A DNA stretch of 64,000 bases, from NCBI GenBank assembly GCA_035716005.1, contig DASTKG010000097.1, positions 4,202-68,201 of the forward strand, given 5' to 3'. Positions 1-64,000 of the stretch are shown here, piece by piece. The notes beneath the pieces were generated by a model. The model was given only the letters and a program-made list of their open reading frames with translations. It had not been told where the DNA came from and did no database searches. The DNA comes from Candidatus Eiseniibacteriota bacterium. GTDB lineage: Bacteria > Eisenbacteria > RBG-16-71-46 > SZUA-252. A program made the position numbers and the translations under genes. How positions within the stretch are numbered: position 1 is the first letter of the stretch; every line of letters starts with the position of its first letter.

Positions 1-643
1 GGCTTTCGTCCGCTCCACGCGGGCGCGGTCGACCTTGGCCCTCGCGTCGGCCGCGTCGAGATCGGCCTGGGAGACGAGGCCGCGCGACAGGAGCTCCGCG
101 CTCCGCTTCAGCTCCAGCTCCGATTGATCCCGGTTCGCCTTCGCCTCCTCGTGCGCCGCCTTCGCCGAGGCGAGCGCGGCGCGGGCGGCCTCGACGGCGG
201 TCCGCTGGTCCTGATTCCGGAGGACCCCCATCACCGCGCCCTTCTCGACGCGGCTCCCCTCGCCGACGTAGAGCGCCTCGAGCCGTCCGGCGACCTCCGA
301 GGAGACCGAGGCTCGCTGACGCGCGACGACGTAGCCGTTCGCGGTCAGGACCTCGGACGCGGGGGGCCGCCGCGCCGGGCACTCCGCCCATCGCCTCCAC
401 GCGGACGACGGTCACGTCGAGGGGGCGAAACGCGCGGAGGGCCAGGAACCCGCCGCCGACCACGACGACGGCCGCCGCCGCGACGAGCGCGATCCGGAGC
501 GCGCGCCCGCTCCCTTCCGGGGCGGGCGCGTCTCGATCGATGGAGAGTCCGGAGAGGTCGGGGCGGGCCGGACGGCCGGGCGAGCCGGCGGCGCCGGCGG
601 ATCCCGGCGATCCTGGCGATCCGGGGGACGACGAATCGCTCAC
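1..643 (-). pseudogene. RND/MacA-type efflux periplasmic adaptor (membrane fusion protein), 3' end off the window, with a frameshift in the G6 run at 361-366
   Basis: A GTG at 643 overlaps the metE stop (GTGA). It reads ...DLSGLSIDR...RIALVAAAAVVVVGGGFLAL (TM anchor)...GGVPGAAAP in one frame, then ASEVLTANGYVVARQRASVSSEVAGRLEALYVGEGSRVEKG (lipoyl-like MFP motif) plus a coiled coil in another frame. The downstream frame hits a stop at 412-414 if extended upstream. Not in the ORF track. Confidence 0.72.
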
Positions 644-1617
644 GCGGTGATGCCCTTCTCGGCGCGCACCTCGCGAACGGCGGCCACCATCGCCTCGAGC
701 TTGGCGAACGCCTCCTCGACGGTGCGCGTCTTCAGGCCGCAGTCGGGGTCGACGTACATCTGCTCCGGCTTCAGGACCTCGAGCCCGCGGAGGATCCCTT
801 CCTTGATCTCCTCTTTCGTCTCGATCCGGTGGCTGTGGACGTCGAGGACGCCGTAGCCGATCTCCTTCGTGAACGGATGCGTGCGGAACCGATCGAGCAA
901 ATCGTACCGGCTGTTCGCCAGCTCGAGGTCGATCTGGTCGACCGGGAGATCGAGGAGCGCCGGGTAGATGACGTCGAAGTCGCCGTAGCAGATGTGCGTG
1001 ATCGTCTTCGCCTTGATCCCCTGCGTCGCGCGGGCGAAGGCCTTCACGGCGAGCGGCAGCTCCTCGGGACGGACGGAGATCGCGGGCTCGTCGATCTGGA
1101 TGTACTTCGCGCCGGCCTCCTGGAGCGCCAGCGCTTCCTCGTTGATCGCGGCGGCGAGGTCCATCGTCATCGCCTCGCGTGACGGATAGTGCTCGTTGAA
1201 CGACCAGTCCATCATCGTGTAGGGGCCGGTCAGCATCCCCTTGATCGGCTTCTTCGTCTGCGCTTGGGCGAACTTCCACCACTCCACCGTCCAGGGCGTG
1301 GTGCGGCGGATCGGCCCGACGGCGATCGGCTTCCGGTAGTAGCGGTTGCCGTAGGAGCGGACGGGATTCGAGATGGCGTAGCCGGGCGTCAGCTCGGCGA
1401 AGTAGGTGGTCATGTCGCCGCGGTAGAGCTCGCCGTCGACGAGGAGATCGAGCCCGATCGCCTCCTGGCGCCGGATGACCTTCACCGTCTCCGCGCGCTC
1501 CATCTCGCGGAGCGCCTCCGCGGTCATCTCGCCGCGCGCGGCCTGCTGGCGCGCCCGCTCGAGTTCGGGAGGCTTCGGGAAGCTGCCGACCGTGGTGGTC
1601 CAGAGTCCGCGAGCCAT
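640..1617 (-). CDS. metE: Cobalamin-independent methionine synthase, catalytic (C-terminal-barrel-like) subunit, 325 aa
   Basis: Start MARGLWTTTVGSFPKP. Contains KGMLTGPYT and IQIDEPA, plus the Zn ligand motifs THICYGD and VDPDCGLK. Confidence 0.88.
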   Translation of the reverse strand: MARGLWTTTVGSFPKPPELERARQQAARGEMTAEALREMERAETVKVIRRQEAIGLDLLVDGELYRGDMTTYFAELTPGYAISNPVRSYGNRYYRKPIAVGPIRRTTPWTVEWWKFAQAQTKKPIKGMLTGPYTMMDWSFNEHYPSREAMTMDLAAAINEEALALQEAGAKYIQIDEPAISVRPEELPLAVKAFARATQGIKAKTITHICYGDFDVIYPALLDLPVDQIDLELANSRYDLLDRFRTHPFTKEIGYGVLDVHSHRIETKEEIKEGILRGLEVLKPEQMYVDPDCGLKTRTVEEAFAKLEAMVAAVREVRAEKGITA

Positions 1618-1619
1618 GG

Positions 1620-2603
1620 TCACGCCCCTCCCTTCGCGGCCAGCGCCGCACCCGCGACGAGGCGTTTCAGTTTCTCCTCCGCGCGATCCGCGGGAAGGTA
1701 TTCGAGGCTCGCCGTGGGCGAGACCTGATAGTCGAGATCGGAACGGATCGAGCGCGCCTTCGCCACGCCCGCGGCGATGGCGGCCGGCTCCTCGAGCCGC
1801 GTGTTCCGCGCGTCGACGAGGCCGAGCGCGACGGCGCGCCCCTTCGGGACGCGCGGCAGAAGATCCCACCCCGATGGATCGCCGACGAGATCGAGGCCGA
1901 TGCCGCTCCAGGGGAGATCGGCGATCGAATCGAAGACCGCGGTCGGCGCCGCGAAGGGAACGTGGATCATCGTCTTCGCCTTCCGGCCGGCGAGGAACGC
2001 CTCGAGTCCGGCGCGCACCGCCTTCGCGTCGGCCGCTTTCGCGCGGCCGATCCACGGCTCCTCGAGGTGAATCCAGGTCGCGCCTGCCTCTTCGAGCGCC
2101 GCCGCCTCCCGCCCGAGCGCCGCGCCGAGCGCGCGGGCGCCCTCCACGGCGTCGCCGTAGCGGAGGTCCTTGGAGAACCGGTAGAGCGAATAGGGACCGG
2201 GGAGGAACGCCTTCAGCGGGCGATCGCTCGCCGCCTGGGCCTCGCGAAATTCCTCCGCCGTGATCGGCTTCGTCCACTGGACCGGACCGACGATCTCCGG
2301 CTGGCGATAGTAGGTGTTCGTGTCGAGATACCGGATGAGCCCCGCGATCCGGATTCCCTCGAGGCCGCGCGCGACGTAGGTCTGCGCGTCGTCCCAGCCC
2401 GCCTGCCCTTCCATCGGAACGTCGATGCCGAGCCGGTTCTGGAGCGCGACCATGCGCCGCGTCGTGGCGCGAACCGCGTCCGCCACGTCCTGGTCGGTCG
2501 CCTTCCCGGCGTCCTTCCGGTTCCGCACGACGCGGAGATTCACGTCGCCGGCGGCGGTCGGAAGCTTCGGATAGCTGCCTGCTAGGGTCGTATGGAGCGT
2601 CAC
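1620..2603 (-). CDS. MetE N-terminal-half-like protein (non-catalytic partner of a split MetE), 327 aa
   Basis: GTG start with a GGAGG RBS. TTLAGSYPK, LPGPYSL, WIHLEEP and LGLVDARNTRLE are MetE-barrel motifs. The HxC and PDCG zinc ligands are replaced (IHVPF, SPTASL). Confidence 0.72.
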   Translation of the reverse strand: MTLHTTLAGSYPKLPTAAGDVNLRVVRNRKDAGKATDQDVADAVRATTRRMVALQNRLGIDVPMEGQAGWDDAQTYVARGLEGIRIAGLIRYLDTNTYYRQPEIVGPVQWTKPITAEEFREAQAASDRPLKAFLPGPYSLYRFSKDLRYGDAVEGARALGAALGREAAALEEAGATWIHLEEPWIGRAKAADAKAVRAGLEAFLAGRKAKTMIHVPFAAPTAVFDSIADLPWSGIGLDLVGDPSGWDLLPRVPKGRAVALGLVDARNTRLEEPAAIAAGVAKARSIRSDLDYQVSPTASLEYLPADRAEEKLKRLVAGAALAAKGGA

Positions 2604-2689
2604 GTCTCCCCCTCCTTGGACGTCGTGTGGGTGAAGTTCATGAGGGTATCACGGAGGAGGCGGTCGGTCATCCGGCCGGAGGGCCGCGC

Positions 2690-3178
2690 TCAGGGCTTCT
2701 TCGGGGCCTCGGCGGGCGGCGCGGGTTCGCAGACGGGGCATCCCTTGTCGAAGATCACGCGCCACTTGCCGTCCGATTCGAGCCGCCAGATGGAGTTGAA
2801 CGTTCCGATCAGCTTCCCGTCGGGATCGTGCACGGGTCCGGCGCTCAGCGCGAGCGTCCCCGAGTCGAGGACCTCCACCGTTTCCGGCTCCCAGGAGAAG
2901 GGCGCCGTGGGGCCGTCGAAGAAGCGGGACCACGCTCCCACGACGGCGTCGCGGCCGCGAAGCGGCCCCTTCCCGCCGAAGAAGATCGACTCCTTCGCCA
3001 CGTGGTCGGCGAAGGCGCCGAGCTGCCGATCGGCCATCGTCTTCGCGAAGGCCCGCTCCGCCTCCCGGACCTGATTCGCAAGCTCCTGGTTCGTGGCCGC
3101 CATGGCCGTCCCTCCGAATCCACCGATTCCGGCGCAGCCCAACGAGGCGGCCAGCGCGATCGCGACGACGAGTCTCAT
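2690..3178 (-). CDS. Secreted NTF2-like (DUF4440/SnoaL-like) protein, 162 aa
   Basis: The ATG overlaps the MFS stop (ATGA). Signal-like N-terminus, then AERAFAK...GRDAV...W...GTFNSIWRLESDGKWRVIFDKG, typical of DUF4440. Confidence 0.7.
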   Translation of the reverse strand: MRLVVAIALAASLGCAGIGGFGGTAMAATNQELANQVREAERAFAKTMADRQLGAFADHVAKESIFFGGKGPLRGRDAVVGAWSRFFDGPTAPFSWEPETVEVLDSGTLALSAGPVHDPDGKLIGTFNSIWRLESDGKWRVIFDKGCPVCEPAPPAEAPKKP

Positions 3179-4434
3179 ACAGTGCTCCTTTCCGGCTCCC
3201 GTTCGGGGTCCCGTTCGGGTTCCACGATCCTCGGCCAAAGTCCGACCAGGATCACGAAGAAAACGGCGCTCGAGACGAAGAAGACGGCCCTCATGCCGAA
3301 AATGCCCGCCAGCGCGCCGCCGACCAGCGGCCCGGCCATGTTCCCGAGCATGAGGGCCGTCGAGGTCACCCCCAGGGTGCCGGCCCTCCGGTTGTCGGGG
3401 GCGCGAAGTCCGATCATGGCGTGCACGGAGGGGACGATGCCCCCGATCATGAGCCCGTACGGAATTCGCATGAGGAAGAGGTGCCACGGCGCCATGGCCA
3501 GGCCCTGCGGCACGGCGAAGATGCCGGCGCCGAGCACGGCCCGGCGAAGCGTCTCCTTGTAGCCGTGCTTGTCGCTCCGGCGCCCCCACCGCGGGGAGGC
3601 CGCGATGTTCGCGACCCCGGTGACGGCGATGATCGCGCCGGTCGTGGTGGCGATGAGGCGGCCCTGGGCGCCCAGATCCTCCACGAAAAGGGCCATGATC
3701 GGCACGAGCGACATGAGGGCGAACTGGGAGAGGAGGAGGACGAAGAAGAGGAGGCGGAGCTGCGAGCTCCCGAAGACGAAGCGGTAGTTCTCCACGATCT
3801 GCTCCACGCCCCCCTCCGCCTTCGGCCGCTCCGTCTCCCGAACGGAGAGCCAGACCACGAGCCCCGCCAGAACGTTGAACCCGCAGGTGACGAAGAAGAT
3901 GTTTCGCGCTCCGATGATGTCCGACAGGACGCCGCCCACGAGGGGCCCGATGATCGTCCCGCTCGGGACCGACGTCTGGAGCGCGCCGAGCGCGTAGCCC
4001 ATCCGGTCGCGCGGCGCGGCGGAGGCCATGAGGGCGACCGCCGCCGCGATGAACCCGCTGATGGCGCCCTGGAAGACGCGGAGGAGGAGGAGCTGGCTCG
4101 CGGAGGTCGCGAATCCCATGAGGCCCGTGATGAGCGCGAGCCCGAAGGAGGCCCGCATCACCATGAGCTTCCGCCCGTGCCGGTCGCCGAAGTAGCCCCA
4201 GATCGGGGTGGCGATGGTGGCGGCGAAGAAGGGGGCCGCGAAGATGAGGCCCGACATCGTCTCGAGCTCGCCCTTCCCGGTCACGCCGAGCGTTCGAAGG
4301 TAGAGCGGGAGGAACGGCAGGAACATGCTCATGCCGAGCATGGTCAGGAACTGCGCCAGCCAGAGCGCGCCGAGCGTCCGCTTCCAGGGCGCGGCGTCCT
4401 TCCCGGCTCCCAGCGTTTCGGAGATGAAGTTCAG
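3175..4434 (-). CDS. MFS transporter, DHA1/MdtG-like
   Basis: About 12 hydrophobic segments, motif A (WGYFGDRHGRK) and RVFQGAISGF. The frame stays open upstream of ATG 4341 (WKRTLGALWLAQFL) to a CTG at 4434 with GGAGG just upstream. The start is uncertain. Confidence 0.82.
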   Translation of the reverse strand: MNFISETLGAGKDAAPWKRTLGALWLAQFLTMLGMSMFLPFLPLYLRTLGVTGKGELETMSGLIFAAPFFAATIATPIWGYFGDRHGRKLMVMRASFGLALITGLMGFATSASQLLLLRVFQGAISGFIAAAVALMASAAPRDRMGYALGALQTSVPSGTIIGPLVGGVLSDIIGARNIFFVTCGFNVLAGLVVWLSVRETERPKAEGGVEQIVENYRFVFGSSQLRLLFFVLLLSQFALMSLVPIMALFVEDLGAQGRLIATTTGAIIAVTGVANIAASPRWGRRSDKHGYKETLRRAVLGAGIFAVPQGLAMAPWHLFLMRIPYGLMIGGIVPSVHAMIGLRAPDNRRAGTLGVTSTALMLGNMAGPLVGGALAGIFGMRAVFFVSSAVFFVILVGLWPRIVEPERDPEREPERSTV

Positions 4435-4444
4435 AGTCCTCCCG

Positions 4445-4801
4445 CTAGAGCGGCGCGGAACCGCCCGCGGCAGCGGCCGTGCAGGCGTCGCAGGGACAGA
4501 TCCGACGCAGATAGTCGAAGGAGTAGATGCCGGTCGTGTGGCCGTCGCTCCAGTCGAAGTGGAGCGCGTACTGCCCCACCGTCCGCGCCGCCGCGACGGC
4601 CACGTCGGGATTCACGTGCTCCTCGAAGACGAGCCGCTTCCCCGTCGTCTCGCTCACGCACTGGGCGCAGGGGCAGCGCCCGCGGAGATAGCGCGCGCCG
4701 TAGACGCTCTCGTGCCCGTCGGCCCACGTCACCGTGAGCCGCTCGCCCCCCTTCTTCTTCAGCGCGACCGGAGTCGTCTGCTCGGGGGTGAGCGGGATCA
4801 C
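4445..4801 (-). CDS. DUF971 / GBBH-N-like protein
   Basis: LTVTWADGHES...YLRGRCPCAQC...VGQYALHFDWSDGHTTGIYSFDYLR matches the DUF971 pattern. It lies directly downstream of Mrp. Confidence 0.75.
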   Translation of the reverse strand: MIPLTPEQTTPVALKKKGGERLTVTWADGHESVYGARYLRGRCPCAQCVSETTGKRLVFEEHVNPDVAVAAARTVGQYALHFDWSDGHTTGIYSFDYLRRICPCDACTAAAAGGSAPL

Positions 4802-4802
4802 G

Positions 4803-5888
4803 TCACTCCTCCACGATGCTGAGCGCGATGTTCTTGAAGGCCTGCATGCTCACCTGCTGCGCCAGACGCCCCGTGATCTCGCGGAACGCCGTCCCCGACG
4901 GCGACTCCGGCTCCGCGATGGAGACCGGCGTGCCGCGGTCGGCGTAGCGGCGGATGGCGACGTCGAGCGGGATCTCGCCGAGGAACGGGATCTTCATCCC
5001 GTCGGCCGCGCTCTTCGCGCCGCCGTGTCCGAAGATGTCGTCGCGCTCCCCGCAGTGGGGGCAGACGTAGAACGACATGTTCTCCACGATGCCGAGGATC
5101 GGAACCTTCGTCTGCTGGAACATGCGAAGGGTCTTCATGGAGATCTGGAGACCCACGTCCTGCGGCGTCGAGACGATGACCGCCCCCGTCACGGGCACGG
5201 TCTGCACGAGCGTGAGGTGGACGTCGCCCGTGCCGGGCGGGAGATCGACGACGAGATAGTCGAGCTCGCCCCAGTTGACGCCGAGGAGGCACTGCTGGAG
5301 CGCCTTGTGCGCCATCGGTCCGCGCCAGATGAGGGGCTGATCGCCCGGCGTGAGATACCCCATCGACATGAGCTTCACGCCGTGAGCCAGGCCGGGAACG
5401 ATCGTGTTGTCGGCCTGAGGCTCGGCCGGCGTCCCCGACTGCATCATGATCGGGATGCTCGGGCCGTAGATGTCGGCGTCGAGGAGCCCGACGCGGGCGC
5501 CGGTCGAGGAGAGGGTCGCGGCGAGATTGGCGGCGACCGTCGATTTTCCGACGCCCCCCTTTCCGCTCCCGACCGCGATGATGTTCCGGACCGTCTTCAG
5601 CGCCGAGGTGTCGGGCGCCTGCGCGCGGCGCACTTCCGCGGTCATGTTGACCCGCACGTCGGTGGCGCCGGGCACCTTCGAGAGGACCGCTTGCCGGGAC
5701 TGGTCGCGAAGACGATCCTTGACCGGGCAGGCGGGGGTCGTCAGGTTCACGTCGAACGCGACCACGCTCCCTTCGATCTTGAGATTGCGGATGAAGCCGA
5801 GGGAGACGATATCGCGATGGAGATCCGGATCCATGACGGACCGGAGGGCATCCAAGACTTGGGCTTCGGTGATGGCGGGGCCGCTCAT
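4803..5888 (-). CDS. mrp: Mrp/NBP35 (ApbC) Fe-S cluster carrier ATPase with N-terminal DUF59-like domain
   Basis: VMDPDLHRDIVSLGF, deviant Walker A GKGGVGKS, DADIYGPS, VDLPPGTGD, ENMS and CPHC. Confidence 0.92.
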   Translation of the reverse strand: MSGPAITEAQVLDALRSVMDPDLHRDIVSLGFIRNLKIEGSVVAFDVNLTTPACPVKDRLRDQSRQAVLSKVPGATDVRVNMTAEVRRAQAPDTSALKTVRNIIAVGSGKGGVGKSTVAANLAATLSSTGARVGLLDADIYGPSIPIMMQSGTPAEPQADNTIVPGLAHGVKLMSMGYLTPGDQPLIWRGPMAHKALQQCLLGVNWGELDYLVVDLPPGTGDVHLTLVQTVPVTGAVIVSTPQDVGLQISMKTLRMFQQTKVPILGIVENMSFYVCPHCGERDDIFGHGGAKSAADGMKIPFLGEIPLDVAIRRYADRGTPVSIAEPESPSGTAFREITGRLAQQVSMQAFKNIALSIVEE

Positions 5889-6033
5889 GATTGCCTCAAT
5901 ATGGAGGTTACGGGGGGCGCTGTGAGCGCTCGATCGTAGCAGTCTCGCGCTCCTCCCGGTACGGGAAAGCCTGGCCGCCCGCCGATCGTCCGGCGCTGTA
6001 AGGAAACCGGAGGCCCTTCGTCTACAGACGCGT

Positions 6034-8298
6034 ATGAACGAACGAACGATGCAACCTTCCGCGCCCCACGAGGCGCGCCTCTCGATCCACGGCATGACCT
6101 GCGCGGGCTGCGTGTCGGCGGTGGAGCACGCCCTGAAGCGCGTCCCGGGCGTGGCGGAGGCGAGCGTGAACCTCGCCACCGAGGAGGCGCTCGTCCGGTT
6201 CGAGCCCGACGGCGCGGGCGCGGTCTCCGTGGCGACCCTCGTCCAGGCGGTCGAATCGGCCGGCTATCGCGCGGCGCCTCGCGCCGCCTCGAGCGGAGCC
6301 GACCGCGAAGCGATGCGGCTCGCCGAGGAGCGCGCGAACCGGCGCCGGCTCCTCCTCGCCGCCGCGTGCGGCATTCCGCTCATGCTCGTCCATCTCTTCG
6401 TCCACGACATGAACTCGGCGAGGTGGCTCGGGCTCCTTCTCGCCACGCCCGTCTTCTGGATCGCGGGCTGGACCTTCCATCGCCGGACCGTGGTGGGCCT
6501 TCGTCACGGCATGTACGACATGAACACGCTCGTCACGCTCGGAACCGGCGCCGCCTACTTCTACAGCGTCGCCGTCACGCTCGCGCCCGGCTGGTTCGAG
6601 GCGACAGGGCTGGGCGGGCACGTCTACTACGACACCGCCGCCATGATCCTCGGCTTCGTGCTCCTGGGACGGCTCCTCGAATCGCGCGCTCGCCTGAAGA
6701 CGGGCCAGGCGGTGAAGGCGCTTCTCACGCGCCGCCCCGCGACCGCGCGACGGCTCGCCATGGCCTCGCCGCTCGCCGCGCGTGAAGAGCGGCCGCTCGA
6801 GTCGATCGCGCGCGGCGACTGGATCGAGATCCTCCCCGGGGAAACTGTTCCGGTGGACGGCCTCATCGAGCGCGGCAGCACCGAGGTCGACGAGTCGATG
6901 CTCACCGGCGAGCCCCTCCCGGTCGCGCGCGGCGTCGGCGATCCGCTGGCGGCGGGAACGCTCAACCGGAGCGCGCCGGTGCTCCTCCGCGCGACGCGCG
7001 TGGGGGACGACACCACGCTCGCCCGCATCGTCCGACTCGTGGAAGAGGCTCAAGGCGGGAAGGCGCCCCTCCAGGCGCTCGCCGATCGCGTGGCGGGACG
7101 CTTCGTGCCCGCCGTTCTCCTCATCGCGCTCGTCACCGCGGCCGTCTGGCTCCTCGTCGGACCGCCGCCTCCCATTCGCTACGCGCTCGTCGCGTTCGTG
7201 TCGGTCCTCATCATCGCCTGCCCCTGCGCCATGGGGCTCGCCACGCCGACCGCCATCCTGGTCGGGACCGGCGCCGGCGCGCGGCGAGGGATCCTCCTTC
7301 GCGGCGGCGAGGCGCTGGAGCGGGTGGGAAAACTCTCCACGGTCGTCCTCGACAAGACGGGCACGCTGACGCGCGGCGAGCCGTCGGTCGTCTCGTTCCA
7401 CGCGGCGCCCGGCCTGGACGCCGCGGAGGTGTTGAAGGCGGCCGCGGCCGTCGAATCGGGATCGGAGCATCCGATCGCGCGCGCCATCGTTCGCCACGCC
7501 CGCGCCGAGGGCGCGACGCGCCTTCCCCTCGCCGACGGCGTCAGCGTCATGCCGGGGCTCGGCGCCCAGGGTAAGGTCGGCGGCCGCTCCGTCCGCGTCG
7601 GCTCGTTCGAGTTCGCGGCGTTCGCCGGAAGAGCGCCCGAGGAACTGACCGCCGCCGCCGAGGCCGCCGCCGAACGGGGCGAGAGCGTCGCGTGGGTCGG
7701 CGTCGGCCCGGCCACGTCGGGCTTCTTCGCGCTCGAGGACTCGCCCCGAGAGGACGCGGCGAGCGCGGCCGCGCGGCTCAGGGCTCGCGGCCTTCGCCTC
7801 GTGCTCGCGACCGGCGACCGCGAAGCCCCGGCTCGCCGCCTCGCCGCGTCGCTCGGCATCGAGGAGGTCCACGCCTCCCTCTCGCCCGCCGACAAGGTGT
7901 CGCTCGTCCAGCGGCTTCAACAGGAGGGCGCCGTCGTGGCGATGGTGGGCGACGGCCTGAACGACGCCGCCGCGCTCGCGGCCGCCGACGTGGGGATCGC
8001 GATCGGGAGCGGTACCGACGTCGCGGTGGAGGCCTCCGACATCACGCTCGTGAGAGGCGGCCTCGGCGCGATCGCGGACGCTCTCGACCTCTCGCGCCGC
8101 ACGCGGCGCACGATCCTGGAAAACCTGGCCTGGGCCTTCGCCTACAACGTCGTCGCCATCCCCCTCGCGGCGGGAGCCCTCTTCCCCCTGACGGGGTGGC
8201 TCCTCCACCCCACGGTCGCGTCCGCGGCGATGGCCATGAGCAGTGTCTCGGTGGTGGGCAACAGCTTACGGCTTCGCGGCTGGAAGCCGGGGCGCTAG
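6034..8298 (+). CDS. copA: Copper-translocating P1B-type ATPase
   Basis: N-terminal GMTCAGC metal-binding domain, TGE, intramembrane CPC, DKTGTLT, SEHP, GDGLND, and YN plus MAMSS Cu(I) signatures. Confidence 0.92.
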   Translation: MNERTMQPSAPHEARLSIHGMTCAGCVSAVEHALKRVPGVAEASVNLATEEALVRFEPDGAGAVSVATLVQAVESAGYRAAPRAASSGADREAMRLAEERANRRRLLLAAACGIPLMLVHLFVHDMNSARWLGLLLATPVFWIAGWTFHRRTVVGLRHGMYDMNTLVTLGTGAAYFYSVAVTLAPGWFEATGLGGHVYYDTAAMILGFVLLGRLLESRARLKTGQAVKALLTRRPATARRLAMASPLAAREERPLESIARGDWIEILPGETVPVDGLIERGSTEVDESMLTGEPLPVARGVGDPLAAGTLNRSAPVLLRATRVGDDTTLARIVRLVEEAQGGKAPLQALADRVAGRFVPAVLLIALVTAAVWLLVGPPPPIRYALVAFVSVLIIACPCAMGLATPTAILVGTGAGARRGILLRGGEALERVGKLSTVVLDKTGTLTRGEPSVVSFHAAPGLDAAEVLKAAAAVESGSEHPIARAIVRHARAEGATRLPLADGVSVMPGLGAQGKVGGRSVRVGSFEFAAFAGRAPEELTAAAEAAAERGESVAWVGVGPATSGFFALEDSPREDAASAAARLRARGLRLVLATGDREAPARRLAASLGIEEVHASLSPADKVSLVQRLQQEGAVVAMVGDGLNDAAALAAADVGIAIGSGTDVAVEASDITLVRGGLGAIADALDLSRRTRRTILENLAWAFAYNVVAIPLAAGALFPLTGWLLHPTVASAAMAMSSVSVVGNSLRLRGWKPGR

Positions 8299-8409
8299 CC
8301 CCCGTCTGGCGGCCACGGTACCACTATGGTAGAGTTGCGGGCTGGCATGTCGCGCCCACCAGCGTGAATCGGGCACCCGCGCGCGACCGAACGACCTCAG
8401 GAGGGTTTC

Positions 8410-9375
8410 ATGGCCGTTTCGAACGACGAAATGAAGGGCCTCTACTATTACTTGAACCTCGTCCGGCAGGTCGACGAGCGCTGCCGGCGTCTCTTCAAGC
8501 AGGGCCGTTTCCAGGGGACCTTCTTCAGCGCCGTGGGACAGGAAGCGACGGTGGTCGGCCCCTGCTACGGGCTCCGTCCCGACGACTTCATCGGCATCCA
8601 GCATCGCGAGATCGGCGCCGTCATCACGAAGGGGATGCCGATCAAGTACCTCATGGCGCAGCTCTTCGCGCGGAAGGACAGCCCCGACCGCGGCAAGAGC
8701 CACCCCTGCCACTACGGGTGGAAGCCGATGGGGATCGTCACCCCCGCGTCCACCATCGCGGCGCAGACGGTCATCGTCACCGGCTCCGCGCTCGCCTGGA
8801 AGATCCAGAAGAAGGACAACGCGGCGGTCTGCTTCGTCGGCGAGGGCGCCACGTCGAACGGCGTCTGGCACGAGGCGTTGAACTTCGCCGGCGTCCACAA
8901 GCTCGCCTGCGTCTTCGTGGTCCAGAACAACCTCTGGGCCGAATCGGTCCCCGCGCGCCTCGGCGTTCCGCTCGAGAACGTGTCGGATCGCGCGAAGGCC
9001 TACGGGATGCCGGGCATCACGATCGACGGAAACGACCTCCTCCTCGTCTACGAGACGTCGCAGGAGGCGGTCCGGCGCGCTCGCCGCGGCGAGGGCCCGA
9101 CGCTCATCGAGATGAAAACCTACCGCTGGTACGGACACTCGGAGATCGACCCGGCCAACTACCGGACGCCCGAGGAGGTCGACTACTGGAAGAAGCGGGA
9201 TCCGGTTCCGCGGTACGAGCGGCTCCTGATGGAGCGCGGCATCATCGACGAGACGTACAAGCAGGCCACGCTCCAGCGGATCGAGCGGGAGATCGAGGAG
9301 GCGATCGAGTTCGCCGAGCGCTCCCCGCATCCCGATCCGAGCGAGATCCTGGAGGACGTCTACGCCCCGCTCTAA
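8410..9375 (+). CDS. 2-oxoacid dehydrogenase E1 alpha subunit (TPP-dependent; substrate uncertain)
   Basis: GQEA, TPP motif GEGATSNG...LNFA...NN, TYRWYGHS and RDP. GGAGG RBS. Confidence 0.9.
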   Translation: MAVSNDEMKGLYYYLNLVRQVDERCRRLFKQGRFQGTFFSAVGQEATVVGPCYGLRPDDFIGIQHREIGAVITKGMPIKYLMAQLFARKDSPDRGKSHPCHYGWKPMGIVTPASTIAAQTVIVTGSALAWKIQKKDNAAVCFVGEGATSNGVWHEALNFAGVHKLACVFVVQNNLWAESVPARLGVPLENVSDRAKAYGMPGITIDGNDLLLVYETSQEAVRRARRGEGPTLIEMKTYRWYGHSEIDPANYRTPEEVDYWKKRDPVPRYERLLMERGIIDETYKQATLQRIEREIEEAIEFAERSPHPDPSEILEDVYAPL

Positions 9376-9439
9376 GCGCGCCTCGGCGCGCCCGAGCGGC
9401 GCGAGCCGCCTCCCCGGGAAGGCCCCGCGCGAGTCGCGG

Positions 9440-9901
9440 GTGGACATGGTGCAGCTCGTCCTGCCGAACGACGCCAACACGCTCGGCAACGTGCTCGGCG
9501 GGATGGTGCTCCATTGGATCGACCTGGCGGCGGCCATCGTGGCGCATCGCCACTGCCGCATGCAGTGCGTCACGGCCTCGATCGACCAGGTGTCGTTCGA
9601 GGCGCCGATCAAGATCGGCCAGCTCGCGGTGATCACGGGCCGCATGACCTACGCGGGCCGCACCTCGATGGAGATCCGGGTCGACGTGCAGAGCGAGGAC
9701 TTGGAAAGCGCGTTCCGGAGGCAGACGAGCACGGCTTATCTGACCTTCGTGGCGATCGACGAAAAGGGAGCGCCGGTGCCGGTTCCGCCGCTCGTTCCCG
9801 AAACGGATGAAGAACGACGCGAAGCGCGCGCGGCCGAAGAGCGGCGCGCGGCGCGTCTCGAGAAGGCCCACCACGCCGAGAGGGAGATCACGCGTCGATG
9901 A
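9440..9901 (+). CDS. Acyl-CoA thioesterase (YciA-type hotdog fold)
   Basis: VLPNDANTLGNVLGGMVLHWID...VTASID...GRTSMEI...AYLTFVAID. Confidence 0.85.
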   Translation: MDMVQLVLPNDANTLGNVLGGMVLHWIDLAAAIVAHRHCRMQCVTASIDQVSFEAPIKIGQLAVITGRMTYAGRTSMEIRVDVQSEDLESAFRRQTSTAYLTFVAIDEKGAPVPVPPLVPETDEERREARAAEERRAARLEKAHHAEREITRR

Positions 9902-10929
9902 AAACGATGGACAGCGCCCCGGCCCAGGCCGGCGCGCCGAGCGACACCCAGCCGATCACCTACATCGAGGCCATCACGCAGGGCCTCACCGAGGAGATGG
10001 AGCGCGACGAGCGCATCTTTCTCATCGGCGAGGATATCGCCAACTACGGCGGCGTCTTCAAGGCGACGAAGAACCTCTACGAGCGCTTCGGCCCGCTGCG
10101 CGTCATCGACAGCCCGATCTCGGAGAACTTCCTGGTGCAGGGCGCCGTGGGCGCCGCGCTGGCGGGGCTCATTCCCTCGCCCGAGATCCAGTTCGACGAC
10201 TTCACCTCCCTCGCGGTGGACGGCATCGTGGAGCACGCCGCGAAGATGCGCTACCGCTCGGGCGGCATGTGGACCTGCCCCATGGTCATCCGCGTCTGCT
10301 GCGGCGCGGGCGTGGGAGGCGGCCTCTACCACTCGCAGTTCAACGCCTCCTGGTTCATGCACAGCCCCGGCCTCGTGGTCGTCGCGCCGTCGAATCCGTA
10401 CGACGCGAAGGGCCTCCTGAAGGCCGCGTTCCGCGGGCAGAACCCTGTCCTCTACTACGAGCACAAGCGCCTCTACCGCACGTCGAAGGGCGTCGTGCCG
10501 AAGGGGGACTACGTCGTTCCGCTCGGCAAGGCCGCGGTCGCGCGCGAGGGGAAGCACGCCACGATCGTTTCGTACTCGCTCATGCTCCATCGGTCGCTCG
10601 ACGCGGCCAAGAAGCTCGCCGCGGAGGGGATCGAAGTCGAGGTGATCGATCTCCGGACGCTCGCTCCCTACGATCACGAGACGATTCTGGAATCGGTGAA
10701 GAAGACGGCACGATGCGCGGTCGTCTACGAAAGCAGCCGGACCATGGGCGTCGGCGCCGAGATCGCCGCGATGGTGGCCGAGGAGGGCTTCTCCTCCCTC
10801 GACGCGCCGGTCATCCGCATTTCGCCGCCCGACGCGCCCCAGGAACCGTTCGCGCCGAATCTGGCCGATCACTATTTGCCGAACGCCGACCGGATCGCCC
10901 AGGCGATCCGCGAGCTGGTCGCCTACTAG
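9898..10929 (+). CDS. 2-oxoacid dehydrogenase E1 beta subunit
   Basis: GEDIANYGGVF, DSPISE, GGGLYHSQ, DAKGLL, EHKRLY and EVIDLRTL. Confidence 0.9.
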   Translation: MKTMDSAPAQAGAPSDTQPITYIEAITQGLTEEMERDERIFLIGEDIANYGGVFKATKNLYERFGPLRVIDSPISENFLVQGAVGAALAGLIPSPEIQFDDFTSLAVDGIVEHAAKMRYRSGGMWTCPMVIRVCCGAGVGGGLYHSQFNASWFMHSPGLVVVAPSNPYDAKGLLKAAFRGQNPVLYYEHKRLYRTSKGVVPKGDYVVPLGKAAVAREGKHATIVSYSLMLHRSLDAAKKLAAEGIEVEVIDLRTLAPYDHETILESVKKTARCAVVYESSRTMGVGAEIAAMVAEEGFSSLDAPVIRISPPDAPQEPFAPNLADHYLPNADRIAQAIRELVAY

Positions 10930-10954
10930 GCCCTCGGGCCACCGGGAGGGAAGG

Positions 10955-12361
10955 ATGCCCACAACCATCATCGTGCCGCAGCTCGGCGAGAGCGTGGTCG
11001 AGGGAACGATCGGGAAGTGGCTGAAGAAGGTCGGCGATCCGATCGCCAAGGACGAACCGATCGTCGAGATCATCACGGACAAGATCAACATCGAGCTCCC
11101 CGCCCCCAACGCCGGGACGCTCGGCAAGATCACGGTCGGCGAGGGCGTCGTCGCGCAGGTCGGCGACGAGCTCGGCGTCATTCTGGCCGCCGGCGAGTCG
11201 CTCGGGGCGTCGGCCGGCGCGCCGGCTCCGGCGCCCGCCCACGCGGCCGCGACCGGCGCGCCGGCGCCTAACGCGCCCGCGCCCGCCCCGGCTTCCACGT
11301 CCCCCGCCCCCGCCTACGCTCCGTCGGCCTCGGCCACCTCGACGGCCACGCTTCCCGCTCCCCCGTCCGGGGACGGCGCGCGGCTCTCGCCCGCCGTGCG
11401 GAAGCTCGTGAAGGAGCACGGCGTCGACGTCGCCCAGGTTCGAGGCTCCGGAATGGGCGGACGCGTCACGCGCGAGGACGTTCTCACGCATATCGAGGCT
11501 CGGAAGCTGAGCCCCGGCGCTCCGGGCGGATTCATGGCTCCGACGGCGGGCGGCATGGCCGCCGCGGCCCCCGCCGCGGGGATGCAGGCTCCCGCGGCCC
11601 CCGCGCCGAAGCCGCTCAAGGGGATCCCGGCGCCGTCGTTCGCGGCCGCCGGCTCCCACGAGGAGGTCGTGCAGCCCCTGACGACTCTCCGAAAGAAGAT
11701 CGCCGAGAACATGTCGAAGGCCCGTCACACGGCGGCGCACTGCTCCGTGACGGACGAGGTCGACATGACGGCGCTGGTCGAACTTCGCAAGCGGCTCAAG
11801 GAGCGCGTGAAGAGCGAGTACGGCGTCAATCTCACCTACATGCCGTTCATCACGCGGGCGGTCGTCCGGGCGCTGAAGGAGTATCCGATCCTGAACGCCA
11901 CGATGACCGAGACCGACGTCCGGTATCGGAAGTACTACAGCATCGGAATGGCCGTCCACCGCGACCAGGGCCTCATCGTGCCGGTGCTCCACGACGCCGA
12001 CAAGAAGACGATCTTGCAGCTCGCGGCCGAGATGGAAGACCTCGCCGCGCGCGCGCGGGCCGAGAAACTCACGCTGAACGACATCGAGGGCGGCACGTTC
12101 ACCATCACGAACGCCGGCATGTTCGGGGCCACGGCGTCGCAGCCCGTCATCAACCATCCGCAAGTCGGCATCCTGGGCGTCCATCTCATCGAAGAGCGCC
12201 CCGTGGTGCGCGATCACAGGATCGTCGTCCGCTGGATGATGACCCTGGTTCTCTCGTTCGACCATCGGCTCGTCGACGGAACGCCGGCGGCCCAATTCCT
12301 CCACCGCGTGAAGGAGCTCCTCGAGGATCCGGAGAGCTGGCTCCTCGACTCCATGGGATAG
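10955..12361 (+). CDS. Dihydrolipoamide acyltransferase (E2)
   Basis: Lipoyl domain (EIITDKINIEL), Ala/Pro linker, E3-binding domain (SPAVRKL...GSGMGGRVTREDV) and catalytic FDHRLVDG. Confidence 0.92.
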   Translation: MPTTIIVPQLGESVVEGTIGKWLKKVGDPIAKDEPIVEIITDKINIELPAPNAGTLGKITVGEGVVAQVGDELGVILAAGESLGASAGAPAPAPAHAAATGAPAPNAPAPAPASTSPAPAYAPSASATSTATLPAPPSGDGARLSPAVRKLVKEHGVDVAQVRGSGMGGRVTREDVLTHIEARKLSPGAPGGFMAPTAGGMAAAAPAAGMQAPAAPAPKPLKGIPAPSFAAAGSHEEVVQPLTTLRKKIAENMSKARHTAAHCSVTDEVDMTALVELRKRLKERVKSEYGVNLTYMPFITRAVVRALKEYPILNATMTETDVRYRKYYSIGMAVHRDQGLIVPVLHDADKKTILQLAAEMEDLAARARAEKLTLNDIEGGTFTITNAGMFGATASQPVINHPQVGILGVHLIEERPVVRDHRIVVRWMMTLVLSFDHRLVDGTPAAQFLHRVKELLEDPESWLLDSMG

Positions 12362-12368
12362 GAAGGTC

Positions 12369-13787
12369 ATGACCGAAGCGACCGCCGCGGGCGCCTCCCG
12401 CCAGACCCGAATCGAGAAGGACTCTCTCGGACCACTCGAGGTCCCGGCCGACGCCCTCTACGGCGTCCAGACCGCCCGCGCGGTCGCCAACTTTCCCATC
12501 AGCGGCGAGCGGCTCCATCGCGAGATGATCCGCGCCGTCGCCCGCATCAAGATCGCGGCCGCGCGCGCCAACAGCGACCTCGGCGTCCTCGACAAGGCCA
12601 AGGCCGACGCCATCGTGAAGGCGGCCGAGGAAGTGGTGGCCGGGAAGCACGACGCCCACTTCGTCGTCGACGCCTATCAGGCCGGCGCCGGCACCTCGTT
12701 CCACATGAACGTGAACGAGGTCGTCGCGAACCGAGCCTGCGAATTGATGGGCGGCCAGCGGGGTGACACCAAGCTCGTCAGCCCGAACGACCACGTCAAC
12801 AATTCGCAGTCGACCAACGACGTCATTCCGACGGCCATCCGGCTCGCGGCCTACGAGCTCTCGGGCCCGGTGATCGAGGAGATGACGGCGCTCGCCCGCT
12901 CCTTCGCGGGGCGCGCGGCCGCGTTCCGCACGGTTCTCAAGTCGGGCCGCACGCACCTCCAGGACGCGGTCCCGGTCACGCTCGGGCAGGAGTTCTCGGG
13001 GTACCAGGTCTGCGTCGAGGGGTGGGTCGAGTCGCTGAAGCGAAGCCGCGAGGGGCTGCTGGCGCTCGGTCTCGGCGGAAACGCCGCGGGCACCGGCATC
13101 AACGCCCACCCGCAGTATCGCGAAAAGACGATCGCCAACATCGCCGCCCTGACCGGCGCCCCGTTCCGCCCGTCGCCGAACCTCTTCGAGGCGATGCAGA
13201 GCATGGCGCCCTTCGTCCGCCTCTCGAACGACCTCCGCGGCTTCTGCCTCGACCTCACGCGGATCGCGAACGACTTCCGCCTCCTGGCGAGCGGCCCCAC
13301 GACTGGCTTCGACGAGGTGATCCTCCCCGTCGTCCAGCCCGGCTCCTCCATCATGCCCGGGAAGGTGAACCCGGTCGTCGCCGAGATGACGAACATGGTC
13401 TGCTTCCAGGTGCTCGGCTACGACACCACGGTCGCCTACGCGGCGCAGGCGGGCCAGCTCGAGCTGAACGTCATGATGCCGGTCATCGCCCACAATCTCC
13501 TTCGCTCGCTGGCGATCCTGGCGCCGACTCTACGCGTGCTGCGCACGACCTGCGTCGACGGCATCACGGCGAACGAGGACGTCTGCCGCGCCTACTTCGA
13601 GCATTCGATCTCCCTCGCCACCGCCCTGAACCCCTACATCGGCTACATGGCCGCGGCGGAAGTCGCCAAGGAGTCGGCCAAGACGGGAAAGACGGTCGTG
13701 GCGATCGTGCGGGAGCGGAAGCTTCTGACCGAGGAGCAGATCGCGAAGGTCTTCTCGGCGGAGACGATGACGGGGGTCGGCAAGTAG
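12369..13787 (+). CDS. aspA: Aspartate ammonia-lyase (fumarase/aspartase superfamily)
   Basis: YGVQTARA, QAGAGTSFHMN (AspA-like rather than the FumC QTGSGT), QSTND, GRTHLQDA and GSSIMPGKVNP. Confidence 0.75.
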   Translation: MTEATAAGASRQTRIEKDSLGPLEVPADALYGVQTARAVANFPISGERLHREMIRAVARIKIAAARANSDLGVLDKAKADAIVKAAEEVVAGKHDAHFVVDAYQAGAGTSFHMNVNEVVANRACELMGGQRGDTKLVSPNDHVNNSQSTNDVIPTAIRLAAYELSGPVIEEMTALARSFAGRAAAFRTVLKSGRTHLQDAVPVTLGQEFSGYQVCVEGWVESLKRSREGLLALGLGGNAAGTGINAHPQYREKTIANIAALTGAPFRPSPNLFEAMQSMAPFVRLSNDLRGFCLDLTRIANDFRLLASGPTTGFDEVILPVVQPGSSIMPGKVNPVVAEMTNMVCFQVLGYDTTVAYAAQAGQLELNVMMPVIAHNLLRSLAILAPTLRVLRTTCVDGITANEDVCRAYFEHSISLATALNPYIGYMAAAEVAKESAKTGKTVVAIVRERKLLTEEQIAKVFSAETMTGVGK

Positions 13788-13851
13788 ACTTCGCTTCGTG
13801 CTTCGACGCCGGCGGAAGCGGAAGCCTCCGATCGGCGCCCCTGGCGCGAAC

Positions 13852-15573
13852 TCAGCGCGAGTCGGTCCAGTCCTTGGGTTGCGGCGCCGGCGATCCCGGA
13901 ATGTAAGGACGCACCACGATCATCGCCCCCGACCCTCGCCCCTCCGGCTGCGGGATCAAGGTTTCCGGAGCGCTCACGACGATATAGGGCAGCGCCGTCA
14001 CGAACTCGCTCGTGGCGACCTCGATCTTGCAGGCCCGCCCCTTCGGCTTCCGCACGAAGAAGTAGCCGTCCGAGTCGGTGTAGACGAGTTCGCCGTCCAC
14101 CTTGATGGCGGCGCCCCGAACGGGGCTCCCCTTCTCGTCGGTCACGATCCCCTGCACCATCTGGTCCGAGAAGGAGGGCATCGACTCGGAGGAGCGCCCC
14201 TCCATCCCGCGATAGACGTACTGGTTCCCGCCCAGCGTGTACTTCACCTGACCGTCCGGCGTGAGATAGCTCCCCACGTTCGCGGTGAAGCCTCCGAACG
14301 CCAGGAGCCGGACGTTCAGCATGAGGGCCTGCTGGAAGGGGTTCCCCTCGCCGAACGGCACGTAGACGGTCTGCCATTCCGCGCCGACGCTGAACCGGCT
14401 GGAGACGAAGTTCCCCCCGAAGGAGAGCGTGCTGTTCCCGTCGGTGTGCGTGAGGACCTGCGTGAGGTCGAGGTGAGGCGACACCGACTCGCGCAGCACG
14501 CCGACCACCGTGTTGAAGACCTGGCCGGAGCGATCGACGGCGTGGAAGTAGTTTCCGCCGGCGCGAATCGCGCCTCCGATCGGCCTCTCCAGTCCGACCG
14601 AGATGCCGCGATTTCCGGCCGCCGTGGAACGGGAATCGTAGAGCCCCACCGTCGACATCGCGCCCAGCACGCTGGCGCTCACGTTCAGCTGATGCACCTC
14701 GCCGTGATAGGCGGGGAATCGCGGCGTCTCGGGCTGGAGGAAATGGTACCGGCCCGCCTGCAGGACAAGCCCCCTCACCGGGCGGACCTTGACGTCGATG
14801 TTCTCGCGCTCCATTTCCGATTCGCTCGGCTGCGGGATCGCGACGCGCCGGAACGCGTCGGCCGCCGCCGTCCACGCCGCCCGGGCCGCGATCCAGGGGC
14901 GCTCGAAGCGGGCGCTGACGGCGCCGTACGGCTCGCCGGCCCCGCCTCCTCCGGCGAACGCCGCCGAGAAGTCCTCGCTCGGCCTCCAGTCGAGGCCGCT
15001 GATGACGGTCTGGCGGTCGGAGAAGATGGAGCGCGTCAGCACGTGCACGGTGGGCGAGACGTCGTGGTCGAGGAAGAGGATCCCCGCCCCGCGCACGCTC
15101 TGCGCGCCGGTGAAGAAGGGCGACCCGTAGACGGTGGCGGTGGTCCCCCCGATCGCGCGCAGGTGCACGTCGCCGATCTCGCGCTCGAACCCGAACCCGC
15201 GGCCGAAGAAGGAATGAGGCGCCTGAAAGATATCGGTGGGAAGCCCGAACGGGACCGCCTGATCTCCCGCGGAGATCAGGCCGCCCTGGTATTCCATTCG
15301 CGCGAGCGCGCCGAACCGAAACTGCTCGAGGTCGCCGAGCCCGATCCAGCCGTCGTACCCCGCGCCGCGGACGTTCAGGGTCCCGCCGGTGGCGTGGTAC
15401 TGGCTCGACGTCCCCCCCGAGATCTGGAAGACCTGCGCGCGGGCGGCCGGCGCGACCGAGGCGGCGCACCCGAGCAGGAGCGTCACGAGGGCCGGGAGCC
15501 CCCAAGACGCAAAGAGGCCCCCCAGGGGCCGTGGGCCCTTTCGCGGAAGCCTCGATCCAAACATGAGGTTCAC
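13852..15573 (-). CDS. Secreted beta-strand-rich protein with a C-terminal Ig-like (carboxypeptidase-regulatory-like) domain; putative short usher-like outer-membrane assembly protein
   Basis: Signal peptide ending ARA|QVF. A long run of alternating hydrophobic/aromatic strands. C-terminal VQGIVTDEKGSPVRGAAIKVDGELVYTDSDGYFF. Last gene of the pilin-like operon. The function is inferred. Confidence 0.55.
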   Translation of the reverse strand: MNLMFGSRLPRKGPRPLGGLFASWGLPALVTLLLGCAASVAPAARAQVFQISGGTSSQYHATGGTLNVRGAGYDGWIGLGDLEQFRFGALARMEYQGGLISAGDQAVPFGLPTDIFQAPHSFFGRGFGFEREIGDVHLRAIGGTTATVYGSPFFTGAQSVRGAGILFLDHDVSPTVHVLTRSIFSDRQTVISGLDWRPSEDFSAAFAGGGGAGEPYGAVSARFERPWIAARAAWTAAADAFRRVAIPQPSESEMERENIDVKVRPVRGLVLQAGRYHFLQPETPRFPAYHGEVHQLNVSASVLGAMSTVGLYDSRSTAAGNRGISVGLERPIGGAIRAGGNYFHAVDRSGQVFNTVVGVLRESVSPHLDLTQVLTHTDGNSTLSFGGNFVSSRFSVGAEWQTVYVPFGEGNPFQQALMLNVRLLAFGGFTANVGSYLTPDGQVKYTLGGNQYVYRGMEGRSSESMPSFSDQMVQGIVTDEKGSPVRGAAIKVDGELVYTDSDGYFFVRKPKGRACKIEVATSEFVTALPYIVVSAPETLIPQPEGRGSGAMIVVRPYIPGSPAPQPKDWTDSR

Positions 15574-15592
15574 ATCGCCCCCCGATTCCGCG

Positions 15593-16303
15593 TTAGCCCG
15601 CGCGCAGAGAATCCTCCACGGTGAATCGCTGGAAGCGGAGCCGGTACGTCGTCGGCGCGACCGGCGCGTCCCACGGAATCAGGACGCGGCGGGAGGCGCC
15701 CGGAAGGAGCGGAAAGCTTCCGCCCTGGCGCTTCTCCTTCTTGGCCGCCGCCTCCACCTCCTCCACCCGCCCCAGGCGCGGGCTCAGATTCTTGAGGCGA
15801 AGCGAGACGTTCTTCGCGACCGAGTCCCAGACGGCCGATTCCACGCGCACGTCCGCGGCTCCGAGGGGCGTCTTCGGGAGCATGTAGACGGTGTGCGGGA
15901 GCTCGATCTCGATCTCGATCCCCTTGTGCCGCGGCATGCCGGCGAAGGTGGCGAAGATCGTGAACCAGGCGGGAATCGACTCGGCGCGGGCGTCGAAGAA
16001 GATGGTGCGCGACTGCTGCGCCGGAATGCGGAAGCTCATCTCCGAGAGCTTGAGCTTCACGGAGGGATCGAGCGCCCGGTAGACCGGGTCGCCCTCCTCC
16101 GTCACGTCGAAGCTCCTCGGCTCCATGATGACGTTCACGGGCAGGAGCTGGTCGTTCACGAGCTCGAACTTGCCGCGGACGTGGGTTCCCTTGTACTCGA
16201 CGATCACGGGGCGGACCGTCTGAGCCCGCGCCGCTTCCGCGCTCCCGAGGAGCGCGAGCGCCGCGAGCAGCATCCACACTTTGCTTCCGTTGCCGGACCT
16301 CAT
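15593..16303 (-). CDS. Secreted protein resembling a periplasmic pilus chaperone (two Ig-like domains), 236 aa
   Basis: ATG 16303 with a GGAAGG RBS. Signal ending ARA|QTVRPVIVEY. Features include FELVN, FRIPAQQSRTI and LRLKNLSPRLGRV...FPLLPGASRRVLIPW. Size and beta pattern are PapD/CooB-like. Confidence 0.55.
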   Translation of the reverse strand: MRSGNGSKVWMLLAALALLGSAEAARAQTVRPVIVEYKGTHVRGKFELVNDQLLPVNVIMEPRSFDVTEEGDPVYRALDPSVKLKLSEMSFRIPAQQSRTIFFDARAESIPAWFTIFATFAGMPRHKGIEIEIELPHTVYMLPKTPLGAADVRVESAVWDSVAKNVSLRLKNLSPRLGRVEEVEAAAKKEKRQGGSFPLLPGASRRVLIPWDAPVAPTTYRLRFQRFTVEDSLRAG

Positions 16304-16338
16304 CGCGATTCCTTCCCTGGCTCGCGGACTTCGCGCCG

Positions 16339-16923
16339 CTAGAACGCCCGCACCTGGATCCGAAGCGTTCCGTTGTAGTTGCCCGCCGGCACCGGCGGGC
16401 TCGTCGTGAGATTGACGCGCAGGTCGAGGTTGTCGGTCCTCGTCTTGCTCTTGTTCACGCCGGTGATCGTCTCCGAGACGAGGAGCAGGCTTCCTCCGGC
16501 GGGGCCGACCGGATTGGTCTGGGCGATCGGCGTGTAGGTCGTCGGGACTCCCGTCGTCACCCGCCCTTCCACGTAGTTCGACGGGATGTTCATCGTCGCT
16601 CCCGCCAGCGCCGCCGAGGGCGTGCTGAAGTATCCGTAGACCCGGACCGTCCCGATCTGGCCCGGGTTCACGCTCCAGGAGGTGGTGATCGCCGCGGCGG
16701 TGCTGCCGTTCGCGATCGCCCCCTGGAGGAGCGAGAAGTTCATCGAGGATCCGCTGCCGATCACGACGGTCAGGGCGGAGACCTTCGTCGCCTGGAGCGT
16801 GACGATGGAGACGCCGGACAGGGTCTGCGCCCGCGCCGGGGCCGCGAGCAGAAACGCGGCGAGGACGCCCGGCGCGAGGCCGGGCGCCCCCATCCAACGT
16901 GCGATACGGCGTATCCCGTCCAT
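16339..16923 (-). CDS. Secreted pilin-like subunit B (162 aa mature)
   Basis: Signal ending ARA|QTL. No Cys; T/S/G/A/V-rich. C-terminus PAGNYNGTLRIQVRAF. Paralog of 16945-17511. Confidence 0.62.
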   Translation of the reverse strand: MDGIRRIARWMGAPGLAPGVLAAFLLAAPARAQTLSGVSIVTLQATKVSALTVVIGSGSSMNFSLLQGAIANGSTAAAITTSWSVNPGQIGTVRVYGYFSTPSAALAGATMNIPSNYVEGRVTTGVPTTYTPIAQTNPVGPAGGSLLLVSETITGVNKSKTRTDNLDLRVNLTTSPPVPAGNYNGTLRIQVRAF

Positions 16924-16944
16924 GGGATGGATCGATCCGCTCGG

Positions 16945-17511
16945 CTAGAGAGCGCGCGCCTGAATGCGGAGCGTGCCCGTGTACGTGCTCGCCGGCACCG
17001 TCGGGCTCGCCGTGAGATCGATCTGGAGATCGAGATTGTCGCTGCGCGTCTTGATCTTGTTCGCGCCGGTGACGGCCTCCGTGAAGAGGAGAAGGCTTCC
17101 GTTGGCCGGTCCGACGGCGTTCGTCTGCGTGAACGACGTGAAGGTGGCCACGGCGCCCGTCGTCATGCGGCCCTGGACGTAGGTCGAGGCGATGTCGTAG
17201 ACGCCGTCCGTGAGGGCGGCCGACGGCGTGTTGAAGTAGCCGAAGAGGCTCACGGCGCCCGTCAGGCCGGGATTCAGGTTCCACGAGGTCGAGATGGCCG
17301 GGGAAACGTCGCCCGCCGCCGCCGCGCCCTGCGTGAGCGCGAAGTTGACCGTCGACCCGCTCGTCACGCTGACCGTGAGGGTCTGCGCGGCGTTCGCGTT
17401 CAGGTTGACGTTCGCGATGTTCGATAGGAGCTGCGCCTCGGCGGATCCGGCGACGCCGAAGCCGGCGACGACGAGGGCCACGGCGACACGAACGGTCGTG
17501 CGAAGTTTCAT
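16945..17511 (-). CDS. Secreted pilin-like subunit A (162 aa mature; probable major subunit)
   Basis: ATG 17511 with a strong AGGAGG RBS. Signal ending AEA|QLL. N-terminal alternating strand ANVNLNA and C-terminus PASTYTGTLRIQARAL. Confidence 0.62.
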   Translation of the reverse strand: MKLRTTVRVAVALVVAGFGVAGSAEAQLLSNIANVNLNANAAQTLTVSVTSGSTVNFALTQGAAAAGDVSPAISTSWNLNPGLTGAVSLFGYFNTPSAALTDGVYDIASTYVQGRMTTGAVATFTSFTQTNAVGPANGSLLLFTEAVTGANKIKTRSDNLDLQIDLTASPTVPASTYTGTLRIQARAL

Positions 17512-17644
17512 GGGAACGATTCCTCCTGAGCATTGCCAGGCCAGGCTGGGACCAAGCCTTGCCGAGGCGGATTGGCTTTCTCCGGCCCCCTGCGTCTTGG
17601 GATTCATCGTCAGGAAGGCCGTTCAACTTTGGCGAAAAGTCGCG

Positions 17645-17687
17645 CAAAAAGAGAGGGGGCGGGCGCCTTGCGAGCGCCGCCCCCTCC
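17645..17687 (-). terminator. Rho-independent terminator after the OMP gene
   Basis: On the minus strand, GAGGGGGCGGCGC-loop-GCGCCCGCCCCCTC (one bulge) followed by TCTTTTTG. Confidence 0.75.
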
Positions 17688-17704
17688 AAGCACTTACGAG
17701 CGAA

Positions 17705-18295
17705 TTACAGGTTGAAGCCGACGCCCGCGCGGAAGTTCAGGTAGTTGGTGCTCTGGCCTTCCGTCGAGATCGTGTGGTACTGGAGGCCGACGTTCATCTT
17801 CGTGGTCGGGGCGACCGGGAAGTTCACGCCCGCGCCGAAGTTGAAGCCGATCTTCGACTGGCTGTCGTCGGCGCTGCCGAGAACCGAGTCCTCGACCTTC
17901 GCCGAAACGTTGTAGAGGCCCGCGCCGCCCTGAGCGTAGAAGCTGGTGCCGACGCCGGGGCCGAACGTATAGCGGACGGCCGGATTGATGCGGAAGACGC
18001 TGCCCGAGACCTTGGTCGTCGAGCTCGAGAACGGATCCGTGTACTCGGCCGAACCGAGGTTGTCGAACGACACTTCGCCGCCCCACGAGATGCTGGGGGA
18101 CGTGCCGCGCCAGTACGCGGCGCCGAAGCCGATTCCGCCGCCCATCGCGTCGCCGCTCGGGGTGACCTCATCGGAGTTCTTGTTGTAGCCGGCGTTCAGC
18201 TCGAGCGTGCCGACCGGGCCGGCGAGCGCCACCGGAGCGAACGCGACCGCCGCGACGAGAACCGAAGCCAACAGGAGCGAGAGATTGCGCTTCAT
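17705..18295 (-). CDS. Small outer-membrane beta-barrel protein (OmpA-transmembrane/OMP_b-brl-like)
   Basis: Signal peptide, about 8 amphipathic strands (YAQGGAGLY, GFNFGAGVNF) and C-terminal RAGVGFNL. Confidence 0.8.
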   Translation of the reverse strand: MKRNLSLLLASVLVAAVAFAPVALAGPVGTLELNAGYNKNSDEVTPSGDAMGGGIGFGAAYWRGTSPSISWGGEVSFDNLGSAEYTDPFSSSTTKVSGSVFRINPAVRYTFGPGVGTSFYAQGGAGLYNVSAKVEDSVLGSADDSQSKIGFNFGAGVNFPVAPTTKMNVGLQYHTISTEGQSTNYLNFRAGVGFNL

Positions 18296-18503
18296 CGTGA
18301 TTCCCCCTTGCGTAGGTGGATCCCACAGAACCCCACCGCACCACCACCCTGGACCCGTCGTCGCCGACCCTCGGCACGCGGACCCGTACTCGGACAGGGA
18401 GAAAGATCGGCAGCGTGGCGCGGGAACTTGAGGCTTCCGGGGGATATCCGGCGCGATGCAGCCATCCCGCTGGACGGCATGGCGTTACGCGGGGCCCGCG
18501 CGG

Positions 18504-19820
18504 CTACGCCTCGGGGAGTTCGACCTCGGCCGGGGGGAGGCGGCGCTCCTCGATGCCGCGGAAGAAGTACCAATAGAGGACCGACGCCGCCACGTAGAGG
18601 GCCGCCGCGATGAGGAGCGGAACCGTGTATCCGTCCCGCTCGATCATCGCGCCCCCGATGTCGGCGCTGATCGCCCACGCGACGAACCAGGAGAGGGAGA
18701 GAAGACTGTTCGTCACGGCGTGGTCCCGTTCGCGAACGACCTCCATCGCGAAGTGGGACGAGAGCGGCTGGTTCATGTTCATGAGCGTGGAGCGGAGGAA
18801 GAAGGAGGCGACGACGATCGGGAGCCAGCTCGAGAGGCCGAGGACGAGCATGAAGGGGACGGAGGCGAGCTGCGTGGCCACCACGCCCCCGACCAGCCCG
18901 AGCCGCCGCGACACGGCGGGACCGAAGAGATTCCCCACGACCATGAAGCCCTGCATGACGGCGTAGAGCAGCCCGATCGAGGCCGCGCTCAGCCCGAAGC
19001 GGTCGCGGAAGTAGAGATTCATGAAGGGGATGATGAGTCCGGCTCCCAGCCCGATCATCATGGCCGGCAGGATGAGCTTGAGGTGGATCCCCCAGTCGAC
19101 GTCGGCGAGTTCGCGGAGCGCGCCGAGGGGCCGATCCGCCCGCCCGCCCGGCGCCGTCTCGGTCGCGTCGCCCTCCTCCGCCTCGGAGCCGGCCGGCGGC
19201 GTGGCCTTCATGAGGTGAAAGGGCCAGACGGAGACGAGATAGAGGGCGCAGGCCGCGAAGAGGGACCAGCGGAGCGCGAGCCGGCTCGAATCGGTGACGA
19301 GGTGGAAGAGGTGCGGAAGGAGGCCCCCGAGCGCCGACCCGACGATCGCGGAGAAGAAGAGGACCGTGAACGAGGCGCTGAACAGATAGGGGCGCGTCGC
19401 GGGCGAGGACTCCAGCATGATGACGGGCGCGATGGAGAGCCGGAAGACCGTGATCACGCACCCGGCGACGAACGCCACGGTGAGGAGGAACTCGGGCGCC
19501 GTCAGCGTCGCCTGGAGAACGTAGGCGAGCGCGGTCAGCACGCCGGCCGGCACCAGCACCCGCTTCGCCGGAACGCGGCGAAGGATCAGCGCGACCGGAA
19601 TGGCGGCGGCCGCGGCGCCGAGGGATACCTTCGAGAGGATCTGGCCGATGCGCGAGTCGGATACGCCCAGCTCCCGGAGGTAGAGATTGAAGAGGAGCGA
19701 GAAGACCGACTGCCCGAGGCCGATCAGGAAGATGCCGGCGAGGTAGAGGCGCGCGTTCCGTCCCGAATCGCGGACGTGGCGGATGTACTCCCCGACGATC
19801 GACCGAACGGTCTCGACCAC
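18504..19820 (-). CDS. MFS transporter
   Basis: About 12 TM segments in two halves (LLFNLYLRELG...; PFMNLYFRDRFGLS...). Co-directional with the phosphoesterase and rSAM genes. Confidence 0.8.
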   Translation of the reverse strand: MVETVRSIVGEYIRHVRDSGRNARLYLAGIFLIGLGQSVFSLLFNLYLRELGVSDSRIGQILSKVSLGAAAAAIPVALILRRVPAKRVLVPAGVLTALAYVLQATLTAPEFLLTVAFVAGCVITVFRLSIAPVIMLESSPATRPYLFSASFTVLFFSAIVGSALGGLLPHLFHLVTDSSRLALRWSLFAACALYLVSVWPFHLMKATPPAGSEAEEGDATETAPGGRADRPLGALRELADVDWGIHLKLILPAMMIGLGAGLIIPFMNLYFRDRFGLSAASIGLLYAVMQGFMVVGNLFGPAVSRRLGLVGGVVATQLASVPFMLVLGLSSWLPIVVASFFLRSTLMNMNQPLSSHFAMEVVRERDHAVTNSLLSLSWFVAWAISADIGGAMIERDGYTVPLLIAAALYVAASVLYWYFFRGIEERRLPPAEVELPEA

Positions 19821-19826
19821 GGCGCC

Positions 19827-20639
19827 CTAGAACCGGCCCCGCGCGCGCTCCTTCGCGGGGAGGATTTCGAGACAGGTCGTCCACCATCCGGTGCGGATCG
19901 TCTCCACGAAGGGCGCGGGAAGCCGTTCCTCCTCCATCTCCAGCGCAAGCGACTCGAAGTCGTAGGCGACCGGGACGAACTCCGCCGTCTCGGAGCCGGG
20001 CGGAAGCCACGCGTACCAAACCTCGGTGCGGCCGTCGTTCGCGGGGCGGCCGATCGCGCCGACGTTGATCGCGCGCGAGCCGCCCGGAAGCTCGCGCTGC
20101 CAGGGAATGCCGGTGTGGGTGCAGAGCATCACGTCGGCCCCGGCCTCGCGCGCGAGGCGGGCGAGGAACGCGTCGGAGGAGGCGGACTCCCAGAGGAACT
20201 CGTTCGTGCGGCGCGGCGAGCCGTGGCAGAGGAGCCAGCGGCGCCCGCCGCGCTCGAAGCGGATCTCGCCGGGGAGCGCGCCGAGCCACGCGCGCTCGGC
20301 GTCGGTCGTCCGCCGGTCGGTGTAGTCGAAGGAGAGTTGCGCGTAGCGATTGTCGTCGGGATGCGTGTAGCCGCAGCCGCAATCGGAGAGCCGGCTCGCC
20401 AGCGACCGGTCGTAGTTCCCCGCGAGGGTCGCCACGTCGTTCGCCTGGAGGATCGGGAAGATCTTTCCGGGATTCGGTCCGAAACCGCCGAGGTCGCCGA
20501 GGCAGAAGAGCCGCGCGGCCCCGCGGCGGCGGGCGTCCTCGACGGCGGCGCGGAGCGCGACATGATTGTTGTACGGACCGCCGAAGAAGGCGAGCCCCCC
20601 CTCGAGAGAGGCGTCCCGCATCGGATGAGCCTTCACCAT
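19827..20639 (-). CDS. Calcineurin-like metallophosphoesterase with a variant first motif
   Basis: CLGDLGGFGP, GNYD, CHGSP and CTHTG. The first motif reads GGPYNN rather than DxHGN, and there is a CGCGY insert. Confidence 0.8.
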   Translation of the reverse strand: MVKAHPMRDASLEGGLAFFGGPYNNHVALRAAVEDARRRGAARLFCLGDLGGFGPNPGKIFPILQANDVATLAGNYDRSLASRLSDCGCGYTHPDDNRYAQLSFDYTDRRTTDAERAWLGALPGEIRFERGGRRWLLCHGSPRRTNEFLWESASSDAFLARLAREAGADVMLCTHTGIPWQRELPGGSRAINVGAIGRPANDGRTEVWYAWLPPGSETAEFVPVAYDFESLALEMEEERLPAPFVETIRTGWWTTCLEILPAKERARGRF

Positions 20640-20646
20640 GCGCGCG

Positions 20647-21540
20647 TCAATTCCGGCAGCTGGCTCCGGTCGCCCAGCAGGTGTGGCAGGCGCCGTGGGC
20701 CAGCGGGAAGGGGCGCATCGACTCGCGCAGCGTCGGCGCGAGGAGCGCGTCGGGCGCGTCGATGAGGATGGGACAGACGTAGACGCCGCGGCTCGTCACC
20801 ATCCGGCTGTTCGAGCACTGGAGATTCCAGAAATCGTAGCCGCGGAGATGTTCGTCCGTGAGGATCTCGGCCGGGGCGTAGCCCCTCGATCGCGTCGTTT
20901 CCCGTCCCAGGAGAAAGAGCGGGAGGATCTTCACGCGCGGCCGGGCGATCCCCTCCCCGCGGAGGAACGCGTGGAACTCCGCGCGAAGCCGGACGTCGTC
21001 CGCGTCATCCCAGGTCCGGGCCACGGTCACGATCGGGAGGAAGCCGGCCTCGGAGAGGACGCGCATCCCCGCCACCGTCGCGTCGAAGGTCCCCTCCCCC
21101 CGGATCGGGTCGTTCATCGCCGCGGTCAGCCCGTCGAGGCTCACGCGCATCTCGAGCGCGTAGCGGCTCGCCCGCTCGAGGCGCGCGAGCGACCGAGCGC
21201 GCTCCGCGGAGACGAGCGTCGCGTTGGTGAGCACGCTCGCCGGCCCCACGCGAAGCGCGTCCTCCAGGATCCCGTCGAGCTCCTTGTGGAGGAACGGCTC
21301 GCCGCCGGTGAAGTAGAAGTCCCGCGCGCCCATCGACTCGGCCTCGGACAGGTAGCGGCGGACCGAGTCGCGCGGCATGTAGTCGTGGCTCCGGTTGGCC
21401 GGCCCGCAGGAGATGAAGCAGTGCCGGCACCGGAGATTGCAGATCGTCCCCGCGACCTGGAACCAGACCGTGTCGAGGGCGAGAGCCGGCGCCGACGGTG
21501 CGCGGACGGCCGTCAGCGGGATGGGTTCGGTGCGTGCCAT
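20647..21540 (-). CDS. Radical SAM protein with a Cys-rich C-terminus
   Basis: CNLRCRHC (CxxxCxxC), FTGGEPF, VLTNAT and VSLDG. C-terminal QCSNSR...VCP...CHTC...SC. Confidence 0.88.
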   Translation of the reverse strand: MARTEPIPLTAVRAPSAPALALDTVWFQVAGTICNLRCRHCFISCGPANRSHDYMPRDSVRRYLSEAESMGARDFYFTGGEPFLHKELDGILEDALRVGPASVLTNATLVSAERARSLARLERASRYALEMRVSLDGLTAAMNDPIRGEGTFDATVAGMRVLSEAGFLPIVTVARTWDDADDVRLRAEFHAFLRGEGIARPRVKILPLFLLGRETTRSRGYAPAEILTDEHLRGYDFWNLQCSNSRMVTSRGVYVCPILIDAPDALLAPTLRESMRPFPLAHGACHTCWATGASCRN

Positions 21541-21686
21541 GGGAGAGGTCTCAGCGTATCACGCGGGCGCGGGCGAGGACAGCGACCAGAGACCTCTCCC
21601 CGGCCGCCGCCCGATCGGGAATCGACCGTGCCTTCTATGGTATCCTCCGCGCTCTCGGAGCCCCCCGTTTCGGAGGCATCATCCGC

Positions 21687-22712
21687 ATGATCTGGGAAGT
21701 GATCATCGTCGGCGCCGGCCCCGCGGGCCTCACCGCCGCCCTCTTCACCCGGATGCGCCGCATGTCGACCCTCCTCATCGACACGGCCGTCGCCGGCGGG
21801 CAGCTCGCGTCCCTCTACCCGAAGAAGCTGGTCCACGACTTCCCCTCCTACCTCCAGGTGATGGGCGACGCGCTGGGCCGGAATTTCGTCGACCAGGCGA
21901 ACCACATGGGGTCGGAGATCCGCGAGGGCGAGCACGTCTCCATGATCGCGCGCGACGACGAGGCCGACACGATTCGCGTCACCAGCAACAAGGGCGTCTA
22001 CGAGGCCCGCGCCGTCATCGTCGCCACGGGCGGCGGCGCCTTCGAGCCGCGCAGGATCAAGAAGCCGGGCGAGGAGGAGTTCAAGGGGCGAGGCGTCACG
22101 TACGGCATGCCCGACGTCGAGACGTGCCGCGGCAAGCGCGTCCTCGTGATCGGGGGGGGCGACAGCGCCCTCGAGGCCGCCATCTCGCTCAAGGAGACGG
22201 CCGACGTCACCCTGATCCACATGCTCGACAAGTGGCAGGGGATGGATGCCTACGTCGAGGAGGTCCGGGAATCGCCGCGCGTCCGCGCGCTGCTCGACAC
22301 GGAGACGGTGGAGATCCGGGGCGGCGAGGGCGCCGCGGGCGTCGTGCGATCGGTGCTGGTGAGGAACAAGAAGACGGAGGCGACGGAGGAAATTCCCGTC
22401 GATCTCGTCGCCATCAACATCGGCTACCTGATGGACACGAAGATCGTCCGGCAGTGGGGGCTGGAGCTGGAGGGGAACCAGATCCGGACCGACAACGTGA
22501 TGAAGACGAACGTGAAGGGCGTCTTCGCCTGCGGCGACATCGCCACCTACCCGGGGAAGTACAAGCTCCTCATCACCGCCTGCAGCGAGGGAGCCGCCGC
22601 CGCGAACACCGCGTACATCCACGTGCGGCAGCCGAAGAAGTTCACCGTCGGCGAGCTCTACGCCGCTCCGAAGGACGAGGGCGACGCCCAGGCCGCGCCC
22701 GCGGCGACCTGA
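21687..22712 (+). CDS. Thioredoxin-reductase-like ferredoxin--NADP(+) reductase (YumC/Fnr2 type)
   Basis: GAGPAG, GGQLASLYPKKLVHDFP (YumC-like), GGGDSA and GVFACGD. It lacks the TrxB CxxC. Confidence 0.78.
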   Translation: MIWEVIIVGAGPAGLTAALFTRMRRMSTLLIDTAVAGGQLASLYPKKLVHDFPSYLQVMGDALGRNFVDQANHMGSEIREGEHVSMIARDDEADTIRVTSNKGVYEARAVIVATGGGAFEPRRIKKPGEEEFKGRGVTYGMPDVETCRGKRVLVIGGGDSALEAAISLKETADVTLIHMLDKWQGMDAYVEEVRESPRVRALLDTETVEIRGGEGAAGVVRSVLVRNKKTEATEEIPVDLVAINIGYLMDTKIVRQWGLELEGNQIRTDNVMKTNVKGVFACGDIATYPGKYKLLITACSEGAAAANTAYIHVRQPKKFTVGELYAAPKDEGDAQAAPAAT

Positions 22713-22720
22713 CGCCGGAT

Positions 22721-24067
22721 CTACGCGCCGGCGATCGTCAGCTGCTTGAAGCGGAGGCTCGGCGAGGAGAAGACGTTCCGCACCTCGAGGTCCCGCCCGA
22801 CACTGTCGATTCCGAGCAGCATCTCGTCGAGCCGTCCCGACACGGCGACCCGCTCCACGGGCTGGGCCAGCGCGCCCTTCTCGATCCATCGCCCCACGGC
22901 CTGCTGCGAGTACTGCCCCGACACCGTGTCGACCCCCGATCCCGTGAGCTCGGTGACGTAGAGTCCGCGCGGCGTCTCGGAAATCATCTTGTCGAGCGCG
23001 GTCCGGCCCGCCGCGATGTAGAGATTCGTCGATCCCACCGCCGGAAGCGTGTCGTAGTTGCGCGCCGCGTTCCCGGTGAAACGAACGCTGAAGCGGTGGG
23101 CGGTGGCCGCGGTGTTGAGGAACTTGACCAACGTCCCTCCGTCGATGACCACCGTCCGGCGCTGCTGCACCCCCTCCCCGTCGAAGGGGCGCGTGCCGAG
23201 TCCGCGGCGAAAGATCCCGTCGTCGACGAGCGTCACGAGCGGGGACGCCACGACCTGATTGTGCTTCCCTCCGAGGAAGCTGCGGAGCTCCAGCGCGTTC
23301 GTCGCGCTGATGGCCGGCACGAGCCCCGCCACGAACGTCGCGGCCGCGCCGGCCTCGAAGATGACCGGCGCCTGCGTGGTCGGGACGGGCTTCGCGCCGA
23401 GACGCGCCGTGGCCCTCTCCGCCGCCTTCCGGCCCACGACCTCGGGGATGGCGAGATCGGCGACGATGCGCCTCCGATCGCCGAAGGCCCCTTCGCGCCT
23501 CGTCGCGCCGTCCGAGGCGATGGCCGTGACGCCGAGCCAGCAGCTCGTCGACTTGTAGGTCAGGTACGGCACGAACGTGTTCGTGAAATGGACCTCGTAG
23601 AGGGCGAATCCCGCTCGAGCGTCCCGGGTCGACTGCACCCGTTTGTCCGCGGCGAAGGCGTGTCCCTCGGTCTTTCGAGCGAGGTCGATGACGTCGGCCG
23701 GGCGCAACGCCTCGATCGCCGGGTCGTAGATCTCGAGATTCTCGAGGAGCGGGAGCTGCTCGTCGGGGAGCCGGTTCTCGTCGCGAGGGGAGTTCATCGA
23801 GGCGAGAGCGATGGTTCGCCGCACCAGTTCGTCGACGATGTTCGGGCGGATGTCGGTCGTGTAGGAGAAGCCGACCTTTCGGTCGACGAAGACCCGAAAG
23901 CCGAGGCCCTGGATCGCCGACTGGACCAGGTACTCGACCTCGGTCTGGCGGACGCGGGCCTCCGTGAAATTGGCGATCTCGAGGTAGACCTCGACCTCGG
24001 CGGCGCCGGAGCGCATCGCGTGGTCCCGAACGCGGACCAGGATCTCCTGTGGCGTGAAGGCCGGCAT
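22721..24067 (-). CDS. pmbA: PmbA/TldE family protein
   Basis: GLGFRVFVDRKVGFSYT, LVDDG...RPFDGEG and GQYS...G. No HExxxH. Directly downstream of TldD. Confidence 0.85.
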   Translation of the reverse strand: MPAFTPQEILVRVRDHAMRSGAAEVEVYLEIANFTEARVRQTEVEYLVQSAIQGLGFRVFVDRKVGFSYTTDIRPNIVDELVRRTIALASMNSPRDENRLPDEQLPLLENLEIYDPAIEALRPADVIDLARKTEGHAFAADKRVQSTRDARAGFALYEVHFTNTFVPYLTYKSTSCWLGVTAIASDGATRREGAFGDRRRIVADLAIPEVVGRKAAERATARLGAKPVPTTQAPVIFEAGAAATFVAGLVPAISATNALELRSFLGGKHNQVVASPLVTLVDDGIFRRGLGTRPFDGEGVQQRRTVVIDGGTLVKFLNTAATAHRFSVRFTGNAARNYDTLPAVGSTNLYIAAGRTALDKMISETPRGLYVTELTGSGVDTVSGQYSQQAVGRWIEKGALAQPVERVAVSGRLDEMLLGIDSVGRDLEVRNVFSSPSLRFKQLTIAGA

Positions 24068-24069
24068 GG

Positions 24070-25623
24070 CTAGACGGCGGTCCCCCCGACCGTGAGCGAG
24101 GCGAAGCGGACGGTCGGCTGACCGACGCCGACGGGGATGCTCTGGGTCTCCTTCGTGCAGGTTCCGATCGCCGTCTCGACGAAGAGGTCGTTCCCGACGC
24201 CCTCGACCTGCTGCAGCGCGTCGAGCGCGTTTCCGACGATGACCGCGCCCTGCACGGGGCGCGTGATCTGGCCGTTCTCGATCAGGTATCCCTCCCGCAC
24301 GGCGAAATTGAAATTGCCGCTCGTGGTGTCGACTCCGCCGACGCCCAGCATGGCGGCGTAGAGGCCCTTCTTGATGCCCGTGACGAGCGAATCGGGAGTG
24401 CTCTGGCCCCGGTCGATGTAGGTGTTGCTCATGCGAGGGAGGGGGCGGTGCCGGTAGTTCATGCGGCGGCCGTTCCCCGTGGATTTCAGGCCGAGGATGG
24501 AGGCGTTCTGCCGGTCGAGGAGATAGGAGACGAGGACGCCCCGATCGACGAGGACCGTCTTCTGGCCGATCGTTCCCTCGTCGTCCACCGGATAGGAGCC
24601 CCGTCCGAACGGAATCCGCGAGTCGTCGACGACCCGGAGCAGGGGCGAGCCGATCTGCGTCCCGAGCTTCCCGGTGATGATCGACGTCCCGCGGCTGATC
24701 TCCTCGCCCTCCAGGGCGTGCCCCAGCGCCTCGTGCATCAGGACGCCGCCCCAGCCGGGGCCCGTGACGACCGGCATCGATCCCGCGGGAGCCGGGCCGG
24801 CCTGCAGGAGCACGAGCGCCTGTTCCGCGGCCTCGCGCCCGGCGGCTTCGGGCGTGCGCCGCGTGAAGTACCCCTCGTCGACGCGTCCTCCGATGGCGCT
24901 GAAACCGTTGCGCCGTTCCGACCCGTCCACGGCCGTGGCCGTGCAGGTGATCGAGACGAGGTACTGCCGGTCGGTGACGTAGACGCCGTCCGACGTCGCG
25001 ATCAGGATGTCGCGCACCTCGTCGTTGTACTCGACGCGAACCGAGGCGATGCGGGGATCGGTCGCGCGGGCCGCCTCGTCGAACCGGCGCACGAAGCCGA
25101 ACTTCAGATCCTCGTTCATGAGCGGCGCCGGCGCGCGCAGGGTCATGATCGGCATGATCGGCTTCACCGCGAGATCGACCGGCGAGACGGGGCTCCGATT
25201 CTCCACGACGTTCGACGCCAGGCGGCCCGCGTCGAGCAGCGAGTTGAAGTCGATATCGTCGGAGAAGGCGTAGCCGGCCTGCTGCCGGAACATCACGTGA
25301 ACGCCGGCGCCGCGAGGGTAGCCGTACGTGACCGATTCGAGCTTGCCGCCGTCGAGGACGATGGAGGTGGTGTAGCGCTGCTCGGCGAAGAGGTCGGAGA
25401 AGGTTCCCCCGCGCTTCAGCGACTCGATGATGATCTGGTTGCAGGTCTCGACGTTGAGGGTGTCGCTGAGTTCCTGGCCCATCCCCATGATGGCGGCGTC
25501 CGCCTCCCCGGAGCCCGGCAGCCAGGGAACGCCCGGCATTCCGGAGGCCAGGAGGGCCGCGGCCGAGGCCAGGGCGCCGCGGCGAAGGAATACCCGTCGA
25601 GAGATCGGTTCGTCGATCGGCAT
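24070..25623 (-). CDS. tldD: TldD family metalloprotease with an N-terminal twin-arginine signal peptide
   Basis: HEALGHALE, DDEG, GNGRR...PRMSNTY and C-terminal CTKETQSIPVGVGQPT. N-terminus SRRVFLRRGALASAAALL...EADA. Confidence 0.88.
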   Translation of the reverse strand: MPIDEPISRRVFLRRGALASAAALLASGMPGVPWLPGSGEADAAIMGMGQELSDTLNVETCNQIIIESLKRGGTFSDLFAEQRYTTSIVLDGGKLESVTYGYPRGAGVHVMFRQQAGYAFSDDIDFNSLLDAGRLASNVVENRSPVSPVDLAVKPIMPIMTLRAPAPLMNEDLKFGFVRRFDEAARATDPRIASVRVEYNDEVRDILIATSDGVYVTDRQYLVSITCTATAVDGSERRNGFSAIGGRVDEGYFTRRTPEAAGREAAEQALVLLQAGPAPAGSMPVVTGPGWGGVLMHEALGHALEGEEISRGTSIITGKLGTQIGSPLLRVVDDSRIPFGRGSYPVDDEGTIGQKTVLVDRGVLVSYLLDRQNASILGLKSTGNGRRMNYRHRPLPRMSNTYIDRGQSTPDSLVTGIKKGLYAAMLGVGGVDTTSGNFNFAVREGYLIENGQITRPVQGAVIVGNALDALQQVEGVGNDLFVETAIGTCTKETQSIPVGVGQPTVRFASLTVGGTAV

Positions 25624-25689
25624 CCCGATGATCGTGTCATGATCGCGCGTCGGTTGCAAGCGCAGGGGGCGCGCTGGTAGCATCCGGGC

Positions 25690-26115
25690 ATGGAACGCAT
25701 CCGGAACAGGATCTTCTCGGTGGAGGAGGCGAACCGGCTCCTTCCGGTCCTCGAGACGGCCCTCGACTCCCTTTCGAGGACCGCGCGCGAGGCGACCATG
25801 CTCCGGCGGGAGATCGAGGTTCTCGGCGCCATCGCGGGGAGCGGCGCGAGCGAGGAGAGCCCCGACGTCCGGTCGCTCCGCGAAAAGGAGCGGGCTCAGG
25901 CCGCCCTCCTGGAGCGATTCCGAGGCGACCTGGCCTCGATCGCCCGGCACGGCTGCATTCTGCGCGATCTCGACCTCGGTCTCGTCGACTTCTACACGAT
26001 GGCGCACGGGCGGGTCGTTTGCCTCTGCTGGCGGAGGGGCGAGCCCCGCATCGAGCACTGGCATCCGCTCGACGAGGGCTTCTCCGGCCGCCGGCCCCTC
26101 TCCGAACTACTCTGA
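25690..26115 (+). CDS. DUF2203 family protein
   Basis: FSVEEANRLLP...GCILRDLDLGLVDF...LCWRRGEPRIEHWH...GFSGRRPL. Confidence 0.82.
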   Translation: MERIRNRIFSVEEANRLLPVLETALDSLSRTAREATMLRREIEVLGAIAGSGASEESPDVRSLREKERAQAALLERFRGDLASIARHGCILRDLDLGLVDFYTMAHGRVVCLCWRRGEPRIEHWHPLDEGFSGRRPLSELL

Positions 26116-26143
26116 CCCAGGCGGCGCCACCGCGCCACGAGAC

Positions 26144-27856
26144 ATGGACAAGCGCGACGTCGCCCGAATCCTCGACGAGATCGCCGTCCTCCTGGAGCTG
26201 AAGGGCGAGAACCCCTTCAAGATCCGCGCCTACGAAAACGCCTCCCGCGTCCTCGACGGCCTCGCCGAAGATCTCGGCGCGCGCGTCGAGGCGGGCACGC
26301 TCACCGAGCTGAAGGGGATCGGCAAGACCCTCGGCGAGCAGATCACCGAGCTCTGGCGCACCGGGCGCATGAAGTTCTACGACGACCTGGCCGACGCCAC
26401 GCCGCCCGGCTATCTCGAGATGATCCGCGTCCCCGGACTCGGGGCGAAGAAGGTGCGGGCGCTCGGCGAGGGGCTCGGCATCACGACGCTCGCGAAGCTG
26501 AAGCGCGCCGCCGAGAAGGGCGAGATCCGCGACCTGGAGGGTTTCGGCGCCCAGTCCGAGAAGAAGATCCTCGAGGGAATCGCGCTCCTCGAGGCGGGCG
26601 CCGGGCGCTCCCTCGCCGGCCGGGTGCGTCCGGTGGCCGAGGCGCTCCTGGCCGCGCTCCGCGAGCACCCCGACGTCGAGCGGGCCGAGATCGGCGGGAG
26701 CCTTCGCCGCTGGGCCGAGACGGTGAAAGACGTCGATCTCCTCGTCGCCACCAGGAAGCCGGCCGCCGTCACGAAGGCGTTCCTCGCGCTCGTCCCCGGC
26801 GCCTCGGTCACCGGCAGCGGCGAGACGAAGACTTCGATCCGGCTTCCCTCCGGCCTCGCCGTCGACGTCCGCCTGGTGACGCCGGCCGAGTTCCCGTTCG
26901 CGCTCCACTATTTCACGGGAAACGTGGCCCACAACATCCGCGTCCGCTCGAGGGCGCAGGAGCGCGGCATGAGCCTGAACGAGTACGCGCTCACCGGGAA
27001 ACGGCACGCCGCGATCCACGACGAGTCGGATCTCTTCCGCGTGCTCGGCCTCGCCTACATCGAACCCGAGATGCGCGAGGACCTGGGCGAGATCGAGGCC
27101 GCGGAGAGCGGCTCCCTGCCGACGCTCGTCGAGCTGAAGGACATGCGCGGCATCCTCCACTGCCACACGACGGCCAGCGACGGGAAGTCGACCCTCGAGG
27201 AGATGGCCGAGGCGGCGGCCGCGTGGGGCGCGGACTATCTCGGCATCGCCGATCACTCGGTCTCCGCCCGCTACGCCAACGGCCTCTCGGAGGCCGAGCT
27301 GAAGCGCCAGGGCGCCGCCATCGACAAGTGGAACGCCTCGTCGCGAACGCTCCGGATTCTGAAGGGCGCGGAGGTCGACATCCTTCCCGACGGCTCGCTC
27401 GACTACCCCGACAAGGTGCTCGCCCGCCTCGACTTCGTCGTCGCCTCCGTCCACTCGAACTTCGGCATGACCGAGGACGCGATGACGGCGCGCATGGTGA
27501 AGGCGCTCCGGAACAAGTACGTCTCCATCCTGGGCCATCCCACGGGCCGGCTCCTCCTCGAGCGCGACGCCTACAAGGTGCGGCTGGAGGAGGTGGTGCG
27601 CGTGGCGACGGAGGAGGGCGTGGTCGTGGAGATCAACGCGAACCCGCACCGCCTCGACCTCGAATGGCGCGTCGCGCGGGCGGCGAAGGAGCGCGGGACG
27701 CGCTTCGCGGTGAATCCCGACGCGCACCACGTGAGCGGCTACGACGACATCCGCTACGGGATCGGCGTGGCGCGGAAGGCGTGGCTCACGAAGAAGGACG
27801 TGGTCAACACGCTCCCGGCGGCGAAGCTCCTCGCCCTCTTCGAGGCGAGGCGATGA
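26144..27856 (+). CDS. polX: DNA polymerase X with a C-terminal PHP (exonuclease) domain
   Basis: GENPFKIRAY, HhH motifs GIGK and GLGAKK, GSLRR...KDVDL, FTG...HN. PHP motifs HCHT..SDG, DH, EVDI and DAH are intact. Confidence 0.93.
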   Translation: MDKRDVARILDEIAVLLELKGENPFKIRAYENASRVLDGLAEDLGARVEAGTLTELKGIGKTLGEQITELWRTGRMKFYDDLADATPPGYLEMIRVPGLGAKKVRALGEGLGITTLAKLKRAAEKGEIRDLEGFGAQSEKKILEGIALLEAGAGRSLAGRVRPVAEALLAALREHPDVERAEIGGSLRRWAETVKDVDLLVATRKPAAVTKAFLALVPGASVTGSGETKTSIRLPSGLAVDVRLVTPAEFPFALHYFTGNVAHNIRVRSRAQERGMSLNEYALTGKRHAAIHDESDLFRVLGLAYIEPEMREDLGEIEAAESGSLPTLVELKDMRGILHCHTTASDGKSTLEEMAEAAAAWGADYLGIADHSVSARYANGLSEAELKRQGAAIDKWNASSRTLRILKGAEVDILPDGSLDYPDKVLARLDFVVASVHSNFGMTEDAMTARMVKALRNKYVSILGHPTGRLLLERDAYKVRLEEVVRVATEEGVVVEINANPHRLDLEWRVARAAKERGTRFAVNPDAHHVSGYDDIRYGIGVARKAWLTKKDVVNTLPAAKLLALFEARR

Positions 27857-29382
27857 AGAAGCGCGCGCGCCGCCGCCGCGGCCCCGCCGCGGCCGACGAG
27901 ACGATCCGCTTCTATCCCAACGATCCCGACGCGGGGGTCGGGCCGATCGACGTGCCGCCCCCCTCGCCCGTCCGCGGCGAGCCGCCCTACGTGATCGAGG
28001 GGCGCCGCTACGCCCCCGCTCCCTACGCGCCCGGAACGTTCGCGTTTCAGCAGTGGCAGGGGGAGGCGTCCCTCGCGCGGACGATCCGCGTCTGGGAGGA
28101 ATTCCTCGACCGCGATTTCGACGCCTGGAGCTCGGGACGCCCGCTTCGAGTCCGGCTCCGCGCCGGCCGCGACCTGAACGCCTTCTACGACCGAAAGAGC
28201 CTCCAGTTCTTCTACGACACCGACCGCGTCACCGGGAGGCCCGTCTACGCCGCCGAGAGCCTCGACATCGTGGCGCACGAGGCGGGGCACGCGATCCTGG
28301 ACGTCTATCAGCCGGGCTACTGGTCGCTCCCCGACGCCGAGACCGCGGCCTTCCACGAAGCCTTCGCCGATTGCTCGGCGATCCTCGTGACGCTCGGCGA
28401 GCCGTCCGTTCGCCTCGCCTTCCTCGAGGAGGCGAGCCGCGCCCTCCGCGCGAGCAACCTCGTCTCGAAGCTGGCCGAGGCGCTCGGCCGCGCGATCTAC
28501 GACAACTACGGCCCCGGATCGCTGGCCGATCCGACGCGGCTTCGCGACGCCAACAATCGATTCCGCTACGCGGCCCCCGAGACGCTCCCGGCGAGCGGCG
28601 CCGACGACGCGCTCTCTTCGGAGCCGCACTCCTTCTCGCGCGTCTTCACGGGCGCCTTCTATCACCTCCTCACCGAGCTCCTGGCGGCGGGGCTACGGGA
28701 ATCGAAGGGACCCGAGACGGTGGACGTGGCGCGCCGCCGCGCGGGGCGGCTCCTGGCGCGCGCGGTGGAGACGTCGCCCCCCGGCGAGGCGCGCGTCGCG
28801 GCCTACGCCGGCCGCATGCTGGAGATCGACGCCGCCGAGACGGGCGGCGCCGCCGCCGCGGCGATCCGGCGCGCCTTCGCGCGGCACGGCGTTCGCCTCC
28901 CTCGCGGCGTGAAGGGGCGCGAGCGCTACGCGGCGCTGCGCGCGCTCGATCCCGATCGCCCGGGCGGCGCGGCGGCCCTGAGGGCCGCTCTCGGCCTCTC
29001 GGGAGGCGAGCGGCTCGAGCATACGGCGTGGAAGGCCCGCGTCGGGGGCGGCGTGCGCGAGCAGCTCGTGCACCGGCATCGCGTGGAGGCGCACCCCTCG
29101 TCGAGCGCGCGGGCCCGGGCGCCCAAGATCAAGATCGTCGTGGAGGTCGTCTGCGGCTGCACGCTGACGCGAAGTCCGCGGGGGGACGTGGAGGGGATGA
29201 CGCTGATCCCGCGGCGCGATCCGACGCCGGCGGAGGTGGCGCGCTGGCTCCGGCCGTGGCTCCGGCGCGGCGCGATCGCGTGGGGCGACGAGGCCGCGAA
29301 GTCCGCGAGCAGCCTCTTCCGCGGACGGAAGGTCTTTCGTGTCGGAGCGGGCGGACTCCTGGAACGCGTCTACGCCGACTGA
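27853..29382 (+). CDS. Gluzincin (M4/M36-like) zinc metallopeptidase-like protein with no signal peptide, 509 aa
   Basis: The ATG overlaps the polX stop (ATGA). LNAFYD, VAHEAGHAILD (HExxH), AFHEAFAD (third ligand) and EPHSFSRVFTGAFY. Confidence 0.7.
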   Translation: MKKRARRRRGPAAADETIRFYPNDPDAGVGPIDVPPPSPVRGEPPYVIEGRRYAPAPYAPGTFAFQQWQGEASLARTIRVWEEFLDRDFDAWSSGRPLRVRLRAGRDLNAFYDRKSLQFFYDTDRVTGRPVYAAESLDIVAHEAGHAILDVYQPGYWSLPDAETAAFHEAFADCSAILVTLGEPSVRLAFLEEASRALRASNLVSKLAEALGRAIYDNYGPGSLADPTRLRDANNRFRYAAPETLPASGADDALSSEPHSFSRVFTGAFYHLLTELLAAGLRESKGPETVDVARRRAGRLLARAVETSPPGEARVAAYAGRMLEIDAAETGGAAAAAIRRAFARHGVRLPRGVKGRERYAALRALDPDRPGGAAALRAALGLSGGERLEHTAWKARVGGGVREQLVHRHRVEAHPSSSARARAPKIKIVVEVVCGCTLTRSPRGDVEGMTLIPRRDPTPAEVARWLRPWLRRGAIAWGDEAAKSASSLFRGRKVFRVGAGGLLERVYAD

Positions 29383-29402
29383 CTTCGTTCGGCGCGTCTC
29401 GG

Positions 29403-30116
29403 CTACGACGCGCTCTCTCCCGGTTTCAATTCCACCACGTCGATGTCCGAACCGGCCCCGAGCTCGGCCCGCAGCGCCTCGGGCGTTCCCGGCAGCCCCG
29501 GAAACGTCGAGTGGTGGATCGGCACGACGGCCTTCACGCCGAGCATCCGCGCCGCCGCGGCCGCTTCCCGCGGCCCCATCGTGTAGACGTCCCCGATCGG
29601 AAGCACCGCGATCGTGGGGCGATAGAGCTCGCCGATCAGCTTCATGTCGCCGAAAATGCCGGTGTCGCCGGCATGATAGACGCGCGTTCCTCCCTCGAAC
29701 TCGAAGACGAAGCCGCACGGCTCGCCGGCGTAGATGACCCGGTCGCCCTCCCGGATGCTGCTCGAATGAATCGCCTGCACCATGGTCGCCTTCGCGCCGG
29801 CCGCCTCGACCGTCCCGCCCTTGTTCATCGGGTGCACCTTGCCGATCCCCTTCGACTCGAGGTGCAGGTAGATCTCGAAATTGCAGACGATCTCGGGGTG
29901 ATGCTTCTCGGCGAGCGGGACGACGCCGCCGAAATGGTCGCCGTGGCCGTGCGTGATGAAGATCGCGTCGAGGCGCTTCAACTCCTTCGCCTCGGGGGGC
30001 GACGCGGGATTTCCCTCGATCCAGGGATCGACGATGAACGCCCGCCCCTTCGAATCGCGATAGAGAACGGTGGCGTGCCCGAGCCAGGTGATGGTGACGC
30101 CCCACGAACGGCTCAT
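29403..30116 (-). CDS. Metal-dependent hydrolase, metallo-beta-lactamase fold (UPF0173-like)
   Basis: ITWLGHA, DPWI, THGHGDH, AIHSS, YHAGDT, LPIGD and PIH. Confidence 0.88.
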   Translation of the reverse strand: MSRSWGVTITWLGHATVLYRDSKGRAFIVDPWIEGNPASPPEAKELKRLDAIFITHGHGDHFGGVVPLAEKHHPEIVCNFEIYLHLESKGIGKVHPMNKGGTVEAAGAKATMVQAIHSSSIREGDRVIYAGEPCGFVFEFEGGTRVYHAGDTGIFGDMKLIGELYRPTIAVLPIGDVYTMGPREAAAAARMLGVKAVVPIHHSTFPGLPGTPEALRAELGAGSDIDVVELKPGESAS

Positions 30117-30144
30117 CGTGTCCTCCTCGAGGCCGTGACCGCGA

Positions 30145-30179
30145 TCGCCTGGCCGCTACCCGGCGGCCGAACGCGAGCC
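30145..30179 (-). promoter_or_regulatory. Bacterial SECIS-like hairpin immediately 3' of an in-frame UGA
   Basis: After the TGA (30182-30180), a GGCCGC/GCGGCC stem closes a CGGGTA loop 17 nt from the UGA, with G at loop position 2. Lower stem TCGC/GCGA. Confidence 0.62.
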
Positions 30180-30674
30180 TCAGCCAGGTTTGATTTCCGG
30201 CAGCTCTTCGGCACGCTCGAGAATGGGCGGAACGTCCCCGAGCGCCAACGCCTGTTCGATCGCCTCGCCGAGCGCCAGGTATTCGCGCTTCACGAAGCCC
30301 TCGATCCGCTCGGCGACGACGCCCGCTCCATCGATGACGAAGAGCGTCGGCACCGTCACGACGCCGAAGTCGGCGGAGGCGCCGTAGGGCGCGCTCTCCC
30401 ACGCGAGCGTTCCCGCCGCGCCGTTCTCCTCGCGGAATGCGCGAGCGCCTCCCTCCTCCTCCTGGGCGACCGAGAGAAAGAGCCGCCCTTCCCGCTCCAG
30501 CGCGCGCGCGAGCGGTCCCGTCCGCGCGAGGACGAGGCGGCTCGCCTCGCAGTCGGACTTGAAGAAGAGGACGATCCCGCCTCCCGGCTCCACGATGTCG
30601 TCGAGTCCGCGAAAGCCGCCCCCGACCAGCGCCACGTGAAACGCGGGAGCCGGAGCGCCGGGAAGGAGGCTCAC
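30156..30674 (-). CDS. Redoxin (AhpC/TSA/TlpA-like) protein, probable selenoprotein with UGA=Sec at residue 165, 172 aa
   Basis: The GTG overlaps the nth stop. PGAPAPAF, LFFKSDCEAS, FGVVTVPTLFVID. It ends EIKPG-TGA-GSRSAAG-TAG and has a SECIS-like hairpin. Confidence 0.7.
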
Positions 30675-31528
30675 TTCTTCTTCGCTTTCTTCGTCGCGGC
30701 CGGTTTCTTCGTCACGGCCGTCTTCTTCACGGCCGTCTTCTTCACGTGCGGCTTCTTCTTCACGGGCGGCTTCTTCGTTCCGCCCTTCCTCGCCGCGCGC
30801 TCCCGCGCCATCGCCTTCGACCCTCGCGCCGGCGGTTCCTTCCCCGCCAGATAATACGGAGCGCTCGGGCAGAGCGCGGCCACGGGGCAACTCCCGCACT
30901 CGGGCTTTCGCGCCTGGCAGACCTGCCGCCCGTGGAAGATGAGGAGGTGGGAGAGGTCGATCCAATCCTCGCGCGGCACGACGCGCATGAGATCCTGCTC
31001 GATCGCCTCCGGATTCTTCCCGTCGCTCAGGCCGAGCCGGTGGGCGAGCCGGTCGACGTGCGTGTCGACGACCACGCCGACGGCGATGCCGTACCCCGCT
31101 CCCAGCACGACATTCGCGGTCTTCCGCGCCACGCCGGGAAGCGTGAGGAGTTCCTCCATCGTCCGCGGCACGCGTCCGCCGAAGGCGTCGACGATGCGCG
31201 CCGACGCCGCGCGGATCGACTTCGCCTTGTTCCGGTAGAAGCCGGTCGACCGGATGATCCCCTCGAGCTCCTCCTGGCTCGCGCGGCTCATGGCCGCGGC
31301 GTCGGCGTAGGCCGCGAAGAGGACCGGCGTGACCATGTTGACGCGCGCGTCGGTGCACTGGGCCGAGAGGATGGTGGCGACGAGGAGCTGGAAGGGGTCC
31401 TGATGTGTGAGGGCGCACGTGGCGTCGGGATAGGCGCGGCGCAACTCGGCGATCAGCGCCGCCACGTGGGCCGGCGAGGCGGAACGGGCGCCCGCGGCGG
31501 GCGCGTCGGCGACGGAATGCTCGATCAC
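30671..31528 (-). CDS. nth: Endonuclease III with a Lys-rich C-terminal tail
   Basis: ILSAQCTD, HhH LPGVARKTANVV, VDTHV and the 4Fe-4S motif CQARKPECGSCPVAALC. Confidence 0.93.
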   Translation of the reverse strand: MIEHSVADAPAAGARSASPAHVAALIAELRRAYPDATCALTHQDPFQLLVATILSAQCTDARVNMVTPVLFAAYADAAAMSRASQEELEGIIRSTGFYRNKAKSIRAASARIVDAFGGRVPRTMEELLTLPGVARKTANVVLGAGYGIAVGVVVDTHVDRLAHRLGLSDGKNPEAIEQDLMRVVPREDWIDLSHLLIFHGRQVCQARKPECGSCPVAALCPSAPYYLAGKEPPARGSKAMARERAARKGGTKKPPVKKKPHVKKTAVKKTAVTKKPAATKKAKKK

Positions 31529-31537
31529 GGACGGCTC

Positions 31538-32209
31538 CTAGTTTCGGCGAGGGTCCTTGGGATAGAGATGCCGCGCGCGGTCGATGACGTCCTGCGTGCG
31601 GCCCGATTCCCGGAGGATTTGGTGGAGGGCGCGGAATCGAAGCTCGAGCCCGTCCATCTCCAGGAGCTGTTGGCGCGTTTGCGGCTCCGTGTCGACGTTC
31701 ATGGCGATCGTGTTCACCACCGCCTCGGGCGTCACGTTCGGTCCGAGGACCTGCTCCAGGTCGAGCACCGTTCCCTGGCGCTGATGCGCCCGGCGGTAGA
31801 GCTCGATCAGCTGCGACGCCATGTCGCCCGCGCCGGGGACGGAGGCCCACGCGAGATCCTCCCCCATGCGCCGGACGCGCGCGATGCGATAGGGCTGCAG
31901 TCGCTCGAACCGCTCGATGAAGACCTTCTCCTCCCCCTGGACCACGATGTTGTAGCGGCCGTCGGGGAGCTTCTGATGCTGGACGACGCGGCCGACGCAG
32001 GCCACCGGGTGGACCTCGGGGCTTCCGTAGTAGTCCTGCTCCCAGCCCGGCTTCAGGAGCGCGATCAGGAGCGTCTGGCCCCCGCCGAGCACATCGGCGA
32101 TCATGGTGCGATAGCGCGGTTCGAAGATGTGGAGCGGCAGCAGCGCCCTTGGAAAGAGGACGACGTTTGGCAGCGGAAAGAGAGGCTGAAGATCGAATTC
32201 GTCCGGCAC
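31538..32209 (-). CDS. LON peptidase substrate-binding (Lon N-terminal) domain protein
   Basis: PLFPLPNVVLFP...LPLHIFEPRYRTM...LPDGRYNIVVQG. No AAA or protease domain. Confidence 0.85.
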   Translation of the reverse strand: MPDEFDLQPLFPLPNVVLFPRALLPLHIFEPRYRTMIADVLGGGQTLLIALLKPGWEQDYYGSPEVHPVACVGRVVQHQKLPDGRYNIVVQGEEKVFIERFERLQPYRIARVRRMGEDLAWASVPGAGDMASQLIELYRRAHQRQGTVLDLEQVLGPNVTPEAVVNTIAMNVDTEPQTRQQLLEMDGLELRFRALHQILRESGRTQDVIDRARHLYPKDPRRN

Positions 32210-33357
32210 GGGGCGATGCTAGCACACCCGAGGCGCTCGCCGCCGCGCTCCGGGAAGCCGCGCTCGCGCTCGGTTTCGACGCGATCGGGTTCGCGGCCGC
32301 CGAGGGCCACCCCCATGCCGCGCACCTCGCCGCGTGGCTCGAGGAGGGACGCCACGGGACGATGCGCTGGATGGCGCGCGACCCCGAACGCCGGGCCGAC
32401 CCGCGGCGCGTCCTTCCGGGCGCCGTCACCGTCGTGTCGGTCATGGCCTCGTACTACCGGGGCGGCTGGCCCGAGGAGGGGCCCGAGGAGGGGCGCTCCC
32501 CCGCCCTCCGCGGAAAGGTGGCGCGCTACGCCTGGGGCCGGGACTACCACGGCCGCCTGAAGCGGCGCCTCCATCGACTCGGGCGCGCGCTCGAAAGACT
32601 CCGCCCCGGCGCCCGCTGGCGCGCGTACGTCGACAGCGGCCCGATCCTCGATCGCGGCTGGGCCGAACGGGCTGGCCTCGGGTGGATCGGGAAGAACGCG
32701 AACGTCATCCGCCAGGGCGCCGGCTCCTGGTTCTTCCTGGGGGAGATCGTCTGCGACGCGCCGCTCCCGCCCGCCGAGCCGGCGCGGAACCGCTGCGGGC
32801 GCTGCTCGCGCTGCATCCCCGCCTGCCCCACCGGGGCGATCGTCGCCCCGTACCAGGTCGACGCCAGGCGCTGCATCTCCTACCTCACGATCGAGCTGGC
32901 CGGGCCGATTCCGCGGGAGCTTCGCCCCCTCATCGGGGTACGAATCTTCGGGTGCGACGATTGCCAGGAAGCGTGTCCCTGGAACCGCTTCGCGACGCCG
33001 ACCTACGACCCCGACTTCGCCGAGCGGCCGAGGCAGCAGACGCCGTGGCTCCTCCCGCTTCTCGCGATCGACGCCGAGGGCTTCGCGGCCCGATACGAAG
33101 GGACGCCGCTCATGCGCGCCGGCCGCGACCGCTTCGTCCGGAACGTGGCGGTCGCGCTCGGAAATCTGGGCGATCCGAGGGCGGTTCCGGCCCTCTCGCG
33201 CGCGCTTCACGACGAAGCGACGGACGTGGGGCGAGGTCACGCGGCCTGGGCGCTCGGCCGAATCGGGGGCGCGGCCGCGCTCCGCGCCCTTCGGAGAGCC
33301 CGCGAGGAGGAGCGGGAGAGCTCGGTCCTTGAGGAGATCGAGGCCGCGCTGGGGTAG
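32149..33357 (+). CDS. queG: Epoxyqueuosine reductase (start codon unclear; homology appears to begin near 32220)
   Basis: VARYAWGRDYH, YVDSGPILDR, GWIGKN, GSWFFLGE, CGRCSRCIPACPT, CISYLTIE and FGCDDCQEACPWN. Confidence 0.9.
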   Translation: MERGRRLAAEREAEDRIRPARGDASTPEALAAALREAALALGFDAIGFAAAEGHPHAAHLAAWLEEGRHGTMRWMARDPERRADPRRVLPGAVTVVSVMASYYRGGWPEEGPEEGRSPALRGKVARYAWGRDYHGRLKRRLHRLGRALERLRPGARWRAYVDSGPILDRGWAERAGLGWIGKNANVIRQGAGSWFFLGEIVCDAPLPPAEPARNRCGRCSRCIPACPTGAIVAPYQVDARRCISYLTIELAGPIPRELRPLIGVRIFGCDDCQEACPWNRFATPTYDPDFAERPRQQTPWLLPLLAIDAEGFAARYEGTPLMRAGRDRFVRNVAVALGNLGDPRAVPALSRALHDEATDVGRGHAAWALGRIGGAAALRALRRAREEERESSVLEEIEAALG

Positions 33358-33427
33358 AATTCTGTCTCGCGGCAGTCGCCGCCGGGCCCATGTTCCGGAG
33401 CCACGCTCTCAAGGGGGAAACCATCGC

Positions 33428-34207
33428 ATGATTCGCCCGTTCCTTCGCGCCGCGCTCGTCCTGTCCGCCTTCCTTCTCGTTCCGTCCGCCCCCGCCGACG
33501 CGGGCATGGTTTCGATGACCGTGAACAAGGAGACCCTCTCGGGCTACCTCGCGCTCCCGAAGGGCGCCGGGACGCACCCCGCGGTGGTGGTGATCCACGA
33601 GTGGTGGGGCCTGAACGACTGGGTGAAGCAGCAGGCCGACAGCCTCGCGGCGCACGGCTACATCGCCTTCGCCGTCGATCTCTACAAGGGGAAGGTGGCG
33701 CGCGACCAGGAGACCGCCCACCAGTACATCAGCGGCCTCGCCGAGGACGAAGCCCTCGCCACGGTCCGCCGCGGAGCCGACTTCCTTCGCAGCCGCGACG
33801 ACGTCCGCGCCCAGGCGATCGGCGTCATCGGCTGGTGCATGGGCGGCAAGTACTCGATCCGCCTCGCCGCGGCCGACCCCGGCATCCGCGCGTGCGTGAT
33901 GTACTACGGGACCCCGATCACCGACGCCGCCACGATCAAGGGGATCCAGGCCGCCGTCCTCGGCAATTTCGGCGGCGACGACAAGGGGCCGACGGCCGAG
34001 CAGGCCCTGGCGTTCGAGAAGGCCCTGAAGGCGGCCGGAAAGAAGGCCGACTTCAAGATCTACCCGGGGGCGGGCCACGCCTTCGCCAACATCAATAATC
34101 CCTGGGGCGGCTATCGGGAGGATGCGGCCAAGGACGCCTGGGCCCGGACCCTCGCCTTCCTGGACCAGTACCTGACGAAGCCCTCGCTCCCCAAGAAGCG
34201 CGGCTAG
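33428..34207 (+). CDS. Secreted dienelactone hydrolase family protein
   Basis: Signal peptide, VIHEWWGLN, nucleophile motif GWCMGG, YPGAGHAF and DAWARTLAF. Confidence 0.88.
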   Translation: MIRPFLRAALVLSAFLLVPSAPADAGMVSMTVNKETLSGYLALPKGAGTHPAVVVIHEWWGLNDWVKQQADSLAAHGYIAFAVDLYKGKVARDQETAHQYISGLAEDEALATVRRGADFLRSRDDVRAQAIGVIGWCMGGKYSIRLAAADPGIRACVMYYGTPITDAATIKGIQAAVLGNFGGDDKGPTAEQALAFEKALKAAGKKADFKIYPGAGHAFANINNPWGGYREDAAKDAWARTLAFLDQYLTKPSLPKKRG

Positions 34208-34255
34208 AGCGGTATCGGCGGGGGTACCAAGGTACCATCGACCGCGGGGCGGCAA

Positions 34256-34278
34256 GTGACGTATTATTAATACGTTAC
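34256..34278. promoter_or_regulatory. 23-bp AT-rich near-perfect palindrome (putative operator) upstream of the radical SAM gene
   Basis: GTGACGTATTA-T-TAATACGTTAC, with 10 of 11 arm positions complementary. It ends 38 bp before the ATG at 34316. Confidence 0.6.
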
Positions 34279-34315
34279 GCTGCCCACCGGGGGCGGCGAA
34301 GGAGCCCCGTTCCGC

Positions 34316-36031
34316 ATGACACCACGCCGCAACGCGTGCGAACTCGAGATCGATCTCTTCTGTAACGGGCTTCGCATCGACCCCTCCTGCCGCCTCGAAG
34401 AGGACGCCCGCACGGTCACGCGCACGCGCGCCGGACTCGGCTCGGGCCTCGAGCTGGTCATCCCGACGCCTCGCAAAGAGATCTGGCTGAACGTCCCCGT
34501 CGAGGAGGATTTCGCGCGCAGCTCGCCCTATCGGCTCGTGCGCGACGCCCGGGAATATCTCCTCTGCGACGAGCGCTCGGGCGAGCGCTACCGGGTTCGC
34601 ATTCCGGAGGAGCCCGCCTGGTACACGCGCCGCACGTCGCGCGGCACCGAGATGGGCAAGGTCGGCGTCCTGCAGGGCACCTACCTCGGCATCTACATCT
34701 CCAACTCCTGCCTCTTCTGGTACTCCAATCCGCCGCAGAATTGCCGCTTCTGCACGACCGGCTCCAACGTCGGCGTGAACGAAGTCGCGCAGAAACATCT
34801 CCAGGACGTGATCGAGGTGGCCCGCGCCGCGAAGGCCGAATCGGGCGTCACCTTCGTCCACTTCAACAGCGGATACCAGTCGGGGCGCGATCTCGCGCTC
34901 GCCGCGCCCTACGTGAAGGCCATCAAGGAGGAGGTGGGGGCCCTCGTCGGCGTCCAGCTCTACCCCACGAGCGACCTGGAGCAGTACGACCGCCTGATCG
35001 AGATCGGCGTCGATCACTTCTCCTTCTGCTACGAGTTCCAGAATCCCGAGTACTTCGCGCGCTACCTCCCCGGCAAGGAGCGAACGGGAGGGCAGGAGCT
35101 CTTCTTCCGCGCGCTCGAATACACGTCTCGGAAGCTCGGGAAGGGCGCGGTGTCGGGCGAGATCATCGCCGGCGTGGAGCCGATCGAGGACACCATGCGC
35201 GCCATCGATTACATCACGTCGGTCGGCGCCTTCCCCACCGTCTGCATCTTCCGCCCCGTGATCGGCGCGGAGATGGAGCGCCACCCCGCGCCGCGCTACG
35301 AGGAGATGCGACGGGTCTTCGCCCATCTCTACGACGCGTGCCGCCGGCACGGCATTCCCATCGGCGCCGCGCCGAACATCGAGGTGAGCCTCATCGTGCA
35401 GCCCGACGACGCGCGCGAACTCGCCGAGCCCGGACTCGCCACCACGCTCTACGACGCGCGGCTCGCCCTGGTGCGAGCGCTGGCGCGTCCCCTCTTCGCC
35501 TGGAAGGCGCGCCGGCGTCGCGTGCCGCAGGGCGCGATCGACGCGCTCCTCGAACGCGCGAAGGTGGCCCCCGGCGCCGCCGGGACGCCCGAGCACGACG
35601 CCTGCGACGCGGCGGGGTCGCCGGCCGCGGGCGCCGCGGGGGCGTCCGCCGCGAGAGAAGCGTCGCTGCACGAGGTCTTCGAGGCGATCCGCTTCGTCGC
35701 GAAGCGCCGCGGCGACACCTTCTCCATCGAGGAGCGCGAAGGCGTCCTGGAAATCGCGCCGCGGGGCGGCGACGACGGCGTCCCGAATCGCTGCCGCTTG
35801 AAACTCTTCCGCCCTCGCGAGAACAGGGACCGCCTCTGCGCCTTCTTCTACAAGCGCTCGAACCTCGGCTGGAGCCGCGATCGCTTTTCGTACGGCGCCA
35901 TCGAGTTCCTCCCGGAGAATCTCACGCGCGACGACGCGGCGGCCTGGCTCGCCTGGCTCCAGGGCGGGTTCGACCCGGAGAAACGCCCCGCGAAGCTGCG
36001 GCGCGCGTTTCTCTATTCCATTCCCGAGTAA
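34316..36031 (+). CDS. Radical SAM protein with a non-canonical CX10CX2C motif fused to a C-terminal domain of unknown function
   Basis: SCLFWYSNPPQNCRFCTTG, HFNSG and SGEIIAGVE. An Ala/Gly-rich linker leads to a domain of about 130 aa ending RRAFLYSIPE. Confidence 0.78.
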   Translation: MTPRRNACELEIDLFCNGLRIDPSCRLEEDARTVTRTRAGLGSGLELVIPTPRKEIWLNVPVEEDFARSSPYRLVRDAREYLLCDERSGERYRVRIPEEPAWYTRRTSRGTEMGKVGVLQGTYLGIYISNSCLFWYSNPPQNCRFCTTGSNVGVNEVAQKHLQDVIEVARAAKAESGVTFVHFNSGYQSGRDLALAAPYVKAIKEEVGALVGVQLYPTSDLEQYDRLIEIGVDHFSFCYEFQNPEYFARYLPGKERTGGQELFFRALEYTSRKLGKGAVSGEIIAGVEPIEDTMRAIDYITSVGAFPTVCIFRPVIGAEMERHPAPRYEEMRRVFAHLYDACRRHGIPIGAAPNIEVSLIVQPDDARELAEPGLATTLYDARLALVRALARPLFAWKARRRRVPQGAIDALLERAKVAPGAAGTPEHDACDAAGSPAAGAAGASAAREASLHEVFEAIRFVAKRRGDTFSIEEREGVLEIAPRGGDDGVPNRCRLKLFRPRENRDRLCAFFYKRSNLGWSRDRFSYGAIEFLPENLTRDDAAAWLAWLQGGFDPEKRPAKLRRAFLYSIPE

Positions 36032-36068
36032 GGCCGGGCCGGGGCGACGTCTCCCCGCCAAGACCCCG

Positions 36069-36097
36069 TTGACCTCGCCATCCCGGTTCCGTAACGT
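36069..36097 (+). promoter_or_regulatory. Sigma70-type promoter giving a nearly leaderless mutT transcript
   Basis: TTGACC-N17-TAACGT, with the ATG at 36108 about 10 nt downstream of the -10 element. Confidence 0.5.
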
Positions 36098-36107
36098 CAT
36101 CCGCCAG

Positions 36108-36512
36108 ATGCGACGATTCGACGTGGCCGCGGGGATCCTCTGGAACGGGAGCGAGGTTCTCATCGCGCGGCGTTACGACCACGATCACCAGGGCGGCCGT
36201 TGGGAATTCCCGGGCGGGAAGCGGAACGCCAACGAGACCATCGAGGACTGCCTCCGCCGCGAGTTCATGGAGGAACTCGGCATCGAGGTGGAAGTCGGGC
36301 GCCTCTGGCGGGCCCTCACGCACCGCTACCCCGATCGAACGGTCACGCTCAATTTCTTCTTCTGCCGCCATCTCTCCGGCGAACCGCGGGCGCTGGAAGT
36401 CTCCGAGTGGAGATGGGTGGCTCCGCGCGTCCTGGCGGAACTCGAATTCGTCGAAGGGGACGGCCCCGTCCTTCCCGACCTGATCGCCGATCTCCTCGCG
36501 GGGCGCACGTGA
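36108..36512 (+). CDS. mutT: NUDIX hydrolase, MutT/NudG-like
   Basis: DVAAGIL...WEFPGGKRNANETIEDCLRREFMEELG (Nudix box). Confidence 0.8.
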   Translation: MRRFDVAAGILWNGSEVLIARRYDHDHQGGRWEFPGGKRNANETIEDCLRREFMEELGIEVEVGRLWRALTHRYPDRTVTLNFFFCRHLSGEPRALEVSEWRWVAPRVLAELEFVEGDGPVLPDLIADLLAGRT

Positions 36513-37426
36513 GCGCGCTCCCGGACGAGCCGCCTCCTCCGCCCCTCCGGACTCCCGAGCCGCACGAATTGACGGCGTCCGACGGCGGCCCGCTCCGCCT
36601 CGACTACTACGCGGCCGACGACGACGCCGCTCCGGGGTGCGGCGTCATCCTCTGCCACGGATTCCGCGGGTACAAGACGTGGGGCTTCCTCCCCTTCCTG
36701 GCGACGCGCCTCGCGGAGGAAGGAATTCCGGCGGCGGCGTTCGATTTCGCCTCCTCCGGAATCAGCGATCGCGACGGCACGTTCGGAGAGCCCGAGAGGT
36801 TCCGCCGCGGCACGTACGCCGGCGATCTGGCCGATCTCGCGCGCGTCTCGGATTGGATGGCGGCCCGGCTCGGCGGCGGCAAGGGGGTGAGACTCGGCCT
36901 CGCGGGACACAGCCGAGGGGGCGTGATCTCCATCCTCCACGCGGCGCGGGATCGCCGCGTCGGAGCGGTGGCCACGCTCGGCTCGCCGGCGCGAATCGGG
37001 GTCTGGCCCGACGCCTTCTGGGACGCGTGGCGGCGGGGCGAGTCGGCCGACGTCTACGACTTCAGGACGAAGCGGACGCTCCGGCTCGGACCGGAGCTCT
37101 TCCGGGACTGGAGCGAGAACGGGCCCCGCTACGGGACCGCGGCCGCACTGGCCACGCTGGCGGCGCCGCTCCTCGTGCTCCACGGCACGCGCGACGCGCT
37201 GGTTCCTCTCGCGGAGGCCAAGGAACTCGCCTCGTTCGGCCGCTCGACGTCGGTCGAGCTGAAGGTGATCGAGGGCGCCGGCCACTCGTTTCAGGCCGGA
37301 GACGAACTTCGCCGCACCCCGCCGGCCCTCCTCGACGCGATCGAGTCGGTGACGGCGTGGATGCGGCGATGGCTACAGCCGAATGAAATCGGGGACTACT
37401 TCTTCTCCGCCGGCGGGGGCGTGTAG
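36509..37426 (+). CDS. Alpha/beta hydrolase
   Basis: The GTG overlaps the mutT stop. CHGFRG, GHSRGG nucleophile elbow, HGTRDALVP and GAGHSF. Confidence 0.85.
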   Translation: MSALPDEPPPPPLRTPEPHELTASDGGPLRLDYYAADDDAAPGCGVILCHGFRGYKTWGFLPFLATRLAEEGIPAAAFDFASSGISDRDGTFGEPERFRRGTYAGDLADLARVSDWMAARLGGGKGVRLGLAGHSRGGVISILHAARDRRVGAVATLGSPARIGVWPDAFWDAWRRGESADVYDFRTKRTLRLGPELFRDWSENGPRYGTAAALATLAAPLLVLHGTRDALVPLAEAKELASFGRSTSVELKVIEGAGHSFQAGDELRRTPPALLDAIESVTAWMRRWLQPNEIGDYFFSAGGGV

Positions 37427-37998
37427 GCCTCGATCCCGATGGTGATGTCGACGTCGTCGCCGAGCATCATCCCGTTGTCGACCGTCTTGTTCCAGCTCAC
37501 GCCGAAGTCCTGCCGGTTGATCTTCGTCGTCGCCTCGAATCCCGCGCGCTGACCGCCGAGCGCGGGGCCGGCGCCGAGGAAGGTCACCGCCAGCGTGACC
37601 GGCTTCGTCACCCCGTGCATCGTGAGGTTCCCCTCCACCGAGAGCTTGTCTCCCTCGCCCTTCGTCACCTTCGTGCTCTGGAAGCTCATCGTCGGGAACT
37701 TGACCACGTCGAAGAAGTCGGCCGAGCGGAGATGATTGTCGCGCTTCTCCGTCTTCGTGTTGATCGAGGCGGGGTCGATGTCGACCTTCACGGACGCGGC
37801 CGTCGGATTGGCGGGATCGTATTCGATGGAGCCGGAGAACTTGTCGAAATTGCCGGGCACCTTGGAGAAGAAGTGGCGGACCGTGAACCCGATCGAGGAG
37901 TGATTGGGGTCGATCAGCCACGAGGTGGCGTGCGCGGCGCCGGCGAAGGCGAGAGCGGCGAAAACCAACGCGGCGGCGAGCAGCGACTTCGATCTCAT
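37396..37998 (-). CDS. YceI-like periplasmic lipid/polyisoprenoid-binding protein
   Basis: Signal peptide, WLIDPNHSSIGFTVRH, RDNHLRSADFFD, GNLTMHGVTKPV and INRQDFGV. Confidence 0.9.
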   Translation of the reverse strand: MRSKSLLAAALVFAALAFAGAAHATSWLIDPNHSSIGFTVRHFFSKVPGNFDKFSGSIEYDPANPTAASVKVDIDPASINTKTEKRDNHLRSADFFDVVKFPTMSFQSTKVTKGEGDKLSVEGNLTMHGVTKPVTLAVTFLGAGPALGGQRAGFEATTKINRQDFGVSWNKTVDNGMMLGDDVDITIGIEAYTPPPAEKK

Positions 37999-38080
37999 CG
38001 GATGACCTCCTGGGGATGGCCTGCGGGCTCCGGCCCGCGGGCCGGATAGATGGCGAGCTAGTCGTTGATTTTCCAAGGGG

Positions 38081-38109
38081 TTGAACGCTCGCGCGCGATT
38101 CCCTAGTAT
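38081..38109 (+). promoter_or_regulatory. Sigma70-type promoter of the trxB operon
   Basis: TTGAAC-N17-TAGTAT, about 105 bp upstream of the trxB ATG. Confidence 0.6.
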
Positions 38110-38215
38110 CCTTGAACCTAGCTTGGCTTTCGATGCCGGACTCCCCCTCCGCGATTCGGGGGGACCGGGCCGAGCCTCCTAGGCATCAAAACCCGAACCA
38201 GGAGCCTCCTGTTCC

Positions 38216-39184
38216 ATGTCCACCACCGATACACGTCAAGTGATTGTCCTCGGCTCGGGAGCCGCGGGCCTCACCGCCGCCATCTACGCGGCGCGGGCCA
38301 ATCTCATGCCCCTCCTCTTCGAGGGGGTCCAGCCGGGCGGACAGCTCACCATCACGAGCGAGGTCGAAAACTACCCCGGCTTCCGCGACGCCATCACCGG
38401 CCCGGTACTCATGGCCGACATGCGCGCCCAGGCGGAGCGATTCGGAACCGAGTTCGTGCAGGCCCAGGTCGAGTCGGTGAATCTGGAGAAGCGCCCGTTC
38501 GAGCTGACGGCCGACGGCAAGATCTTCCGCGCGCACGCCCTCATCGTCGCCACGGGGGCGTCCGCGAAGCTCCTTGGAATCCCGAGCGAGACGAAGCTGA
38601 TGGGGCACGGCGTCTCCGCGTGCGCCACCTGCGACGGCTTCTTCTTCCGCGGGAAGCGAGTCATGGTGGTCGGCGGCGGCGACACCGCGATGGAAGAGGC
38701 GACCTTCCTCACGAAGTTCGCGTCCCATGTCACCGTCGTCCACCGGCGTGGGGAACTCCGCGCGTCGAAGATCATGCAGGAGCGGGCGCGCGAGAACGCG
38801 AAGATCTCCTTCATCTGGAACGCCGAGATCGCGGAGATCCACGACGTCGCGAAGGGAACCGTGACGGGCGTCCGGCTTCGCGACACGACGAACGGGACCG
38901 AACGCGACGTGGAGATCGACGGCGTCTTCATGGGGATCGGCCACCAGCCGAACACGACGCTCTTCGAGGGGAAGCTGGAGCTCCATCCGAACGGCTACAT
39001 CAAGACCCACGACGGCATGAAGACGAGCGTCGAGGGCGTCTTCGCCGCGGGCGACGTCCAGGACTTCGTCTACCGCCAGGCGATCACCGCCGCGGGGAGC
39101 GGCTGCATGGCCGCCATCGACGCCGAGCGGTGGCTGGAGGCCCGGGCGCACGCCGCCGCGGCCGAGAAGGCGGCGAGCGCATGA
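38216..39184 (+). CDS. trxB: Thioredoxin-disulfide reductase
   Basis: GSGAAG, GGQL...[22 protein letters not shown] and GVFAAGDV. Confidence 0.95.
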
Positions 39185-40875
39185 GCGATCAGCGCGACGT
39201 TCTCGAGGTCGACGTCCTCTTCGTCGGCGGCGGCCCCTCCGGGCTCGCCGGCGCGCTCCGCCTCACGCAGCTCATCGAGGCGCACAATCAGAAGGCGGCG
39301 TCCGGCGGCGGCGCGCCGCTCGGCGACGTGACGATCGCGGTTCTCGAGAAGGCCTCCGAGATCGGCGCGCACGGGATCTCCGGCTGCGTGATGGATCCGC
39401 GCGGACTGCGCGAGCTCCTGCCCGACTACCGCGAGAAGGGCGCCCCCATCGAGGCCGACGTCTCGAGCGACGATCTCTATCTCTTCTCCAAGGCGGGCCA
39501 GGTCCGCTTCCCCATCCTTCCGCCCCCGATGCAGAACCACGGCAACCACGTCATCTCGCTCGGCGCGCTGGAGAAGTGGCTCGGCGGCCTCGTCGAGGCG
39601 ACGGGCGCGTACGTCCTCCCCAACATGGCCGCCGTCGACGCCCTCTTCGAGGGGGAGCAGATGGTCGGCGTGAGGACCGGCGACAAGGGAGTCGACCGGC
39701 ACGGGAACCGGAAGCCGAACTTCGAGCCGGGCGCCGACGTCCGCGCCAAGGTCACGGTGCTGGCGGAGGGCGTGCGCGGCTCGCTCGCGAAGCGGCTGAA
39801 CCCGAAGCTTCGCCTCGACGAGGGGCGCGCGCCGCAGATCTACGCGACCGGCGTGAAGGAAGTCTGGCAGATGCCCGCCGGGCGCGTCCCGAAGGGGCGC
39901 GTCGTCCACACGATGGGCTTCCCGCTCGACAGCGAGACGTTCGGCGGCGGCTTCATCTACGGCATGGACGGCGACAAGTGGACGATCGGCTTCGTGACCG
40001 GACTCGACTACAGGAATCCGACCACCGACCCGCACGGCCTCTTCCAGGCGTTCAAGCGGCATCCTTTCGTCGCCGCTCTCCTCGAGGGCGGCACGATCCT
40101 CTCCTACGGCGCGAAGGCGATCCCCGAGGGAGGCTTCTATTCGATGCCGCGCCTCTCCTGGAACGGCGGCCTCCAGGTCGGCGACAGCGCGGCCTTCCTG
40201 AACGGACAGCGCCTGAAGGGCGTCCACCTCGCGATCAAGTCGGGAATGCTCGCGGCCGAGACCGCCTTCGAAGCGCTCCTCGCCGGCAAGTTCGACGCGG
40301 CGACGCTCGGCTCCTACGACGCCAAGGTGCGCGCCTCGTGGGCGTGGCAGGAGCTTCATGGAGTTCGGAATTTCCATCAGGGTTTCGAGCACGGGATGTG
40401 GATGGGGATGGTGAACACCGGCCTCCAGCTCGTCACGGGCGGTCGCGGGCTGGGCGAGCGCCCGACCTGGCATGCCGGCCACGAGCGGATGCGAACGCTG
40501 AAGGCGGCGGGCGTCGCGCCGATCTCGCTGGAGGAGACGCAGCGCCGCTACGACAACGAGCGCACCTTCACGAAGGTGAACGACGTCTTCCATTCGGGCA
40601 CGAAGCACGACGAGGACCAGCCGTCGCATCTCCTCGTCTCCGACACCTCGATCTGCGCCACGCGCTGCCGCGAGGAGTACGGGAATCCCTGCCAGCACTT
40701 CTGCCCCGCCAACGTCTACGAGATGGTTCCGGACGGCGACCGCGGCGCCGTGAAGCTGAAACTGAATCCGTCGAACTGCGTCCACTGCAAGACGTGCGAC
40801 ATCGCCGATCCGTACCAGATCATCACCTGGGTCCCGCCGGAGGGAGGCGGCGGCCCGAACTACGTCCATCTGTGA
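39181..40875 (+). CDS. Electron transfer flavoprotein-ubiquinone oxidoreductase
   Basis: [34 protein letters not shown]-terminal [11 protein letters not shown]...[10 protein letters not shown] and [12 protein letters not shown]. Confidence 0.92.
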
Positions 40876-41582
40876 GCCCGGCCCGGGCCGGGGCGGTCGG
40901 GACGGGGGCCGGAGCCCGTCTCCGAGGCATTTCCAAGACCTATCCCGCCGCCGGCGAGGACGTCCACGCTCTCCGCGACATCGACCTCGACGTCGCCCCC
41001 GGTGAGATCGTCGCCCTCCTCGGGCGAAGCGGCTCCGGGAAGACGACGCTCCTCAACATCCTCGGCACCCTCGATCGCCCCACGTCGGGCTCGATCGAGA
41101 TCGCCGGACGGAGGGTCGACGGACTCGACGAGAGCGAGCTCCTGCGCCTGAGGCGCGAGTCGCTCGGCTTCGTCTTCCAGTTCTTTCATCTCCTTCCCTA
41201 TCTGAGCGCGCTCGAGAACGCGGTCCTTCCGCTCTGGCTGGCCGGCCATCACGGGCCCGAGGCCGCGCTGCGGGCCCGGGAGCTCCTCGCGCGGGTCGGA
41301 CTCTCCGACAAGGCCGACCGCCCGGCCGGACGCCTCTCGGGGGGCGAGATGCAGCGAGTGGCCGTGGCCCGCGCGCTCGTGAACGAGCCGGCCCTGATCC
41401 TCGCGGACGAGCCGACGGGAAATCTCGACCAGGCGAACGCGGAGACGGTCCTCGACCTCCTCCGAGGGCTCGTGCGCGAGCAGGGGGTCACGCTCGTTCT
41501 CGCCACCCACAGCGAGGCCGCCGCCGCGAGCGCCGACCGCCGCGTCCGCCTCCTCGACGGCCGCATCGTGGGAATCGACTAG
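40872..41582 (+). CDS. ABC transporter ATP-binding protein (LolD/MacB-like, AttE-like)
   Basis: The GTG overlaps the ETF-QO stop. GRSGSGKT, LSGGEMQRVAVARA and LADEPTGNLD. Confidence 0.88.
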   Translation: MSPARAGAVGTGAGARLRGISKTYPAAGEDVHALRDIDLDVAPGEIVALLGRSGSGKTTLLNILGTLDRPTSGSIEIAGRRVDGLDESELLRLRRESLGFVFQFFHLLPYLSALENAVLPLWLAGHHGPEAALRARELLARVGLSDKADRPAGRLSGGEMQRVAVARALVNEPALILADEPTGNLDQANAETVLDLLRGLVREQGVTLVLATHSEAAAASADRRVRLLDGRIVGID

Positions 41583-41594
41583 GCCGCCCGCCCC

Positions 41595-44177
41595 GTGACG
41601 GGAACGATCCGAGCCCTCGGCTTCCGGCCGCTCCGCCGGCACGTGGGGCGAACGCTCGTCACGCTCCTCGGCGTGGCCGCCGGCGTGGCGGTCTCGATCG
41701 GCATCGATCTCGCCGCGCAGGCCTCCATTCGCTCCTTCTCGGAGTCGGCTCGGGCCGTGGCCGGACGCGCCGCCCTGCGCGTCCATCACCGTCCCCTCCC
41801 GCTCCCCGAGTCGACCCTCGTGGCGCTCGCTCCCTTCCAGACGCGGGCGCTCCTCCTGCCGACGCTCGAGGCGGTGGCGCGTGCCCACGGCCCGACCGGA
41901 CCGGCGTTCTCGATCCTGGGAGTCGATCTCCTCGGCGACCCGCGCTTCGCTCCCGAGCGGAGCGCGCCCCCCGACCTCGCGCGGGCGAGATCCCTCTTCG
42001 ACGGCGGGACCCTCTTCATCCCCGAGGGGCTCGCCGCGCGATTGCGGGCGTCGGCGCCCGCGGGCGCGGCGTCGGGATCGTCCGACTCGATCGACGTCAT
42101 CGTCGGAACGAGGCGCCATCGGTTTCGGATCGCCACGATCCCCGTCGCCCCCTCCGATCGGGCCCTCTCCGCCTCGGCGGGCGCCGCGTTCCTCGACATC
42201 GCGCCGTTCCAGGAGCGCTTCGGCCGCCGCGGCGAGCTCGACTGGATCGACATCGAAGCGCGAGCGGGCGTGGACCGGGCGAAGCTGCGCGCCGACATCG
42301 CGGCGCTCCTCGGCGCCGATCTCCGCGTGGAACCGCCCGAGGAGCGCGCGCTCCAGATGGAGCGGATGCTCGACTCCTACCGGCGGAACCTCCGCGCCCT
42401 CACGCTCGTCTCCCTCATCGTCGGCGTGCTTCTCGCGTACAACGCCCTCCTCTCCTCGGTCCTCCAGCGCCGCGGCGAGATCTCGCTCCTTCGCGCGCTC
42501 GGAATCCCGGGGCCGCTTCTCGCGATCGTCTTCGGGATCGAGGCCCTCGCGGTCGGGCTCGCCGGCGGCATCGGCGGCACGCTCCTCGGCCTCCTCCTCG
42601 CGCGGGGCTCGCTCGGCGTCGTGAGCCGGACGGTGAGCGAGCTCTACGGCCGCATCACGCCGGGGGCGGCGACCCTCACCGCCGAACACTGGATCGCCGG
42701 CATGTCGCTCGGACTCGGCGCCGCCCTTCTCGCCGCGGCCGGTCCTCTGCGCGAGGCGATGCGGATCCGCCCGCTCGAATTCCTGCGCGAGGAGCATCCC
42801 GGCGCGCCCCTCGCGCGCGTCTCGTCGCGCCGGCTCCTCGCCGCCGCGGCGGCGGTCGCGGTGGCCCTCTACGTCCTCTGGCGCCCCACGGGAATCGGCG
42901 CCGGCGTTCGCGGCTACGTCGGCGCGGGCGCCGCGCTCCTCGCGGGCTCTCTCCTCGCCGAGCCGTTCTTCACGTTCCTGACGCATCGCCTTCGCCCCCT
43001 CTTCCAGCGCCTCGCGCCCCCGGCGGGCCGGATCGCGTGGGCCACGGCGCTCGCCGCCCGCCGGCGACTCGGCGTTGCCGTGGCCGCGCTTCTCCTCGCC
43101 TACGCCATCGTCTGGGGGATGGCCTCGCTCGTGAAATCGTTCCGCGTCACCGTCGACACGTGGGCCGGCTCCACGCTCCGGGCCGATCTCTGGGTCACGC
43201 CGCAGAGCCGGGCGGGGAGCCCCACCGAGGGAACGATGCCGGCGGCCTGGCGGCCGCGCCTCGCCGCGCTGCCCGAGGTGGCCGACGTCGACGCCTTTCG
43301 CGTCCGCGAGACGCTCCTCGACGGCGAGATCGCCTTCCTCGGAGCGGGCGAGACGAGCGTCCTCGCGAAGCACGGCTATCTCCCGCTCGCCGACGGCTCC
43401 GATCCGAGGCCTCGTCTCGCCGCGATGCGGGGAGGGCGGCACGCCTTCGTCTCGGAGCCGCTCGCCCGCCGGCGCGGTCTCGCCGTGGGCGATTCCGTGG
43501 CGCTCGACTCGCCGACGGGACGGCATCGCTACGAGATCCTCGCCGTCTACCGCGACTACGCCTCCGACCGGGGCTACGTCGTGCTCGATCGCGAAACCTA
43601 TCTCGCCGACTTCCGCGACTCGCTCGTCAGCACGTACGCCCTCTACCTCCACCCCGGCGTCACGCCCGAGCGCGGCGCGGCCGCCGTCTCCGCCCTCCTC
43701 GGCCCGGAGGAGTACGTCCGGCTCACCGACACGCGGACGATCCGGCGCGAGGTCCAGCGGGTGCTCCGCAACACCTTCGCCGTGACCGACGCGCTCGAGA
43801 TCGTGGCGATGGTGGTGGCGCTCCTCTCGGTGCTCGGAACGCTGGCGGCCCTGGTCCTCGAGCGCACGAGGGAGATCGGCGTGCTCCGCGCGATCGGAGC
43901 GAGCCGCGGCCAGGTGACGGCGGCGCTCCTCCTCGAAGGGGCGCTCCTCGCCGCCGCGGGGCTCCTCCTCGGCGCCTTGACCGGGATTCTCCTGAGCGCC
44001 GTGCTCGTCTACGTCGTGAATCGCGAGTCGTTCGGCTGGACGCTCGCCCTCGCCACGCCGTGGCGGCACACGCTCTTCTTCGCCCTCGTCCTCTTCGCGG
44101 CCGCGCTCCTCGCGGCGGTGCCGCCCGCGCGCCGCGCGGCCTCGGTCCCGCCCCGGGAGGCGATGTCCCGTGCGTAG
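41595..44177 (+). CDS. FtsX/MacB-like ABC permease with duplicated halves (AttFG-like)
   Basis: Two MacB-like periplasmic domains and two FtsX-like TM blocks (QRRGEISLLRALG; ERTREIGVLRAIGAS). Confidence 0.85.
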   Translation: MTGTIRALGFRPLRRHVGRTLVTLLGVAAGVAVSIGIDLAAQASIRSFSESARAVAGRAALRVHHRPLPLPESTLVALAPFQTRALLLPTLEAVARAHGPTGPAFSILGVDLLGDPRFAPERSAPPDLARARSLFDGGTLFIPEGLAARLRASAPAGAASGSSDSIDVIVGTRRHRFRIATIPVAPSDRALSASAGAAFLDIAPFQERFGRRGELDWIDIEARAGVDRAKLRADIAALLGADLRVEPPEERALQMERMLDSYRRNLRALTLVSLIVGVLLAYNALLSSVLQRRGEISLLRALGIPGPLLAIVFGIEALAVGLAGGIGGTLLGLLLARGSLGVVSRTVSELYGRITPGAATLTAEHWIAGMSLGLGAALLAAAGPLREAMRIRPLEFLREEHPGAPLARVSSRRLLAAAAAVAVALYVLWRPTGIGAGVRGYVGAGAALLAGSLLAEPFFTFLTHRLRPLFQRLAPPAGRIAWATALAARRRLGVAVAALLLAYAIVWGMASLVKSFRVTVDTWAGSTLRADLWVTPQSRAGSPTEGTMPAAWRPRLAALPEVADVDAFRVRETLLDGEIAFLGAGETSVLAKHGYLPLADGSDPRPRLAAMRGGRHAFVSEPLARRRGLAVGDSVALDSPTGRHRYEILAVYRDYASDRGYVVLDRETYLADFRDSLVSTYALYLHPGVTPERGAAAVSALLGPEEYVRLTDTRTIRREVQRVLRNTFAVTDALEIVAMVVALLSVLGTLAALVLERTREIGVLRAIGASRGQVTAALLLEGALLAAAGLLLGALTGILLSAVLVYVVNRESFGWTLALATPWRHTLFFALVLFAAALLAAVPPARRAASVPPREAMSRA

Positions 44178-45378
44178 CCGCGTCGCCGCCCTCGGCGCGT
44201 GGCCGGCGCTTCGCGGCGCGCTCCTGATCGCCGCGCTCCTCGGCGCGGCGGGGGCCGGAGTTCCGCCGCGCCGCATCGATTCCGACCGCGATCCCGGCGT
44301 GATCTCCTTCCCTCGCGCCCTGGGGGCGCATCCCGACGCGGCGCTCGAATGGTGGTATGTCACGGCGATCCTCCGCGACGACGACGGGCGAACGCTCGGC
44401 GCGCAGTGGACTCTCTTCCGCGTCCGGCTCGACCGGCTCGGCGGCGGCGCGCCGGCGACCGGCGCCGCTCCCGCGGCGGGCGGCGCGCCCTCCGCCTGGC
44501 GGCCCGGCGATCTCTACTTCGCGCACGTCGCCATCGGCGATTCCGCGTCCCATTCCTTCGGCGTGGCGGAGCGCGTCGGCCGCACGGGGATCGCCATCGC
44601 CGGCGCGGACACGGCCGATCTCGACGTCCGGATTCGCGACTGGTTCCTCCGCCGCGGGAGCGACGGGCGTTTTCGCCTGCGCGGCGCGAACGACGAGAGA
44701 ACGCTCGAACTCACCCTCACGCCGTCGCGGCCCCGCCCCGTGGCGTGGGGCCCGGCCTTCCGCAGCGCGAAGAGCCCCGACCCGCGCTACTTCTCTCGCT
44801 ATCAGACCGACCCGTGGATGCGCGCCGAGGGGACGATCTCCCCCGGGCCGGGAGCGGGGCGGCCCGTTCGGGGGACGGCATGGTTCGACCACGAATGGAG
44901 CGACGGCGCCTTCGACAGCGCGGTCGTCGGGTGGGACTGGCTCGGCGCGCGGCTCGGGGACGGGCGCGCCGTGATGCTCTACCGGCTTCGGGACGCCCGC
45001 GGCGGCACGCGGCACTTCTTCGGCGGCATCGTGGAACGCGACGGCCGCGTCATCCCCGTCGGCCCGGGCCAGGCGCGATGGAGCCCTCTCCGCGAATGGC
45101 GGAGCCCCAGAACCGAGGCGCGCTATCCCGTGGCCTGGCGCATTCTCCTCGAGCCGCCCGGGGCGGCGCGCATGACGCTCGATTTCGGCGCCTCGTTCGA
45201 CGCCCAGGAGCTCGTCACGGACAAGAGCACGCGCGTCACGTACTGGGAAGGGATGGTGAGCGGGACGGCGGAGGAAGAGGGAGCGCGGACGCCCCTCGAG
45301 GGCTACCTGGAATTGACGGGATACGCCGGAGGCGGCGTGCCGGGACGGATCAGTAGCGGGGAACCGACGGGTCGATGA
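44170..45378 (+). CDS. Secreted lipocalin-like / CrtC-AttH family hydrolase
   Basis: FPRALGAHP...EWWYVT, GTAWFDHEW, GWDWLG, YPVAW, DAQEL, YWEG and GYLELTGY. Confidence 0.82.
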   Translation: MRSRVAALGAWPALRGALLIAALLGAAGAGVPPRRIDSDRDPGVISFPRALGAHPDAALEWWYVTAILRDDDGRTLGAQWTLFRVRLDRLGGGAPATGAAPAAGGAPSAWRPGDLYFAHVAIGDSASHSFGVAERVGRTGIAIAGADTADLDVRIRDWFLRRGSDGRFRLRGANDERTLELTLTPSRPRPVAWGPAFRSAKSPDPRYFSRYQTDPWMRAEGTISPGPGAGRPVRGTAWFDHEWSDGAFDSAVVGWDWLGARLGDGRAVMLYRLRDARGGTRHFFGGIVERDGRVIPVGPGQARWSPLREWRSPRTEARYPVAWRILLEPPGAARMTLDFGASFDAQELVTDKSTRVTYWEGMVSGTAEEEGARTPLEGYLELTGYAGGGVPGRISSGEPTGR

Positions 45379-45685
45379 GCTCGGACCAGGCGTCGATGCC
45401 GCCCGTGAGATTCCGCACCTTGCGGTAGCCGGCGTTCCAGAGAACGAGGCAGGCGTCGACGCTCCGCTCGCCGACGTGGCAGTAGACGATCACTTCCCTC
45501 GAAGGCTCGAGCTCGCCGAGGCGCGACTCCAGCTCGCCGAGCGGGATGTGGATGGCGCCGTCGAGATGGGCGCGCTCCCACTCCCAGTCCTCGCGCACGT
45601 CGAGGAGGACGAAGTCCTCCCCCGCGTCCGCCATCTCGCGCACCAGTTCGGGCGAAATTTCGAGCTCGTCGAGGTGATCGCGCAC
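45350..45685 (-). CDS. Single-domain rhodanese (MoeZ C-terminal-like)
   Basis: LLDVREDWEW...HIPLGEL...YCHVGERS...NLTGGIDAWS...DPSVPRY. Confidence 0.85.
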   Translation of the reverse strand: MRDHLDELEISPELVREMADAGEDFVLLDVREDWEWERAHLDGAIHIPLGELESRLGELEPSREVIVYCHVGERSVDACLVLWNAGYRKVRNLTGGIDAWSELIDPSVPRY

Positions 45686-45692
45686 GGGCTTC

Positions 45693-45791
45693 CTACTCTC
45701 CGCTCAGGGAGCGCTCGCGCGAGGCGGTGGCGAGCGCCCAGAGGATCCAGATCACGACGGTGACGATGTAGGAGATGATGGCGTAGATCAC
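45693..45791 (-). CDS. ccmD: CcmD-like small membrane protein (32 aa)
   Basis: The GTG overlaps the ccmC stop (GTGA). MIYAIISYIVTVVIWILWALATASRERSLSGE is one TM helix plus a charged tail, in the canonical position after ccmC. Confidence 0.6.
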   Translation of the reverse strand: MIYAIISYIVTVVIWILWALATASRERSLSGE

Positions 45792-46489
45792 GCCTGCCTC
45801 CTCCCTTCCGACGGGGCCGGAAGGGCCGGGTCGGCGAGGGCGCGCGCCTCCGCGCGCCACTCGAGGCGCAGCCGCTGGAGGAGCGCCGCCGCGTAGAAGA
45901 CCATCCACGCCGCCATGCCCACGAGAAGCGTGATCCTCATCTCGGGGACCATGGTGACGTTCTTCGGGTGGAGCGATCCGCGCCACCATTCGATCGACTT
46001 CCAGACGATCGGCAGGTTCACGAAGAAGACGATCCCCATGACCGACGAGATCGTCCGCCGCGACTCGGAACGAAGCGACGCCCGCACCACGTGGTAGCCG
46101 GCGTAGAGAATCCAGAGGATGAGGAAGGTGGTGAGCCTCGGCTCCCACGTCCACCAGGTGTTCCAGGCCGAGCGGGCCCAGAGCGGCCCGGTGATCATCA
46201 CGACGGTCGCGAAGACCATCCCGATCTCGCACGAGGCCGCGGCCAGCCCGTCCCAGCGCCAGTCCTTCGTCGCCAGGTAGGCGATGCTCGCCGCGAAGGT
46301 GACGCCGAAGGCGATGAGTGTGGCGATGGCGCTCGGCACGTGCACGTAGACGATCTTCTGGACCGGCCCCATCTGCACCTCGATCGGCGCGCGGCTCGCC
46401 ATCCAGAACGAGATCGCCACCAGCGCGAGGGACGCGGCCCACAGCGCCTTGCCGACCCCGTTCCACCATCGCGGAATCGTCGGATTCAC
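45788..46489 (-). CDS. ccmC: Heme exporter / cytochrome c maturation protein C
   Basis: IVYVHVPSA, WWD motif WARSAWNTWWTWEPRLT and WW..LHP. The GTG overlaps the ccmB stop. Confidence 0.9.
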   Translation of the reverse strand: MNPTIPRWWNGVGKALWAASLALVAISFWMASRAPIEVQMGPVQKIVYVHVPSAIATLIAFGVTFAASIAYLATKDWRWDGLAAASCEIGMVFATVVMITGPLWARSAWNTWWTWEPRLTTFLILWILYAGYHVVRASLRSESRRTISSVMGIVFFVNLPIVWKSIEWWRGSLHPKNVTMVPEMRITLLVGMAAWMVFYAAALLQRLRLEWRAEARALADPALPAPSEGRRQA

Positions 46490-47160
46490 TCGGTCGCCTC
46501 CTGAATGAGTTCGTACAAGAACGCCGCCATCGCCAGGCCGAGCACGTCCATGACGGCGAGCACCTTGATCCAGTCCCGGACCGGGTCGATCGACCCGTCG
46601 CCCCAGAGCGCGTTCGTCAGCTTCACGGCGCCGATCCAGAGGGGCACGAGGGACGGAAAGAGCACCACCGAGAGGAGGAGCTCGCGCGCTCGGATTCCCC
46701 GCGCCAGCGCCGCGAAGAGGGTTCCCCACGCAGCATACCCGACGAGCCCCAGGGCGGCAACGCCGAGCACGCCCGGGAGGACGCGGAGGTTTCCCACGTC
46801 GAAGAAGATGGAGACGATCGGGAGGAGGAGGAGGAAGTCGGCGCTCACCAGGAGGAGGTTGGCGATCGTCTTCCCGAGGTAGAGGGCGTAGGGATCGGCG
46901 CCGGTGAGACGGAGCGCGTCGCCGCCGCCCGATTCGCTCTCGAGGTCGAGGGCCCGCGTCAGTCCCAGCACGCCGGCGAAGAAGAGGGCGCCCCAAAGGG
47001 TCGCGCTCGCCTCCTTGGCCGGATCGCCGAAGACGGGGCCGAACGCAACGCTCAGGATGAGGACGAGCGACGCGCTGAAGAGCGCGAGCGTGGCGAGGAA
47101 GCGGGCGTCCCGCGCGTGGAGGCGGAGGTCCTTCATCGTCACGGCCAGGATGGTCCTCAC
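46486..47160 (-). CDS. ccmB: Heme exporter protein B
   Basis: KDLRL...LWGALFFAG...LYLGK...RELLLSVVLFP. Six TM segments. Confidence 0.85.
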   Translation of the reverse strand: MRTILAVTMKDLRLHARDARFLATLALFSASLVLILSVAFGPVFGDPAKEASATLWGALFFAGVLGLTRALDLESESGGGDALRLTGADPYALYLGKTIANLLLVSADFLLLLPIVSIFFDVGNLRVLPGVLGVAALGLVGYAAWGTLFAALARGIRARELLLSVVLFPSLVPLWIGAVKLTNALWGDGSIDPVRDWIKVLAVMDVLGLAMAAFLYELIQEATE

Positions 47161-47798
47161 GCCGCCGCCTCCACGCGGCCCGCGTTCATGCGGAGGACTC
47201 GCGTGGCGAGCGGGCGGACCCGCTCGGGCTCGTGCGTGATGACGAGACTCCCCGCCCCGCGCTCGCGCGCGTCGCGAAGGACCTCGTTCACCACCGCGAC
47301 GCCGGTCTCGTCGAGGCCGGTGTAGGGCTCGTCGAGGATGAGGATCTTAGGGTCGGCGAGGAGCGCGCGCGCCAGGACGATCCGCTGGAGCATCCCGCGC
47401 GAGAACCGCTCCACCGGCGAGCGCGCGAAGGGCGCCATGCCGAGCCGCTCCAGAAGCTCCATGGCGCGGCGCTCCGGAGACGGCACGCCCGCCAAGCCCC
47501 CGAAGAAGGAGAGGTTCTCGAGCGGGGTCAAGCCCAGGTAGAGGAGCGGCCGGTGGCTCGCGAAGCCGATGGAGCGGCGCGCGGCCGCCCGGCGTCGCGC
47601 GATCGGTTCGCCGTCCACGGTGAGAACGCCGCGATCGGGCGAGAGGAGGGTCGCCAGGATATTCGCGAGGGTCGTCTTTCCCGACCCGTTCGTGCCGAGG
47701 AGGAGGGTGATGCCGCCCGGAGCGATTTCGATGTCGGCGTCGCGAAGGACGATGCGCGTGTCGAATCGCTTTTGAATCCCCTCGGCCCGGAGAATCAA
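47157..47798 (-). CDS. ccmA: Heme exporter ATP-binding protein A
   Basis: The TTG overlaps the upstream stop. GTNGSGKTT, ENL.FF, FSRGMLQR and LDEPYTGLD. Confidence 0.85.
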   Translation of the reverse strand: MILRAEGIQKRFDTRIVLRDADIEIAPGGITLLLGTNGSGKTTLANILATLLSPDRGVLTVDGEPIARRRAAARRSIGFASHRPLLYLGLTPLENLSFFGGLAGVPSPERRAMELLERLGMAPFARSPVERFSRGMLQRIVLARALLADPKILILDEPYTGLDETGVAVVNEVLRDARERGAGSLVITHEPERVRPLATRVLRMNAGRVEAAA

Positions 47799-49009
47799 TC
47801 GGAGACGATGACTTCGAGGCGGCGCTTCAAATTTCCGCGGAGGAGCTCGTGGCTCTCCTTGGAAATTTCCCCCTTCTCCCGGCCCTGGTCGAGTGCCGCG
47901 ATGAGATACGCGTAGGCGGCGGCGAGGTCGTCGCCGTTCGCGGAGGGAGCCTTCGACGGGCGCCCGGCGACGGGCGCGCCCGGGACGGGAGCGGCCGCCG
48001 CGGGTTCGAACGCCACGGAGCCGCCCATGCCCGCGGCGACGGGCCGCGGCGCGCGCGTCGACATGCGCCGCGCGAAGATGAGGATGCCGGCGACCAGGAA
48101 GGGAATGGCGAGCCAGGGGTAGATCGCGGGGTTCGACCACCAGCTGGCGCCGATCACCCGGATCTCCACGTCGTCGCCGATGCCGAGGTTCGAGCCGCTG
48201 TACATCTCGTACTTCTTCCCGCCCTGCTCGCGGGAGCCCGCGTAGGTGAGCGACTTCGATTGGAGCTTCAGGCGGGGATCGTCCAGCATCACGACGAACG
48301 TGCCCGTCGGGAAGTAGAGCCGGTGCGAGAGGTCCATCCGCCCGGAGAGCGGAATGTGATAGCTGAACGAGAGGGGATGCTGCCCCGGCGGGATCGGCCG
48401 GAGGCTCATCATCTCGCGTCCCTGCGCCACCAGCGTGCCCTCGTCCGCCCCCATGCCGACCTGGAAGCCCTTGATCGAGGTCGGCAGCCCGAGGCGCATC
48501 CCCGCGTTCTCGGCGTGGTTCGCGCCGATGCCGAGGTAGGCGGTGGGGGCCGAGTTCTCGATGATCAGGATCTCGTTCACGTGGAGGCCGTCGTCCTTCC
48601 GCTCCACGATGATGTGGTGGTTGGAGACCTGGACTTTGTCGATCTCCTTGCCGACGTCGAAGACGGCGAGATCCTGGCGCCACGCGCCGTCGGGGCCCGG
48701 ACGGAGCGGCCCCTCGGTGTAGACGGCGCCCTTGTATTCGGTCGAGACGTAGTAATCGAGATTGTTGCCGGCGGGGAGGTTCGTGAAGCGGACCGATCCG
48801 CTCTTGTCCGTCGTCCTCGTGGCGCCCGGCATCTCCTCGGTCCCGCGGACGACGTGGAGCGCCACGCTCTGCCCGGCGACGGGCTGCCGGTCGAAGCCTC
48901 GGACGACGTGGGCTTCGATGTCGAGGGCGCTGGCCCGGCCGGCCTGGAGCGCCGCCAGGAGGAGGGCCGGCGCGAGGAGCGTTCGTACGGTGACGCGAGC
49001 GCGAATCAT
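47795..49009 (-). CDS. Hypothetical membrane-anchored periplasmic protein within the ccm operon (Ig-like domains, C-terminal TM, cytoplasmic helical tail), 404 aa
   Basis: Signal peptide, TTDKSGSVRFTNL (carboxypeptidase-regulatory-like), TM YPWLAIPFLVAGILIFA and tail LIAALDQGREKGEISKESHELLR. Stop/start overlaps on both sides. Confidence 0.65.
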   Translation of the reverse strand: MIRARVTVRTLLAPALLLAALQAGRASALDIEAHVVRGFDRQPVAGQSVALHVVRGTEEMPGATRTTDKSGSVRFTNLPAGNNLDYYVSTEYKGAVYTEGPLRPGPDGAWRQDLAVFDVGKEIDKVQVSNHHIIVERKDDGLHVNEILIIENSAPTAYLGIGANHAENAGMRLGLPTSIKGFQVGMGADEGTLVAQGREMMSLRPIPPGQHPLSFSYHIPLSGRMDLSHRLYFPTGTFVVMLDDPRLKLQSKSLTYAGSREQGGKKYEMYSGSNLGIGDDVEIRVIGASWWSNPAIYPWLAIPFLVAGILIFARRMSTRAPRPVAAGMGGSVAFEPAAAAPVPGAPVAGRPSKAPSANGDDLAAAYAYLIAALDQGREKGEISKESHELLRGNLKRRLEVIVSD

Positions 49010-49440
49010 GCCTGGGATCCCTCCACGGAAGCGGCGCGCCGCTTCTTCATCTCCTCGATCATCTTCTCCACCTGGTCGCTGAGCGCGGCCGCGCGGCCCG
49101 GGGCCGCCGCGGTTCCCATCGCCGCCGTGGCCGCCGCGGCGGGCGAGCCTTCGGCAGGCGCGAGGCCGAGACGCTCCTCCTCGGCCAAGACCCGCAGCAC
49201 GTCCTCCATCGTCTCCTCCCGCATGCGGGCGTGGTCCTCGGCGGAGAGCTTTCCGGAATCGCGGTCGAAGTCGAGGTCGACGAGCTGCCTGTAGAGGCGC
49301 GTCTTCCGTTCGTCCACGTTCCGATGCTGATTCGCCGTCGCGGTCTCGCGGAGGAAGCGCTGGCCCCTCAGCTGGATCAGGGGCGCCAGGACGAAGGCGC
49401 CGACCAGGACGAGGAGGAGGAGCTGCAGGGCTACGATCAT
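49006..49440 (-). CDS. CcmI N-terminal-like protein
   Basis: An N-terminal TM, then LYRQLVDLDFDRDSGKLSAEDHARMREE, resembling the CcmI cytoplasmic loop. Confidence 0.6.
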   Translation of the reverse strand: MIVALQLLLLVLVGAFVLAPLIQLRGQRFLRETATANQHRNVDERKTRLYRQLVDLDFDRDSGKLSAEDHARMREETMEDVLRVLAEEERLGLAPAEGSPAAAATAAMGTAAAPGRAAALSDQVEKMIEEMKKRRAASVEGSQA

Positions 49441-49446
49441 TCGGGG

Positions 49447-49971
49447 TTACTCCTTCAGTTCGCGTAGTTCGGCTTCGGCCCGCGCGCGGCGCTCCGCGAG
49501 CGAGGGATCCGAATCGGGGTGCGTATCCGCGCCGGCTCCGGCCGGCGCGAGAGCGAGGGTGTTCTTGCGGCGCACCCATCGCGTCAGGACCATCGTGGCG
49601 ATTCCGAATCCGAGGAGGGTGGCGACGAACGGCGCGACCCAGACCACCAGGTTGAATCCCTTCGCCTTCGGCGCGCCGAGGATCACCTCCCCGTACTTCG
49701 CGACGAGCGACGCCTCGATCGCCTGGCGATCCTTCCCCGCCTTCAACTCACGGCCGACGTAGCCCTTGAGCGAGATGCCCGTTTCGCACGTGCAGCCGCT
49801 CAGCACTTCGCCGCACGAGCAGGGACAGATCAACTGGCTCGTGATCGCCCGAACGGGGTCGGACTTGCTCCCCGCGGCCGATTCGTTGGCCCGGGCCGCG
49901 AGCGGCAGCGCGAGGGCCGCCGCGACGGCCAGGACGAGAGCCGCGCGCGGCAGGGAGCCGAGGGCGGTCAT
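49447..49971 (-). CDS. ccmH: Cytochrome c-type biogenesis protein CcmH
   Basis: QLICPCSCG, LVAKYGEVILGAP and LVVWVAPF. The ATG overlaps the ccmF stop. Confidence 0.8.
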   Translation of the reverse strand: MTALGSLPRAALVLAVAAALALPLAARANESAAGSKSDPVRAITSQLICPCSCGEVLSGCTCETGISLKGYVGRELKAGKDRQAIEASLVAKYGEVILGAPKAKGFNLVVWVAPFVATLLGFGIATMVLTRWVRRKNTLALAPAGAGADTHPDSDPSLAERRARAEAELRELKE

Positions 49972-51929
49972 GCCGCCTCCTTCTCCTCCCGGCGGAGGCG
50001 CATCCGGTCGGTGAGGGTGAAGATGGTGCCGAAGAGCATGACGAGGCCGCCGGCCCAGATGAGGCTCACGAGCGGGTTGATGTAGGCCTGGAGCGTCACG
50101 GTGCCGTCGTCGTTCACGCCGCCGAGGATGAGATAGAGGTCCTCGCCGGGCGTCTGGTGGAGCGCCACCTCGGTCATCGGCTGCTGCGACTTGAAGTACA
50201 TCGCCTTCGAGGGGTGCGAATCCCCGAACGACTTGCCGTTCTGGGAGACGTCGACCACCGCACGCGTCACGGCGGCGCTTCGCTCCATCTTCTGCTCGGT
50301 CCCTTTCAAGGTCAGCGTGTAATCGCCGATCTTCATCGACTGGCCCGGGCGGAGCGGCTCGTGCGCTTCCTTCTGGAAGACGGTGGAGCCGAGGACGCCG
50401 ATGAAGATCATGACGACGCCGACGTGGATGATGTAGCCGCCGTAGCGACGCTTGTTCTTCGTGACGAGGTCGACGATCGCCATGGCGCCTCGCGACGCCG
50501 CCACGTCCTTCCTCGCTTGGAGCCCGCGCGCGAACTCCATCACGACCGTCGTGACGACGAACGCCGATCCGAAGACCGTGATGATCGGGTAGATCCCGCG
50601 GATGCCGAGCGGGAGGCTGAGCAGCGTCGCCACGACTCCGGCCAAGGTCGGGAGGACGAAGTTTCGCTGCAGCACCGACGTCGTGGCCCGCTTCCACGAG
50701 AGGATGGGGCCCGCCCCCGTGAGGAGGAGGAGCGCCAGCCCGATCGGCACGTTCACGCGATTGAAGAAGGGCGCCGAGACGGAGATCTTCGAGCCGGTCA
50801 CCGCCTCGCTCAGCACCGGGAACGTCGTTCCGAGGAACGTGGCGAACGTGAGGGCGACGAAGAGGACGTTGTTGAAGAGGAAGGAGCCTTCGCGGGAGAC
50901 GATGGCGTCGAGCCGGTTCTCGCTCTCGAGGAGCGCCTTCCGGTAGAGGATGAGCGCGGTCGCCAGCGTGCCCGACCCGATGATGAAGGCCATGAACCAG
51001 GGCCCGATGCCCGATTCGGCGAACGAATGGACCGAGGTGAGGACGCCCGAGCGCGTGAGGAAGGTGCCGAACATCGACAGCTCGAACGTCAGCACGATGA
51101 GCGCGACGTTCCAGGTCTTCAGCATGCCACGGCGCTGCTCGATCATGACCGAATGGAGGAAAGCGGTCCCGACCAGCCACGGCATGAGCGAGGCGTTCTC
51201 CACCGGATCCCAGCCCCAGTAGCCGCCCCAGCCGAGCTCGATGTAGGCCCAGCGGGCGCCGAGAAGGATCCCGAAACCGAGGAACATCCAGGAGAAGAGC
51301 GTCCAGCGGCGGACCTCCTCGATCCAGCGCGTTCCCGTCCGGTTCATGAGGAGCACCGCGATCCCGAAGGCGAACGGGATGATGAAGCCGACGTACCCCG
51401 TGTAGAGGATGGGCGGGTGGATCATCATGCCGGGATCCTGGAGCAGCGGATTCAGCCCCTGCCCGTCGGCCGGCGGGTTCGCCAGGATTCGGAACGGCGA
51501 GCAGACGAAGGCGAGGAGATAGGTGAAGAAGACGGCCACGGAGGCGACCACCATCGCGACCGCGTCGTAGAAGGGATCGAGCCGCTTCCGGTAGAGCCAG
51601 AGGAACGCGGCGCCGTAGAGCGAGAGAATGAGGAGCCAGAGAAGAAGCGACCCCTCCTGCCCGGCCCAGAGCGCCGCCCCGGAATAGAAGGGCGAGAGGT
51701 CGAGGCTCGTGTGCTCGGCCACGTAGCGATAGCTGAAATCGTGGGCCATCATCGCGCGGACCAGGATGATGGTGGCCAGGAGCGTCAGGCCGCAGACGGC
51801 CCAGAGCGCGTTCCGTCCGCTCCGAAGCGGCCCGGCCAGACCGGCCCGGAGCCCCCACGCGATCGATCCGACCGACCAGACGGCGCAGAGAAACGCGATG
51901 AGAATCGCGAGGCGGCCGATTTCGCTCAC
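49968..51929 (-). CDS. ccmF: Cytochrome c heme lyase subunit CcmF
   Basis: WAGQEGSLLLW, LNPLLQDPGMMIHPP, WWD motif WAYIELGWGGYWGWDPVENAS and RSGVLTSVHSFA. Confidence 0.95.
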   Translation of the reverse strand: MSEIGRLAILIAFLCAVWSVGSIAWGLRAGLAGPLRSGRNALWAVCGLTLLATIILVRAMMAHDFSYRYVAEHTSLDLSPFYSGAALWAGQEGSLLLWLLILSLYGAAFLWLYRKRLDPFYDAVAMVVASVAVFFTYLLAFVCSPFRILANPPADGQGLNPLLQDPGMMIHPPILYTGYVGFIIPFAFGIAVLLMNRTGTRWIEEVRRWTLFSWMFLGFGILLGARWAYIELGWGGYWGWDPVENASLMPWLVGTAFLHSVMIEQRRGMLKTWNVALIVLTFELSMFGTFLTRSGVLTSVHSFAESGIGPWFMAFIIGSGTLATALILYRKALLESENRLDAIVSREGSFLFNNVLFVALTFATFLGTTFPVLSEAVTGSKISVSAPFFNRVNVPIGLALLLLTGAGPILSWKRATTSVLQRNFVLPTLAGVVATLLSLPLGIRGIYPIITVFGSAFVVTTVVMEFARGLQARKDVAASRGAMAIVDLVTKNKRRYGGYIIHVGVVMIFIGVLGSTVFQKEAHEPLRPGQSMKIGDYTLTLKGTEQKMERSAAVTRAVVDVSQNGKSFGDSHPSKAMYFKSQQPMTEVALHQTPGEDLYLILGGVNDDGTVTLQAYINPLVSLIWAGGLVMLFGTIFTLTDRMRLRREEKEAA

Positions 51930-52336
51930 GATTTGTCCTCCCCCAGGCCCTGGGACTCGTACTTCGAGGGGCACTTGGTGACGAGCTTCGTGGCGTGAAG
52001 GGTGCGATCGGTGTGCCGGAAGGTGCCCTCGACGACGACGTCGCGGCCGTCGGCGAATGCGTCCGGCATGAGGCCGTCGTAGACCACGTTGACCGCTTCC
52101 TTGCCGTCGGTCATGCGGAACCTGAGGCGCGGCTCCTTCTGGTCGTACTGGATGCTTCCGGCCGCGACGATGCCGTCGAGACGGAAGCCGCCCGCCTTGG
52201 GAGCCCTCTCCAACTGAGCCAGCTCGGTCACCGTCATGTACTGCATGCCGGTCTGCTTGACTCCGGAAAGGATGAGATAGGTCACCGAACCGATGACGAT
52301 CAGAGACACGACGACGATCTTAAGAGTTGTATTCAT
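51926..52336 (-). CDS. ccmE: Heme chaperone CcmE, CxxxY variant
   Basis: N-terminal TM, RLDGIV..GSI, YDGLMPDAFADGRDVVVEG and LVTKCPSKY. Confidence 0.9.
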   Translation of the reverse strand: MNTTLKIVVVSLIVIGSVTYLILSGVKQTGMQYMTVTELAQLERAPKAGGFRLDGIVAAGSIQYDQKEPRLRFRMTDGKEAVNVVYDGLMPDAFADGRDVVVEGTFRHTDRTLHATKLVTKCPSKYESQGLGEDKS

Positions 52337-52389
52337 AGGCGTTTGTGTGGGTTAGGCGCTCGGACGGGCGCCGGCTCCTTTCAGGGACG

Positions 52390-52417
52390 ATTGTGGCAGA
52401 CGGGGCCGGACAGTCAA
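52390..52417 (-). promoter_or_regulatory. Sigma70-type promoter of the ccm operon
   Basis: On the minus strand, TTGACT-N16-CACAAT with an extended-10 TG, about 54 bp upstream of ccmE. Confidence 0.5.
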
Positions 52418-52480
52418 GTTGTCAGGTCTGGTCCCAGGGTATCAGTTCGAGTGCCGCCTCGGGCGGTGCAAGAGTACGAC

Positions 52481-53155
52481 CTACGCCATGACCCGCCGAG
52501 GCGTGACGAGGCGGACCAGGAGCGCGCCGGTCAGGAAGCCCCCCACGTGGGCCCACCACGCGACGCCGCCGCCCGTCCAGCCGAGCGTGAGCAGGCCGCT
52601 CACAACCTGGATCGCCAGCCAGAGCCCGATGAGGAGGAGCGCCGGGAGTTCCATGACGCGGAGAAAGAACCCGAGCGGGACGAGCGTCGTCACGCGCGCG
52701 CGGGGGAAGAGAACCATGTACCCCGCCAGCACGCCGGCAATCGCCCCGCTCGCTCCGATGGTCGGCACTGCCGAGGAAGGCTGGAGCAAATAATGCGCCG
52801 CCCCAGCACCCAGCCCCGACAGAAGATAGAAGATCAGAAATCGAGGAGCGCCGAGCGTGTCCTCGACGTTGTCTCCGAAGATCCAGAGGAACCACATGTT
52901 CCCGATCAAATGGAGCCAGCCGCCGTGCAGGAACATCGATGTGACGAAGGGCCGAAGCAGGCCGAAGACGTCGATCTGGCGGCTCTGGATTCCGTAGGTG
53001 ACCTCCCCCGGCACGAGCCCGTAGGCGCCCACGAAGGCCTGCATGCCCGGTCCGAGGGAGACCTCGTAGAGGTAGGCCGCCGTGCAGAGCGCGATGAGGG
53101 CGAGGGTGACGACCGGAAAGCGGCTCGATGGGTTGGCGTCGCGGAGCGGGATCAC
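52481..53155 (-). CDS. Rhomboid family intramembrane serine protease
   Basis: TSMFLHGGWLHLIGNMWFLWIFG, GASGAIAG (catalytic Ser) and VAWWAHVGG (catalytic His). Confidence 0.92.
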   Translation of the reverse strand: MIPLRDANPSSRFPVVTLALIALCTAAYLYEVSLGPGMQAFVGAYGLVPGEVTYGIQSRQIDVFGLLRPFVTSMFLHGGWLHLIGNMWFLWIFGDNVEDTLGAPRFLIFYLLSGLGAGAAHYLLQPSSAVPTIGASGAIAGVLAGYMVLFPRARVTTLVPLGFFLRVMELPALLLIGLWLAIQVVSGLLTLGWTGGGVAWWAHVGGFLTGALLVRLVTPRRVMA

Positions 53156-53175
53156 GGCGTTGAAGCATAGGAATC

Positions 53176-53365
53176 ACTCCCAAAAGGAGCGAGAGGATTC
53201 TTGGCGACAGGGCCACGGAGACCCCCCGCCAAAGCCCGGCGCTCCGAAAACGCCGCCGCCCTGGCAGGGGATGGGCCCCGTCAGGGCGTCGGCTCTAGGA
53301 CTCCGGTCTCTACCCACCCGCGTCGGAGGGTGACGTCCCCAGATACACCGCTCCAATCGGAGAGG
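53176..53365. ncRNA. Candidate rod-shaped ncRNA, 6S (SsrS)-like; strand unresolved
   Basis: Nested long-range pairings: GGAGCG 53186-91 with CGCTCC 53349-54, GAGACC 53218-23 with GGTCTC 53305-10, and GGCGCTCCGA with TCAGGGCGTC. A central asymmetric bubble holds a CACCC/GGGTG hairpin. The region is about 270 bp and intergenic. Confidence 0.45.
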
Positions 53366-53423
53366 TCCCGGGAATTTTCGCGGCCGGCCGGGGGCCCTGC
53401 CGAATCTTTGCGGGTGCGCCGAA

Positions 53424-54566
53424 ATGGCGTCGCCGCTTATCTTTGGCCGCATGCCCATGAGGAAGCGCCGCGCGGGGGCGCGCCCCGCGCGAAACCACTT
53501 CCGAGATCTCGACGAATTCCTGCGCCGCTCGGCGCGCGAGGGCGTCGTCCCCGGCGCGGTCGCGTACGTCGGCCGCGCCGGGGGCGTCGTTCACCGCGTC
53601 TCGGCCGGCTCGCGAGCCATCCTTCCCCGCCGCGAGCGAATGACCCTCGACACGATCTTCGACCTCGCCTCGCTCGCGAAGGTGATGGTCACCGCCCCGC
53701 TGGTCGTCGAGGCGGGAGTCCGGGGCGAACTCTCCCTCCTCGAGCCGGTGGAGCGCTGGATCGCCGAGACCCGCGGCAGCGAGGTCGGACGCCTTCCCCT
53801 CCACCTGCTCCTCACCCACACCGCGGGCTTCGTCCCCGACAACCCGATGGCGGACTACCGGGGCGGAAAGCGCGCGCTCTACGCCGCCATCGCGCGGGAG
53901 CCGCTCGCGTCGCCGCCGGGAGCGAAGTTCACCTACTCCGACGTCGGCTACGTCCTCCTGCAGGGAGTCCTGGAGCGCCGCTTCGCGAAGAAGCTCGACG
54001 CGCTCGCCGAGGAGCGGATCTTCGCCCCGCTCGGCTATCGCGACACGCGATTCGGAACGAAGGCGCGCGACCGCGCGCGGGTGGCGCCGACGGAACAGGT
54101 TCGCGGCCGATGGCTGCGCGGGCGCGTGCACGACCCCCGCACGCGCTCGAAGGCGCTCGACGGAATCGCGGGGCACGCCGGAATCTTCGGGACGGGAGAG
54201 GAAGTGGCCCGCTTCGCGTCGATGATCCTGGCGGGGGGCGTCGACCGCGGGCGCCGCGTTCTCGCCGAGGCGACGGTCCGCGCGATGACGACGAACCAGG
54301 CGCCGGGCGCCGCGGGGGTGAGGCGAGGGTTCGGCTTCGACATCGAGAGCCCCTATTCGGCGCCGCGGGGCGCGGGCTTTTCGCGCGACTCGTTCGGCCA
54401 TACGGGCTGGACCGGCGTCTCGATCTGGATCGACCCGGCCTGCGACGGCTACCTGGTGCTCCTCACCAACTCGATCCATCCGAACGGCCACAAGGATCTG
54501 AAGCCGTTCCGCGCCGAGGCGGCCACGCTCGCGGCGCGGGGCCTCGGCGCGAACGGACGCCGCTAG
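53424..54566 (+). CDS. Serine hydrolase, beta-lactamase class C-like (start may be 53451 or 53457)
   Basis: FDLASLAK (SxxK), LLTHTAG, FTYSDVGY and FGHTGWTG. Confidence 0.85.
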   Translation: MASPLIFGRMPMRKRRAGARPARNHFRDLDEFLRRSAREGVVPGAVAYVGRAGGVVHRVSAGSRAILPRRERMTLDTIFDLASLAKVMVTAPLVVEAGVRGELSLLEPVERWIAETRGSEVGRLPLHLLLTHTAGFVPDNPMADYRGGKRALYAAIAREPLASPPGAKFTYSDVGYVLLQGVLERRFAKKLDALAEERIFAPLGYRDTRFGTKARDRARVAPTEQVRGRWLRGRVHDPRTRSKALDGIAGHAGIFGTGEEVARFASMILAGGVDRGRRVLAEATVRAMTTNQAPGAAGVRRGFGFDIESPYSAPRGAGFSRDSFGHTGWTGVSIWIDPACDGYLVLLTNSIHPNGHKDLKPFRAEAATLAARGLGANGRR

Positions 54567-55147
54567 TTCTTCATCCAGAGGTCGAAGCCCGCCGTGAACT
54601 GATAGACGTTCGCGGCGTCGATGACGACGTCTCCCCCGTCCTTCCCCTCGTTCAGGTGATCGAGCCGGAATTCGATCCGGAAGCGGCCGTGGTTCTCGCT
54701 GAGCGGAACGCCGAGGCCCACGCCGCCGCCGAAGGTCGGGCTCGTCGCGCTGACGCTCTCCCCGCCGACGTTGTAGATCCCGCCCCCGAACGTGAGGTAG
54801 GGACGGGTGGAGGAGCCGCCGAAGTTGTACTGATAGTTCGCGCCGATCCGGAGGGCGTGGATGCCCGAGCCGTTCGAGCTGATGGCGTCGTAGCTGAGAT
54901 CGACGTAGCCTTCGTGATCGCGCTTCTCGCCGGCGCCGCCGACACGGAGCCCGGGGCGGATCGTCCCGATGAGACCCGCCTGGGAGGGAACGCCGATGAG
55001 CGTCGAGTTGTCGCCGCCCTCCTCCGGGCTGTAGATCGCGACGCCGAAGTTCGTGCCGACCGAGATGTCGGCGAGGGCGGGCGTGGCCGTCGCGAGAAGC
55101 AGCGCGCTGCCCAGGATGAGAGTCGCCGTGGAATGGACTCGTCGCAT
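54563..55147 (-). CDS. Small outer-membrane beta-barrel protein
   Basis: Signal ending ALA|DIS, RPYLTFGGG, FGGGVG, FRIEFR and C-terminal FTAGFDLWMKN. Confidence 0.75.
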   Translation of the reverse strand: MRRVHSTATLILGSALLLATATPALADISVGTNFGVAIYSPEEGGDNSTLIGVPSQAGLIGTIRPGLRVGGAGEKRDHEGYVDLSYDAISSNGSGIHALRIGANYQYNFGGSSTRPYLTFGGGIYNVGGESVSATSPTFGGGVGLGVPLSENHGRFRIEFRLDHLNEGKDGGDVVIDAANVYQFTAGFDLWMKN

Positions 55148-55231
55148 GGGATTGCCTCCTTCGAAGCGGGGTGGAACGAACGTCCGGGAGGGAACTCTCC
55201 CCCCTCGATTCGTCCAACGGTCCGATCGCCC

Positions 55232-55259
55232 AAAAGCGAACGGGGCCCGGATGGGCCCC
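55232..55259 (-). terminator. Possible terminator downstream of aceA
   Basis: On the minus strand, a GGGGCCC-ATCC-GGGCCCC hairpin followed by GTTCGCTTTT. The U-tract is offset from the stem. Confidence 0.4.
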
Positions 55260-55318
55260 ATCGTACGACGTTCCGCCGAATCGTCGAGGCCGAAGCGCCC
55301 CGCGGCGACCCGCGTCCC

Positions 55319-56601
55319 TTACTTCTTCTTGAACTGCGCCGCCTCCGTCGATCCCTCGAGGGCGGTCGTGGAGGAGGCTCCTCCCGAAATCACCTGAGCG
55401 ACGTGGTCGAAGTAGCCCGTTCCCACCTCGCGCTGGTGGCGCGTCGCGGTGTAGCCGTGGGTCTCCGAGGCGAACTCGTCCTGCTGGAGCCGGCTGTAGG
55501 CCGTCATCCCGCGCTCCTTGTAGTCGCGCGCCAGCTCGAACATGCCGTGGTTGATGGCGTGGAAGCCGGCCAGCGTGACGAAGAGGAACTTGTAGCCCAT
55601 GGCGCCCAGCTCGCGCTGGAATTTCGCGATGGTGGCGTCGTCGAGCTTCGCCTTCCAGTTGAAGGAGGGAGAGCAGTTGTAGGCGAGCATCTTCCCCGGG
55701 AACTCGGCGTGGATCCCTTCCGCGAACTCGCGCGCTTCCTTCAGGTCGGGCGTGGAGGTCTCGCACCAGAGGAGATCGGCGTAGGGAGCGTAGGCGCGTC
55801 CCCTCGCGATCGCCATGGTGACGCCGCCGGTGATCCGGAAGAAGCCCTCCGTCGTCCTCTCGCCGGTCAGGAACGGCCGGTCGCGCTCGTCGATGTCGCT
55901 GGTGATCAGCTTCGCGCTGTCGGCATCGGTCCGGGCGACGATGAGCGTCGGCACGCCCATCACGTCGGCCGCGAGGCGCGCCGCCACGAGCGTGCGGATG
56001 AATTGCCCCGTGGGCAGGAGAACCTTTCCGCCCAGGTGGCCGCACTTCTTCTCCGACGAGAGCTGATCCTCGAAATGGACGGCGGCGGCGCCCGCCTCGA
56101 TCATCGCCTTCATCAGTTCGAACGCGTTGAGCGGCCCTCCGAAGCCGGCCTCGGCGTCGGCGACGATCGGCGCGAACCAGTCGCGCGACGGCGCGCCCTC
56201 GGCGTGCTCCACCTGGTCGGCCCGCTGGAGGGCCTGATTGAGGCGGCGCACCACGTGGGGAACGCTGTTGGCCGGGTAGAGGCTCTGATCGGGGTAGGTC
56301 TGCCCCGCGAGATTCGCGTCGGCCGCCACCTGCCAGCCGCTCAGGTAGACCGCCTGGAGCCCCGCGCGCACCTGCTGCACGGCCTGATTCCCCGTGACCG
56401 CCCCGAGCGCGTTCACGTAGTCGCGCGTGCGGAGGAGGTGCCAGAGGCGCCGGGCCCCCCGGTCCGCGAGCGTATGCTCGATCCGAATCGAGCCGCGGAG
56501 CCGCTCCACGTCCTCGGCCGTGTAGGGGCGCTCGATGCCGGCCCAGCGATCGGCGGCGACGGGTGGCGGCTCGTGCGGCGTGGATCCGGCGGGAGGCGGT
56601 G

Positions 56602-56605
<4 letters not shown>
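55319..56605 (-). CDS. aceA: Isocitrate lyase
   Basis: [42 protein letters not shown] and [10 protein letters not shown]. The ATG overlaps the aceB stop. Confidence 0.96.
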
Positions 56606-58239
<1,634 letters not shown>

Positions 58240-58263
58240 CCTCTCACCCGGGAGAGAGGTCTG

Positions 58264-58839
58264 TCAGTACGAGTATTTCGGCTCCCAGCCCTTCTCGCCC
58301 TCCGCGAGAAGCGCGATGAGATGCCAGACGCCGCAGTAGAGGTCGTAGGGACCGAACTCGGCTCGGGCCACGCGCTCGATCGTGCCGTCGTCGGCCAGCC
58401 GAAACGTCGACACGCCCGGAAGCCACGATTTCTCGCCGCGGAATCCCATGTCCTGGATGAAGGTCGATCCCGCTCCCGACACCATCGGAAAGCCCCACTG
58501 CCGGCTCTGGGCGAACTCCTTCTGCGTCTCCACCGAGTCGGGCGAGCAGACCACGAATCCGGCGCGATTCGCGAGATGGCGCCAGACGCCGTTGAATCCG
58601 TCGGCCCAGAGCGTGCAGTAGCGGCATCCCTTCCCCATGTTGTGGACCACGATCAGATCCCGTTTCCCGCCGAAGAGCGACGAGAGCGTCGCCTCCCCGT
58701 CCCAGGCGGCGAGCCGGTAGTCCTGGACGCGTTCCCGGGGCGCCGCGCGCTTCAGCTCGGCCAGCCGCTGCGACTTTTCGAGAAGCTCCTGCTCGAGTGC
58801 CTGGATTTCCTGGAGCGGGTTCGGCGACGTGGGATTCAT
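58264..58839 (-). CDS. DUF899-like thioredoxin-fold protein
   Basis: LSSLFGGKRDLIVVHNM...CRYCTLWADG...WGFPMVS...PGVSTF. Confidence 0.7.
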   Translation of the reverse strand: MNPTSPNPLQEIQALEQELLEKSQRLAELKRAAPRERVQDYRLAAWDGEATLSSLFGGKRDLIVVHNMGKGCRYCTLWADGFNGVWRHLANRAGFVVCSPDSVETQKEFAQSRQWGFPMVSGAGSTFIQDMGFRGEKSWLPGVSTFRLADDGTIERVARAEFGPYDLYCGVWHLIALLAEGEKGWEPKYSY

Positions 58840-59015
58840 GCGGGCCTCCTTCTCCTGTTCGTCCGGTTCCGGTACGTGCCCGAAAGTCTACCCCTCCCGA
58901 ACTCGGAGGCAACCGGCAACTCGGCGAAGGGCGCCGGGTCTATACTCGGCCGAACGTCCGCCGCGACGGCGGAACCGGTCTCGCGTCACCTCACCCGCGC
59001 CAAGGGGAAGAATCG

Positions 59016-59996
59016 ATGATGCGCCACGAACGAATCGGGGCCGCGCCGGCCGCGCTCGCCGCGTTGGCCGCCGCCCTGCTCCTTCCGGCTTTCGCGCTCG
59101 GCTCGGGCGTTCGCGGGCCGACCTTCGAGTCGCACTGGCAGGACGGCCGCGCCGAGCTGTCGGGCTATCGCTATCACGTCCTCCGATACGGCGAGCCGCG
59201 GGCGGGACAGGCGGTCATGATCACCGTGACCGAGCCCTTCAGCGAATCGAAGCGCGTGAAGGCGGACGATCCCGCGAAGAACCCCGCCGACACGTTCGAG
59301 GCGCTGAAGATGAACCTCGTGCGCGATTTCCAGACCGGCATCTACGACTACAACACGATGACCTCGGTCTTCGTCCGCTCGCGCGACTTCTCCCCCGTGA
59401 AAGTCTCCTTCTCCGGCTCGGAGTGGTGCGGAAACGTCTACGAGGAGATTCTCTTCGACCGGGACGCGGCGCGGCAGTCGCTCCGCTCCTACTTCGAGGG
59501 AGAGAGCGGCGAGAGATCGCTTCGCCGGCCGCCCGGCGGAGTCTCGGAGGACCAGCTCTTCATCCTCGTCCGGGGGCTCCGCGGCGATTTCCTGCGCGCG
59601 GGGGAAAGGAGGACGGTGGCGCTCCTGCCCGGCTCCTTCGTGCGCCGTCTCGCCCACCGGCCGCTCTCCTGGGTGAACGCCACGATCGAGCGGTCGGCGA
59701 AGGCGGAGCGGGTGACGGTTCCGGCCGGGACGTTCCAGGCCGATCTCTATCGGGTGAGGACGGCCGACTCCCGCACCGGATCGTTCTGGGTGGAACGCCC
59801 CTATCCCCACCGGATCGTCCGCTGGTCGTGGTCCGCCGGCGCCGCGGGCGACCGAAAGGCGAGCGAGGCGACGGAGTCGGCCGAGCTGGCCGGATCCGCC
59901 CGGCTCCCGTACTGGCAGCTTCATGGAAACGGGCAGGAAACCTATCTGAAGCAGCTCGGCCTCGAGCCGCTTCCGACGCCCGGCCCCGGGCGATAG
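59016..59996 (+). CDS. Hypothetical secreted protein, 326 aa
   Basis: Signal-like N-terminus. Non-random aromatic-rich sequence (HWQDGRAELSGY...RYGE..G.AVMITVTEPF; KMN...FQTGIYDYNTMTSVF; EWCGNV). Confidence 0.65.
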   Translation: MMRHERIGAAPAALAALAAALLLPAFALGSGVRGPTFESHWQDGRAELSGYRYHVLRYGEPRAGQAVMITVTEPFSESKRVKADDPAKNPADTFEALKMNLVRDFQTGIYDYNTMTSVFVRSRDFSPVKVSFSGSEWCGNVYEEILFDRDAARQSLRSYFEGESGERSLRRPPGGVSEDQLFILVRGLRGDFLRAGERRTVALLPGSFVRRLAHRPLSWVNATIERSAKAERVTVPAGTFQADLYRVRTADSRTGSFWVERPYPHRIVRWSWSAGAAGDRKASEATESAELAGSARLPYWQLHGNGQETYLKQLGLEPLPTPGPGR

Positions 59997-60070
59997 CCGC
60001 CCCCGATTCCGAGCGAGCCGCTCCGTCGCCGCCCCCCCGGCGGGGGGGATCGCGCCCCGGTCCCGCCGAT

Positions 60071-60114
60071 CTCGCTCACTAATTACTCAGAATCTATTCA
60101 ATATCGGTGCATCT
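60071..60114 (+). promoter_or_regulatory. AT-rich island with 11-bp periodic repeats (possible CarH-type operator or promoter)
   Basis: TCA at 60076, 60087 and 60098 and GCA at 60109. The central units TacTCA and TatTCA resemble the TnnACA CarH repeat core. Confidence 0.4.
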
Positions 60115-60263
60115 GAAGGGGTACGGCGACTCCGGAGCCTCCCCGAAGCGCCGAGCCCGGACCCATCGGGCCGCGGGGCGCCGGCGCGAGCCGGCGCCGC
60201 CGCCGAACCGGGAGGCGAGAATCGAATCGACGACACCACAACCTCTTCGGGAGATCGACCACC

Positions 60264-60770
60264 ATGCGTTCCATCGTCACTCGCTTCAGCGCCCCCACCG
60301 CGATCGCGGTCGCGGCGGCCCTCGTTCTCGGCTCTCTCTTCGTCGCCCCGGCGTTCGCCGCCGGAAAGCCGGACAAGAACATCGTCCAGGTCGCCCGCGA
60401 GGCGGGCCAGTTCAGCACGCTCCTCGCGGCGCTCGAGGCCGCGGATCTCGTCGGCACGCTCTCGGGCCAGGGGAAGGGACCCTTCACGGTCTTCGCCCCG
60501 ACCGACGCGGCCTTCGCGAAGCTCCCTCCGGGCACGGTGGAGTCGCTCCTCAAGGATCCCGTCGCCCTGAAGAACGTGCTCCTCTATCACGTCGCGGCGG
60601 GCGACCTGCGCGCCACGGACGTCCTGAGCCGCAGCTCGATCACGATGGCGAACGGCCAGACGACCACGATCAGCGGCGCGAAGATCAACGACTCGAGCAT
60701 CACGGCGACCGACATCGCGGCCCGGAACGGCGTCATCCACGTGATCGACACCGTCCTCATCCCCCGCTAA
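60264..60770 (+). CDS. Secreted fasciclin (FAS1) domain protein
   Basis: FSTLLAALEAADL...GPFTVFAPTDAAFAKLP...LLYHV...NGVIHVIDTVLIP. Confidence 0.93.
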   Translation: MRSIVTRFSAPTAIAVAAALVLGSLFVAPAFAAGKPDKNIVQVAREAGQFSTLLAALEAADLVGTLSGQGKGPFTVFAPTDAAFAKLPPGTVESLLKDPVALKNVLLYHVAAGDLRATDVLSRSSITMANGQTTTISGAKINDSSITATDIAARNGVIHVIDTVLIPR

Positions 60771-60780
60771 GGAAGCCCGA

Positions 60781-60828
60781 GACGGCCGGCGCCGGGGTGA
60801 CGACCATCCCCGGCGCCGGTTCGTCTTT
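60781..60828 (+). terminator. Rho-independent terminator after the fasciclin gene
   Basis: GACGGCCGGCGCCGGGG-loop-CCCCGGCGCCGGTTCGTC followed by TTTG. Confidence 0.6.
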
Positions 60829-60852
60829 GCGGGCCGGAAGGGGCGCGCTACC

Positions 60853-61818
60853 ATGTCCACGGTCATGAGCGCATCGAAGGTCCATCGTCGCGCGGAACCG
60901 GGGTGGCTCACCATCGGCACCCTCGCGCGGGCGACCGGCATCCCCCCGTCCACGCTTCGCACCTGGGAACGCCGCTATCGCGTCCCCGTCCCCTCCCGAA
61001 AGCCCTCCGGCCATCGCCTCTATCCGGTCGAGACGGTGCGCCACCTGCGCGCGCTTCGCCGCGCGCTCGATCTCGGACGAACGCCGGCGGAGGTCATGCG
61101 GCTCCCTTTGAGCGAACTCGAGGAGCTTCTCGGAGAGGCGAGGCGGCCGGGGGAGCGCCCGCGGGCGGGCGAGCGACGCGGCCGGCGCGAAGGAGCGGCC
61201 CCGACGACGCTCGCCGGCGGGGCCCCCCTCATCGCATCGCTCCTCGCCGCGGCGCGCTCGCTCGATCGGAGGAGTCTGCGCCGCGCCCTCGTCGACGCCT
61301 GGGCGGGACTCGGACCGATCGAGTGCCTCGGCGGGGTGGTGGCGCCGTTCCTTCACGAGATCGGAGCGGCCTGGGCGGAGGGGACCCTCTCGGTGCGGCA
61401 CGAGCACTTCGCGTCGGGAGTCGTGGCCGATTTCCTGCGCGAGGCGCGGCGCCCCTTCGAGGAGCGCGCGGAGGGGCCCGTCGCCGTGGCGGCCACGCTC
61501 CCCGGCGACCTGCACGAGATCGGACTCTTGAGCGTGGCGCTGCTTCTCTCGATGAGCGGCTGGCGCGTCGCCTACCTCGGCCCGGACACGCCCGTTCGGG
61601 AGATCGCCGCCTTCGCGAAAGACGCCGGCGCCAGGGCCGTCGCCGTGAGCGTGTCGCCCAGCCGCCGCCGGGGAGCGGCCTCGGCGATTCGCGCGCTGCG
61701 GGCGGCCCTTCCGCGCGGGGTCGAACTCTGGCTGGGGGGCGAAGGGGCGCCGCCCGACCTCCCCGGATCGACGCGATTCGAGAATCTCTCGCAGCTCGCC
61801 TCGCGCCTGGAGGTCTGA
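60853..61818 (+). CDS. MerR-family cobalamin-binding regulator (CarH/LitR-like photoreceptor)
   Basis: MerR HTH (TIGTLARATGIPPSTLRTWERRY...SGHRLY), W-x9-EH motif (WAEGTLSVRHEH) and B12-binding PGDLHEIG...YLGPDTP. Confidence 0.85.
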   Translation: MSTVMSASKVHRRAEPGWLTIGTLARATGIPPSTLRTWERRYRVPVPSRKPSGHRLYPVETVRHLRALRRALDLGRTPAEVMRLPLSELEELLGEARRPGERPRAGERRGRREGAAPTTLAGGAPLIASLLAAARSLDRRSLRRALVDAWAGLGPIECLGGVVAPFLHEIGAAWAEGTLSVRHEHFASGVVADFLREARRPFEERAEGPVAVAATLPGDLHEIGLLSVALLLSMSGWRVAYLGPDTPVREIAAFAKDAGARAVAVSVSPSRRRGAASAIRALRAALPRGVELWLGGEGAPPDLPGSTRFENLSQLASRLEV

Positions 61819-61842
61819 GGGCGGCGAGGACGCCCCGCGTTC

Positions 61843-63843
61843 CTACCCTTCCTTGTCCTCGTACATCGTCTTCAGCCGGGCGATCACGCCCGGATCGGCG
61901 AGGGTCGTGATGTCGCCCACCGCCTTCCCCTCGGCGATGTCGCGCAGGAGCCGGCGCATGATCTTCCCCGACCGCGTCTTCGGAAGATCGGCCGTGAGGA
62001 TGATCTCGTCCGGCCGCGCGATCTTCCCGATCTTCTTCACCACGTGGTCTTTCAAATCGTCGATGGCGGCGGGTCCGCGATCCTCCCCTTCCCGGATCGT
62101 GACGAAGGCCACGACGGCGGTCCCCTTGATCTCGTGCGCCCGCCCGACCACCGCGGCCTCGGCGACGGACGGGTGGTCGACGAGCGCGCTCTCCACCTCC
62201 ATCGTCGAAAGGCGGTGCCCGGCCACGTTCATCACGTCGTCGACGCGGCCGAGGAGCCAGAAGTAGCCGTCCTTGTCGCGCTTCGCGCCGTCGCCCGTGA
62301 AATAGAGGCCCGGATATCGCGACCAGTAGTTCTGCCGGAACCGCTCGGGATCGCCGTAGATGCCGCGCAGCATCGCGGGCCACGGCTTCCGGAGGATGAG
62401 GTAGCCGCCCCCCTCCTTCACCGTCTCGCCCTTCTCGTTCACGATGTCGGCGTCGATGCCGGGAAGAGGGCGCGTGGCCGAGCCCGGCCTCGTCGCCGTC
62501 ACGCCGGGGAGAGGCGAGATGAGGATCATCCCGGTCTCGGTCTGCCACCACGTGTCGACGATGGGGCAGATCTCTCCCCCGATGTGCTTGTGGTACCAGA
62601 CCCACGCCTCGGGATTGATCGGCTCGCCCACGGAGCCGAGGAGCCGGAGCGAGGTGAGCCGATGTCTCGCCGGCCACTCGGGTCCCCACTTCATGAACGC
62701 GCGAATGGCGGTCGGCGCCGTGTAGAACACGCTGACGCCCAATTCCTCGACGATCTGCCAGAAGCGGTCCTTGTCGGGCCAGTCGGGCGAGCCCTCGTAC
62801 ATGACGACCGTGGCGCCGTTCGCGAGGGGGCCGTAGACGACGTACGAGTGCCCCGTGATCCAGCCGCAGTCGGCCGTGCACCAGAAGACGTCCTCCTCCT
62901 TCAGATCGAAGACCCACTTCGTCGTCGCGGCGGTCCCGGTCAGGTAGCCGCCCGTGGTGTGGACGATCCCCTTCGGCTTCCCCGTCGTGCCCGACGTGTA
63001 GAGCGTGTAGAGGAGGTCCTCGCTGTCCATCGGCTCGGGCCAGCAGTCGTCGGAAACCCCGTCGACCAGGCGATGCCACCAGTGGTCGCGCCCCTCCTTC
63101 ATGTGCACCTGGAATTCGCCCCGCTTGAAGACGACCACGTGCTCGATGCTCGGGCAACCCTCGACCGCGGCGTCGGCGTCGTGCTTCAACGGGAGAATCG
63201 CGCCGCGGCGAAAGCCGCCGTCGGCGGTGACGAGAACTTTCGCGGTCGCGTCGTTGATGCGATCGCGGAGCGCGTCGGCGGAGAAGCCGCCGAAGACGAC
63301 GCTATGGACCGCGCCGATGCGCGCGCAGGCGAGCATGGCGATCGGGAGTTCGGGAACCATCGGCATGTAGATGGCGACGCGATCGCCCTTCTGCACGCCC
63401 AGCTTCTTCAGCCCGTTCGCGAAGCGCCCCACCTCGCGATAGAGATCCCAGTAGGTGAGCGTCCGCCGTTCGCCCGGCTCGCCGACCCAGACGAGCGCGG
63501 CCTTGTTGCGTCGCGGCCCGCGCAGATGGCGGTCGACGCAGTTGTAGGCGACGTTCAGCTTCCCGCCGACGAACCACTTCGCGTCGGGACCGTTCCAGTC
63601 GAGCACGGTGTGCCAGCGCACGAACCAATCGAGATCCGCCGCGCGCGCGGCCCAGAAACCCTCCAGGTCGGCGGCGGCCTGCTGGTAAAGCGAATCGTCC
63701 TTCACGTGCGCGGCCTTCGTGAAGTCGGCGGCCGGCGGGTAGGTGCGGTTCTCGTCGAGCAGCGCCGCGATGGCGGCGGTCGAGTTCGGCGGCGCCGGCG
63801 AGGCGTTCTTCTCCCCGCCGGAGGGGCGTTTCTCCTTGGCCAT
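61843..63843 (-). CDS. acs: Acetyl-CoA synthetase (AMP-forming)
   Basis: [52 protein letters not shown] and [11 protein letters not shown]. Confidence 0.96.
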
Positions 63844-63879
63844 GAACTTCCCCCGGTCTGGAACGATGCGTCGTGGAAT

Positions 63880-64000
63880 CTAGCGGTCGGCCCGGCTCCG
63901 TTCGCGCGTCCACGCCTCGGCGGACGCGAGCGGAATGCCCAGCGCGGCGGCGGCGGCGTCCCAGCTTCGGTAGACCTCGACCTTCGCGCCGCCGTAGATC
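63880..64000 (-). CDS. C-terminal fragment of a gene running off the window
   Basis: Reads IYGGAKVEVYRSWDAAAAALGIPLASAEAWTRERSRADR and stops at TAG 63882-63880. Codon usage matches neighbouring genes. Confidence 0.5.
   Translation of the reverse strand, partial: IYGGAKVEVYRSWDAAAAALGIPLASAEAWTRERSRADR

Follow-up and report, generated by a model that had tools for sequence, protein, structure and literature searches.

The window analysed here, a stretch of DNA of 64,000 nucleotides, carries on its minus strand a short redoxin gene whose reading frame does not close at its apparent stop codon. The gene begins with a GTG (30674-30672), and its open reading frame runs through 164 codons, ending in the residues EIKPG, to a TGA at 30182-30180. 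Beyond this codon the frame continues for seven further sense codons (30159..30179, minus strand), which encode G-S-R-S-A-A-G and are conserved in frame among relatives, before it meets a TAG at 30156..30158. On the basis of its translation, 119 homologs, a profile search, an AlphaFold2 model and a Foldseek comparison, we annotate a putative full-length selenoprotein gene of 172 codons plus the TAG stop (30156..30674, minus strand), in which codon 165 (30180..30182) would be read as selenocysteine (Sec). The sole Cys of the window protein, Cys42 (TGC, 30549..30551, minus strand), occupies the N-terminal position of the thioredoxin-fold active-site motif, here CEAS, and is invariant in every family alignment that we made. 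A GC-rich, SECIS-like hairpin (30151..30168, minus strand) spans the TAG. An earlier note on this DNA had pointed to these same features, as well as to a GTGA overlap with the preceding gene, and all of them are borne out by the sequence; the 17 nt that it gave as the spacing of the hairpin is the distance from the UGA to the loop, the stem itself beginning at 11 nt.

The redoxin gene lies between two annotated genes. The upstream gene, nth (30671..31528, minus strand), encodes an endonuclease III whose C-terminal tail is rich in Lys (TIGR01083, 257 bits, cutoff 211.7; Pfam HhH-GPD and EndIII_4Fe-2S), and its TGA stop (30673-30671) overlaps the redoxin start in the GTGA just mentioned. The downstream gene (29403..30116, minus strand), whose ATG lies 34 nt past the hairpin, encodes a metal-dependent hydrolase of the metallo-beta-lactamase (MBL) fold (NF001911, 251 bits, cutoff 144; Pfam Lactamase_B_2). 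In the 25 Eisenbacteria loci that were clustered, of which the window is one, nth is syntenic in 20, the hydrolase in 18, and a bona fide trxB, located 7.5 kb from the redoxin gene, in 16. The order LON-N / nth / selenoprotein / MBL hydrolase is found in Eisenbacteria only and is absent from the Acidobacteriota-type clade. The earlier suggestion that redoxin and nth are coupled in a joint oxidative-damage defence therefore survives in part: the overlap and the synteny within Eisenbacteria are real, but we have downgraded the functional link to clade-specific synteny.

The identity of the apparent stop was followed at the DNA level in 113 loci from several lineages, comprising the window, 25 loci from Eisenbacteria genomes, 80 soil-metagenome loci that make up a lower-GC clade, and 7 very divergent loci from five family members. 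In every one of them the codon aligned with the window UGA, after (K/R/Q)(P/A)G, is TGA (26/26 Eisenbacteria orthologs with the window, 80/80 lower-GC loci and 7/7 divergent loci). As controls, TGA makes up only 138 of the 266 stops in the Eisenbacteria loci and, for two neighbouring genes in the lower-GC clade, 6 of 45 and 8 of 28 stops. An in-frame UGA that is conserved where neighbouring genes use mixed stops is a hallmark of bacterial selenoproteins, as is the conservation of in-frame coding past it, and both are found here. The protein databases present another picture, since gene callers stop at TGA: all 119 close database homologs of the window protein terminate at PG, and their common ending, (K/R)PG, resembles a natural C-terminus, so that the recorded proteins of this large soil-bacterial family would be five to nine residues short. 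Homologs ending at PG had been put forward in the earlier note as evidence that would speak against recoding; the proteins do end there, 119 out of 119, but this is a false negative produced by the gene callers.

The codons that follow the UGA carry the second line of evidence. A second stop occurs 7-9 codons past the UGA in 26/26 Eisenbacteria sequences, and the residues in between conform to the pattern x-S-(R/K)-(S/T/A)-A-A-G; the Ser codon alternates between TCG, TCC, TCA and TCT, Arg and Lys replace one another through CGN <-> AAR swaps, and two extensions (L010 and L019) each contain a 3-nt insertion that keeps the frame. In the lower-GC clade the extension is shorter, with GGA, GGC, GGG or GGT, or else AGC or AGT, as codon 1, TCA, TCC, TCG or AGC as codon 2, AAA, AAG, AGA or CGC as codon 3, AAC or AAT as codon 4, and TAG as codon 5 in 78 of 78 cases. 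Judged by these synonymous and conservative changes and by the 3-nt indels, the short post-UGA stretch evolves as coding sequence does.

Some relatives, although rare, have a Cys exactly opposite the UGA. At one locus (L028) a TGC is aligned with the window UGA, and ten representative proteins (P0124, P0149, P0159, P0185, P0191, P0200, P0203, P0233, P0253 and P0260) have Cys at the Sec position, where they read KPG-C-(G/A/S)(S/A)(K/R), with examples such as KPGCGSR.., KPGCAAKST.., KPGCSSK.. and QPGCGSA..; a single relative (P0153) has Ser instead. The earlier note had recommended a search for such Cys forms, and its outcome agrees with the PG(C/U)GS ending that the note gave for related redoxins. 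The Cys forms are fused to a C-terminal domain of ~330 residues, for which there was no Pfam, NCBIfam or PDB match and which is not encoded close to the Sec-form genes in the loci examined. With regard to the active site itself, 113 of the 119 close homologs have CxxS, and CxxC prevails in the wider family.

The hairpin is formed in the window by a 5' arm GGCCGC (G30168-C30163), a CGGGUA loop (C30162-A30157) and a 3' arm GCGGCC (G30156-C30151), which make six G/C pairs; the TAG contributes its U and A to the loop and its G to the 3' arm. Its single-sequence folding energy is unremarkable (-33.5 kcal/mol, z = -0.77, with 46 of 200 shuffles of this ~70% GC sequence folding equally well or better), and structure alone is no evidence here. 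It rises above chance because it is conserved (26/26 Eisenbacteria sequences), not because of its energy: the majority-base fraction is 0.91 in the Eisenbacteria hairpin as against 0.49 directly 3' of it, and across clades it amounts to 0.86-0.91 within the hairpin and falls to 0.42-0.49 just 3'. Since conservation within the Eisenbacteria is so high, covariation there is weak, the variants being one compensatory change from G-C to A-U (L014), matched by 57 of 500 shuffles, and seven G-U variants. In the lower-GC clade, where stems such as GGUCC/GGACC, GGCCC/GGGCC, GGUUC/GAACC and GAUCCC/GGGAUC occur, two pairs have changed on both sides (19 cells), a result reached by 0 of 500 shuffles. The location is constant across clades, with the stem 11-14 nt and the loop 16-20 nt past the UGA, and the very divergent members have a hairpin at the equivalent place with wholly different stem sequences. 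A stem-loop shortly past the UGA, with a G in its apical loop and with covariation behind it, is expected of a bacterial SECIS element and is found here, the covariation coming from the lower-GC clade; an Rfam scan of the window at gathering thresholds gave no family match. The family element resembles the SECIS of E. coli fdhF: in the lower-GC clade 50 of 78 loci have a GGUC loop 19 nt past the UGA, compared with the GGUC apical loop 18 nt past the UGA in fdhF and the CGGGUA loop at 17 nt in the window. In contrast to the fdhF element, that of the family has a short stem of 6-8 bp without a conserved extended lower helix, and it overlaps the real stop codon.

We regard it as strongly supported, by comparison of sequences, that the window gene is a hidden selenoprotein whose apparent stop is read as selenocysteine. 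The earlier proposal of a Sec codon with a SECIS-like hairpin is thus upheld by the TGA in 113/113 loci, the codon conservation past it, the compensatory changes in the stem and the Cys relatives. The Sec machinery was sought in the 64-kb window and in ~0.7 Mb of related loci, where E. coli SelA, SelB and SelD as tblastn queries gave no selA, selB or selD match and ARAGORN found no tRNA-Sec. Of 13 further ORF-TGA-ORF junctions in the window whose two sides both have coding-like GC3, none resembles a selenoprotein. Acidobacteriota are known to include Sec users (PMC12013277).

That no Sec machinery was seen in the window or related loci would fit with the UGA at 30182-30180 being a genuine stop, the protein ending in KPG and the hairpin being another RNA element, involved for instance in 3'-end stabilisation, in termination or in translational control of the hydrolase gene downstream. 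The annotated homologs, which all end at PG, the unremarkable energy of the window hairpin, and its location within the 63-nt gap before the start of the next gene and an RBS-like GAGGAGGA are likewise in keeping with a genuine stop. What this explanation fails to account for is that TGA is found in 113/113 loci while the neighbours use TAG and TAA freely, that variation up to the second stop is codon-periodic and preserves the amino acids, that indels are of 3 nt and in frame, and that relatives place a Cys at the exact position, followed by the same (G/A/S)(S/A)(K/R). Moreover, no U-run follows the hairpin, and the Acidobacteriota-type clade keeps the hairpin though another gene, encoded on the opposite strand, lies downstream of it there. 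We consider a genuine stop very improbable.

Two other explanations were considered. If the Sec machinery had been lost in the Eisenbacteria lineage of the window, the protein would now be truncated and Sec-less, and the UGA, the extension and the hairpin would be relics; this would fit with the machinery not being seen in the window or related loci, with our having found no paper that links Eisenbacteria to selenoproteins, and with the active site of this clade, which is biochemically different because it is CxxS rather than CxxC. However, all three elements are kept in 26 Eisenbacteria genomes, although the identity of their proteins has dropped to 54-91%, while in the intergenic sequence alongside the majority fraction has fallen to 0.49, a decay that a relic would share, and CxxS without Sec would leave the protein with one redox residue; loss of the machinery is in our view unlikely. 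The coding conservation past the UGA would also be explained by its being decoded as one of the standard amino acids Trp, Cys and Gly, through reassignment or SECIS-independent readthrough, but we give this hardly any credence: the loci use TGA more often than any other ordinary stop, so the codon is not reassigned; a hairpin at a constant place whose loop, G-rich or GGUC, lies 17-19 nt past the UGA is the SelB-type signal; and relatives carry at the UGA position a Cys, the usual counterpart of Sec.

The protein itself has a thioredoxin fold of the TlpA/ResA type according to both a profile search and a predicted model. Its best profile match among solved structures is ResA (4nmu, E 1.9e-16, residues 3-133), and the AlphaFold2 model of residues 1-164 (pLDDT 89.5) has its best Foldseek matches in DsbE, ResA and CcmG (TM 0.77-0.89), headed by DsbE 3gl3 (0.77/0.89), with ResA and then CcmG following. 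With TlpA, ResA and CcmG (DsbE) it shares the position of the nucleophilic Cys, where the wider family mostly reads CPxC. It differs from them in three respects: (i) the CxxC looked for in a TlpA/ResA/DsbE-like oxidoreductase is replaced by CxxS in the window clade, and by CEAS in the window protein; (ii) a C-terminal extension of ~40 residues lies outside the match, which ends at ~133; and (iii) the fold starts right at the N-terminus, the alignment showing no long membrane anchor ahead of it. The extension (residues ~134-172) is family-specific and is predicted to form a short helix followed by a low-confidence tail, residues 144-164 being coil in the model (pLDDT 60-77); the tail, which would end in LPxx(K/R)PG-U-x-S-(R/K), is presumably flexible. 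The window protein scores 21.5 bits with Pfam AhpC-TSA (cutoff 26) and 12.8 with NCBIfam dsbE (cutoff 123), under the threshold in both cases, and a lower-GC relative exceeds the Pfam cutoffs (AhpC-TSA 73 bits, Redoxin 67 bits). No NCBIfam model, the selenoprotein models included, reaches its cutoff with the window protein or eight relatives, among them five Cys forms and one Sec form with U changed to C. A peroxiredoxin identity was rejected, since the PxxxTxxC motif is absent and the window reads GGGIVLFFKSDC, without Thr/Ser at -3 and without Pro at -7; ResA/DsbE structures also outrank Prx/BCP structures as matches.

The catalogued thioredoxin-fold selenoproteins of bacteria, which include Prx, Prx-like, Trx-like, thiol:disulfide interchange protein, the UGC-containing TlpA family, WAxxUGC, TUGYCR, SelL-related and other families, have in common with the window family the fold, a Sec/Cys pair, a SECIS just past the UGA and a truncated annotation (PMC13188914). 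In these families, however, Sec lies within the N-terminal active-site motif (UxxC, CxxU, TxxU, UGC), whereas the window family keeps the active-site Cys and would have its Sec ~120 residues downstream, on the C-terminal tail. This Sec position is absent from the 119 families of a 2026 review, as compared by family name and listed Sec motif (PMC13188914), and against catalogued selenoprotein HMMs the window family scores far under the cutoff or not at all. The UGSC and VPGUxxT families have a local motif that is superficially similar to the PG-U-G-S of the window, and UGSC proteins, which are probably of the thioredoxin fold, are at times fused to an unknown domain (PMC2398784), as the Cys forms of the window family also are; but the third residue past U is K/R in the window family as against C or T in the other two. 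Membership in UGSC (NF041046) or VPGUxxT (NF041383) was rejected, since neither the window protein nor any of eight relatives matches either HMM at E <= 1. We did not find the family described in the literature that we searched for the motif, for Eisenbacteria selenoproteins and for TlpA with a C-terminal Sec.

A Sec on a C-terminal arm has a known precedent in mammalian thioredoxin reductase, which ends in -GCUG. Among bacteria, the 'UXX-star' and 'KCU-star' selenoproteins carry Sec close to the C-terminus (PMC13188914). The likeness consists in a flexible tail that bears Sec a few residues before its end, and it is because of this placement that the SECIS of bacterial C-terminal-Sec families lies largely beyond the stop codon. 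The folds and families are nonetheless unrelated, the analogy being one of mechanism only, and unlike in the arms of the thioredoxin reductase type, the partner thiol here would be the thioredoxin-fold active-site Cys and not an adjacent Cys of the tail.

We propose that the UGA at 30182-30180 is decoded as Sec165 under the direction of a minimal bacterial SECIS hairpin 11 nt downstream, to which SelB with Sec-tRNA(Sec) would bind, and that seven more codons are read before translation terminates at the TAG within the hairpin. On its mobile tail, Sec165 would act as a second redox residue and could form a selenenylsulfide with Cys42, a plausible pairing that we put forward because the window motif is CxxS; the Cys42/Sec165 pair would then substitute for the usual CxxC dithiol. 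The tail would let the active site exchange reducing equivalents with a substrate, which might be a disulfide, a peroxide or a sulfenic acid, much as the Sec arm of mammalian thioredoxin reductase does, and thioredoxin/TrxB is a plausible reductant. To the reading as a whole, that is, a 172-residue selenoprotein of the TlpA/ResA-type fold, with recoding at Sec165, Cys42/Sec165 chemistry and a family truncated in annotation, we assign a probability of about 0.85.

The family to which the gene belongs is large; its members in other phyla mostly have CxxC, and annotation pipelines cut the proteins short at the UGA. With even odds, in our estimate, this is an uncatalogued and very abundant family of soil-bacterial selenoproteins (Acidobacteriota-type, Candidatus Eisenbacteria and others), with Sec on the C-terminal arm of a TlpA-like redoxin, in effect a stand-alone analogue of the thioredoxin-reductase Sec arm. 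If so, it would have escaped annotation-based searches and those that look for Cys/Sec pairs because only 4-9 residues follow the UGA and Cys forms are rare, and the use of selenium by the soil microbiome would be substantially under-counted. More generally, a C-terminal Sec that mimics a conserved natural C-terminus is a blind spot of protein-only homology searching, and, if our reading is true, thousands of entries named 'peroxiredoxin' or 'TlpA family protein' lack their most important residue. An active-site Cys that is kept, together with a Sec on the C-terminal tail, would offer a compact system for selenenylsulfide relay chemistry. Both soil metagenomes and the candidate phylum Eisenbacteria seem to harbour the family widely, and the dependence of these communities on selenium may have been underestimated.

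The redoxin gene, on the minus strand, starts at a GTG (30674-30672) that overlaps the TGA of the upstream gene (30673-30671), and after 164 codons ending in ...LPEIKPG it reaches an in-frame TGA (30182-30180), past which the same frame reads G-S-R-S-A-A-G up to a TAG (30158-30156). The encoded protein contains one cysteine only, Cys42 (TGC, 30551-30549), as part of a C-E-A-S motif. A hairpin with a 6-bp G/C stem (5' arm G30168-C30163, loop CGGGUA 30162-30157, 3' arm G30156-C30151) stands 11 nt from the UGA, its loop beginning 17 nt past that codon, and the TAG falls inside it, across the loop and the 3' arm. Every element described in an earlier note, which proposed a hidden selenoprotein, lies where that note had placed it. 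The folding of the window hairpin is not unusual for such a GC-rich sequence (z-score -0.77; equalled or bettered by 46 of 200 shuffles), and it has no match in Rfam.

The naive reading of the database proteins is a natural C-terminus at PG, the very outcome that the earlier note had set against its own proposal. Indeed, 119 homologs (54-91% identity) were found among 5.8 billion proteins, and all of them terminate exactly at (K/R/Q)(P/A)G. However, these protein ends mislead, and the ortholog DNA contradicts them by continuing in frame past the TGA. Scanning the genome collection yielded 28 loci, almost all of them in Candidatus Eisenbacteria MAGs, and in the window and the 25 orthologous loci reaching the 3' end (25/25) the codon following PG is TGA; in these loci TGA accounts for only 138 of the 266 stops of coding-like ORFs, and all three stop codons, TAG, TAA and TGA, occur in the neighbouring genes. 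The frame beyond it reads x-S-(R/K)-(S/T/A)-A-A-G, with minor variants, to a second stop 7-9 codons on; its Ser codon varies (TCG, TCC, TCA, TCT), Arg (CGN) and Lys (AAR) interchange, and two loci (L010 and L019) are longer by a 3-nt insertion. The hairpin is kept in all 26 Eisenbacteria sequences, with seven G-U variants and one double change from G-C to A-U (L014), and the majority-base fraction is 0.91 within it versus 0.49 immediately 3'. Seven loci (L005, L008, L010, L016, L017, L020 and L022) are Eisenbacteria-type orthologs at 60-65% identity, with the same extension and hairpin, in MAGs labelled Acidobacteriota, Hyphomicrobiales, Omnitrophota, Dormiibacterota, Limnocylindrales, Bacteroidota or Binatia, which suggests either wrongly binned contigs or a gene that has spread horizontally.

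A profile search of 1.84 billion cluster representatives returned 433 proteins at E < 1e-10, 149 of them new, and 104 of these 149 end in x(P/A)G, most with a CPxC active site. Scanning metagenomes with a CxxC-type subset gave 80 loci of ~57% GC from soil-type metagenomes, a lower-GC clade with a database relative named from Candidatus Acidoferrum (Acidobacteriota). All 80 read KPG, TGA, (G/S)-S-(K/R)-N, TAG. Of these, 78 could be aligned; their codons past the UGA are GGA/GGC/GGG/GGT or AGC/AGT, then TCA/TCC/TCG or AGC, then AAA/AAG/AGA/CGC, then AAC/AAT, and finally TAG (78/78); this variation is the pattern of coding sequence. Of the stops of two neighbouring genes in this clade, only 6/45 and 8/28 are TGA. 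The TAG opens the hairpin, (U)AGGUCC-GGUC-GGACCU(A), whose stem has compensatory variants (GGCCC/GGGCC, GGUUC/GAACC, GAUCCC/GGGAUC); two pairs are changed on both sides, in 19 cells, and the observed covariation was reached by none of 500 shuffles. Its GGUC loop lies 19 nt past the UGA, and that of E. coli fdhF, also GGUC, 18 nt past. One database protein of the clade, P0323, reads ...KPG-R-GSKN-N-ARSGLLGV, with Arg replacing the TGA and Asn the TAG, and may have arisen as an artefact of sequencing or translation, or be a genuine stop-less variant. Five more members, fetched individually (loci L112-L118, ~25-30% identity to the window protein), all have TGA followed in frame by (G/S/M)-S-(K/R)-(N/I)... 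and a second stop within 4-8 codons, with hairpins in the same place and unrelated stem sequences. In total, TGA occupies the aligned position in 113 of 113 loci.

The Cys that the earlier note had proposed to seek opposite the UGA exists: ten of the 149 newly returned relatives continue KPG-C-(G/A/S)(S/A)(K/R)(S/N)... (for example KPGCAAKST, KPGCGSRLA, KPGCSSKAA and KPGCGAKNT), another has Ser at this position, and a distant homolog in a Pseudomonadales MAG (L028, 31% identity) has TGC, reading QPG-C-G-S-A.... Cys forms are frequently fused to a second domain (L028:10373-11500; proteins P0124, P0149, P0185, P0191, P0200 and P0260), with ...KPG-C-AAKST followed by a short linker and a C-terminal domain of ~330 residues with the conserved stretch ELEDMFERGWTDGLPVVPPT. 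This domain, which may be a redox partner or substrate domain, has no match in Pfam, NCBIfam or PDB, and the neighbourhoods of the Sec-form genes do not encode it.

The UGA is invariant, conservation of the coding type carries on past it, the hairpin has a fixed position, a covarying stem and a G-rich loop, and relatives have Cys opposite the UGA with the same residues after it as in the Sec forms; jointly these four findings are the accepted computational criteria for a bacterial selenoprotein. They support the earlier proposal, and on these sequence grounds the UGA very probably encodes Sec (probability about 0.85), which would make this a bacterial selenoprotein gene. Across the window and ~0.7 Mb of related loci no Sec machinery came up, either with ARAGORN or with E. 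coli SelA, SelB and SelD as tblastn queries, and literature searches found nothing on selenoproteins in Eisenbacteria; Acidobacteriota are documented Sec users, e.g. Occallatibacter riparius (PMC12013277).

In the 25 clustered Eisenbacteria loci, the window's own region among them, the gene belongs to a conserved string on one strand (window 29403-33357; also L001-L024): a LON substrate-binding-domain protein (223 aa), nth (endonuclease III), the selenoprotein and an MBL-fold metal-dependent hydrolase, with a divergent queG-like epoxyqueuosine reductase gene upstream; each of these genes is present in 18-20 of the 25 loci. Wherever nth was found (20/20 loci) its stop is TGA, consistent with a 4-nt stop/start overlap being conserved. 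The coupling to nth described in the earlier note holds in Eisenbacteria, but the joint function read into it was over-interpreted: the lower-GC clade has different neighbours, e.g. a large TonB/carboxypeptidase-regulatory-like protein on the opposite strand, so the association is clade-specific and no evidence of joint function. The window nth ends in a ~60-residue Lys/Ala/Thr-rich tail (30671-30800, minus strand; ...KKPPVKKKPHVKKTAVKKTAVTKKPAATKKAKKK), outside the canonical model match, which stops at residue 211, and reminiscent of histone-H1-like DNA-binding tails.

Pfam gave the window protein only a sub-threshold AhpC-TSA match, NCBIfam no meaningful one, and the PxxxTxxC motif of peroxiredoxins is absent. 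Against solved structures, the family profile finds ResA, DsbE and TlpA-type proteins (4nmu, E 1.9e-16), with the match confined to residues 3-133; the AlphaFold2 model of residues 1-164 has a thioredoxin fold (pLDDT 89.5), with residues 144-164 as coil (pLDDT 60-77), and Foldseek ranks DsbE (3gl3, TM 0.77/0.89), ResA and CcmG at the top. Taken together, these results identify a TlpA/ResA-like redoxin whose family-specific C-terminal tail bears the predicted Sec. Since 113 of the 119 homologs of the window clade have CxxS at the active site, Cys42 and Sec165 would be the sole redox-capable residues, and a redox pair between them is reasonable. In the most economical model, a selenenylsulfide Cys42-Sec165 would join the active site to the flexible tail, which would serve as a mobile redox arm comparable to the Sec-bearing C-terminal arm in mammalian thioredoxin reductase; alternatively, the tail may resemble a resolving residue. 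Where the active site is CxxC, as in most of the family, Sec would add a third redox centre as a relay into or out of the dithiol. A bona fide thioredoxin-disulfide reductase gene, trxB (38216-39184, plus strand; TIGR01292, 406 bits), lies ~7.5 kb away and is syntenic in 16 of the 25 clustered loci, window included, lending weak support to the thioredoxin system as reductant.

When the protein database was searched with a lower-GC member, 7,957 clusters scored at E <= 1e-10. The 120 best carry the names peroxiredoxin, TlpA family or DsbE, and 119 terminate with KPG; no source in that database annotates the extension. Searches for Cys/Sec pairs require an alignment reaching across the UGA, and the mere 4-9 residues past it, together with the rarity of Cys forms, are a plausible reason for the oversight. 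The deep-Sep method requires Cys homologs among the top hits (PMC12013277). For 119 families, a 2026 review of prokaryotic selenoproteomes gives motifs and model accessions; its thioredoxin-fold families place Sec in the active-site motif (UxxC, CxxU, TxxU, UGC), and its C-terminal-Sec families, UXX-star and KCU-star, are other than ours (PMC13188914). UGSC (NF041046) and VPGUxxT (NF041383) have similar-looking motifs, but neither model matched the window protein or eight other members at E <= 1. No earlier description emerged from our literature searches, although one may exist, and by names and listed Sec motifs this large family is apparently uncatalogued. Thioredoxin-fold selenoproteins and bacterial SECIS elements are known; what would be new here is Sec carried on a C-terminal arm of such a fold.
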